Positions 1-32,000 of a DNA stretch of 32,000 nt are shown here, in pieces. The stretch lies in contig JADGQF010000006.1 in the NCBI GenBank assembly GCA_017882045.1, forward strand, positions 13,887 through 45,886. Reading direction: 5' to 3'. This DNA comes from Anaerolineales bacterium. Its GTDB lineage: Bacteria; Chloroflexota; Anaerolineae; CG2-30-64-16. Under the pieces are notes generated by a model. That model saw only the letters and a list, made by a program, of their open reading frames with translations, searched no databases and was not told the origin of the DNA. Made by a program: the position numbers and the translations under genes. Within the stretch, counting starts at the first letter, position 1. Every line of letters starts with the position of its first letter.

Positions 1-105
1 CAAATGTTCGTGTCGCGGCACAGTTTTACCCGTTGCACCCCACTTTCTGGTATAATAAATGCTCGATCTGTGATAACAGGCGTCTGCGTCTGTCGAAAGG
101 ACACC

Positions 106-1143
106 ATGGCTGAACGTCCGATCTCGCCCCACAGTCGCCCCGAGGAAGTGGTGGTGGATGCCGCGCTGCGCCCGCGTTCCTTGACCGAGATGATCGGCCA
201 GGACCGTCTGCGCGAAAACCTGAGCATCCTCATCCAGGCGGCGCGTGCGCGCGGTGAGGCGCTGGACCACGTCTTGCTTTACGGGCCGCCCGGGCTCGGC
301 AAAACGTCCCTGGCCCACGTCATCAGCAATGAGATGGGTACGGGGCTGAAGGTTACCGCCGGACCGGCAGTGGAACGCGCTGGCGATCTGGCTGCCATCC
401 TCACGAACTTGCACCAGGGTGACATCCTCTTCATCGATGAGGTACACCGCCTGGGACGGGCCGTCGAGGAAGTGCTCTACCCGGCGATGGAGGATTATGC
501 GCTGGATATCGTGATCGGCAAGGGTCCCAGCGCGCGCAATATCCGCCTTAAGCTGCCGCGTTTCACGATTATCGGCGCCACCACTCGCCTGGCCCTGATG
601 ACCGCTCCGCTGCGCGCCCGCTTCGGAGCCGTTTACCGTTTCGACTTCTACGAGCCGGAAGCCATGGAGAAGATCGTGCGCCGAGCGGCCGGCTTGCTGC
701 AGGTGCCGATCACGCCCGAGGGAGTAGCTGAGATCGCACGGCGCGGGCGAGGCACGCCACGCGTCGGTCTGCGGCTGTTGAGGAGGGTGCGTGATTATGC
801 CCAGGTCAAGGCCGAGGGGACCATCAACACCGATGTAGCGCGCGAGGCGCTGACGCTGATGGAAGTGGATGAACTGGGGCTCGATACCCTGGACCGGCAG
901 GTGTTGGGGCGCATCATCCGCAACTTCGACGGTGGACCGGTGGGCCTGGAAACCATCGCCGCGGCCATCTCTGAAGAGCCGGACACGATCATGGATGTGG
1001 TAGAACCCTACCTTCTCCAGTTGGGCTTCCTTGACCGCACGCCACGCGGCCGGGTGGCCACACGCCGCGCTTATGAACACCTGGGCCAGCCATACCCCGA
1101 GCGCGATGACCAGCCAGGACTTTTCGATCGTGAAAACCAGTGA
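106..1143 (+). CDS. ruvB: Holliday junction branch-migration ATPase RuvB
   Basis: ORF 4..1143. Walker [10 protein letters not shown], Walker B ILFIDEVH and a RuvB-type C-terminal region ([17 protein letters not shown]). ATG at 106 is preceded by GAAAGGA (95-101). The 34 residues before it look non-coding. Confidence 0.93.
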
Positions 1144-2299
1144 TTTCGATTACGATCTGCCCCCCGACCTGATCGCGCAAACGCCCAGCGAACGCCGGGA
1201 TGAATCCCGGCTGCTGGTGGTGAACCGCGAGAGCGGGGAAATCACGCACCGGCGCTTTCGAGACCTGCCGTCATACCTGCGCGCGGGTGACTTGCTGGCC
1301 GGCAATGACAGCCGGGTTATTCCCGCGCGCTTGCACGGCGTCAAGCCGACAGGCGGGCAGGTGGAGCTGTTTCTGTTGCGGCCGGCAGGCGGTCAGACCG
1401 GCGGCCAGACCGGCGGGAGCGAAGCAGGTCGGGAACCCGCTGAGGCCAGGGCGAATTCACAGCCGGCCAGTTCGCTGGACGTGTGGGAATGCCTGGTCGG
1501 CGGCAAAGGGCTGCGGCCCGGCGTGCAGGTGCAAGTCAGTGGGGATGGACGCCGGCAGTCGCAGGAACAGATCACGGCCACCATCTTGGCGGAGACGCAG
1601 GCCGGCGGGCGCCTGGTGGGTTTTCATCCCCCGGTAGCAGATTGGCTGTGGGACGTAGGTGAGGTGCCGCTGCCGCCCTATATTCATGCCGCGCTATCCG
1701 ACCCCGAGCGCTACCAGACCATATACAGCCGCATTGAGGGATCGGTCGCTTCCAGCACGGCCGGGTTGCACTTCACGCCGGAGCTATTGCTGAAACTGCG
1801 CGAGCTGGGCGTCCGTTTCGGCACGGTAACCTTGCACATTGGCATCGACACGTTCCGGCCGGTGCAGGAAGAAGAGATCGAGAAGCACCAGATTCACCGG
1901 GAGTGGCTGCAATTGACCGCCGAGACGGCGCGCACGGTCAACGAGACCCGGCTGGCCGGCGGGCGGGTCATCGCCATCGGCACCACAGTGGTACGCGTGC
2001 TGGAAAGTGCGGCCAAGGTCGCGCTGGGTTACAAGCCCGGGGATGAGGCGCCGCCTGACAGTGTATGTGGCTGGCAGACGGTCGTCGCCTTTAGTGGGGA
2101 GACGGACCTCTACATTCGCCCCGGCTACCGGTTCCGGGCGGTCGACGCGATGATCACCAATTTCCACCTGCCCCGTTCCACGCTGCTCATGCTGGTGAGC
2201 GCGTTTGCGGGAAAAGACCTGATCGACAGAACTTACGCTGAGGCGATACGCGAACGCTACCGGTTCTACAGCTTCGGCGACGTCATGCTGATCCTATAG
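1106..2299 (+). CDS. queA: S-adenosylmethionine:tRNA ribosyltransferase-isomerase QueA
   Basis: ORF 1031..2299. [16 protein letters not shown] near the N-terminus, [17 protein letters not shown], and C-terminal [11 protein letters not shown]. Start is ambiguous: ATG 1106 or GTG 1130 (which gives VKTSDFDY, the usual QueA N-terminus). Both overlap the ruvB 3' end. Confidence 0.9.
1388..1417 (+). repeat. In-frame 12-nt tandem repeat (2.5 copies) inside queA, encoding [10 protein letters not shown]
   Basis: ggcggtcagacc / ggcggccagacc / ggcggg read directly. It lies in a low-complexity insertion ([29 protein letters not shown]) of QueA. Confidence 0.7.
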
Positions 2300-2309
2300 A
2301 TATTGAAGC

Positions 2310-3089
2310 TTAGTTTGCGTTGCCCCGGTTGATCTCCGCCAGCGCCCATTGCGCCTTACTGCGCACGTCCGGGTTGGCATCAACCACGGCCAGTTGCACA
2401 GCAGCGCCGGCCTTCGGGCTGCCGATGAAGCCAAGTACGGTGGCCGCATTCTGCCGGCTAAGGGCATTGCTGCTGGAATCCAGGGCCAGGGCCGGAACCG
2501 CCGGCTCGCCGATCTTTTCCAGGGCCGCCATCGTAACCTGGTTCACCGATGCCTGGGGAGTACCCAGCGCGCCGGTCAGAGCCTGCGCAGCGGCCGAGTT
2601 TCCGATCGTAGCCAGTGCATCGGCGGCGCTGCGCTGAACCAACACGTTCGGGTCCCGCAGCAGTAGGGCCAGCTCACTCACAGCTTTGGCATCGTGGGCC
2701 TGCCCGAGGGCCAGCGCCGCCCGCCAGCGCACATCCGGGTTAGAGTTGCGCAAGGCGCTACGGAGGCTGGCCAGATCGTTCGGGCCGGCCATTTCAGCGA
2801 GTGCCTGGGCCACGTAGAGGCCAACCGCTTGATCAGGGTCTGCCTGTTGGCCGAGCAGAGCCGGCACGGCGGCACGGTCCCGCAGCACGCGCAGCGCCTT
2901 GACGGCATAGGCGCGGTCAATCGCGCTAGGGCTGGAAAGACCGGTAATGGCCGAGCGGGTAGCATCGGGCAAAAAAGGCCGAGCCGCACGGGTGGTCCAG
3001 AAACCACGGGCAGCAAAACCGGCCAGGACAACGGTCACGATCAGTAGAATCGAAAGAGCACGGCGTCGAAGGATGTCTGGCAGTTGCAT
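2310..3089 (-). CDS. Membrane-anchored HEAT-repeat (PBS-lyase-like) protein
   Basis: N-terminal hydrophobic anchor LSILLIVTVVLAGFAA, then repeated DPxxxVRxxAAxALGxxG-type units (DPDVRWRAALALGQAHD, DPNVLVQRSAADALATIGN, NPDVRSKAQWALAEI). ATG at 3089 with GAGGT 5 nt upstream. Confidence 0.8.
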   Translation of the reverse strand: MQLPDILRRRALSILLIVTVVLAGFAARGFWTTRAARPFLPDATRSAITGLSSPSAIDRAYAVKALRVLRDRAAVPALLGQQADPDQAVGLYVAQALAEMAGPNDLASLRSALRNSNPDVRWRAALALGQAHDAKAVSELALLLRDPNVLVQRSAADALATIGNSAAAQALTGALGTPQASVNQVTMAALEKIGEPAVPALALDSSSNALSRQNAATVLGFIGSPKAGAAVQLAVVDANPDVRSKAQWALAEINRGNAN

Positions 3090-3185
3090 CGTTTACCTCG
3101 GGAACAATTCCTTTACTGAATCAAACCAACATCCTATAGGCGCCGCTCAGCCGGAAAAGGTTTCATTTTCTGAGGGAAGATGACG

Positions 3186-3225
3186 CGTACGCACCTGCCG
3201 TTGGCAGGCGGTCGCCGTGCGTACG
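3186..3225 (-). other. Compound stem-loop between the hypothetical gene and the HEAT gene
   Basis: CGTACGCAC (3186-3194) is the reverse complement of GTGCGTACG (3217-3225). Inner pairing is CTGCC-gtt-GGCAG. No clean U-tract follows on the - strand (tcatcttccctc). Confidence 0.3.
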
Positions 3226-3238
3226 AAGGGGGGCGATC

Positions 3239-3886
3239 TTAGCGGCGGGTCACGCGATGCGCGAGCCAATCGCCCAGCCCGGACAGATCCTCGGTGGGCA
3301 AGTAGTGCCCGGCATGCGCGTCAAAGAGGATGCGCGCCCGGGCCGGGAACTCTTCGTCCCCTTCCCAGAGCAGGACGGCCAGCTCCAGGCGGGGGAGGGC
3401 CTGGAAACGGAAACTGGCATCGGCCAGGTCAAGGGGTTGGCCGCCCAGGGCGGCCGCAGCCGCGCGGAACGCAGCCAGGTCCTGGCCATAACGCTGGGCG
3501 AGCACTGCCTCTTCATGGCCGGCGAACGCCTGAGCATAGAAAAGACCGTCCGGCAGCTCACGGAAGGTCACCCAGCGGTCGGCGGCGGGTGTGCCATCGG
3601 CAGTCAGCAAGTAATGAATGAGCGCGATCGCCACCGATGGATGGGCTGGTTTAGCGGCCGCCAACGCAGCGCTCATATCGGCGGGCGTGTCCGGGCCGAG
3701 AAAGAGCACATCACCCGCCGGGTGGGTGACCAGGTGCCAGGCGCGGAAAAAAGGCAAGACGATGCCCTGCGGGCTGAGCACGCAACCGGACAGCCCGGCG
3801 GACAGCCCAGGGTCGGCGGCCGCCCAGTCAGCGCGGGCACGTTCAAGAGCGATCTGGAAGCGACGGTGTGGATCGGGTTGGGTCAT
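3239..3886 (-). CDS. Hypothetical protein (tentatively DUF3786-like; family assignment unverified)
   Basis: 215-aa ORF with protein-like composition, ATG at 3886 and no obvious SD. The N-terminal pattern (ALERARADWAAADPGLSAGLSGCVL...IVLPFF...HLVTHPAGDV) resembles, from memory only, a family often found beside corrinoid/acetyl-CoA pathway genes. Confidence 0.6.
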   Translation of the reverse strand: MTQPDPHRRFQIALERARADWAAADPGLSAGLSGCVLSPQGIVLPFFRAWHLVTHPAGDVLFLGPDTPADMSAALAAAKPAHPSVAIALIHYLLTADGTPAADRWVTFRELPDGLFYAQAFAGHEEAVLAQRYGQDLAAFRAAAAALGGQPLDLADASFRFQALPRLELAVLLWEGDEEFPARARILFDAHAGHYLPTEDLSGLGDWLAHRVTRR

Positions 3887-3912
3887 GGTGGGGTTAGTGC
3901 GTCAGGTGGGCC

Positions 3913-3975
3913 GCGTGCTGCGTGAGGGATGGTAGGACAGGGTCGTTGTCAACAACCAACCCTCACGCAGCACGC
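3913..3975 (-). repeat. 16-bp perfect inverted repeat (long hairpin) between the acyl-CoA dehydrogenase and the downstream gene
   Basis: GCGTGCTGCGTGAGGG (3913-3928) versus CCCTCACGCAGCACGC (3960-3975), with a 31-nt spacer holding an inner GTTG-tcaa-CAAC pairing. Starts 8 nt after the ACAD stop. No U-tract. Confidence 0.6.
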
Positions 3976-3982
3976 AGCGGAC

Positions 3983-5182
3983 TTACTGCTTGTACTCTTC
4001 GCCGATCAGCTCACGTGCGATGATCATGCGCATGATGTTCATGGCGCCCTCGGCGCCAATGGAGTAGGAGCGCACGCCTCGGATGCCCATTTCGATGGGA
4101 TACTCTTTGGTATAGCCCATCGCGCCCAGCCAGTTGGCCACCTCGTTCAAGGTCTCAAAGGCCATCACGGGCGCCCGCAGCTTGGCCATAGCCGCCGCCA
4201 GGGCCACTTCCTTATGCTTGTAGGCATTGCGGGTATACATTTCGTCGGCCATCCAGGCCGCTTTGTAGGTCAGCAGGCGGGCGGTCTCGATATCGGTCGA
4301 GCGTTCGGCGGCCGGGAATGAGATGCCCTGGTAAGAAGCCAGCGGATGGCCGAAGGACTGGCGTTGCTTGATGTAACTCACGCCCATCTGCAGCCCGGCA
4401 TCCGCGGCCCCGACGCAGGTCGCGCCGATGAGGATGCGGGCGAAGGTGAAGCCCTCCATAGCATAGTAGAAGCCGCGGTTAGCCTCGCCGATGCGGTTTT
4501 TGTCCGAGAGCTGCAGGTTTTCCATGTTGAAGCCACCGGTCGAGATACCCTGGCGTCCCCAATCTTCAACCAGCGTGGTGGTAACAAACGGATTATCTTT
4601 GAGCGGTACCGCAAAGAAAGTGAAACCACGGTGCGCCGCGCTGGGATCGGTGCGTACGAGAGTCATGTGACAACCGCCCATTTTGAGTTCTTCGCGGATG
4701 CCGCTGATATACATTTTCTCGCCGTTGAGGAGCCAACCACCGTCCTTCTGCTCGGCTTTACAGCGCGTGGCGCCGGAAATGTCGGAGCCGCCGCCCGGCT
4801 CGGTCGCCGCAATGCCCAGGAAAGACTTGCCGGCGGTGACCCCAGGCAAGATTTCCTTCTTCAGCTCCGGCGAGGCGTAGCGATCGAAAATGAAACCCCA
4901 GGCGGCCTCGACGAGGTATAGCACCGGCAAGGCCAGGCTGATCTCGGCCCGCCCCAGTTCTTCGGCGGCGATGGCGGCCATCGTCACACCCATGCCCATA
5001 CCGCCGTATTCCTCAGAGACCGTCGGCGCCAAGAGCCCCATCTCGGCCAGGTCGTGAATGGTCTCATCCGGGATGTGGCCGGTGCTGTCGATCTCCCGCG
5101 AGCGAGGCGTGATCTTCTTCTGCGCGAAATCCCGCACAGTGCGGCGCCACATCTGTTCTTCTTTGCTCCAACCGAAGTTCAT
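3983..5182 (-). CDS. Acyl-CoA dehydrogenase family flavoprotein
   Basis: 399 aa with full-length ACAD architecture: N-terminal helical part (EEQMWRRTVRDFAQKKITPRSREID), mid beta-domain (ATEPGGGSD), and C-terminal helical domain with a catalytic-base region (IGAEGAMNIMRMIIAREL). AGGAGG lies upstream of ATG 5182. Confidence 0.9.
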   Translation of the reverse strand: MNFGWSKEEQMWRRTVRDFAQKKITPRSREIDSTGHIPDETIHDLAEMGLLAPTVSEEYGGMGMGVTMAAIAAEELGRAEISLALPVLYLVEAAWGFIFDRYASPELKKEILPGVTAGKSFLGIAATEPGGGSDISGATRCKAEQKDGGWLLNGEKMYISGIREELKMGGCHMTLVRTDPSAAHRGFTFFAVPLKDNPFVTTTLVEDWGRQGISTGGFNMENLQLSDKNRIGEANRGFYYAMEGFTFARILIGATCVGAADAGLQMGVSYIKQRQSFGHPLASYQGISFPAAERSTDIETARLLTYKAAWMADEMYTRNAYKHKEVALAAAMAKLRAPVMAFETLNEVANWLGAMGYTKEYPIEMGIRGVRSYSIGAEGAMNIMRMIIARELIGEEYKQ

Positions 5183-5221
5183 GTACTTCCTCCTTGAAGT
5201 GGGATAGGGACGTGATGCGTC

Positions 5222-5641
5222 TCAGGTGTCGCTGTTTTCGTCACTTACCAGGGCGCGCGCCAGGTCGCAGGTCGTGATGATGCCCACCAGCGCGTGCTCT
5301 TCGATCACGGGCGCGTTCTGGATGTTAGTGTTAGCAAAGAATTGGGCGATGAACGGCAATCGCAAGTTAGGGTTGACCACGATTAGCGGCTTGACCATGA
5401 TGTCGCCGACACGTACGCGCATGGGCTCCAGTGACTTGGTCATAACCCGGTAGGCAACTTCCTGGTACGTAAGAATGCCGTAAGCATCGCTCTCGTCCGC
5501 GCGGTCCACAATGACCACCTGGCAGCCGTGCCCAATCATCTTCTGCACGGCCTCATAGACTGTCGACAGCGGCGAAACCATGACGATGTCGGGATTCATG
5601 ATCTCACGCGCTCGCAGTGAATAGATGCGATGGCTTTCCAC
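5222..5641 (-). CDS. CBS-pair domain protein
   Basis: 139 aa, two CBS motifs (AREIMNPDIVMVSPLSTVYEAVQKM...VVIVD and VGDIMVKPLIVVNP...NAPVIEEHALVGIITTCDLARAL). GTG start at 5641 with GGAG 8 nt upstream. Confidence 0.85.
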   Translation of the reverse strand: MESHRIYSLRAREIMNPDIVMVSPLSTVYEAVQKMIGHGCQVVIVDRADESDAYGILTYQEVAYRVMTKSLEPMRVRVGDIMVKPLIVVNPNLRLPFIAQFFANTNIQNAPVIEEHALVGIITTCDLARALVSDENSDT

Positions 5642-5718
5642 AGATCACGCTCCGGGTCACATCGGCAAAACCTGGCGGATAGACCTAGCTGGGCCACAAC
5701 CTCGGCCTACGCCTTATT

Positions 5719-6021
5719 CTACCATAAATCGGGATGCCAGCGGCAAACCTGGGCATGGGTGATCACCCGGAAGCCAAGTTTCCCGAGGATCGGACGACTC
5801 AGGTCGCCGGCATCCACCGTCAGCAAACGAAAGTCACGCCGGATGACTTCATCTACATCCGCTTCGCCCAGGTTGGACCAGATGATGCAGCCGTCCCCTT
5901 TTTGCCCAGGCGCCGGCGCCTGGCGCACGACTCCGGTCTCAATCTCGCGGACCAATCCGAAATACTCGACTTCACGCCGTTGCTGCCAATCGAACAGCTC
6001 GAGGAGTTCCTCGACATTCAT
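5719..6021 (-). CDS. Small hypothetical protein (100 aa), possibly a truncated gene remnant
   Basis: ATG at 6021. The sequence pattern (..GVVRQAPAPG..GCIIWSNLGEADVDEVIRR..DLSRPILGKLGF) resembles, from memory, the N-terminal part of longer acetyltransferase-associated proteins. Only 77 nt remain before the next gene. Confidence 0.4.
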   Translation of the reverse strand: MNVEELLELFDWQQRREVEYFGLVREIETGVVRQAPAPGQKGDGCIIWSNLGEADVDEVIRRDFRLLTVDAGDLSRPILGKLGFRVITHAQVCRWHPDLW

Positions 6022-6117
6022 GCCTCAGCAACCCTTCTCGAAAGATGCCGCAGATGCCGCCCTCTTGCCGATGGACAGCAGTACGCAGGACACCGGCCTA
6101 CCTCCAGACAGCACGAA

Positions 6118-6146
6118 ACCCGAAGGGCGCCGGTCACCCTTCGGGT
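6118..6146 (-). terminator. Putative intrinsic terminator after the LysM gene
   Basis: ACCCGAAGGG (6118-6127) pairs with CCCTTCGGGT (6137-6146) across a 9-nt loop. On the - strand it is followed by TTCGTGCTGTCT, a partial U-tract. Confidence 0.45.
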
Positions 6147-6194
6147 CCGCAAACCTTAGGCCAGACGAATCAAGGTAATGAGCGAGGATGCCTA

Positions 6195-7091
6195 TCAGAC
6201 ACCCTTGCCGCCGAGCAGGTTCTCCAGCGGCGTGCCGTTGATGAACACCTGCACCTTCTGCACCGACGAGAACTGGTGGCCGAGCGCGTCGAACTGCGCG
6301 GCAACACGCGGATCATCGCACTCGCCGCCCAGGCTAAGCTTCCCGGTCAGCTTGATGATCGCCAAACCGTTGTTGATCGTCACGCTCTGCACGGCCAGGT
6401 AGGCATTGTAGAGCGGGTCATAGAGGCCCGATTGGCCGTAGAACCGGTCATGGATTGAGAGCAACTGCTGGACGGCTGCGGTCAGCGGCGCGATCGTCGC
6501 CGATACATTACGGGTCACCATCACCACTGTGTCGCCACAGCCCACGGGACCGTTGGTACTCATAGCGATCAGAGGGACCTGCACTCTGGTGAAGCTCGGC
6601 GGCCCGGGTGGCGTAGGCGGCTCCGGCGTGACGGGCAGCTTGATGACCTGTCCCGGGTAAATACGGTTAGGGTTCCCGATGAGCGGGTTGGCCTTCATCA
6701 GCGCCGCGACGGTCGTGTGGAACCGGTACGCAATCGTTCCCAGCGTATCGCCGCGCTTGACTACGTACGTGGCCGGTCCGGGAGCCGGAGGCGGCGGCGG
6801 CGTGCCGCCCGGGATGTTAAGCCTCTGGCCGGCGAATATGCGGTTCGGGTTGGTGATGCCCGGGTTGGAGTCCAACAGCGCCAGGATGGTAATGCCGCAG
6901 CGCATCGCGATTGTGTTCAGCGAATCGCCCCATTTAACCGTGTAAACGGGACCACAGTCCGTGGGCGCCATAGAAGCAGGCGCTAGAGAAGCGGGAACCG
7001 GGCCAGCGGGCGTTGAGGACGCGATTGCCGGGGCGGCGCCCAGTGTCAGGAGCATGATGCCGACGACGAGCAAGATACGTAGTTGCTTCAC
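6195..7091 (-). CDS. Secreted LysM-LysM-GerMN-like peptidoglycan-binding protein
   Basis: Signal peptide MKQLRILLVVGIMLLTLGAAPAIASS. Two LysM repeats (YTVKWGDSLNTIAMRCG...GQRLNIP and YVVKRGDTLGTIAYRFH...GQVIKLP) separated by Pro-rich linkers. C-terminal ~130 aa are GerMN-like. GTG start with AGGAGG 9 nt upstream. Confidence 0.85.
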   Translation of the reverse strand: MKQLRILLVVGIMLLTLGAAPAIASSTPAGPVPASLAPASMAPTDCGPVYTVKWGDSLNTIAMRCGITILALLDSNPGITNPNRIFAGQRLNIPGGTPPPPPAPGPATYVVKRGDTLGTIAYRFHTTVAALMKANPLIGNPNRIYPGQVIKLPVTPEPPTPPGPPSFTRVQVPLIAMSTNGPVGCGDTVVMVTRNVSATIAPLTAAVQQLLSIHDRFYGQSGLYDPLYNAYLAVQSVTINNGLAIIKLTGKLSLGGECDDPRVAAQFDALGHQFSSVQKVQVFINGTPLENLLGGKGV

Positions 7092-7237
7092 GGTGCTCTC
7101 CCTCCTGGTCTATCAAAGAGACCTACCAGAGAATATAGCATATCACTTAATGGGCCTGTATCAATAGCCGTTTTGGGCGACCACATAGTTCCGCGGACAT
7201 TCAGCGGAATCAGCGATGAGTCTAACATTAATAAGAG

Positions 7238-7268
7238 AACGGGCGCCACTCAGCCAAGGGCGCCCGTT
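7238..7268 (-). terminator. Putative intrinsic terminator ending the Wood-Ljungdahl gene string (after metF)
   Basis: AACGGGCGCC (7238-7247) pairs with GGCGCCCGTT (7259-7268) across an 11-nt loop. On the - strand it is followed by CTCTTATTAATGTT. The + strand side is also T-rich, so it may act in both directions. Confidence 0.5.
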
Positions 7269-7328
7269 CGATCTTTCCTGATATTCGTTCGAAGCCGGTC
7301 AGGCGAGCGAAGATGGACTCGGCGAAGG

Positions 7329-8312
7329 TCAGACCACCGGTCGCGGGAACAGACCCAGGTTCTTGACCACCTGCGGGACGGCATCCGGCCAGTTCACGGC
7401 CATGACGTGCAGGCCGCGGACGCCTTCAATCTCGCGCACCTGGTTGGCGACCTCGCAGCACAGGTCCAATCCGGCCTTGGCCTGATCTTCTTTCGAGAGC
7501 GGGCTCAGCCGGTCAATGATTGACTGCGGAATCTCGACGCCTGCCACTTCGTTGGCCATGAACTCGGCCACTTTCAGCGACTTGATCGGGCCCACGCCGG
7601 CCAGGATCGCCACCTGCTCGTGCAGACCCAGGTCCACGACGCGCTTCATGAACTCGCGGAAGCGGTCCACATTGAAGATGAGTTGCGTCTGGATGAACTG
7701 GGCCCCGGCGACGATCTTCTTCGCCACCCGCATTGGCCGGTATTCGAAAGGCGGAGCGAATGGATTCTCGACTGCGCCAATGAAGAAGTCGGGCGCAAGC
7801 TTCGGGATGTTCTTGCCGTTCTCGAAAACCCGCCAGTCGCGCATCATGCGCGCCATGCGGATCAGGTTAACGGAGTCCATGTCATAGACGCTTTTGCACT
7901 GTGGGTGATCGCCCCAAATGGGATGGTCACCGGTCAGGCAGAGTATGTGGTTGATGCCGAAGGCTGCCGCGCCGAGCATGTCGGCCTGCAGACCCAGGCG
8001 ATTGCGGTCGCGGCAGGTGAATTGCACGATCGGTTCCAGGCCGGCCTGCTTGAGCATGATGCTGACCGCCAGGCTGGACATGTGCACGGTCGCCGACTGG
8101 TTATCAGTCACGTTGTAGGCGTCGCCGTAGCCTTTGAGCAGGTTAATCTGTTTCTGCACAGCTTCAGCGTTGGGACCAACCGGCGGCGAGACCTCGACGC
8201 AGACTGCAAAGTGGCCGGCAGCCAGCACCTTCGCCAGATTAGCATTGGCTCCGGTCAAGCCGGTGTTGACGGGCGGCGCGGGAGGAACGGGAGTCGGGAT
8301 AACGCCGTTCAT
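7329..8312 (-). CDS. metF: Methylenetetrahydrofolate reductase, acetogen-type catalytic subunit MetF
   Basis: 327 aa. MTHFR TIM-barrel signatures (FAVCVEVSPPVG, VTDNQSATVHMSSL, QFTCRDRNRLGLQADMLGA, ILCLTGDHP). ATG 8312 overlaps the metV stop (ATGA). Confidence 0.92.
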   Translation of the reverse strand: MNGVIPTPVPPAPPVNTGLTGANANLAKVLAAGHFAVCVEVSPPVGPNAEAVQKQINLLKGYGDAYNVTDNQSATVHMSSLAVSIMLKQAGLEPIVQFTCRDRNRLGLQADMLGAAAFGINHILCLTGDHPIWGDHPQCKSVYDMDSVNLIRMARMMRDWRVFENGKNIPKLAPDFFIGAVENPFAPPFEYRPMRVAKKIVAGAQFIQTQLIFNVDRFREFMKRVVDLGLHEQVAILAGVGPIKSLKVAEFMANEVAGVEIPQSIIDRLSPLSKEDQAKAGLDLCCEVANQVREIEGVRGLHVMAVNWPDAVPQVVKNLGLFPRPVV

Positions 8313-8845
8313 TTCTCCTCCTTCGGCGCCGCGGGAGCCGGTTTTCTGCCCGTTCTTACGGCTTCAGTGGCGTAGCGGATGCCGTTCTCAGCGCCCGTCG
8401 TGATCTGGTCGCGCCCCATGGCGAACGTCACCCAGGAAGCCAGGCCATCCAGACGCCAGTCGACCGGCGGGTTGAGCCGGTAGAATTCGTGAGCGTATCG
8501 AGTTTTGCGCGAGCGCTCGTAGCCTTTGACCCACACGCAGTCCATCTCCGGCTTGACCTCGCACTTGCCGTTCAGACGCACCCCGCCACACGGACCGTTA
8601 CGCAACTGCTTGGGACAGTTCATCGGGCAGGTCATGCCATTGTAATGCAGGATGCACTGGGCACAATCCTGGCAATTGAAGATCGAGCCTTTGAAGATTT
8701 CCTCGGGCAACTTCACGATGGCGGACGACCGCTCCATCCCCAGGCGTTCGAACAGAGGCCGCATACGCGGTAGTATTTTCTCGGCGAGTTGCCAGGCCCA
8801 AACGAGAGGTGCGGGATGGTCCTGTAGATATGTACGTATTGACAT
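8309..8845 (-). CDS. metV: MetV, Cys-rich MTHFR-associated subunit (MTHFR C-terminal-like domain)
   Basis: 178 aa with CQDCAQCILHYNGMTCPMNCPKQLRNGPCGG, the signature of the MetV partner of acetogen MetF. Translationally coupled to metF. Confidence 0.88.
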   Translation of the reverse strand: MSIRTYLQDHPAPLVWAWQLAEKILPRMRPLFERLGMERSSAIVKLPEEIFKGSIFNCQDCAQCILHYNGMTCPMNCPKQLRNGPCGGVRLNGKCEVKPEMDCVWVKGYERSRKTRYAHEFYRLNPPVDWRLDGLASWVTFAMGRDQITTGAENGIRYATEAVRTGRKPAPAAPKEEK

Positions 8846-8875
8846 GGGTTTCGTCCTTCGTCTATTTAGTCGCCC

Positions 8876-9760
8876 TCAAGCGCGCTCGTGCTGCAGCTTG
8901 AACGCGTGCAAGGTGTTCGCCAGCAGCATGGCGATGGTCATAGGTCCGACGCCGCCGGGAACAGGAGTGATTGCGCCAGCGACTTGCACGACTTCGCTGA
9001 AGCAGACATCACCGACCAGGTGGTAGCCGCGCTTGGCGGATGGATCTTCAACGCGGTTGATGCCCACGTCGATGACCGCGGCGCCTGGCTTGATCCAATC
9101 TCCGCGCACGTATTCGGGCTTGCCGATAGCCGCCACAAGGATGTCGGCCCGGCGTACAACCTCGGCTATGTTCGGCGTGCGGCTATGGCAGATCGTGACG
9201 GTCGCATCGCGATTGTTCAGTAGGGCCGCGACGGGAATGCCGACGATGTTGCTGCGCCCGAGCACGACTGCCGTGGCTCCGGCGATCGGCACGCCACTGC
9301 GCTCCAGTAAGATGATGCAGCCGGCAGGGGTGCAAGGCACAAACAGAGGCACACGCCCCTTCATGACCAGCCGGCCGATATTAATGGGATGGAAGCCGTC
9401 CACATCTTTATCGAGGCTGATCCCGTTCAGCACCGCTTCCTCGTTCAATCCTTTGGGAAGCGGCAACTGCACCAGGATGCCGTTGACGTGCGGGTCGGCG
9501 TTCAGCGACGCGACAAGATGCTCGACCTCAGCCTGGCTGGCGGTCGCGAGCAGGCGATGCGTGACCGAATCCATACCGGCTTGAGTGCAGGCTTTGCCCT
9601 TCGAGCTTACATAGCTCTGGGAGCCCGGGTCATCGCCCACCAGCACGACCGACAGGTTGGGCACGATGCCGCCCTGCGCTTTGAGCGCAGCCACTTGCTC
9701 TGTCACCTCGCGGCGCACATCGGCGCCAATTGCAGTGCCGTCGATCAGCTTGGCAGTCAT
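8876..9760 (-). CDS. folD: Bifunctional 5,10-methylene-THF dehydrogenase / 5,10-methenyl-THF cyclohydrolase FolD
   Basis: 294 aa. YVSSKGKAC, VQLPLP, DVDGFHPINIGRL, GRSNIVGIPVAALL, PGGVGPMTIAMLL. Confidence 0.93.
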   Translation of the reverse strand: MTAKLIDGTAIGADVRREVTEQVAALKAQGGIVPNLSVVLVGDDPGSQSYVSSKGKACTQAGMDSVTHRLLATASQAEVEHLVASLNADPHVNGILVQLPLPKGLNEEAVLNGISLDKDVDGFHPINIGRLVMKGRVPLFVPCTPAGCIILLERSGVPIAGATAVVLGRSNIVGIPVAALLNNRDATVTICHSRTPNIAEVVRRADILVAAIGKPEYVRGDWIKPGAAVIDVGINRVEDPSAKRGYHLVGDVCFSEVVQVAGAITPVPGGVGPMTIAMLLANTLHAFKLQHERA

Positions 9761-9771
9761 AGCACGTCACC

Positions 9772-10674
9772 TCATCCGTTCAGCAAATACTCGTAGGCGT
9801 TGAGCGCTGCCTTAGCGCCTTCGCCGATGGCAATCAGCACCTGCTCCGCAGGGAGGTGAGTGATGTCGCCGGCGGCGAAGAGGCCAGGGACGCTGGTTTC
9901 GGTGCCGCAACTGGTGACGATACGCTTCTGCTCGTCCAGCTCCACCCAACCCTCGACCAACCCGGTACGCGGAACCAGGCCGAGCTCGACAAAAACGGCA
10001 TCGACGTCCAGCGTACACTGCTCCGCAGAGGGTGAACTGATCACGAGTTGGCGCACTTCGCTATCGCCGGCCACCGATTCGGGCTGCCAGCCCTCATAGA
10101 GCGTGACACGCTTGGAGGCAAGCACACGGCGTCCCAGATTGGAGTCCAGTTCGCCATGATCGGGGGCGATCAGGTGCACTTTGGACGCGATCTGCGCCAG
10201 TTCCGCGGCGCCGCGCAGCGCCATGCCGTTAGAGCCGACCACGGCCACCTGCTTATCCATATACAGAGGAGCATAGCTCACGGTCGAATAGGCCACGCCG
10301 CGCATGAAGTAACTGTCGGCCCCGGGCACGTTCAAGCGGACGGGGTCGGCGCCCATCGACAGGATGACGGACTTGGCCTCAAATTGGCGGCCGCTGTCAG
10401 TGGTGAGGGCGAAATGATCGCCGGCCTTTTCCAGATGGGTGACTTTCTCCAATAGCCGCGCGAATTCCAGGTATTCCAACTCGCCCCGAAAGCGGCGCAC
10501 GATGTCCGAACCGTTGATCACCTGGTAGGTTGTGCCTCCCTCGATGACCATGCGCAGATTGGCCTTGCCGCCCAGATCCGGGCTGATCAGCAAGCAGTTC
10601 ATGCGTTTACGGATTGCGTAGATCGCAGCAGTCAACCCAGCCGGGCCGCCACCGATGATAATGAGATCGTACAT
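9772..10674 (-). CDS. Thioredoxin-reductase/AhpF-C-terminal-like FAD flavoprotein lacking the redox-active CxxC
   Basis: 300 aa. FAD motif IIIGGGPAGLTAA and C-terminal FAAGDITH. The position of TrxR CATCDG / AhpF GVAYCPHCDGPLF reads GVAYSTVSYAPLY (both Cys replaced by Ser). The second dinucleotide motif is degenerate (VAVVGSNGMA) and there is no HRR-type NADPH motif. Confidence 0.85.
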   Translation of the reverse strand: MYDLIIIGGGPAGLTAAIYAIRKRMNCLLISPDLGGKANLRMVIEGGTTYQVINGSDIVRRFRGELEYLEFARLLEKVTHLEKAGDHFALTTDSGRQFEAKSVILSMGADPVRLNVPGADSYFMRGVAYSTVSYAPLYMDKQVAVVGSNGMALRGAAELAQIASKVHLIAPDHGELDSNLGRRVLASKRVTLYEGWQPESVAGDSEVRQLVISSPSAEQCTLDVDAVFVELGLVPRTGLVEGWVELDEQKRIVTSCGTETSVPGLFAAGDITHLPAEQVLIAIGEGAKAALNAYEYLLNG

Positions 10675-10724
10675 AGTAGCGCCTCACTTTCTTTGTGATT
10701 ACTACTGGCAATGCTTCAGTTTTC

Positions 10725-12089
10725 TCAATCGGCCGGGGGTTGCTCGATGAACCCCTGTTCCATCATCGCCTCGGTGATATGCCGGGAACGGTGGATCATG
10801 TCGGCGGCATGGCGGTACAACTCGTCGGCCGATAACGCCAGCCCGGCGATCCCCTGCTCCTGCGCCTTCATCCCCACCGCCACCGCCTCCCGGGCGAACA
10901 CTTCCCATTCGGTCATCACCGGCAGGATGCATTGCGGGTCCAGACCCCTGTCCGGCGCCGAGCCCGCCAGCGCTTCCGCCGCCGCGATGCACATCTCGTC
11001 CGTGATCGTCTTGGCCCGCACGTCCAACGTCCCACGGAAGATCCCCGGGAAACCCAGCGAGTTGTTCACCTGGTTCGGAAAGTCAGACCGCCCCGTTGCC
11101 ACGATCGCCGCCCCGGCCGCCTCCGCTTCCCACGGCCAGATCTCCGGCACCGGGTTGGCGCAGGCGAACACGATCGCATCGTGCGCCATCGCGCTCACCC
11201 ACTCCGGCTTGATCGTCCCAGGCCCCGGCCGGCTGCAGGCCATGCACACATCCGCCCCCACCAGGGCTTCCGCAATCCCACCCTGCCGCCCCTCGGCGTT
11301 CGTGATCTCGCACAGCCGCCACTTGTCCACGTACTCCGCCCGCCGCTGGTAGATGTCCTCCCGTCCCCGCCCCAGGATCCCCTTCGAATCCACCATCAGC
11401 GCCTTCGCCGGGTCCACCCCCGCCTTGAAGCACAGCCGGCTGATCGCCACGTTCGCGGCCCCCGACCCGATGAACACCATCCGCACCTCGTTCACGGGCT
11501 TGCCTACGATCTTCAACGCATTCAGCAGCCCCGCCACCGTCACGCACGCCGTCCCCTGCTGGTCGTCGTGCCAGATCGGGATCTCCGCCTTCTCCCGCAA
11601 CGTGTCCAGCACCCGAAAACACTTCGGCTGCGAGATGTCCTCCAGGTTCACACCCCCGAACCCCGGCTGCAACATCAGCACCGTGTGGATGATCTCATCC
11701 GGATCCTTCGTGTCGAGCATCAGCGGCACCGCATCCACCCCACCCAGGTACTTGAACAGCAGCGCCTTCCCCTCCATCACCGGTAGCCCGGCCTTCGGCC
11801 CAATGTCCCCCAAACCGAGCACCCGTGTCCCGTCCGAGACCACCGCCACCGTGTTCCACTTGCTCGTGTGCTCGTACACCAGCGCCGGGTCCCGCTGGAT
11901 CGCCCGGCACGACGCCGCCACCCCGGGCGTGTACCAGATCGCAAAATCGTCCACCGAGCGGATCGCGACCTTGATCCCCGTCTCGATCTTGCCCCGGTAG
12001 AACGGGTGCAGCTTCATCGCATCCGCTGACGGCTTCTGCGCTTTGGCCAGACGGGTTTCAATGTCAGGTTGCGTCTTGGGAATGTTCAT
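10725..12089 (-). CDS. NAD(P)-dependent malic enzyme (short, MaeB N-domain type)
   Basis: LHPFYRGKIE, WYTPGVA, VAVVSDGTRVLGLGDIGP, EDISQPKCF, FIGSGAANVA. I prefer ATG at 12089 (GGAG 7 nt upstream) over the ORF-track start at 12134. Confidence 0.9.
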   Translation of the reverse strand: MNIPKTQPDIETRLAKAQKPSADAMKLHPFYRGKIETGIKVAIRSVDDFAIWYTPGVAASCRAIQRDPALVYEHTSKWNTVAVVSDGTRVLGLGDIGPKAGLPVMEGKALLFKYLGGVDAVPLMLDTKDPDEIIHTVLMLQPGFGGVNLEDISQPKCFRVLDTLREKAEIPIWHDDQQGTACVTVAGLLNALKIVGKPVNEVRMVFIGSGAANVAISRLCFKAGVDPAKALMVDSKGILGRGREDIYQRRAEYVDKWRLCEITNAEGRQGGIAEALVGADVCMACSRPGPGTIKPEWVSAMAHDAIVFACANPVPEIWPWEAEAAGAAIVATGRSDFPNQVNNSLGFPGIFRGTLDVRAKTITDEMCIAAAEALAGSAPDRGLDPQCILPVMTEWEVFAREAVAVGMKAQEQGIAGLALSADELYRHAADMIHRSRHITEAMMEQGFIEQPPAD

Positions 12090-12148
12090 GCCACATCTCC
12101 TTTTCGGTTTTGTGGGCGGCAGCGGTTTTCGCAAAACCAGAAGAGATC

Positions 12149-13069
12149 CTAGACTCGCAGATATGAATCTGCGTATATCACCTTGTTCAGCAGAATCTGA
12201 ACCGTTTTCCAGATGGCCAGTTGGTCAGGGTCACTGAAGTCGACGGCGTCCTGGCTCAATTCTTCGCCGGCCGCGACTGCATCATACAGATTGAGGAGCA
12301 ATTGCCCCAGCGAGGTGCTGCAGTCGCGCTGCTCCACGATGCGGATGAACTGATTCTGCTGATGGTCCAACGGATCACCGATCATGGTATTCAGGCCCGC
12401 ACCCATCAGCATGACGCAATAGACCCGGTTGATCAGGGGGCGCATCTCGTTCGGCACTGCATTAGAAACGTTACTCAGGCCAACCTGCACGCCGGGCGGC
12501 GGATCACCGGCAACCTGGAGGATCCGCACGGCTTCGATGCATTCGGGCACGTATTGCTGGCAGCCGCTCACTGTGAGCACCAGGGGGTCGATGAGGACGT
12601 CGGTGATGGGCAGACCGACTTCTTCGGCACGCGGCAACAGTTTTTCCAGCGCAATATTGACGCGTGCTTCGGCGCTGACCGGGATGCCCTCGGCCTCCAT
12701 GGTCAGGGCGATCAGGCGGGTGTTGTACTTCTTGGCGATCAGCGGCACCCGCTCCAGGCGCTCGGCCTCAGCCGAGGTGGAGTTGATGATCGGCTGCTGC
12801 TTGCAGACCTTGCACGCTTCCTCGATAGCTGCCAGATTGGTCGTGTCCAGGCTGAGCGGGACATCGACTACTTCCTGCACCGCCTGCACCAGCCACGGCA
12901 AGATCTCGGTTCCCGCCTTCTTCTGCGGGCCAATGTTCAGGTCCAATGCCCAGGCGCCCGCCTCGACCTGCCGGACAGCCGACTCCTGGAAGAACTTCTT
13001 GTCGCGGGCGGCAACGGCTTCCTTCACCTTCGGGGACATGATGTGAATGTTTTCGCCGATGATCTTCAT
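12149..13069 (-). CDS. acsE: Methyl-THF:corrinoid/iron-sulfur protein methyltransferase AcsE
   Basis: 306 aa, collinear with the pterin-binding MeTr fold (MKIIGENI.., ALDLNIGP, SLDTTN, INSTSAE, LIALTM, IDPLVL, GLSNVS, RPLINR, YADSYLRV). AAAGGAGGA upstream of ATG 13069. Confidence 0.88.
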   Translation of the reverse strand: MKIIGENIHIMSPKVKEAVAARDKKFFQESAVRQVEAGAWALDLNIGPQKKAGTEILPWLVQAVQEVVDVPLSLDTTNLAAIEEACKVCKQQPIINSTSAEAERLERVPLIAKKYNTRLIALTMEAEGIPVSAEARVNIALEKLLPRAEEVGLPITDVLIDPLVLTVSGCQQYVPECIEAVRILQVAGDPPPGVQVGLSNVSNAVPNEMRPLINRVYCVMLMGAGLNTMIGDPLDHQQNQFIRIVEQRDCSTSLGQLLLNLYDAVAAGEELSQDAVDFSDPDQLAIWKTVQILLNKVIYADSYLRV

Positions 13070-13096
13070 AAGGGATTCCTCCTTTGGACTGCTCTC

Positions 13097-13188
13097 AGTA
13101 TACTTTATATCGGTGGGTCCGTGCCAACGTTGTCCAGACGTGGTTGACCAGACCGATTTTGCCAGACCTATTTGCCTAGCAAGGTCTG
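13097..13188 (-). promoter_or_regulatory. cooC-acsE spacer: three direct CCAGAC repeats at exact 14-bp spacing plus a sigma70-like promoter candidate
   Basis: CCAGAC at 13134, 13148 and 13162 (+ strand; GTCTGG on the coding strand). An inverted copy AGGTCTG (13182-13188) pairs with CAGACCT (13163-13169) across the cooC stop. Downstream on the - strand: TTGGCA (13127->13122), 19 nt, TATACT (13102->13097). Confidence 0.35.
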
Positions 13189-13917
13189 CGCGATCGCTTC
13201 TACGGCACGGCTGACAGGCGCGTCGGCGGGCAAGTCGACCAGCGGGCGGCCTTCGCCGTCGAACTCGACCAGCTGAGCATCGTAAGGCACGATGGCCAGC
13301 AGTGGGACACCCATCGCGTCGATGCGGGCTCTGAAGCTATCGGACAGCTGGCCCAGCACGCGGTTGACAATCAGGTAGCGCTGCCTGACGTTGATATCCA
13401 GCTCTTTGCTGAGAGCGACCATCGCCTCGGCAGCAGCCAACCCGCGCTGGCTGGCATCGGTGACCAGCAACAGATGGTCAACGTCGCGCGTGGTGCGCCG
13501 GCTCAAGTGCTCCATGCCGGCCTCGTTATCCATCACAATATAGTCGTAGCCCGCGCCGATGCCGTCGACTACCGAACGCAGCATATGATTGGCCGCGCAA
13601 TAACAGCCCTGTCCCTCGGGGCGCCCCATCGCCAACAGGTCGCAATCGTCGCCCTCCTCGACGGCCATACGCACCGCATAGCTCAGCCAATCCTGGCGCG
13701 ACATCCCGGCAGTCACACCTTCGCGCGCTTCCTCGCGTATGTCGCCTACAGTCTGGTTCAAAGGCAGGCCCAACACCAGGTGCAGGTTGCTGCTCGGATC
13801 CGCGTCGATCGCGAGGACCTTGCCCGCCTCGCGCTGGACCAGGTAACGCACCAGCAGCCCGGAAAGCGTTGTCTTGCCGGTTCCGCCCTTTCCGGCTACG
13901 GCGATAGTAACAGTCAT
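13168..13917 (-). CDS. cooC: CODH/ACS nickel-insertion ATPase CooC/AcsF
   Basis: 249 aa. Deviant Walker A AVAGKGGTGKTT and the Ni-binding C-x-C motif (GQGCYCAANH). TAAGGAG upstream of ATG 13917. Confidence 0.9.
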   Translation of the reverse strand: MTVTIAVAGKGGTGKTTLSGLLVRYLVQREAGKVLAIDADPSSNLHLVLGLPLNQTVGDIREEAREGVTAGMSRQDWLSYAVRMAVEEGDDCDLLAMGRPEGQGCYCAANHMLRSVVDGIGAGYDYIVMDNEAGMEHLSRRTTRDVDHLLLVTDASQRGLAAAEAMVALSKELDINVRQRYLIVNRVLGQLSDSFRARIDAMGVPLLAIVPYDAQLVEFDGEGRPLVDLPADAPVSRAVEAIAQTLLGK

Positions 13918-13926
13918 TAAAACTCC

Positions 13927-14502
13927 TTAGAATTCATCGGCAGAACGCTTTAGGTAATTAACGAGCATGATCATGTCCAACGTGTCTCCGTCAGGGGTCA
14001 TGAACATGTCTTTGAGCGCTGCCACCCGTTCGAAACCCACATCTTCAAAGGCGTGGATCACCTGGGGCTGGTTCTCGACGATTTCGGCAATAAGCTGGCG
14101 CAGTCCCACGCGGCGGGCGATCTCAATCTGCGATTTGAGCATGGCCTTGCCGATACCGCAGCGCCGAAACTCTTTGGCGAGGAAAATGCGGATCTCGGAC
14201 ACATGCCGGGTATAGTTCTGGCCCAGGTGCAGCGTCGAGTTGCCGACGATGCGATCGCCGACCACCGCGACTAAGGGGAAGATGCGCGTGTAGTCCACGT
14301 TCTCCGCCCAGGCGGCCACGAGGGCTGGGTTGGCCACCGCGCTGCGGAAGTACGAAATCTCCTCCGCGGGCAGGGTGGTGAACAGGGCCACGAGGGCATC
14401 CCGGTCTTTTGGTATGAGCGGCCGGAGCAGTACACGCATCCCGTTCTGCAAAGTGATCAGGCGGCGATAAAGGGCCAGTTGCTCGGCGGTCTCCACAGCC
14501 AT
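13927..14502 (-). CDS. GNAT-family N-acetyltransferase
   Basis: Acetyl-CoA-binding motif RRCGIGKAM followed by AFEDVGFERV. I prefer ATG at 14502 (AGGAGGAAG 6 nt upstream, directly after the RACo stop) over the ORF-track start at 14538. Confidence 0.85.
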   Translation of the reverse strand: MAVETAEQLALYRRLITLQNGMRVLLRPLIPKDRDALVALFTTLPAEEISYFRSAVANPALVAAWAENVDYTRIFPLVAVVGDRIVGNSTLHLGQNYTRHVSEIRIFLAKEFRRCGIGKAMLKSQIEIARRVGLRQLIAEIVENQPQVIHAFEDVGFERVAALKDMFMTPDGDTLDMIMLVNYLKRSADEF

Positions 14503-14512
14503 ATTCTTCCTC

Positions 14513-16462
14513 CTATGTACCAGCAGCCTGCAGCGCATCAGCGCGCGCGGCCAGCGTTGCCTCCACCGACGGGAAACGGCTCATGTCGGTGTGAGGCAGG
14601 AACAGGGCAGAGGTGAAGGCATCGTAAAAGCTATTGTCTGCCGAGAGCTCGAGATAAGTCATCTTGCCGACAATATCGGTCAGGCGCGCACGCGCGTCGC
14701 GGCGCAACAGGGCCATGTAAGCACCGCGGATGGCGGTGTTACCCATGAAGTGGAAGCGATCCCAAGGGGATGCGCTGCCGGGCGGGGCCGGCAAGTCGGG
14801 CAGCAGGCCAATTTGCACCGCCTTCTCAACGTTGATATACTGGCCAAAGGAGCCGCCGATCAACATCTGTGAGACATCGGCGAGATCCACGCCCACACTC
14901 TGGGCCATCATGTTGAACCCGGCGTAGATGGCGGCCTTGGCCCGCATCAGGTTGTCGATATCAATCTTCGATAGCACGATGTCACGGCCATGCGCACTTT
15001 CCTCACCCCAGGCCACGACGTATTCCGGGCCATGCGCGCCCTCGCGCACTCGGCGGCGGCCATCCGGCCCCGGGGGGAGATCCAGGTTCAGGTTACCGCG
15101 CTTGTCCATCACACCGGTGATGAACAACTCGGCCAGCAACGAAAGCAGGCCGGAACCGCAGATGCCGCGCGGCCGCTCGCCCAGGCGCCCGATAACGCGA
15201 TAGGTCGGCTCGCCGTCGCCGGAATTGACCCATACCTCTTCGATCGCGCCGGTGGTAGCGCGCATGCCGTGCTCGACACCCGCGCCCTCGAAGGCAGGAC
15301 CCGCGGAGCAGGCACAGGTAATCAGCCAGTCGTGCGTGCCTAGGACGGTCTCGCCGTTGGTGCCGATATCGATGAACAGCGTCAGGTCTTCCGCCTCGTC
15401 CATCTGTGTGCTCAACACACCGGCGCTGATGTCGGCGCCCACGTAGCTGGCGACGCCGGGCAGGCAATCCACCACCGCCTGTGGGTGCGCGACCAGGCCC
15501 AGGTCCGCGGCGGTCAGCACCGGCGCCTGGTTGACGGCCGGCACGTAGGGCGCCAGGCGGATTGCCTCGGGCGGGATGGCGAGCAACAGGTGAATCATCG
15601 TGGTGTTGCCGGCAATGGCGACCTTAAAGACCTGATCAGGCGCTGTGCCTGCCTGGGTGCAGGCAGCCTCGAGCAGCCGATTGATCGTGCCGACGACCAA
15701 GGCCTGCATCTCAGCCAGGTTGTTACCCTTGCCGGCATAGATGATGCGCGAGATGACGTCCTCGCCGCGCACGATCTGACCGTTGTAATCAGCCGCCTGG
15801 CCCGCTACCTCTCCACGGAGCAGATCCACCACCCAGACGGTGACGGTAGTCGTGCCGATATCGACAGCCGCGCCGTAACTGCAATCAGATTGGTCCCCGG
15901 GCAACAGGGCCAGCAGTCGGGCCGGGCCCTGCGGGTAGTCCCAACTATCGAGGGACACGATTGCGGTCACGTGCCAGTCGGCGTCGCGCAAGGTCCGGCC
16001 AATGCCTTGCAGTACGGGCAGAGCGGCCGAGATTTCTTGCACACCTTCGCCCGCGAGGGCGCGAGAGATGCGCGACCAATCGTCGGTCTGGTCGGCCAGG
16101 CTGGGTGAGTCGAGCCAGAGGAAATAACGCCGCACCGACTGGTGTCGGGCGACGTCGTAATCAAAGGGAAGCTCGATTCGCCGGGCCGCCTTCTGCGTGA
16201 CGAGCCGGCGTTCGATCGTCTCCTGCTCAGGGACCTCAACCCAGGCATCGCCCTCGATCACGGTCTGGCAGGCCAGGGCATAGCCGGCAGCCACATCCTC
16301 CTTGGACAGGCGCAAGGTAGAGCGGCGCCGGATAGCGCTACGCGCGTCGTCGATCCGGACAGCACATCGGCCACAGCGACCCTGTCCACCGCAAGGCTGG
16401 TTCAGAGAGAAGCCGGCCTGCAGTGCAGCATCGGCCAACAGGCTCCCGCTGGGGACCTGCAC
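14513..16462 (-). CDS. Reductive activator of the corrinoid/Fe-S protein (RACo-type: [2Fe-2S] ferredoxin + ASKHA ATPase)
   Basis: N-terminal plant-type ferredoxin motif CGGQGRCGRC...ALACQT. ASKHA phosphate motifs DIGTTTVTVWVV and FIDIGTNGETVLG. The true start is probably further upstream (see the finding on 16463-16519). Confidence 0.88.
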   Translation of the reverse strand: MQVPSGSLLADAALQAGFSLNQPCGGQGRCGRCAVRIDDARSAIRRRSTLRLSKEDVAAGYALACQTVIEGDAWVEVPEQETIERRLVTQKAARRIELPFDYDVARHQSVRRYFLWLDSPSLADQTDDWSRISRALAGEGVQEISAALPVLQGIGRTLRDADWHVTAIVSLDSWDYPQGPARLLALLPGDQSDCSYGAAVDIGTTTVTVWVVDLLRGEVAGQAADYNGQIVRGEDVISRIIYAGKGNNLAEMQALVVGTINRLLEAACTQAGTAPDQVFKVAIAGNTTMIHLLLAIPPEAIRLAPYVPAVNQAPVLTAADLGLVAHPQAVVDCLPGVASYVGADISAGVLSTQMDEAEDLTLFIDIGTNGETVLGTHDWLITCACSAGPAFEGAGVEHGMRATTGAIEEVWVNSGDGEPTYRVIGRLGERPRGICGSGLLSLLAELFITGVMDKRGNLNLDLPPGPDGRRRVREGAHGPEYVVAWGEESAHGRDIVLSKIDIDNLMRAKAAIYAGFNMMAQSVGVDLADVSQMLIGGSFGQYINVEKAVQIGLLPDLPAPPGSASPWDRFHFMGNTAIRGAYMALLRRDARARLTDIVGKMTYLELSADNSFYDAFTSALFLPHTDMSRFPSVEATLAARADALQAAGT

Positions 16463-16546
16463 GCTGATGTCGCCGGGGGTGAAGTGGATCGTATGATTGG
16501 CCAGAGTTGGCCTCCAGAATTATGTCAAAGTCAAAAGCTCACCGTC

Positions 16547-17998
16547 TCACCAGGCCGAATCGCCCTGCAAGAAGTGATCGATATCGGCCGCGGCGCGTTT
16601 GCCGGCCCCCATGGCGCTGATCACAGTGGCTGCGCCGGTCACGACGTCACCGCCGGCCCAGACCTTCGGCATAGTAGTACGGCCTGAATCCTGGTCCGCC
16701 ACCACGGTCCCGTGGCGCGTCCGCTGCAGGCCCTCTGCGTCCACGAATACCAGCGGGTTCGGGCTCGTACCCAGGGCCATGATGACGGTATCTACGTCCA
16801 TGTCGAATTCCGAGCCGGGGATCGGTACCGGCGAGCGGCGGCCCGACGCGTCAGGCTCGCCTAGTTGCTGGCGGATACAACGCATGCCGCGCACATTACC
16901 GCGCTCGTCGCCGAAGATCTCGATCGGGTTGGTCAGGAAGTCAAAGATGATCCCTTCCTCTTCGGCATGATGCACTTCTTCCAGGCGGGCCGGCACCTCA
17001 TCGCGCGAGCGGCGGTACACGACGTGCACCTCACCCGGCTGCTGGCCGTTAAGCCGGGCATGCTGAGTCTGCAGGCGCAGGCTGCAGCGCGCGGCGTCCA
17101 TGGCTACGTTGCCCGCGCCGACCACAGCCACCTTCCGCCCTATCTTGACCGGGGTATCGTACTGAGGGAACTGATAGCCCTTCATCAGGTTAACCCGGGT
17201 CAGAAACTCATTGGCCGACAGAACGCCGTTAAAGTTGATACCGGGGATACGCATAAAGGAAGGCAGGCCCGCCCCGGTCCCCATAAACACGGCATCGTAT
17301 TCCTGTAGCAACTCGCCAATCGTCAGGGTGCGCCCGATCACGTAGTCGGTGCGGATGTCAATTTCCAGGCAGCCCGCAGCAAACTCAATCTCGGCGTTGA
17401 TGACGGCCTTGGGCAAGCGGAACTCGGGAATGCCGTACACCAGGACGCCACCCGGGTTCTGCAGGGATTCGAAGATGGTCACACTGTGACCCAGGCGAGC
17501 CAGGTCCACTGCACAGGTCAGGCCAGACGGGCCAGAACCTACCACGGCCACTTTCTTGCCGGTGCTGGCTCCCCGGGTAGGAGGACAGCTGCGCGAGCGC
17601 AGCTCAAAATCGCCGACGAAGCGCTCCAGGCGTCCAATGGCCACCGGTTGATTCTTGAGGCCGACCAGGCAGCGTGACTCGCACTGCACTTCCTGAGGGC
17701 AAACGCGCCCGCAGATAGCAGGCAGGTTGTTCTTGGCCTTCATCGCTTGCACAGCCGCGACCATATCGCCATCGCGCAGGGCTTTGATAAACTCGGGAAT
17801 CTGCACTCCCACCGGACAGCCGTCGACACATTGCGGACGAGCGCACTGTAAGCAGCGCTCCGCCTCCATGCGGGCCAATTCCAGCGTGAACCCCAAGGCA
17901 ACTTCATCAAAATTGCCCGCGCGCACGTCGGCTTCCTGAACCGGCATGTCCTGACGGGCGATCTTCATGCGTTCTTTAGCAGCAAGCGGAGCCATCAA
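16547..17998 (-). CDS. nfnB: NfnB-type (GltD/SudA-like) NADPH:ferredoxin oxidoreductase large subunit
   Basis: 483 aa. Fe-S motifs CLQCARPQCVDGCP and CGRVCPQEVQCESRC. Two dinucleotide folds, VAVVGSGPSGLTCA and VAVVGAGNVAMDAA. TTG 17998 or ATG 17995; the latter overlaps the nfnA stop (TGATG). Confidence 0.85.
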   Translation of the reverse strand: MMAPLAAKERMKIARQDMPVQEADVRAGNFDEVALGFTLELARMEAERCLQCARPQCVDGCPVGVQIPEFIKALRDGDMVAAVQAMKAKNNLPAICGRVCPQEVQCESRCLVGLKNQPVAIGRLERFVGDFELRSRSCPPTRGASTGKKVAVVGSGPSGLTCAVDLARLGHSVTIFESLQNPGGVLVYGIPEFRLPKAVINAEIEFAAGCLEIDIRTDYVIGRTLTIGELLQEYDAVFMGTGAGLPSFMRIPGINFNGVLSANEFLTRVNLMKGYQFPQYDTPVKIGRKVAVVGAGNVAMDAARCSLRLQTQHARLNGQQPGEVHVVYRRSRDEVPARLEEVHHAEEEGIIFDFLTNPIEIFGDERGNVRGMRCIRQQLGEPDASGRRSPVPIPGSEFDMDVDTVIMALGTSPNPLVFVDAEGLQRTRHGTVVADQDSGRTTMPKVWAGGDVVTGAATVISAMGAGKRAAADIDHFLQGDSAW

Positions 17999-18858
17999 GC
18001 CACCTCCCCGCCAGGGACCTGTTCGAGATTGCAGACGTGCTGCCAGTGCTCGACGGCCTGCCTTTCTTCGTCTCGGTAGAAGGCCAGGCGAGACATAAGG
18101 CTGTTCCAGTCCACCTTGTGGCCGTCAAACTCCGGACCGTCCACGCACACGAATTGCGCACCGTCTTGCAGCACCACGCGGCAGCCGCCACACATGCCGG
18201 TGCCGTCGATCATGACCGTGTTGAGGCTGACGATGGTCGGCACATTGTACGGCCTGGTGGTCTGAGCCACGAACTTCATCATGATCGCCGGCCCGATGGC
18301 CCAGATGCGATTGATGCGCCCCGGGCGCGCTTCCAGCAACTCCTTTAGCGGTTCGGTCACTAACGCCTTACGCCCGTACGAGCCGTCGTCAGTGCAAACC
18401 ACCAACTCATCCGAAACCGAGCGCATGCGCTCTTCCCAGAAGAGCAGGCTGCGGTTGCGTGCGCCGATGATGGAAATAACGGTGTTGCCGGCTTCCTTAA
18501 GGGCCCGCGCGATGGGGAAGACGGGGGCAATGCCGACCCCGCCGCCGACACATATCACCGTGCCATAGTTTTCGATCTCGGTCGGGTGGCCCAACGGCCC
18601 GGCGATGGTCGCGAACGAATCGCTCGCCTTGAGCTTGCCCATCTGCATAGTGGACTTCCCCACTTCTTGCACCACCAGCGTGATCGTTCCCGCCTCGCGA
18701 TTGTAATCGGCGATCGTCAACGGGATGCGCTCCCCATGATCGTCGTTGCGCACGATCACGAACTGACCGGCCCTCGCCTTGCGCGCGACTTGAGGAGCCT
18801 CAGCCACGAACAGCTTGACGGCCTCACTCAAATCCTGTTTCTCAAGAATCCTGTACAT
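17995..18858 (-). CDS. nfnA: NfnA-type (PyrK/SudB-like) FAD/[2Fe-2S] small subunit
   Basis: FNR-like barrel (GQFVIVRNDDHGERIPLTIAD), nucleotide fold VICVGGGVGIAPVFP, and C-terminal cluster motif GTGMCGGCRV...FVCVDGPEF. ATG 18858 preferred (AGGAAG 8 nt upstream); GTG 18867 is the alternative. Confidence 0.85.
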   Translation of the reverse strand: MYRILEKQDLSEAVKLFVAEAPQVARKARAGQFVIVRNDDHGERIPLTIADYNREAGTITLVVQEVGKSTMQMGKLKASDSFATIAGPLGHPTEIENYGTVICVGGGVGIAPVFPIARALKEAGNTVISIIGARNRSLLFWEERMRSVSDELVVCTDDGSYGRKALVTEPLKELLEARPGRINRIWAIGPAIMMKFVAQTTRPYNVPTIVSLNTVMIDGTGMCGGCRVVLQDGAQFVCVDGPEFDGHKVDWNSLMSRLAFYRDEERQAVEHWQHVCNLEQVPGGEVA

Positions 18859-18967
18859 GATACGCACTTCCTACCTTTATGCGCCTCGTACTCGTTGGCG
18901 CTGAGCACGAAGCTTTCTGCTCAGAACCCTATCATCCTAGATTATGTCTCTTTGGCCTCCAGATGCC

Positions 18968-18981
18968 ATGACGCGCGTCAT
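18968..18981. promoter_or_regulatory. Perfect 14-bp palindrome ATGACGCGCGTCAT upstream of nfnA (candidate operator)
   Basis: Read directly. It lies in the 201-nt acsC-nfnA gap, about 110 nt upstream of the nfnA start. Confidence 0.3.
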
Positions 18982-18993
18982 CATGCCAGGATC

Positions 18994-19042
18994 AAAACCC
19001 CGCAACTCAACTGCGCGGGGACCGCCTGACCTGGTCAGGTGG
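18994..19042 (-). terminator. Tandem hairpins plus a short U-run after acsC (weak or partial terminator)
   Basis: On the - strand, CCACCTGACC-a-GGTCAGGCGG (19042->19022) is followed by CCCCGC-11 nt-GCGGGG (19020->18998) and then TTTTGATCC. Only 4 U and a 6-bp stem, so it is probably leaky. Confidence 0.35.
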
Positions 19043-19059
19043 CCCCCGTAATACGGATT

Positions 19060-20403
19060 TTACCAGTTGGTCTTCAAGTAGCGCGGCAGATCAACCGCCT
19101 CGCGCGGGCCGACCTTGATCTCCCAACCCGGCAACTCCTCTTCCAGCTCGCCCATTAGAACGGCGACATGGCCGGGGATGAGGACCTTGCGATGCGAAAC
19201 CTTGTCCGCAATGCCGGTGTTCTTCACGGTCTTGGCAATCCGATCGGCATCGAACTTGCCGGCCGCCCAGGCAGTCAGGACGCTCATGCCTTCGGCATCG
19301 GCCACCAGCAGCCAGGCCGGCTGCCCACTGCTCTCCACCTCGTTGGCGACTGCGAAGTAGGTAATGGAGAAATTGGTCGTGATCAGCACCGGAGAGTCGA
19401 CGCCCGGCTTGTTGATCGGGTAGATACCCGGCTCAACCTGGATCGGCTTCTGCGGATCGGTAAAGATGTTCTGGCGCAGCACCAAGAGCGGGTAGATCTC
19501 GGCAGGGCCAAACCGGCTGAGCACGACAAAACCGGCGTACTTCGCGATCTGCTGAGCAGCCAGGATCGTCTCCATGCAGGGGTCGGACTGGCCCAAGTAA
19601 GGGAAAGCGACGGTCGGGTAGCCTACCGCCCTCACGCCCTTCTTCAGCGCCAGCCGGCGGACCTGGGTCAAGACTGCCAGCGAACCATTGAAGCCGCGCG
19701 CCACCGGATCGAGGACAAGATCTTCGACGCCGGCAGCGACCAATTTCTCAGTCAGTTCCGCCAGACCGGAGATCGTATCGGCGCGCACGACCAGGGGCGC
19801 CTTATGCTCTTTGGCCAGCTTCGCCATAGCTTCCCAATTGGCGGCAGTGGCCGCGCAGATGAGGGGAGTGGCGCCGGTCGTTTTGGCCAGACCGGCAGCC
19901 ATCACCAGCGGATCTTCGCTGATCAGGACCAGCGGCAGACTGCCCGCCTGGCGGGCGGCAGCCACGGCTGCTGCGAACTTCGAGGCGTCCCCAGAAGTGG
20001 CTTCCACCGCGAGACCGTCCAGGTGCAGGCTGATACCCACATAGTCCACTTTATAATCGGCCACAGCCTTGGCGGTCGCGGCCACCTGCTCGGCCGGCAG
20101 GCTATCCTGAATGCGTACCAGAAGGCCTGTAGGATGGTAGAAGGTCTTCTCATGCCGGAACAACACGGTCTCGTTGCCCGCCTCGATCTTGTGCCCGTCG
20201 GCGGCAATCGTTACCAGGCGAATGGGGGGCGCCGAGGCGGCGGAAAGCTTGGATTTGGACTCTTCGCTCACATAGGGACAGGCTGACAGATCAGCTTGCT
20301 TGGCGGCCAGTTTCATGGCGAACGCCAGGCAGGTCGGAAAGCCACATTCCTTGCAGTTAGTTTTCGGAAGAAGTTTATAGATATCCAGACCGGAAATTGC
20401 CAT
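19060..20403 (-). CDS. acsC: Corrinoid/iron-sulfur protein large subunit AcsC
   Basis: 447 aa. N-terminal [4Fe-4S] motif TNCKECGFPTCLAFAMKLA...LSACPYV and a C-terminal corrinoid-binding domain. AAAGGAGGA upstream of ATG 20403. Confidence 0.93.
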   Translation of the reverse strand: MAISGLDIYKLLPKTNCKECGFPTCLAFAMKLAAKQADLSACPYVSEESKSKLSAASAPPIRLVTIAADGHKIEAGNETVLFRHEKTFYHPTGLLVRIQDSLPAEQVAATAKAVADYKVDYVGISLHLDGLAVEATSGDASKFAAAVAAARQAGSLPLVLISEDPLVMAAGLAKTTGATPLICAATAANWEAMAKLAKEHKAPLVVRADTISGLAELTEKLVAAGVEDLVLDPVARGFNGSLAVLTQVRRLALKKGVRAVGYPTVAFPYLGQSDPCMETILAAQQIAKYAGFVVLSRFGPAEIYPLLVLRQNIFTDPQKPIQVEPGIYPINKPGVDSPVLITTNFSITYFAVANEVESSGQPAWLLVADAEGMSVLTAWAAGKFDADRIAKTVKNTGIADKVSHRKVLIPGHVAVLMGELEEELPGWEIKVGPREAVDLPRYLKTNW

Positions 20404-20423
20404 GGGGATCCTCCTTTACGCCG

Positions 20424-21395
20424 TTACGCCGGCATCAGCTCAGCAATCATCTTCTTGATGCGCTCGATGGCGGCCGGGTGGCGCAGGACGATGACATCAG
20501 CGCCGGCTTCAACCAACGGAGCGGCGGTGACTACTTCCCAATTGACGGCTCGATCGTCCCAGCTGCCCCAGGCAGCCGGCACGCCTTCACCGGCGCGCGC
20601 TTCCTTGGTCCGCCAGGCCTCTTCGCCCGGGGTCACGATCATCGGCTGCTGGGTCATGCCATCGCCCTGGAGAGCAGCCAGGCGCAGGCGCTCCATGACA
20701 CTATAGCCATATTCCATGCCATAACCCAACGCGCCAGTGGTCGGATCCATCACGATGCGTTCGAGAGGCAGGCCCATGTCGCGGATGAGGATGATCAACT
20801 GTTTGGCCAGGTTGACGTCCATGGGGGTTTTGCTGGTCACGAGATGGCCGTGCGCCAACGCCGCCGCGACGATGGTGCGGTAGTTCTTGTCCTCGCAGGG
20901 ACCAAGAACCAGTCGCTCGCCTACGCATTCTTCGGCTACCGCCACCAGCAACTCGTTGTCCAGTTCAGCCTGGCCGGGACCGACGACGATCAGCGGCAGC
21001 CCGGTTGCGCCAAGCACTGAGCGCGCGACCTTACGCGCCGCCGCGGCCGTCATCCGCAGACCGGCATGGTCAGTTGCCGTCAATTGCAGGAGGATGAGAT
21101 CGGCGCTGGCCGCTTCAGCCGCATGAGCCCACGCCGCGGGATCGCCCACCACCGCCCCCCAGGCGCGCAGGAGGGGTTCAGGCCACTCTTCAGATGGGTT
21201 GCCGGTACGCACTTCGACCGCAATCTGCGGACGGTGCGGCATCTTGCCCTCAAAACCCAGGAAGGGCAGGGCGGTCTCGCCGCCAATCGTGACGGTGTGG
21301 CTGCGCGTGCCCCCCTCGGCGGCTGTCGCGCCCAGCGTGATCGGGCGGACGCTGCCGGACCACTTTTCGACCGGAATCTCGACATTCACGGGCAT
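20424..21395 (-). CDS. acsD: Corrinoid/iron-sulfur protein small subunit AcsD
   Basis: 323 aa. N-terminal VEKWSGSVRPITLGA...TVTIGGETALPFL, typical of the CFeSP delta subunit TIM barrel. AAAGGAGGG upstream of ATG 21395. Confidence 0.92.
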   Translation of the reverse strand: MPVNVEIPVEKWSGSVRPITLGATAAEGGTRSHTVTIGGETALPFLGFEGKMPHRPQIAVEVRTGNPSEEWPEPLLRAWGAVVGDPAAWAHAAEAASADLILLQLTATDHAGLRMTAAAARKVARSVLGATGLPLIVVGPGQAELDNELLVAVAEECVGERLVLGPCEDKNYRTIVAAALAHGHLVTSKTPMDVNLAKQLIILIRDMGLPLERIVMDPTTGALGYGMEYGYSVMERLRLAALQGDGMTQQPMIVTPGEEAWRTKEARAGEGVPAAWGSWDDRAVNWEVVTAAPLVEAGADVIVLRHPAAIERIKKMIAELMPA

Positions 21396-21438
21396 ATAAC
21401 CCTCCTTTGCGCTGGCGACAAATCGAAAGATTAGATCA

Positions 21439-22257
21439 CTACCAGTAGCGTTCTACGTGTATCTGTCCTGGTTCCTTGCGTGTGTGCTCGCGATAGCCCT
21501 CGGCGCAGAGCATTTCCTCGGTCTGGTCGATCATTGCCGGGCTGCCGCATAGAAAAATGTGCGTGTCGGTCGGACTGGGCTCAAAGCCCCAGGCTTCCGC
21601 GATCACTCCCCGCCGCCACAGATCCTGCACGTGGCCGCCGAACCCCGTCCATCGCACGGGCTCGTCGCTGGGACGGCTGATGATCGGCACATAGGCGAAG
21701 TTACTGCAGAGGTGCATCAGGTTTTCCAGCTCTGCACGATAGCCCAGTTCCCAGGAATGGCGCGCGCCGTGTAACACGGCAATGTGCCGCTGCTGCGGGC
21801 CACAGGTCAGGTGCGTGGTGAGCATGCTCATATAGGGCGCCAGGCCGGTGCCGGTGGCGATCATGACTATGTTCGCTTCGTCCGGAACCTGGTCCATCGT
21901 GAACATACCGGCGATTTTCGGACCAAGCCACAGATGGTCACCCATACCCAGGGCAAACAGCCGCGGCGTGAGCGAGCCCGAGCCAACCAGATTGAGATAA
22001 AAGTCCATATACTCGCGAGCCAGGGACGAAGATGCGATCGAATATGCCCGCCGGATAAGCTTATCCGCCTCCGGCGCATCCTCCTCCGGATCAGACAACG
22101 GGTGACGCGGGGCCGAACCGGGCAGACCGAGGACTGCGAACTGACCGGGCCGGAACTCGGGCAGCGCCCAGCCGTCCGGACTGACCCGCAAGATGATCAA
22201 CCAGGGCGTGATTTCGATCCGTTGGGTAACGACGGCATTGAGATCGAGTTCAAGCAA
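21439..22257 (-). CDS. Bacterial Fpr-type ferredoxin/flavodoxin-NADP+ reductase
   Basis: 272 aa. FAD motif RAYSIASS, NADP fold MIATGTGLAPYMSM, FLCGSPAMI, and a C-terminal aromatic end VERYW. TTG start at 22257 with AAGGAG 7 nt upstream. Confidence 0.85.
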   Translation of the reverse strand: MLELDLNAVVTQRIEITPWLIILRVSPDGWALPEFRPGQFAVLGLPGSAPRHPLSDPEEDAPEADKLIRRAYSIASSSLAREYMDFYLNLVGSGSLTPRLFALGMGDHLWLGPKIAGMFTMDQVPDEANIVMIATGTGLAPYMSMLTTHLTCGPQQRHIAVLHGARHSWELGYRAELENLMHLCSNFAYVPIISRPSDEPVRWTGFGGHVQDLWRRGVIAEAWGFEPSPTDTHIFLCGSPAMIDQTEEMLCAEGYREHTRKEPGQIHVERYW

Positions 22258-22368
22258 AGTAATACTCCTTAAGACGCGACGAATAATAAGTCATTACTCC
22301 TCACTTGCTACTCGTTACGTCTTGCATATTACTTTTTGATTCATGATTAATCCGTCGTTAACCTCCGG
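22258..22368 (-). promoter_or_regulatory. AT-rich island between the CBS gene and the FNR gene (possible internal promoter or structured 5' region)
   Basis: Conspicuously AT-rich compared with its flanks. On the - strand: TAATAT, a duplicated SD-like GAGGAGTAAT / AAGGAGTATT, and an imperfect long-range pairing AAGACGtaACGA...TCGTcgCGTCTT that ends directly at the FNR SD. Confidence 0.3.
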
Positions 22369-22881
22369 CTAACCCTTCTTTAAACCGTAGCGTTGCCGGA
22401 ACAGATCCATCGGCGTGGGCCGCGGCGCGCCGGTACCCTGGTTCCGTATGTATTCAGGGCCCGCCAGGGCCCGTACCGCATCGCGCAGTTCCAGGACCGC
22501 CGAGGGCCAGGCCATCCCGGCCGCCCGGTGCAGATAGAAGAGATGATCAACTCGCGCGTCCGCCATGATTTGCACCGCCGCGGTCAAAGGGATATCGGCC
22601 GGAGACTCCGGAATATCTTCATCCATTATATCCGCAGCGGTCAAGTCGGGCGAGAATGGACCATCCTCTGCGGCTCCCGCAGCTTTGCCGGCGCGCGCAA
22701 AAGCGGCGGCCAGGTGGCGCTCGCCAATCCAGCCCCGGCTGTCCCCCTCTTCATCTATTACTATGAGTGCCGTGCAATTCTGTTCCAACATCTGCACGGC
22801 CACTGCCTGAACAGGAATGTCCTGCTTGCACGTCGGTACGCCGATGCGCATCACGTCGCGAACCAAGAGTGTTTCGGCCAT
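22369..22881 (-). CDS. Stand-alone CBS-pair protein embedded in the acs operon
   Basis: VRDVMRIGVPTCKQDIPVQAVAVQMLEQNCTALIVIDEEG and TAADIMDEDIPESPADIPLTAAVQIMADARVDHLFYL form two CBS motifs. ATG 22881 (GGGAGA upstream) is preferred over the ORF-track start at 22926, whose extra residues are encoded by the palindrome. Confidence 0.8.
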   Translation of the reverse strand: MAETLLVRDVMRIGVPTCKQDIPVQAVAVQMLEQNCTALIVIDEEGDSRGWIGERHLAAAFARAGKAAGAAEDGPFSPDLTAADIMDEDIPESPADIPLTAAVQIMADARVDHLFYLHRAAGMAWPSAVLELRDAVRALAGPEYIRNQGTGAPRPTPMDLFRQRYGLKKG

Positions 22882-22895
22882 GAATCTCCCCTGGT

Positions 22896-22921
22896 GGCCG
22901 GCGCCCGGCCGGGCGCCGGCC
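22896..22921 (-). other. Perfect 26-nt GC palindrome (hairpin) between acsB and the CBS gene
   Basis: GGCCGGCGCCCGGCCGGGCGCCGGCC equals its own reverse complement. It starts 14 nt after the acsB TGA and ends 14 nt before the CBS ATG. No U-tract. Confidence 0.6.
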
Positions 22922-22935
22922 ATCAAGTTTTTTCA

Positions 22936-25218
22936 TCAGAAGATCGGATCCATCATCAGCGCCGGGTGGCCGCTTCCCTCGAGGAAGGCCACCAACTCCA
23001 TCGGATCGGTGCAGACCGTCTCGTCGGCGATCTTGCTGATCAGATCGGGGTCGCCCTCGCGCTCGGCCACGGTCTGGAGCTCGGCAGCCATCGTCTGCTT
23101 GAGGATGCTCGACATCCAGACCACGCGTTTGAAGCCGCCGTCACCCGAGATGAATTTGGGGCTGGTCAGATAGTATTTGCCCACGCCCATCACGCCCTCG
23201 GTCTGCAGACCGCCGCCGGCCATGCCGGCCAGGGTGCTGAAGGTCATGCCGGCGGGCGTCATGCTCGGGTCCTCGCGGCTGACCACCATCACGCCGTTGG
23301 CCTCGGGCACCAGCATGACGATGCACTCGAAGCAGCCGCAGGCCGTCATCGGTTTGGTCATGATCGAATACATGGCCACTTCTTGCACCGAGCCCTGCGA
23401 GTTCTTGACTGCGATCTCATTGAGACCGGTGTAGAAGCCCTTGACGGGATCGAGAACAGCTCCCTTGCGTACAGGCTGGTTGGGCCCGGTCGGGTTGATC
23501 TCGTAGCTCGCCTTGCAGTCCAACCAGTTATAGGCGCCGCACAGCCCCAGGCGCTGCGGGCTGACCAGGCAGACATGGGTAGGCGCGAAGCTCTGGCACA
23601 AGGTACAGGTGTAGAACTCTTCCACCGTCTCGTCCGTCAGGTTGGCCAGGCGCCGGTTGCGGAAGTCGTACGCCGCGCGGGCCTTCTCCAACCACTCCGC
23701 CACCAGGGCCGGGTCGGTGAAGATCGTGACCTGCACCTTGTCCACAATCGCGCCAAAGTCGGCGTGCAAGCGGGCGTGGACGATATCGCCGAAGTGGCGC
23801 AGATTGAAACCCTTGCCGTAGGCGGCCTGGCTGATGCGGATCCAGGCGATGTCGCGCTGGCCGATGTGCTGGATACCACTGGCGCCGTTCACGAAGTAGT
23901 GGATCTGACGCTCGAGCACCGGCTCGAAGTCGGTCTGCATCTTGCGGCCGGCAACCTTAATCACGATGCCCAGGTCCATGGCGCCACCAACGGCCATGCT
24001 CTCGATCGGCGGGCCGATGACCTCGATCTTGCCGTCCTCGACCTTATCCATGTCCACCATGCGCAGGTATTCGAAAGCCCGGCTGTACTTGCCGCCGAAC
24101 TCGACGCGCATGTCCTTCTTCCGCACCACTTCGCCCTCAAAGGCCGAGCCGTAGGGCACGGGGATGGGCACTTCCGTCATCTTGATCTTGACGCCGCGCA
24201 CCTCGATCGCCCGCTGAACCAGCTTGGCCGCCTTCTCCTCTTCCGTGGCGGCCCCGATCTCGTTCCAGGGCATGGAGATGACATGCTCGTAGCGGGTGAC
24301 ACCGCTGGGCAGAATTTGCGGGATGACGGTATCGGCAATCGTTGGAAAACCGTAGGAGATAGCGCCCGCGGCAGCCGCGTACTTCAGGTCGTCCACCTCG
24401 CCGAGGGCGAGGACGAAGGCGAAAACGCGAAACTTGTTGTAAAGCAGGATATCCCGCCACTGCCCGCCCTTCATGCCGCCGAAGGTGAGGGCGGAACGAG
24501 TGGCGAAACCAAGGGCGTAGATGGCGGAGATCGTATCCCGGCCGAAGGGCACGATGAAGGTATCGTAGCCCATTTCGACCCCTTCCTCGCGCAACTGGTC
24601 GATGATAGAGCGACCATTAACATTGCCGGAGAGGAAAGTCAGGATGTTGCGGCGTTGAAGCTCGCGCACGATCGCGACGGCGGCCGCGTTTGTACGCGCC
24701 GCGCCGACGATGGCGGCGAAGCCGGGCATGCGTCCGTCAACCAACTGGATACCCCAGGAGCGAAGCTGGATGTCGTCGATCGGCCCGTTCAGGTGACCGC
24801 CGCCGTTTTCGCTCTCGAACTCCGGGCTGGTGAAAGAAGTTCCACCGGCGAGATGGAAACCCGGGTACGGTTCAGGCTGCTGCCCCAGCGTGAAACGGAC
24901 GCCTTCGATGGTCTCCGCCGCCAGCAGCGTCGCCATGCCGCTGTCCAGCGTTTCGCCAAGGTAAGGCACCCACAGGTTGTCGTCGGGCGCCGGGTGCAAA
25001 AGCTTATGGGCGTGCTCCATAACCGGGCGAAGATCGCCCAGCGTCTTCACCTCGTGGCCTAGCATTCCGAAGGCCACCGGCAGATAGTAGGCGGTGTTGG
25101 GGAAGGCCACCGGTGTGCCGGCGCCCCGCTCGGCGATTGTCTTCGCGAGCATAACCTCGGCTTCAGCCACCAGGGCATTCGCCCCGCGGGCGGCGCGTGT
25201 AGCAATATAACGAGACAT
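22936..25218 (-). CDS. acsB: Acetyl-CoA synthase (A-cluster subunit) AcsB
   Basis: 760 aa. A-cluster ligands C-x2-C-x8-C-x9-C (FYTCTLCQSFAPTHVCLVSPQRLGLCGA) and the Ni-binding Cys-Gly-Cys (MTACGCFECIVM). AGGGAGG upstream of ATG 25218. Confidence 0.96.
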   Translation of the reverse strand: MSRYIATRAARGANALVAEAEVMLAKTIAERGAGTPVAFPNTAYYLPVAFGMLGHEVKTLGDLRPVMEHAHKLLHPAPDDNLWVPYLGETLDSGMATLLAAETIEGVRFTLGQQPEPYPGFHLAGGTSFTSPEFESENGGGHLNGPIDDIQLRSWGIQLVDGRMPGFAAIVGAARTNAAAVAIVRELQRRNILTFLSGNVNGRSIIDQLREEGVEMGYDTFIVPFGRDTISAIYALGFATRSALTFGGMKGGQWRDILLYNKFRVFAFVLALGEVDDLKYAAAAGAISYGFPTIADTVIPQILPSGVTRYEHVISMPWNEIGAATEEEKAAKLVQRAIEVRGVKIKMTEVPIPVPYGSAFEGEVVRKKDMRVEFGGKYSRAFEYLRMVDMDKVEDGKIEVIGPPIESMAVGGAMDLGIVIKVAGRKMQTDFEPVLERQIHYFVNGASGIQHIGQRDIAWIRISQAAYGKGFNLRHFGDIVHARLHADFGAIVDKVQVTIFTDPALVAEWLEKARAAYDFRNRRLANLTDETVEEFYTCTLCQSFAPTHVCLVSPQRLGLCGAYNWLDCKASYEINPTGPNQPVRKGAVLDPVKGFYTGLNEIAVKNSQGSVQEVAMYSIMTKPMTACGCFECIVMLVPEANGVMVVSREDPSMTPAGMTFSTLAGMAGGGLQTEGVMGVGKYYLTSPKFISGDGGFKRVVWMSSILKQTMAAELQTVAEREGDPDLISKIADETVCTDPMELVAFLEGSGHPALMMDPIF

Positions 25219-25233
25219 GTGGCTATACCTCCC

Positions 25234-27240
25234 TTATCTGGCCGGGGCCCCGTAGACCGCTTCGATGCGTTCTTCGAGGGGAAGCGCAATCAGTTCCGGC
25301 ATGCGTGCGTCACCGCTCTTGCCCCACTTGCTCGCGTCATATTTCGGCAGATTCAGGGCAGCCCGCTTCTTGTCGATGTGCTGCATGGCGCGGCGCACGA
25401 TCTCCGCGCCCTCGGCGATAAACTCCAGCTTGCCGCCGACCTTCTTCTCCCAGGTCTCGCTCATCAGGCGCAGGATATTCTCGCTGCCCGACACCGGGCC
25501 ATCGGTCCCACCCATAATGACGTAGCAACCTGAGGCAACCGCATAAACCGCGATCGCCAGTGCCTTCTCGCTCATCCATTCAGGCGCGATACCGACCGCG
25601 GGAATGTCGCTGATATCGTTCCCCAGGCCGCCCTCGCTGGCCATCTGGGTCAAGACGGTCAGGATGCGGGAATTATCGACACAGGACCCCATATGCAGCA
25701 CAGGCGGCATGCCGATCGCTTCGCAGACCTCGCGCAGTCCCGGTCCCGCCACTTCCAGCGCAGCCTGGGGCGTCATATAACCCTGCTTGGCACTTGCAAT
25801 GGCGCCGCACCCGGTCTCGACCACCAGCACATCATTCTTGAGGAACTCAGTCACCACGTAGCGGTGAAGCGAGTCATGGGATACGCGCGGGTTGTTGCAG
25901 CCGATGTTGGCCACCACGCCGCGGATTCGGCCTTGCATGATGGCATCGTTCAGCGGGCGGAAGGAAGCCCGGTAGACACCACCCAGGGCATAGTCGATGT
26001 ACTCATGCGAAAAGCCGGGGACGACTGGGCTCTTGATATCGGGAATGAAGGTTTCGCCGCGCATGGCGAAGCGATCGATGGCCACGCGCACGATCTGCTT
26101 GGCCGTCGCCAGCGCGTGGTGCTCGTCGAACTCAATGCGCATCGAGCCGGGGATCGCGGCCTTCGGCGAGGTGCTGATGAGCGCCGTGTGGAAGCGGGCG
26201 GCGACGGGATTGAGGCCTTCCATGATGCACTGCACGTCGACGACCATCGCGTCGACTGCGCCGGTGATCAAGGCCAGTTCCTGCTGCAAGAAATTGCCCG
26301 CCAGCTTGACACCCTGGCGGAGCAATGCCTCGTTCGCGGTGCAACACAGGCCGGCCAGGTTGATGCCTTTGGCGCCTTTGCTCTGGGCATAAGCGATCAA
26401 TTCGGGATCTTGCACCGCGGCGACGATCATCTCCGACAGGGTTGGCTCATGGCCGTGTACGACCAGGTTGACCATGTCCGCTTCCAGCACGCCCAGGTTG
26501 GCTTCCGCCAGCACCGGCGCGGGAGTGCCGAAAAGCACGTCGGTGAGATCGGTGCCGAGCATCGAACCACCCCAACCATCGGCCAGCGCGCAGCGCATGG
26601 CCTGATCGAGGATGTGCTCCGGGTCTTGATCGTTGCCGATGTTGGTGCGATGCATGGTCTCGACCACTTCCCGGTCGATGTTGCGCGGGGCGATGTGATT
26701 CTCTTTCCAGATTTGCTGGCGCTTGGCGGGGGCGCGCTTGAGGTAGGTCAACTCGCCCTGTGGCTTGCCGAACTCGCCCAACGCGGCCAGCGCCACATCC
26801 TTGGCGATCTCGACGGTCGTGCGCCCGTCAGTCTTGATGCCGAGGTAGCCGGCGACCTCTTTGAGCTTGTGGGGATCACGGACGCGAAAATCCGGGGCAT
26901 CGCCTTCAGCAGCCGCAAGCAGAGTGTAGGCCAGGCCGCGCGCGTGGTCGGAGTGGGCTGCGCTACCCGAGGCAACAGATCGGGTAAAGTTGCGGGCAAC
27001 AATGGTATCCGCGGTAGCGCCACAAACGCCGCGCAGTGTATTGCCTACCAGGCGGCAAGGACCGGCGGCGCAGTTCTTGCAGCACAAGCCCTGGGCGCCG
27101 ATATTGCAGGGGATTATGTTGTCCGCTCTGCGGAAGGCGGTGTCGATATCCAGGAAGATCGCGCGATCCAGCATCTGGACTGCAGCCGGGTCCTCGCTGC
27201 TCTCTTGGGCGGTGCGCACTTTCTTTGCCATTTGTGTCAC
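25234..27240 (-). CDS. acsA: Ni-Fe-S carbon monoxide dehydrogenase catalytic subunit AcsA/CooS
   Basis: 668 aa. B/D-cluster region CNIGAQGLCCKNCAAGPCRL and C-cluster motifs VVHGHEP, ETGCGAIA, HMGSCVDNSR. GTG 27240 (3 nt after AGGAG) or ATG 27231. Confidence 0.96.
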   Translation of the reverse strand: MTQMAKKVRTAQESSEDPAAVQMLDRAIFLDIDTAFRRADNIIPCNIGAQGLCCKNCAAGPCRLVGNTLRGVCGATADTIVARNFTRSVASGSAAHSDHARGLAYTLLAAAEGDAPDFRVRDPHKLKEVAGYLGIKTDGRTTVEIAKDVALAALGEFGKPQGELTYLKRAPAKRQQIWKENHIAPRNIDREVVETMHRTNIGNDQDPEHILDQAMRCALADGWGGSMLGTDLTDVLFGTPAPVLAEANLGVLEADMVNLVVHGHEPTLSEMIVAAVQDPELIAYAQSKGAKGINLAGLCCTANEALLRQGVKLAGNFLQQELALITGAVDAMVVDVQCIMEGLNPVAARFHTALISTSPKAAIPGSMRIEFDEHHALATAKQIVRVAIDRFAMRGETFIPDIKSPVVPGFSHEYIDYALGGVYRASFRPLNDAIMQGRIRGVVANIGCNNPRVSHDSLHRYVVTEFLKNDVLVVETGCGAIASAKQGYMTPQAALEVAGPGLREVCEAIGMPPVLHMGSCVDNSRILTVLTQMASEGGLGNDISDIPAVGIAPEWMSEKALAIAVYAVASGCYVIMGGTDGPVSGSENILRLMSETWEKKVGGKLEFIAEGAEIVRRAMQHIDKKRAALNLPKYDASKWGKSGDARMPELIALPLEERIEAVYGAPAR

Positions 27241-27246
27241 TCTCTC

Positions 27247-27582
27247 CTAGTAGCGTCGGAACTCGCCCGACATTTCCACGTCGGCCCGATTGGTCCTGGT
27301 TACCCGTGCACCCAACAGTTCCCACTTGGGATCGCGCATGTGTTCGCCGGGTGCAGTCATCACGGGAATCTGCCCATCCTCGACCGGGTAACCCGCCTGG
27401 TCCAGCGCGAGTTCAAGTGCTGCGCTATTGGTCTTGGCAGGGTCAAATACCACCAGGGCTTGCTTCCAGGCCGAACTGGCGTACACGCTTCCCACGCCAT
27501 CCAGGTGGACCAGCACATCACGCACGTTGAGGACGTGATGATCCGCCCACATACTGGGGATACTCAGTTGCAGCTTTTCCAT
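27247..27582 (-). CDS. Small HMA-fold-like (ferredoxin-like beta-alpha-beta-beta-alpha-beta) protein lacking the CxxC metal site; first gene of the acs string
   Basis: 111 aa from ATG 27582, with the strongest local SD (GGAGGAG, 8-nt spacer). KLQLSIPSMWADHHVLNVRDVLVHLDGVGSVYASSAWKQALVVFDPAKTNSAALELALDQAGYPV matches the heavy-metal-associated pattern LxVxGMxCxxCxxxVxxxLxxxxGVxxxxVxxxxxxxxVxxDxxxxxxxxLxxAIxxAGY. MxCxxC is replaced by MWADHH. The frame stays open upstream to 28026. Confidence 0.65.
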   Translation of the reverse strand: MEKLQLSIPSMWADHHVLNVRDVLVHLDGVGSVYASSAWKQALVVFDPAKTNSAALELALDQAGYPVEDGQIPVMTAPGEHMRDPKWELLGARVTRTNRADVEMSGEFRRY

Positions 27583-28023
27583 TGCTGGCGCTCCTCCCTC
27601 AATCTTGGTATGCGCTTCCGCGCGTCCGTTTCGTGTCAAACTGGCAATCTCGCGCCGGTGCTCGATGTAAAGGATGCAGAAATCGCAGGTGATGTGGACC
27701 GGCGCGCAACAAGTGGGACAGCCGTTGCGCTGCTCCCAACAAGAGGAATCGCTGGCATATACCGGGCAGTCGGCACATTGCGTGCGCCACCCGTCCGCAC
27801 GGCCATTTTTCTCGCCCGACGCGCCCGTTGCAGACACCGCCTGGTTGGCGCGACCGGCCGGGCCAGGGTTCTGGCCGCCGGTCGGACCATCCGGGTATCC
27901 CGCCCTGATCTGCCAGCAAGTTCTCACTGTACGGATCCTTCGCGACCCTGGGTCACGGGTTCTCGACCTGCCATTAAGGTCACGCCGCCTCGGTGCCCGG
28001 CATCGGGGTGCGCTCGAAGGCGG
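27583..28023 (-). promoter_or_regulatory. ~440-nt leader between the terminator and the first strong SD of the acs genes (structured RNA and/or unannotated Cys-rich coding extension)
   Basis: Contains a 14-bp stem with a 2-nt bulge (CGACCGGCGGCCAG-aacc-CTGGCC-cg-GCCGGTCG, 27884->27851) and several smaller hairpins. The same region is in frame with the HMA-like ORF and encodes C-x2-C-x8-C-x6-C-x2-C-C-x6-C-x2-C (27777->27676). Confidence 0.4.
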
Positions 28024-28070
28024 CAAACAAAAAAACGCCTGTCCGTCGCGCGAGACTAAACGGACAGGCG
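28024..28070 (-). terminator. Textbook Rho-independent terminator between the ANTAR regulator gene and the acs genes
   Basis: On the - strand: CGCCTGTCCGT (28070->28060), 13-nt loop, ACGGACAGGCG (28046->28036), then TTTTTTTGTTTG (28035->28024). The 11-bp stem is perfect. Confidence 0.85.
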
Positions 28071-28113
28071 ATCACCACCTGTGCCACCCTCAGGCCCACT
28101 TCAGCCTGAAGGC
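28064..28113 (-). promoter_or_regulatory. Candidate antiterminator or alternative pairings just 5' of the terminator
   Basis: ACAGGTG (28082->28076) can pair with CGCCTGT (28070->28064), which is 7 of the 11 nt in the terminator 5' arm. Upstream, the hairpin GCCTTCAGGC-tgaagtgg-GCCTGAGGGT (28113->28086) has 10 bp including 2 G-U pairs. Confidence 0.35.
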
Positions 28114-28200
28114 TTAGCTTACTTTTAGCACACTAACCGGGCACAAACCATGATCCGCGTCATATATGAGAGGCAAAGCCACGCAGCCAGTGGCTGCAGC

Positions 28201-28779
28201 CTATAGCATCTGGTCGGCCATGATGATCGCCTCGGCCACCTGCGCCAATCGGCGATTGGTGTTTTGGCTCTGGCGCTGCAGGCGCTGAAATGCTTCGTCC
28301 TCGCTCAGATCCAGCCGGCGCATCAGGATACCCTTGGCGCGCTCGATCAACTTGCGTGCCTCCAGCGCTTCGCGCAGGTCGGCGACTTCTCGTCGTAGGG
28401 CCTGGAACTGGCGAAAACGAATCAAGGCCAGGGTGATGGCAGGCAGCAGATCTTCTTCCGAAACCGGCTTCATGAGGTAAGCCGCTATGTTGGCCTGCGC
28501 TGCGCGCTCGACCAACTGCGCCTCGCTATAGGCGGTGAGCAGGATGATGGGGATGGGCCGTGCCTCGGTGATCCGCTGGGCAGCCTCGATACCGTCGGCG
28601 ACCGGCATGCGAATATCGATGATGGCCAGGTCAGGCTGAGTGCTGGCGGCCAGTACCACCGCCTCCTCGCCGTTTGAGGCCTCGGCGACTACGATGTGGC
28701 CCAGCGCGGCCAATTGAGCGCGCAGGCTCAAAAGACGTATGCTCTCATCGTCGGCGATCAAGATGCGCAGGGATTCCAT
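28201..28779 (-). CDS. Response regulator with REC + ANTAR RNA-binding output domain (PdtaR/AmiR-like)
   Basis: 192 aa. REC: ILIADDE, phospho-acceptor region DLAIIDIRMPVADG, YLMKP. ANTAR: LEARKLIERAKGILMRRLDLSEDEAFQRLQRQSQNTNRRLAQVAEAII. ATG lies 5 nt after the kinase stop. Confidence 0.9.
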   Translation of the reverse strand: MESLRILIADDESIRLLSLRAQLAALGHIVVAEASNGEEAVVLAASTQPDLAIIDIRMPVADGIEAAQRITEARPIPIILLTAYSEAQLVERAAQANIAAYLMKPVSEEDLLPAITLALIRFRQFQALRREVADLREALEARKLIERAKGILMRRLDLSEDEAFQRLQRQSQNTNRRLAQVAEAIIMADQML

Positions 28780-28784
28780 GGTAT

Positions 28785-29939
28785 CTACCGATAGAAGGTA
28801 ACTGTAGCACAGCTCCCGGCCGGCAGTCGCTCGAGACGCAACGTGCCGTCCAGGTCTTTCTCGACCAGCGTGCGGACGATCTGCAAACCGAGACCGCTGT
28901 TCTTGGTAAGGTCAAATCCCGGCGGCAAACCATGTCCGCCGTCGACGATGGTCAGCGAGATGCGCGGCCCATCCTGCTGAAGCCCGACCAGGATCAGGCC
29001 GGAGAGCCCGCCGGAGAAGCCGTGCTCCAATGCGTTCGCAATCAGCTCGTTCATGACCAGCGCGAGCGCGGTAGCTTGCTTTGACGGCAGATAGATGGGC
29101 GGCCCGGTCACTTCCGCCTGGACTTCCTGGCCCGGTCGCGTCAGGTGACCCAGCGCGATCTCGCTGACCTGGCGGGCCAGCTCGGTGATGTCGGTCAGCC
29201 GCAATTGCTCGGATGACAGCAACCGGTGCACGGCGGCAATGCTCTTGATGCGGTTGATGCTGTCGTGCAGGCTACGGCGCGCTTCCGGACTGGTGCTGTT
29301 CAGCATTTCAAGGCTGAGAAGATCGGCTACGGTCTGCAGGTTATTCTTGATGCGGTGATGCATCTCCGCGATCACAGCCGATAGAGCCTCGGCTCGACGC
29401 GCCTCCTCACGCAGGCGCATATTTTCCATCGCGAAGCCGATCTGCGCCGCTGCGGATCGCAAGAGCGCTATTTCCGCGGAACTGAGGGTCGTGCCCTGGC
29501 GTGTGACAACATGCAGCACGCCCAACACGCGGTCTTTGGCTAACAGAGGCACCGACGCGCAGCTATGCTGCGTGTAGCGCCGGCAGTCCGGGCGGATGAC
29601 GCGCCGGTCATCGCCAGCATCGACAGCCACCAGGGGTTCGCCGCCGTTCGCGGCCAGGCCGCATAAGCACTCGCCCGGACGGATCGTCGCCTCGTCAGGG
29701 TCCAGGAAGAGAGGATTGCCCGCCGCAGCTACCAGGGCCAATTGCTGCGTCTTGTCGTCAAGCAGATAGATGCGCCCGCTTTCGAGAGCCATCACCTGCA
29801 GGACGCGGCTGAGAGCCTGAGACAGGGCCTGCTCTTCGTCCAACGCCTGGTTCATGGCCGCAGAGACGGCGTACAGGGCCGCCAACTCCTGAGTGCGGCG
29901 CCCTTCCTCCCCCACCTGCGGGTCACCCGCGTCAGGCAA
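28785..29939 (-). CDS. Cytoplasmic GAF-domain sensor histidine kinase (HisKA_2 type, PdtaS-like)
   Basis: 384 aa with no TM segment. GAF region holds 4 Cys (ECLCG, PDCRR, HSCAS). H-box EMHHRIKNNLQTVADLL, N-box LVMNELIANALEHGF, G-boxes DGGHGLP and GLGLQIV. TTG start with GGAGG 4 nt upstream; GTG 29915 is the alternative. Confidence 0.85.
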   Translation of the reverse strand: MPDAGDPQVGEEGRRTQELAALYAVSAAMNQALDEEQALSQALSRVLQVMALESGRIYLLDDKTQQLALVAAAGNPLFLDPDEATIRPGECLCGLAANGGEPLVAVDAGDDRRVIRPDCRRYTQHSCASVPLLAKDRVLGVLHVVTRQGTTLSSAEIALLRSAAAQIGFAMENMRLREEARRAEALSAVIAEMHHRIKNNLQTVADLLSLEMLNSTSPEARRSLHDSINRIKSIAAVHRLLSSEQLRLTDITELARQVSEIALGHLTRPGQEVQAEVTGPPIYLPSKQATALALVMNELIANALEHGFSGGLSGLILVGLQQDGPRISLTIVDGGHGLPPGFDLTKNSGLGLQIVRTLVEKDLDGTLRLERLPAGSCATVTFYR

Positions 29940-29971
29940 GAGCCCTCCATGTGACTGCTAACGAGGCATAA

Positions 29972-30026
29972 CGTAAAACGCAACCATCTGGGAACGCAAC
30001 GCCGTCCCAGAAGCTTGCGTTTTACG
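29972..30026 (-). terminator. Large compound hairpin after tatA (possible terminator or processing element)
   Basis: Outer 12-bp perfect stem CGTAAAACGCAA (29972-29983) / TTGCGTTTTACG (30015-30026), a 4x4 internal loop, and an inner 6-bp stem CTGGGA (29988-29993) / TCCCAG (30005-30010). On the - strand it is followed by TTATGCC (poor U-tract), only ~30 nt before the kinase start. Confidence 0.45.
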
Positions 30027-30056
30027 AATTACGCTATGCGTTTGGCGCTCTGTCTC

Positions 30057-30257
30057 TTACGCGGGCTTTTCCGTGTTCGTGCTATCCGCGCCTTCGGCAG
30101 GGTCAGCCTTCTTCGCTTCATTGCCGCCCGAGTTCTGGCGGAATTCGCGGATACTCTTACCCAGCGCGCCACCGATCTCCGGCAGACGCCCCACGCCGAA
30201 CACAATGAGTACGATCACCAGGATGATGATCAGCTCGGTCGGACCAAGGTTGAACAT
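30057..30257 (-). CDS. tatA: Twin-arginine translocase subunit TatA/E
   Basis: 66 aa. [41 protein letters not shown] is the canonical TM helix, FG hinge and amphipathic helix. GAGGAG upstream of the ATG. Confidence 0.9.
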
Positions 30258-30407
30258 TTCCTAACTCCTCACAGAAAGTATGCCTCAGGCCGCCAAGCGC
30301 CCGGGCAGGTGTGTGAACGCATCCGCGGCCACCGAATTACGACAGCGCCCGTGCGACCGCTCGGATTCGGGCATCACCCCGCTGGCAAGTGTGGGGCAAA
30401 GAGGGGC

Positions 30408-32000
30408 TCAATTTGACGGCGATGCAGGCCGGCGCGGGTCATAACCGCTGCGCAGATTAGCAATCGCCACATCCAGTCCCTGTCCTATCAGCCGGTTCAC
30501 GAACAAGTTCTCGGCCGGCGCGCCATCCGCAAGCCGGCGGGCAGCCTGGCGCGCCAGGACAACCGCCTCGGGTTGGAACGCCAGGGCCAGCCAACAGGCC
30601 ATCCCGGCAAGCCGTCGCTGGTATAGGTTAACCAGCTCAGGCCCAAAGTGCGTTGCAGCCAGCTCCCTCACCTGGGCGCTGCGCGCCGCGAGGGTGTGCC
30701 GGCGGCCGAGCCGCCGGGCCGCGTCATAGAGCTCGGGAGCCTGCCAGAACCACGTCGCAAAGGCGGGATGGTCGAGGAGGCCCGCAGTACAGGCATCAGA
30801 AGCCGCTGCAAGCGGCGAAGCGCCGGGCACTTCGCCGCCCGGCGGCGCCTCCTCGGCTGCTAGCTTCTGCTTTCCTTCTCCGCCGCTCAATTCCTCAACC
30901 GGCACTTCCCAGATCAGCGGGTTTAAGAGCCAGTACTCCATGGGCGGCGCGTGGCCACTGGCCCAGTTGAGCTCCAGGGCCTCACGCACCACCTGCCGTC
31001 CGGCCTCGAAAGGCACCTCGAGCAGAATAATCGGGGGCGCGTCCTCGGCCTGCCTCATCACATATGTCCCACCAAGCGCCTGCACCGGTGGCAACTCCTC
31101 GACAGGCACGTCCAGCGAACCAAAGCTGGCGACAATCCCTCCGGTATCCTTGCAAAGAATGCTGAACAGAACGCCGTGCACGCCGGCGTCAACACTACCG
31201 TCTCCGCCCTCCGCATTGCGAGCGCCGACAAACCAGACCACTTGCGCGCCCGCCCCATCGACGGGTGACAGCAGAGCCCTCCAGTTACCCGGTTGACGGC
31301 TCGGCTGCTCCAGGCGATCGGACACCCCGCTCATGCGTAGTTTGCGCACACTGCGAGCCGCAACGGCGGCTTGCGCCGGAGGCAAGTTCGCGCCCAGGCT
31401 CAACAACGCCTGGACGGCCTCGGGCGAACGAGTACGGCTCAACTGCTCCAGGGCCGCCTGGGCCAACACCTTGTTCTCGCCCTGGGCGAACATCCGCAAG
31501 AGTGTGATGAGATGTGGGCTGGCCGGCTGGTCCGGGATGGCATCGATAACGGTGCGGGCCACATCGGGAGGCTGTTCCGCCAGTTGGTTAAGGTATTCTA
31601 TCACCACAAACTGGTTGCGCCCCATCTCGTGCACCAGCTCGCGCAATGACTGAGCGGCAACTGTATCCGGGTCCTGTAACCCGGCCAGCAAGGCCTCCTC
31701 GACGGGCTGATGAAGAAAACGATCCAGGATCATCAGGGCCGTCAGGCGCGCCTGATCGCTGCGTTCACGGGCACGAGCCGCCCCGCGCAAGGCTGGCACG
31801 ATTTGTTCGGGATCGAGGCGGGCGGCCACATGTCCCAGACCACCCCGCAGTTGAGGATCGGCAGTATCGAGCAGCGAGAGCAAAACTGGGATGGCAGCGC
31901 TGCCGCGCTGAACGATAGCCTCAGCCCGCTCAACCAATTGGTCGAGACTCGTGGTCTCGCTCAGGGCTGCAAACGCAGTCTCGAGTGCCCTGCGCTCCAT
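30408..32000 (-). CDS. Large uncharacterised protein with an N-terminal HEAT/armadillo-like region (start at or beyond the window edge)
   Basis: 530-aa ORF that reaches the last base of the window. N-terminal helical repeats (IPVLLSLLDTADPQLRGGLGHVAARL, VPALRGAARARERSDQARLTALMIL). I recognise no family in the rest. Confidence 0.65.
   Translation of the reverse strand: MERRALETAFAALSETTSLDQLVERAEAIVQRGSAAIPVLLSLLDTADPQLRGGLGHVAARLDPEQIVPALRGAARARERSDQARLTALMILDRFLHQPVEEALLAGLQDPDTVAAQSLRELVHEMGRNQFVVIEYLNQLAEQPPDVARTVIDAIPDQPASPHLITLLRMFAQGENKVLAQAALEQLSRTRSPEAVQALLSLGANLPPAQAAVAARSVRKLRMSGVSDRLEQPSRQPGNWRALLSPVDGAGAQVVWFVGARNAEGGDGSVDAGVHGVLFSILCKDTGGIVASFGSLDVPVEELPPVQALGGTYVMRQAEDAPPIILLEVPFEAGRQVVREALELNWASGHAPPMEYWLLNPLIWEVPVEELSGGEGKQKLAAEEAPPGGEVPGASPLAAASDACTAGLLDHPAFATWFWQAPELYDAARRLGRRHTLAARSAQVRELAATHFGPELVNLYQRRLAGMACWLALAFQPEAVVLARQAARRLADGAPAENLFVNRLIGQGLDVAIANLRSGYDPRRPASPSN

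Follow-up and report, generated by a model that had tools for sequence, protein, structure and literature searches.

An HMA-fold protein with an Asp-His-His loop encoded directly before acsA, a candidate metal-handling factor of CODH/ACS

At the center of the Wood-Ljungdahl pathway stands CODH/ACS, which is also a target for the biocatalytic conversion of CO2 and CO, and the assembly of its Ni-Fe-S clusters is poorly understood. Among the accessory proteins, CooT, which carries an N-terminal Cys, and CooJ, which carries a His-rich tail, are presumed to handle metal for Ni-Fe-S cluster maturation, and CooC combines a P-loop with a CxC motif; model acetogen clusters encode two ATPases of the CooC/AcsF type. 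Proteins and domains of the HMA superfamily have a β-α-β-β-α-β topology in which loop 1, the β2-β3 hairpin, and the α2-β4 loop are found at one end. What CooT and CooJ do is unclear, and the degree to which CooC is required varies (PMC6006190). We found no HMA or CopZ-like protein linked to ACS or the Wood-Ljungdahl pathway in the searchable literature, and two CODH genomic-context studies found there make no mention of the protein described below.

The DNA analyzed here, referred to as the window, is a stretch of 32,000 nucleotides from the genome of an Anaerolineales bacterium (contig JADGQF010000006.1). It encodes, directly 5′ of acsA, an ORF that we call HMAl (HMA-like), and the features of the locus are collected in Table 1. 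The HMAl ORF runs on the minus strand from an ATG at 27582 to a TAG at 27249-27247, and the encoded protein, MEKLQLSIPSMWADHHVLNVRDVL...SGEFRRY, has 111 residues with four His and no Cys, which confirms the Cys-free ORF that had been predicted upstream of acsA. A strong Shine-Dalgarno sequence, GAGGGAGGAG, ends 8 nt 5′ of the ATG. The gap of 6 nt to acsA given in the original prediction applies if acsA starts at GTG 27240 and becomes 15 nt if it starts at ATG 27231, in the same frame. A chance ORF in GC-rich DNA was ruled out by family conservation and dN/dS, the Asp-His-His motif of HMAl being invariant throughout a family that numbers hundreds of sequences. The best PDB matches of the window AcsA are the CODH subunits of CODH/ACS, and the genes that follow on this strand amount to a complete Wood-Ljungdahl cluster. 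After acsA and acsB come genes for a CBS protein, an FNR-like NAD-binding protein, acsD, acsC, an NfnAB-like pair, and RACo, followed by those for a GNAT acetyltransferase, a CooC-type ATPase, acsE, a malic-enzyme-like protein, a thioredoxin-reductase-like protein, folD, metV, and metF. The ATPase gene corresponds to the cooC that had been reported further down the operon; its product is the only CooC/AcsF-type ATPase of the window operon, and NCBIfam makes no assignment of it to CooC or AcsF.

Table 1. Coordinates of HMAl and of the neighboring features in the window
Feature	Coordinates	Strand	Description	Basis
GAF-HisKA_2 histidine kinase	28785-29939	minus		Pfam
REC-ANTAR response regulator	28201-28779	minus		Pfam
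Hairpin and U-tract	28029..28070	minus	12-bp GC-rich hairpin, then U7; between the ANTAR gene and the Cys-rich ORF	sequence
Cys-rich module	27583..27927	minus	in frame with HMAl, no stop	translation, alignment, dN/dS
Shine-Dalgarno of 111-aa HMAl	27591..27600	minus	GAGGGAGGAG; within the read-through linker	sequence
HMAl (HMA-like ORF)	27247..27582	minus	111 aa plus stop, 0 Cys	ORF and translation
HMA-fold domain of HMAl	27379..27582	minus	residues 1-68	AlphaFold2, Foldseek, sub-threshold HMA/MerP HMM matches
Loop 1/start of helix 1	27535..27558	minus	P9-S-M-W-A-D14-H15-H16	alignment to MerP/ATP7B
Conserved C-terminal tail of HMAl	27250..27378	minus	residues 69-111, ..RDPxWxxLGxRxTxT....SGEFRRY-COOH	alignment, dN/dS
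acsA (Ni-CODH subunit of CODH/ACS)	25234..27240	minus	start GTG 27240 or ATG 27231	Pfam Prismane, 534 bits
AcsA C-terminal extension	25237..25353	minus	~39 aa, LP.YD...G.SGD.R...LP..ER..A.YG	PDB alignments stop short
acsB (acetyl-CoA synthase subunit)	22936..25218	minus		Pfam CODH_A_N, CdhC, ACS_CODH_B_C
CooC/AcsF-type P-loop ATPase	13168..13917	minus	GKGGTGKT and CYC motif in translation	Pfam CbiA/ParA

In an AlphaFold2 model computed with an alignment of 80 family members, residues 1-68 of HMAl form a β-α-β-β-α-β domain with pLDDT of 93-96, and when this model was compared with the PDB by Foldseek, all of the top 50 matches were HMA domains, including MerP (1osd; TM 0.91, rmsd 1.3 Å) and CopZ (2qif; TM 0.95, rmsd 0.9 Å). 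The HMA fold proposed for the 111-aa protein is thus supported by the predicted structure. An HPr-like phospho-His carrier, with His15 at the start of a helix, was also considered and was ruled out by the Foldseek matches, which contain no HPr fold. Profile-HMM comparison bore out the HMA resemblance in part: HMA was the only Pfam match, but the scores fell under the curated thresholds, with 17.9 bits against Pfam HMA (PF00403; cutoff 24.8), 36.9 bits against NCBIfam MerP (cutoff 92.55), 20-21 bits against the NCBIfam CopZ models (cutoffs 91-95; 21.1 against 91 for one of them), and 16.9 bits against NCBIfam CopP (cutoff 112). Sequence matches in the PDB were to MerP (1osd; E = 1.9e-5) and to ATP7B domains (E = 4e-6). 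Because the window protein fails the PF00403 threshold while some of its relatives pass it, for example P0198 at 30.3 bits and others with precomputed PF00403 matches, we consider the family a divergent branch of the HMA superfamily.

HMMER alignments of HMAl to MerP and ATP7B place M11 on the conserved Met, A13 on Cys1, and H16 on Cys2 of M-x-C-x-x-C, with D14 and H15 between the two former Cys positions. The loop, S-M-W-A-D-H-H, fails the G-M-x-C-x-x-C pattern, and the alignments agree with the earlier reading of MWADHH as the replacement of MxCxxC. Since the CxxC motif and the profile threshold both fail, HMAl is treated here as a divergent variant rather than as CopZ. Like CopZ, MerP, Atx1/HAH1, and the N-terminal domains of P1B-ATPases, HMAl has the β-α-β-β-α-β fold (TM ~0.9, rmsd 0.9-1.3 Å), is small and soluble, and has a Met in loop 1 and a Gly-Tyr before strand 4. 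Unlike them, it has Asp-His-His for CxxC (Ala at Cys1, His at Cys2), a conserved A-S-S-A-W hairpin, a conserved tail, and only sub-threshold scores in Pfam and NCBIfam, and its genomic partner is acsA and not a copper, mercury, or zinc transporter. Because loop 1, the β2-β3 hairpin, and the α2-β4 loop share one end of the domain, the motifs P-x-M-W-A-D-H-H, A-S-S-A-W, and A-G-Y would form one conserved face.

A first search for relatives returned 86 cluster representatives, nearly all of 108-111 aa, and the named members of this set are from Anaerolineae and Caldilineae MAGs. Members carry the automatic names "copper chaperone CopZ" (JGI) and "heavy-metal-associated domain-containing protein" (NCBI). 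Across 80 aligned sequences, P9, D14, H15, H16, G29, A35, S36, and G64 are invariant, as are D84, W87, R93, T97, G106, and R109 of the tail, and the motifs Y-A-S-S-A-W-K (34-40) and S-G-E-F-R-R-Y at the extreme C terminus are near-invariant. When one genome per GTDB species was scanned, 406 genomes were found to encode an HMAl relative, and the best 80 of the 406 are essentially all from Chloroflexota (Anaerolineae, Thermoflexales, Caldilineae). Searched exhaustively with a profile, 1.84 billion representatives yielded 1,617 matches at E ≤ 1e-3 and 260 at E ≤ 1e-10; among the matches listed, an [AGS]-D-H-H loop is present in 119 of 148 new representatives, and classical CxxC proteins account for only 17 of the 148 and are found lower in the list.

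The relatives differ chiefly in what is attached to the HMA domain. Subfamily (a), which includes the window protein, has a tail ending in SG[DE][FHY]R[KR]Y-COOH. Subfamily (b) is much larger, with more than 1,125 cluster representatives of ~128-135 aa and named members from Actinomycetota, Myxococcales, and Anaerolineae MAGs, and its tail contains a conserved FRH[ST]AA and an invariant GRPLWPCPG, which together provide an invariant Cys and a conserved His. Group (c) consists of (a)- and (b)-type proteins with an N-terminal HTH, and group (d) of proteins with a shortened tail that adjoin or are fused to a Cys-rich module. D14, H15, H16, G29, S36, and G64 are invariant in both (a) and (b), and Y65 is invariant in (b) and near-invariant in (a). 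We define a DHH-HMA family in this analysis by D-H-H, S36, and G64-Y65 together with a gene position directly 5′ of acsA-acsB on the same strand, and alignments show that the window protein has the D-H-H at the start of helix 1, S36, and G64-Y65 of this proposed signature.

Genomic context was examined in 80 of the genome loci, two of which are on contigs that end just past HMAl; in all of the 78 testable loci, acsA is directly 3′ of HMAl on the same strand, and the order of genes after HMAl is acsA, acsB, acsD, acsC, RACo, and cooC. For subfamily (b), acsA was directly 3′ in 74/74 testable metagenome loci, a locus counting as testable when 200 nt or more of sequence followed the gene; the median gap to acsA was 13.5 nt. 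The HMAl-acsA arrangement was also found in four of four gene-called contigs from other lineages. The co-occurrence of homologs with CODH genes, on which the original prediction had staked its case, therefore extends to 152/152 testable loci with acsA directly downstream, to which five further gene-called contexts can be added. That HMAl is the first gene of the operon proved correct insofar as it is directly 5′ of acsA, and incorrect for those genomes in which DUF166 or fhs precedes it on the same strand: DUF166 ends 6 nt upstream of HMAl in L169, and fhs and DUF166 precede it in L168. Among the loci examined there was none in which HMAl lies beside a stand-alone cooS or another Ni enzyme, and no copA, copY, or mer genes were detected near HMAl in the window or in the four gene-called contigs.

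Automatic annotation at JGI and NCBI, together with the CopZ fold, would make HMAl an ordinary CopZ copper chaperone that is near acsA by coincidence. This explanation is effectively refuted by the lack of a CxxC motif and of any Cys in the 111-aa ORF, by scores that miss the CopZ, CopP, and MerP equivalog cutoffs widely, and by a neighborhood that has no copper or mercury genes and adjoins acsA at every testable locus. The DHH-HMA family is apparently large, tightly tied to CODH/ACS, and undescribed: the searchable literature contains no description of it, and an earlier mention in the main evolutionary survey of CODH/ACS clusters is possible.

The original prediction had also singled out a C-terminal tail of ~40 aa as an addition with no counterpart in CopZ, and the tail is indeed conserved, with no match in the PDB by sequence search for the tail of either subfamily. 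It is 43 residues long, and both Cys and His are absent from it in the subfamily of the window protein. In the AlphaFold2 model, residues 69-111 have pLDDT of 54-65 and form short helices only. Selection was estimated from a single pair, the window and its nearest relative, L001, for which dN/dS was 0.066 for the tail and 0.135 for the HMA domain, with 0.049 for the core of the Cys-rich module upstream. From this comparison, constraint on the tail appears to be at least as strong as constraint on the fold. Strong constraint combined with low predicted order suggests that the tail docks on, or folds upon, a partner.

A candidate for such a docking element is found in AcsA itself. Solved CODHs align with the 668-aa window AcsA only to residue ~629-639, and the C-terminal extension beyond this point has no PDB match at E ≤ 10. 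It is conserved in 104/107 AcsAs associated with both HMAl subfamilies, a count that covers HMAl-linked AcsAs only. The clade-specific AcsA extension, the absolute synteny and order with acsA, and the conserved tail with its predicted disorder would also suit a role without metal, as a structural subunit of this clade's CODH/ACS or an adaptor in its assembly, in which the HMA fold would be a protein-protein module that aids AcsA dimer or AcsB assembly or docks an electron-transfer partner, with Asp-His-His placed in the interface. HMA interaction modules free of a metal site do occur among the fold matches, namely the plant HIPP HMA domains bound to fungal effectors (8r7a, 8r7d). We nevertheless think an adaptor role unlikely, because an invariant Asp-His-His exactly at the ancestral metal loop is hard to explain without a ligand, as are the invariant Cys and conserved His of the sister tail, and because fusions to an eight-Cys module and to an HTH point to a ligand-dependent function.

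The first of these fusions is present in the window. Upstream of the HMAl ATG, and in frame with it, is a Cys-rich module with a candidate GTG start at 27927 that is preceded by AAGGA; its eight invariant Cys and a His follow the pattern C-W...C-x-x-C...S-C-W-E...C-C-A-P...T-C-D-F-C..Y..H. Purifying selection on the segment shows it to be translated, and as no stop codon separates it from HMAl, translation must yield a fusion of 226 aa with HMAl. We predict that this fusion is made alongside the 111-aa form. The description of HMAl as cysteine-less accordingly holds for the 111-aa ORF but not for the predicted read-through product. In the linker of 18 codons, comparison of the window with L001 found 0 synonymous and 4 nonsynonymous changes, where an estimated ~6-7 synonymous changes would be expected from flanking dS, and this indicates constraint on the linker at the nucleotide level. 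Since the linker without synonymous changes also contains the Shine-Dalgarno sequence, internal initiation of the 111-aa form is indicated as well.

The Cys-rich module matched no Pfam or NCBIfam family and is rare, with nine cluster representatives. It is fused to HMAl in P0088, P0103, P0105, P0118, P0363, P0367, P0370, and L001, and is encoded as a stand-alone protein of 82-98 aa in P0362 and P0364-6. A stand-alone module is directly 5′ of a 107-aa ORF and acsA in L167, and in L006 and L022, immediately following a GAF-kinase/ANTAR pair, the reading frame of the module continues into an alanine-dehydrogenase-like gene. In an AlphaFold2 model of the 226-aa read-through product, the Cys-rich part, for which the alignment was shallow, has pLDDT of 33-65.

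A histidine kinase and ANTAR regulator pair (28201..29939) is also encoded in the window, on the same strand as HMAl, and such a pair is likewise found upstream in L001, L006, and L022. Folding of the leader in the region of the hairpin gave z = -4.3. A simple promoter/terminator scan of the leader returned none, the hairpin having been overlooked owing to its long loop, and a search of the window against Rfam gave no match. The kinase/ANTAR pair and the hairpin with its U-tract, both upstream of the operon, suggest that regulation is layered.

A regulatory function is also suggested by fusions to an HTH. Several members of each tail type carry, N-terminal to the DHH-HMA domain, ~65 residues that form a further domain, which matches Pfam HTH_17/MerR and, over 54 residues, PDB entries 6AMA/6AMK (E = 8e-16), which we take to be the Streptomyces MerR-like regulator BldC on DNA. 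Such fusions recur in no fewer than three tail subfamilies (P0067 and P0096; P0303, P0307, P0317, P0331, and P0332; P0207, P0222, and P0230), their genes are directly before acsA in L086, L104, L107, L110, L119, L147, and L154, and they retain a complete tail. The HTH of these relatives resembles BldC, but whereas BldC is an HTH alone, the relatives fuse the HTH to an HMA domain, and the window protein has no HTH. For the HTH-fused relatives only, there is an analogy with NikR, a Ni-responsive repressor with a ribbon-helix-helix and an ACT-like tetramerization domain, in the β-α-β-β-α-β-type domain, His-based ligands, DNA-binding fusion, and nearby nickel-use genes; unlike NikR, the relatives have a BldC-like MerR HTH and an HMA-fold sensor, and no homology is implied. 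The fusions occupy the same place in the operon with the tail intact, so the role of the HMAl domain does not conflict with DNA binding and is in some members tied to it, which makes a sensor or regulator a strong competitor of a chaperone alone.

As a sensor, the Asp-His-His domain would respond to metal availability, or to redox or CO via a bound metal; the HTH-fused forms would be one-component autoregulators of the acs operon, and the stand-alone forms would modulate AcsA activity or a separate regulator through the tail. Besides the BldC-like fusions directly before acsA, this role is favored by the 5′ position of HMAl in the operon, metalloregulators such as ArsR, CadC, and CopY typically being encoded by the 5′-most gene of their target operon, and by the location of the operon downstream of the kinase/ANTAR pair and the hairpin. 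However, most members have no DNA-binding domain, and no separate HTH gene was found alongside HMAl in the gene-called contigs, L168, or L169. The very short gaps to acsA suggest stoichiometric co-production and not a low-abundance regulator, and the retention of the full tail by the HTH-fused forms implies that the partner of the tail is needed despite DNA binding. On balance we find a sensor role rather doubtful.

The reading that we favor, with a probability of roughly 0.45, is that HMAl is a metal-handling protein dedicated to AcsA, which would hold a divalent ion on Asp/His ligands, most plausibly Ni(II). As drawn from sequence and structural models, the mechanism would begin with the Asp-His-His face, including the A-S-S-A-W hairpin and the Gly-Tyr loop, which would bind a divalent metal, most probably Ni(II). 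The tail would dock HMAl onto AcsA, possibly at its C-terminal extension, or onto CooC, and would be the source of specificity for one or the other. In a likely parallel to the HMA metallochaperones, the metal would be held at loop 1/helix 1 and passed to the docked partner by ligand exchange, so that the Ni-Fe-S clusters mature or acquire the right metals; protection of the labile Ni sites from Cu or Zn would be a role of the same class. In the BldC-like HTH relatives, the metal-dependent domain would tie transcription of the operon to metal status. Because adjacent His residues at the start of a helix rarely chelate one ion in a monomer, the metal site is probably completed across an interface, with a second HMAl or with a partner protein. 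The choice of Ni as the metal is a guess, made from the partner enzyme.

Metal handling is consistent with the fold, the invariant loop, the linkage to acsA, and the constrained tail, with the invariant Cys and conserved His of the sister tail, which may serve as extra ligands, with the recurrent adjacency or fusion of the Cys-rich module to HMAl, with the presence of a single CooC/AcsF-type ATPase in the operon, and with the extension shared by the HMAl-linked AcsAs. Against it, the adjacent His15 and His16 cannot easily co-ligate one ion within a monomer, and the tail ligands are not uniform, with Cys and His in the sister subfamily and neither in that of the window protein. The forms with an HTH, encoded in the same place, are easier to reconcile with a sensor than with a chaperone. 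HMAl is found with acsA-acsB only and never with a stand-alone cooS, though cooS enzymes need Ni too, and to our knowledge the characterized CODH/ACS systems (Moorella, Clostridium, Carboxydothermus) work without HMAl. Like CooT, CooJ, and CooC/AcsF, HMAl is encoded in a CODH operon, and it is small like CooT and CooJ; unlike them, it has HMA as its sole Pfam match at E ≤ 10, being unrelated to all of them in sequence and fold, and it has no CooJ-type His-rich tract, CooT-type N-terminal Cys, or CooC-type P-loop.

Taken together with the regulatory evidence, metal handling by HMAl can be placed in a broader account, which we offer tentatively as a possibility. The DHH-HMA proteins would be unrecognized, multi-phylum metal factors specific to CODH/ACS, docked by their tails on the AcsA extension, with the HTH-fused forms being autoregulatory. 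The Asp-His-His site on a CopZ fold would hold Ni, or exclude Cu and Zn, and the factor would be needed for correct metallation in Chloroflexota, Actinomycetota, and other uncultured CO2-fixing anaerobes; the eight-Cys module fused to HMAl in the window would in turn be another new metal or Fe-S partner. The labeling of DHH-HMA proteins as "copper chaperone CopZ" represents a systematic misannotation, and the predicted change from thiolate to Asp/His ligation would be a re-tooling of the HMA fold. HMAl is a concrete new candidate for a part in CODH/ACS cluster assembly, conserved and operon-embedded in hundreds of genomes, and it could help explain why heterologous production of active CODH/ACS from uncultured lineages may be difficult.

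Upstream of the acs operon, on the same strand, the window encodes a PdtaS/PdtaR-like pair: a kinase with GAF and HisKA_2 domains, and a response regulator with REC and ANTAR domains (table). The leader that follows this pair folds strongly (z = -4.3) and contains a GC hairpin followed by a U7 tract. The combination of a kinase/ANTAR pair with a strongly folding leader carrying a hairpin and U7 makes it possible that the acs operon is under ANTAR antitermination control. No clear ANTAR dual-hexaloop target was recognised in the leader, and Rfam gave no match on the window.

Features in and around the acs cluster (window coordinates)
Feature	Position	Strand	Remarks
GAF-HisKA_2 kinase + REC-ANTAR response regulator	28201-29939	minus	upstream, same strand as acs operon
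12-bp GC hairpin + U7	28029-28070	minus	in leader after kinase/ANTAR pair
8-Cys module	27583-27927	minus	CW...CxxC...SCWE...CCAP...TCDFC..Y..H
AcsA C-terminal extension, ~39 aa	25237-25353	minus	
CBS-domain protein + FNR-like NAD-binding protein	21439-22926	minus	between acsB and acsD
NfnAB-like pair (DHODB Fe-S subunit + GltD-like)	16547-18867	minus	between acsC and RACo
DUF3786 gene	3239-3886	minus	far end of Wood-Ljungdahl cluster

The 8-Cys module has no stop codon of its own and continues in frame into the HMA-like ORF. It is under strong purifying selection, matches no known family in Pfam or NCBIfam, and belongs to a rare family of nine cluster representatives that includes both stand-alone and fused forms. 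At two other loci, L006 (5302-6768) and L022 (5814-7223), the same Cys-rich module, lying immediately 3' of a GAF-kinase/ANTAR pair, runs stop-free and in frame into an alanine-dehydrogenase-like gene. The latter gene has retained a Shine-Dalgarno sequence and a start codon of its own. The Cys-rich module seems to be joined to whatever gene stands first after the GAF-kinase/ANTAR regulator.

The C-terminal extension of AcsA, the CODH subunit, has no counterpart in any solved CODH structure and is kept in 104 of the 107 HMA-linked AcsAs. The G.SGD.R in this extension is similar to the S-G-[DE]-x-R in the tail of the HMA-like protein, a likeness that may be coincidence. Very long ORFs (e.g., 788 and 889 aa; one of them spans 25693-28059 on the plus strand) are found on the strand opposite acsA, acsB, and the HMA-like gene; they are presumed not to be genes but artefacts of the scarcity of stop codons in DNA of high G+C content.

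Two extra redox gene sets are inserted in the acs cluster (table), and the CBS gene after acsB is also present in several other loci. Gene calls of 1,235 aa in L168 (8518-12225) and 1,180 aa in L169 (8415-11957) carry a CdhD (AcsD) domain in addition to those of AcsB; some Anaerolineae apparently have an AcsB::AcsD fusion. DUF3786 is a further uncharacterised family travelling with acs genes; another DUF3786 gene, divergently oriented, adjoins the HMA-like gene in L083 (5636-6274).

Among deep-search matches, the cluster representatives P0180, P0202, P0215, and P0232 have tandem HMA-like domains with the loop P-G-M-G-S-D-H-C-A-G. This D-H-C is neither the D-H-H of the DHH-HMA family nor CxxC and looks like an intermediate loop type. 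In other proteins, a BldC-like MerR-type HTH is joined to the DHH-HMA domain (loci L086, L104, L107, L110, L119, L147, and L154; representatives P0067, P0096, and P0303, among others). The fusion genes always stand immediately 5' of acsA, and as candidate regulators of CODH/ACS operons their products would be of the one-component type.

Follow-up and report, generated by a model that had tools for sequence, protein, structure and literature searches.

The window, by which we mean the whole 32,000-nucleotide stretch of DNA from an Anaerolineales bacterium analysed here, carries a two-component kinase/regulator pair of antiterminator type and, next on the same strand, the CODH/ACS genes, with an intrinsic terminator between them. 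This arrangement raises the question of whether the terminator does no more than close the kinase/regulator operon, or whether it controls entry into the acs operon that follows, as an earlier note on this DNA had proposed. Regulated attenuation at this position is very likely, and the conserved leader at the start of the acs operon points to regulated transcription read-through as a control on the carbonyl branch of the Wood-Ljungdahl pathway. Our full reading is that positions 28163-28024 of the minus strand hold the promoter and 5' leader of an operon of a Cys-rich/HMA gene, acsA and acsB, that this leader is a transcription attenuator, and that the adjacent REC-ANTAR protein is the most likely factor to act on it; as a whole we judge this reading to be evenly poised between right and wrong. 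To our knowledge, how the carbonyl branch is regulated is little understood except in a few acetogens, where the known regulation involves DNA-binding regulators. In the literature searched, we found no papers linking antitermination or ANTAR proteins to CODH/ACS, or describing this motif, in agreement with the earlier note, which knew of no such control.

The upstream pair had been recognised correctly. Pfam identifies GAF_2 (8e-20), HisKA_2 (6e-16) and HATPase_c (8e-10) domains in the kinase (28785-29939, minus strand), and Response_reg (9e-25) and ANTAR (5e-23) domains in the regulator (28201-28779, minus strand). The kinase is PdtaS-like, has 384 residues and is predicted to be cytoplasmic, as its GAF domain (residues 32-172) begins at residue 32 and leaves no room for a membrane anchor. 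A PAS domain is absent from this protein, while PAS domains are present in the precomputed Pfam lists of some homologues of about 590 residues, and some of the 977 kinase homologues are annotated as PdtaS by JGI. The four cysteines noted previously in the GAF domain (C91, C93, C119 and C127) are invariant across 20 orthologues. The regulator is of the PdtaR/EutV type, and its closest solved structures are 1s8n, a putative antiterminator of M. tuberculosis which we take to be Rv1626/PdtaR (E 5e-45, full length), and 6wsh, a response regulator that is presumably EutV (E 5e-40). The site that the alignment maps to EutV Met172 is Met in PdtaR and EutV and Gln in this regulator; an acs-specific change at this site was considered and rejected, because Gln is found in all Chloroflexota orthologues, those without acs included.

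The terminator (28024-28070, minus strand) lies 130 nt past the TAG stop of the regulator, on the same strand, and its description in the earlier note is borne out by the sequence, the alignment and the minimum free energy fold. CGCCTGTCCGT (28070-28060) and ACGGACAGGCG (28046-28036) form a perfect 11-bp stem with a 13-nt loop, followed by the T-tract TTTTTTTGTTTG (28035-28024), of the form T7-G-T3-G. A terminator scan overlooked this element because its loop limit was 8 nt. The hairpin previously seen upstream of the antiterminator is present as hairpin 1 (P1; 28086-28113, minus strand), with 11 bp in the minimum free energy fold; in the alignment its conserved core spans 28109-28090, with the loop GAAGUG at 28102-28097 and invariant closing pairs U.G and C-G. 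Downstream of it, ACAGGTG (28082-28076) pairs with CGCCTGT (28070-28064) over 7 bp, including one G.U, to give hairpin 2 (P2, the putative antiterminator; 28064-28082, minus strand), which reads ACAGGUG / GUGAU / CGCCUGU. The 3' arm of hairpin 2 doubles as the opening 7 nt of the terminator 5' arm, so that the two structures are mutually exclusive; this pairing had been proposed before and proves to be conserved across leaders. The 186-nt region has a folding z of -4.86, and none of 200 shuffles was equally stable. In all six lineages folded, the nascent RNA is predicted to form hairpins 1 and 2 and the full-length RNA hairpin 1 and the terminator, the terminator being thermodynamically dominant by 2-15 kcal/mol over hairpin 2.

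Two features were missed in the earlier note: a conserved promoter between the regulator stop and hairpin 1, and a first gene twice as long as supposed. The position of the promoter implies that the element is a 5' leader transcribed from a start of its own. A conserved palindrome, ATGACGCGGATCAT (TGA-N6-TCA; 28150-28163, minus strand), is a candidate CRP/FNR-type activator site, and is followed by an extended -10-like element, TGCTAAAAG (28122-28130, minus strand), recognised by its spacing to the palindrome, whose hexamer in the window starts exactly 22 nt past the palindrome. The palindrome aligns in six of six kinase-derived loci, and a box at the same position, 57-69 nt upstream of hairpin 1, occurs in 25 of the 30 leaders examined. 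The exact 22-nt spacing is kept in 17 of these 25 boxed leaders, counting the L171/L200 duplicate twice, and the best hexamer lies one base further in the other eight. With this spacing the palindrome centre would fall at -41.5, the class II CRP/FNR geometry, and transcription is predicted to start near 28115. In a sister clade, the interval from the regulator stop to hairpin 1 instead contains TTGACA-N18-TGGTATGAT. A promoter scan of 27000-30500 found no sigma-70-like site, a result that is uninformative for an activator-dependent promoter. The palindrome-dependent promoter would add a second layer of control on the acs operon.

The gene order given in the earlier note stands, with an HMA-like ORF followed by acsA (Ni-CODH; 25234-27240, minus strand; Prismane, 4e-160) and acsB (acetyl-CoA synthase; 22936-25218, minus strand; CODH_A_N, CdhC and ACS_CODH_B_C), and the extent given there for the first gene does not. 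The source assembly likewise annotates just the last 111 residues, as an ORF from 27582. Codon-pattern conservation indicates a longer gene (27247-27927, minus strand), whose 226-residue product joins a Cys-rich domain at the N terminus to an HMA-like domain; the gene starts at GTG 27927 and has the ribosome-binding site AAGGA at 27939-27935. The Cys-rich domain is conserved, and forms a separate ORF in L013; the gene is called as 226 residues in L010, and homologues of 211-236 residues cover 96%. Because the ORF begins at GTG 27927, the supposed 440-nt gap ahead of the first gene shrinks to 96 nt.

The same layout of promoter, hairpin 1, hairpin 2/terminator, Cys-rich/HMA gene and acsA/acsB recurs in about 30 distinct Chloroflexota leaders. 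Profile searches of genome contigs with the kinase alignment returned many paralogues among the matches listed and at least about ten true orthologous loci that were usable, and about three quarters of the matches listed from a DNA-pattern search of metagenomes were chance matches without T-tract and without acs, discarded by context. Every true leader match precedes a Cys/HMA gene and AcsA. Our alignment comprises 28 distinct leaders, of which 10 were obtained without recourse to the DNA pattern. Across it, hairpin 1 and the terminator are 95.9% paired, seven pairs show compensatory changes, and none of 500 shuffles reaches the score; the paired cells amount to 98.9% for hairpin 1 (compensatory changes in three of seven pairs) and 93.8% for the terminator stem (four of ten pairs). 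Hairpin 2 is 100% pairable and its sequence is invariant, also in the 10 independently found leaders, and for this reason it shows no covariation. RNAalifold predicts hairpins 1 and 2 on the leader alignment. The T-tract is present in nearly all leaders and weak in L013, L112 and L153. The kinases of the compared lineages share just about 60% identity while the hairpins stay conserved. These comparisons assign the hairpins and terminator to the acs operon rather than to that of the kinase.

In 10 lineages, only 10-24 nt separate the T-tract from the first start codon, which leaves no room for a promoter between them and makes read-through obligatory; in these lineages the terminator sits 50-60 nt downstream of a promoter. 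Together with the occurrence of some 30 leaders before acs genes, this supports the earlier proposal that acs expression passes through the terminator. The alternative structures, their conservation and this obligatory passage are demonstrated at the level of sequence comparison and predicted folds, and they narrow the control point to read-through at one terminator.

A mechanism that would account for these features begins with an RNA start at about 28115, directed by the TGA-N6-TCA palindrome and extended -10 element. The nascent RNA would fold first as hairpins 1 and 2. As the 3' arm of the terminator emerges, it would displace hairpin 2 by virtue of its greater stability, and RNA polymerase would halt at the U-tract (28035-28024). 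Read-through into acs would then need a factor holding hairpins 1 and 2 in place. The most likely candidate for this factor is the upstream REC-ANTAR regulator, which would be phosphorylated by the 4-Cys GAF kinase, and a regulator dimer would bind the two near-identical hairpin tops, C/G-U[G-N-N-G...]G-G/C. By analogy with PdtaS of M. tuberculosis, the signal may be a metal, a gas or redox state. That the adjacent PdtaR-like regulator controls the attenuator is plausible, and we would put our confidence in it at about half.

The leader resembles known ANTAR targets (EutV and the eut leaders of Enterococcus and Listeria, NasR/nasF and AmiR/amiE; PMC3369931, PMC8934654) in having two small tandem hairpins joined by a short linker, the second of which shares its 3' arm with a terminator, in having termination as its default state, in its invariant closing pairs, which are reported to be essential for EutV, and in the REC-ANTAR regulator encoded beside the target. 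Hairpins 1 and 2 are joined by a linker of 8-14 nt, most often 8 nt (22 of 28 leaders), which falls within the 2-25 nt range of ANTAR targets. The loops share with ANTAR targets an A at position 2, a G at position 4 and, in loop 1, never a G at position 3. Loop 1 reads G-A-[A/U/C]-G-N-N (G-A-H-G-N-N) in all 28 leaders, is a hexaloop in 27, and departs from the published loop consensus AAHGRH (Ramesh et al. 2012, PMC3369931) at position 1 only. G4 is present in all 28 leaders in both loops, counting in loop 2 from the U.G closing pair. In contrast to ANTAR targets, this leader has G in place of the canonical A at position 1 of both loops (28 of 28), a U.G closing pair, and a loop 2 of 7 nt, G-N-Y-G-A-W-Y, or 5 nt if a G-Y pair forms, so that there is no pair of hexaloops; it is also GC-rich, with stems that are near-repeats of each other (CAGG..CCUG), and CODH/ACS genes would be new for such control. 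The published ANTAR alignment does contain G1 loops as a minority variant (GAUGAA, GAUGUG and GAAGUA), with GAUGAA found for example at L. monocytogenes eutA (PMC3369931). Searched with a regular expression for canonical dual A..G.. hexaloops, the window gave seven weak matches, taken as chance, and none in the leader, which agrees with the earlier failure to see a canonical target by eye. The covariance search suggested in the earlier note also went against a canonical target: the leader scores -2.7 bits and goes undetected with a model of 29 published targets (R2; Ramesh 2012, Fig. S1/S2), whose best matches in the window (E 0.65-0.9) are elsewhere, in coding sequence. This failure is weak negative evidence, because ANTAR models based on Firmicutes reportedly fail when genomes have a high GC content (PMC8164766).

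The kinase and regulator themselves are most reminiscent of PdtaS/PdtaR of M. tuberculosis (PMC8131098; 1s8n), with which they share a cytoplasmic GAF kinase with HisKA_2, cysteines in the GAF domain and a REC-ANTAR regulator. The kinase here differs in being without PAS and in its cysteine pattern, C-L-C plus two rather than C-V-A-Q-C. The GAF domain of M. tuberculosis PdtaS senses Cu and NO through its cysteines (PMC8131098). Mycobacterial ANTAR-target RNAs are reported to act by translational repression (bioRxiv 10.1101/660928), in contrast to the leader here, in which a terminator is involved.

Synteny between the two-component pair and acs genes in relatives, to which the earlier note had looked for support, is found in part. 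The regulator is linked to the leader in 16 of 26 lineages, or in 16 of 19 counting only those with the regulator found or with at least 5 kb of upstream sequence. It lies no more than 200 nt upstream of the leader in the window, L011, L012, L013, L015, L115, L126 (with the near-identical L140 and L158) and L142, and 0.5-4.4 kb upstream in L017, L112, L128, L136, L153, L166, L198 and L199; within 5-7 kb upstream there is no regulator in L152, L171/L200 and L201.

These lineages with a leader and no nearby regulator bear on the reading that survives best after our own, in which the attenuator is the same and the effector another, either an RNA-binding protein, from another locus or from the operon itself (such as the Cys-rich/HMA or a CBS protein), or a small ligand acting on a new riboswitch, with the ANTAR regulator a bystander. 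We hold this to be a real, if lesser, possibility. The kinase and regulator are conserved where acs is missing (L014, L016, L020, L021, L023 and L027), and in Chloroflexota the pair sits in a conserved block, recR-ybaB-dnaX / HEAT-tatA-HK-RR, so that its place next to acs may reflect inheritance of gene order and not a functional link. The non-canonical loops and the failure of the canonical model are in keeping with another effector, and a ligand pocket, too, would explain why hairpin 2 and the loop purines are strictly invariant. However, a pair of small, nearly identical hairpin tops is better suited to a dimeric protein than to a ligand pocket, the variable loop positions compared by eye showed no loop-loop or loop-linker covariation, and no RNA-binding antiterminator other than the ANTAR regulator was seen nearby. 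Its linkage to acs is moreover kept in L198, where the regulator follows dnaK and its kinase neighbour has been lost. Leaders bound by other proteins (LicT/SacY RAT, PyrR, HutP and TRAP) and riboswitch platforms likewise have alternative hairpins competing for the terminator 5' arm, but this leader is without the evident sequence features of those systems, no such protein is encoded nearby, and no Rfam family matches. A search of 27200-28400 against Rfam 15, with E up to 10, returned only chance-level miRNA matches (E 2.8-6.8). The more specific proposal of a new riboswitch class for CODH/ACS operons, in which the two hairpin tops form a pocket for Ni, CoA/acetyl-CoA or a folate/corrinoid-related metabolite and the ANTAR regulator is merely syntenic, we consider improbable.

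We also think it unlikely that the terminator is unregulated or passively leaky, insulating acs from kinase/regulator read-through and setting a fixed low basal level while control is exerted at the palindrome-dependent promoter or promoters. Such an arrangement would agree with the thermodynamic dominance of the terminator and with the conservation of the promoter, a second copy of which lies downstream of the terminator in eight lineages and would bypass it. However, a plain terminator needs neither a conserved hairpin 1, nor an invariant competing hairpin 2, nor invariant loop residues, and one that is the sole route into acs in 10 lineages would be wasteful if unregulated. The caveat raised in the earlier note, by which the terminator would only close the kinase/regulator operon, with acs served by a promoter of its own between 28023 and 27928, is highly improbable despite the shared strand, the short distance from the regulator stop and the 96-nt spacer of the window lineage, because the element occurs without a regulator upstream, among neighbouring genes on the opposite strand (L200, L201), and is missing after the orthologous regulator of acs-less L014, where fumarase follows, which refutes this as its sole role, and because the promoter lies upstream and not downstream of hairpin 1, the scan found no sigma-70-like site in 27000-30500, and the spacer is unconserved and as short as 10-24 nt.

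With regulated attenuation by the ANTAR protein as the preferred reading, the locus provides a conserved, covarying and Rfam-absent leader RNA before the acs operons of uncultured Anaerolineae-type Chloroflexota, and a candidate sensor in a 4-Cys GAF kinase of PdtaS type. If the ANTAR link is true, ANTAR recognition would extend to G1 loops and to a pair of 6- and 7-nt loops, and the leader would be the first proposed target for the widespread Chloroflexota PdtaS/PdtaR pair. Several other identities for the element were considered and rejected: a conserved leader peptide, since differences in linker length (+1, +2 nt) break any reading frame, and a guanidine-II-like (ACGR loops) or hammerhead (CUGAUGA) RNA, as the loops are unfit and there is no Rfam match. 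Complementarity between loops 1 and 2 of a kissing type, sought by eye on the alignments, was not consistent. Across 1.2 Mb of locus sequence each locus has a single copy of the leader; a covariance model of the leader (R1) found no extra ones there, and weak matches of 13-22 bits look like chance. A generic and uninformative scan of 1.15 Mb of loci for U[GANGNN]G hairpins gave 112 matches against about 45 in shuffles, and only the acs leaders have a second hairpin and a terminator. We note that a recurrent match to this hairpin pattern is the antisense of the coding sequence of regulator paralogues.

The conserved element between the REC-ANTAR regulator gene and the acs genes is, with high confidence, a transcription attenuator for the CODH/ACS operon. 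On re-check, all sequence statements of the earlier note, which had proposed ANTAR-regulated read-through into this operon, were correct. The minus-strand terminator starts 130 nt past the regulator stop, with a stem (28070-28060 / 28046-28036) in which CGCCTGTCCGT pairs with ACGGACAGGCG, a 13-nt loop, and then T7GT3G to 28024; a consensus terminator scan missed it solely because this loop exceeds the scan's 8-nt limit. Part of the 5' arm, CGCCUGU (28070-28064), can also pair with ACAGGUG (28082-28076), forming an antiterminator, hairpin 2, and hairpin 1 (28113-28086, 11 bp, loop GAAGUG) lies immediately 5' of it. The leader region has a folding z of -4.86, with none of 200 shuffles equally stable. 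In an alignment of 26 leaders, hairpin 1 and the terminator are 95.9% paired (31-43% in slid controls), compensatory changes occur at seven pairs, and the covariation score is reached by none of 500 shuffles. Hairpin 2 lacks covariation because its sequence is invariant (CAGGUG...YGCCUG); it is 100% pairable, also in the 10 leaders identified by routes other than the DNA pattern, and the mutually exclusive pairing suggested earlier is upheld. Judged by this invariance, hairpin 2 is under strong sequence constraint. RNAalifold predicted hairpins 1 and 2 independently, the predicted fold of the nascent transcript comprises both in six of six lineages, and in predicted folds of full-length RNA the terminator is favoured by 2-15 kcal/mol. 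The linker carries +1 and +2 nt indels, which exclude a conserved leader peptide. The motif has no Rfam match, and the literature searched held no description of antitermination control of the Wood-Ljungdahl carbonyl branch, in line with the earlier note, which knew of none. A 6-bp hairpin, GCUGCAGCCACUGGCUGC (28183-28200, minus strand), adjoins the regulator stop, lacks a U-tract and is not kept in relatives.

In the window, part of a MAG of an uncultured Chloroflexota of Anaerolineae type, the minus strand reads from a HEAT-repeat gene and tatA through a GAF/HisKA_2/HATPase kinase (28785-29939) and the regulator (28201-28779) into a long Wood-Ljungdahl cluster. This cluster includes a Cys/HMA gene, acsA (25234-27240), acsB (22936-25218), genes for a CBS protein, a ferredoxin-reductase-like protein, RACo, a CooC-type ATPase and a pterin-binding (AcsE-like) methyltransferase, two CdhD-family genes that we read as acsD and acsC, and the folate genes for MetF, MetV and FolD. 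Genes for a DUF3786 protein (3239-3886), a GNAT acetyltransferase (13927-14538) and a malic enzyme (10725-12134) are interspersed among them on the same strand. Three independent routes to related loci (kinase homologues, a metagenome DNA pattern for both hairpins, and Cys/HMA protein homologues) together yielded about 30 distinct leaders, all with the order promoter, hairpin 1, hairpin 2/terminator, Cys/HMA gene, acsA, acsB. A covariance model of hairpins 1 and 2, searched against the window and 1.2 Mb of related loci, found exactly one copy per locus, always in the acs leader. The element is kept in two loci (L200, L201) where the 5' neighbours are encoded on the other strand and the regulator is absent within 5 kb, and it is missing in L014 after an orthologous regulator (84% identity) whose next gene is fumarase. 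Judged by gene order, the element travels with acs.

The earlier note had allowed that the terminator might simply end the kinase/regulator operon. As its sole role, this is refuted by the comparison of loci; with a predicted promoter of their own 5' of hairpin 1, the hairpins and terminator form a 5' leader rather than just a 3' end. The stretch that separates hairpin 1 from the regulator stop holds a conserved palindrome, ATGAC-N4-GTCAT (28163-28150, minus strand; TGA-N6-TCA geometry). A -10-like hexamer, frequently after TGn, starts exactly 22 nt past the palindrome in most lineages (TGCTAAAAG, 28130-28122, in the window); in eight lineages the best hexamer is one base further away. The palindrome centre would fall at -41.5 from a start at about 28115, immediately 5' of hairpin 1, which would correspond to class II CRP/FNR-type promoter geometry. 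A gene of the CRP/FNR family was noticed neither in the window nor in the annotated flanks. At the corresponding place, members of a sister clade (L124, L126, L140, L158) carry a textbook TTGACA-N18-TGGTATGAT.

The first operon gene, previously described as an HMA-like ORF, is twice its annotated length. Third-codon-position variation extends far 5' of ATG 27582 in the intergenic alignment with relatives, and the gene (27247-27927, minus strand) starts at GTG 27927 behind an AAGGA ribosome-binding site and encodes 226 aa, as called in another assembly of identical sequence (L010). Most assemblies mis-annotate it as 111 aa. The protein fuses an N-terminal Cys-rich domain (M-R/K-T-C-W-Q, then CxxC, CW, CPxCC and CxxC), which has no Pfam match, to an HMA-like domain with WADHH in place of the CxxC motif; in L013 the two halves are distinct ORFs. 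Homologues of 211-236 aa (96% coverage) lie upstream of AcsA in every examined locus, and the family, named 'CopZ' by JGI, may be a CODH/ACS metallochaperone. Leader and Cys-rich domain co-occur among the loci compared, as both are missing from L018 and L019, where the HMA gene lacks the Cys-rich domain. In these two loci from more distant Chloroflexota (Caldilineae, Ca. Aquidulcis), acs is no farther than 4-7 kb from the orthologous kinase/regulator. Because the true start is GTG 27927, the supposed 440-nt gap from the T-tract to the first start codon is only 96 nt, and in the window this spacer contains neither a second palindrome nor a sigma-70-like site. In 10 lineages (L199, L200, L112, L115, L116, L136, L149, L152, L171, L174) the start codon is 10-24 nt away from the T-tract, a spacer into which no internal promoter fits, and read-through is obligatory. 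Eight other lineages (L015, L128, L135, L142, L143, L154, L166, L169) have a second palindrome 3' of the terminator, 74-132 nt from the start of the hairpin-1 loop motif and in three tandem copies in L169, mostly followed by TGCAAAAAT, TGCAAAACT or a similar -10-like hexamer; this combination is probably a bypass promoter.

The best single hypothesis for the effector, to which we give about an even chance, is the adjacent PdtaR-like regulator, under control of the four-Cys GAF kinase. Over its full length the regulator is homologous to the 1s8n and 6wsh proteins, which we take to be PdtaR and EutV. Its residue 172 is Gln, aligned in our mapping to EutV Met172, reported to be essential for RNA binding, and the 1s8n protein has Met at this position. 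Among Chloroflexota orthologues, all those with 61% identity or more share Gln172, while Met, Arg or Asn takes its place in the other ANTAR subfamilies of these loci. Gln172 may accompany another preference for the loop. The leader has the same architecture as the ANTAR targets of Ramesh et al. 2012 (PMC3369931) and Walshe et al. 2022 (PMC8934654). Hairpins 1 and 2 are joined by a short linker of almost constant length (8 nt in 22 of 28 leaders), and their tops nearly repeat each other, CAGG(C)U[G..G..]G(G)CCUG, a pattern that would suit a dimer. Loop 1 is G-A-[A4/U22/C2]-G-N-N in all 28; the consensus of published targets is AAHGRH/AAHGDV, with G1 variants GAUGAA, GAUGUG, GAAGUA and GAUGAU, whereas the leader differs in its universal G1 and its 7-nt loop 2. 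The canonical ANTAR target that the earlier note could not find by eye was also absent from the leader in a pattern scan of the window, but an ANTAR-like dual-hairpin architecture is present. A model from 29 published ANTAR targets scores the leader at -2.7 bits, which is weak evidence against membership because Firmicute-based models reportedly fail in high-GC genomes (PMC8164766).

The four GAF cysteines pointed out earlier (91, 93, 119 and 127; GECLCG...GCR...CA) are present and do not vary among 20 orthologues (58-93% identity), some of them unlinked to acs. Cu and NO inhibit M. tuberculosis PdtaS via its GAF cysteines (PMC8131098), and by analogy the signal to the kinase could be redox, metal or gas. 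JGI annotates some kinase orthologues as 'methionine-R-sulfoxide reductase with GAF domain'. The regulator lies at most 200 nt 5' of the leader in the window, L011, L012, L013, L015, L115, L126 (and the near-identical L140 and L158) and L142, and 0.5-4.4 kb 5', with small genes inserted, in L017, L112, L128, L136, L153, L166, L198 and L199. In L198 (241-2726) it comes directly after grpE-dnaK, with a start that overlaps the stop of dnaK, and has no adjacent kinase, yet is still 5' of acs; small genes of toxin-antitoxin-like type lie between it and the leader there. Ten lineages showed no regulator in the 1.1-7.1 kb of 5' sequence covered, a stretch of at least 5 kb in three of them (L152, L171/L200, L201). 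Synteny with acs, proposed earlier as a check on the pair, is frequent for the regulator, but the pair also occurs without acs (L014, L016, L020, L021, L023, L027) and the leader without a nearby regulator. The main rival, that another protein or a ligand is the effector, we regard as possible and distinctly less probable than the regulator. The kinase/regulator pair belongs to a conserved block, recR-ybaB-dnaX / HEAT-tatA-HK-RR, and as this is widespread without acs, the linkage may partly reflect inherited gene order. The recR-ybaB-dnaX genes are on one strand and those for the HEAT-repeat protein, tatA, kinase and regulator on the other, an arrangement kept across Anaerolineae-type genomes with and without acs (L001-L017, L199). 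An identical regulator is found on 23 contigs examined, GCA_036726245.1 among them.
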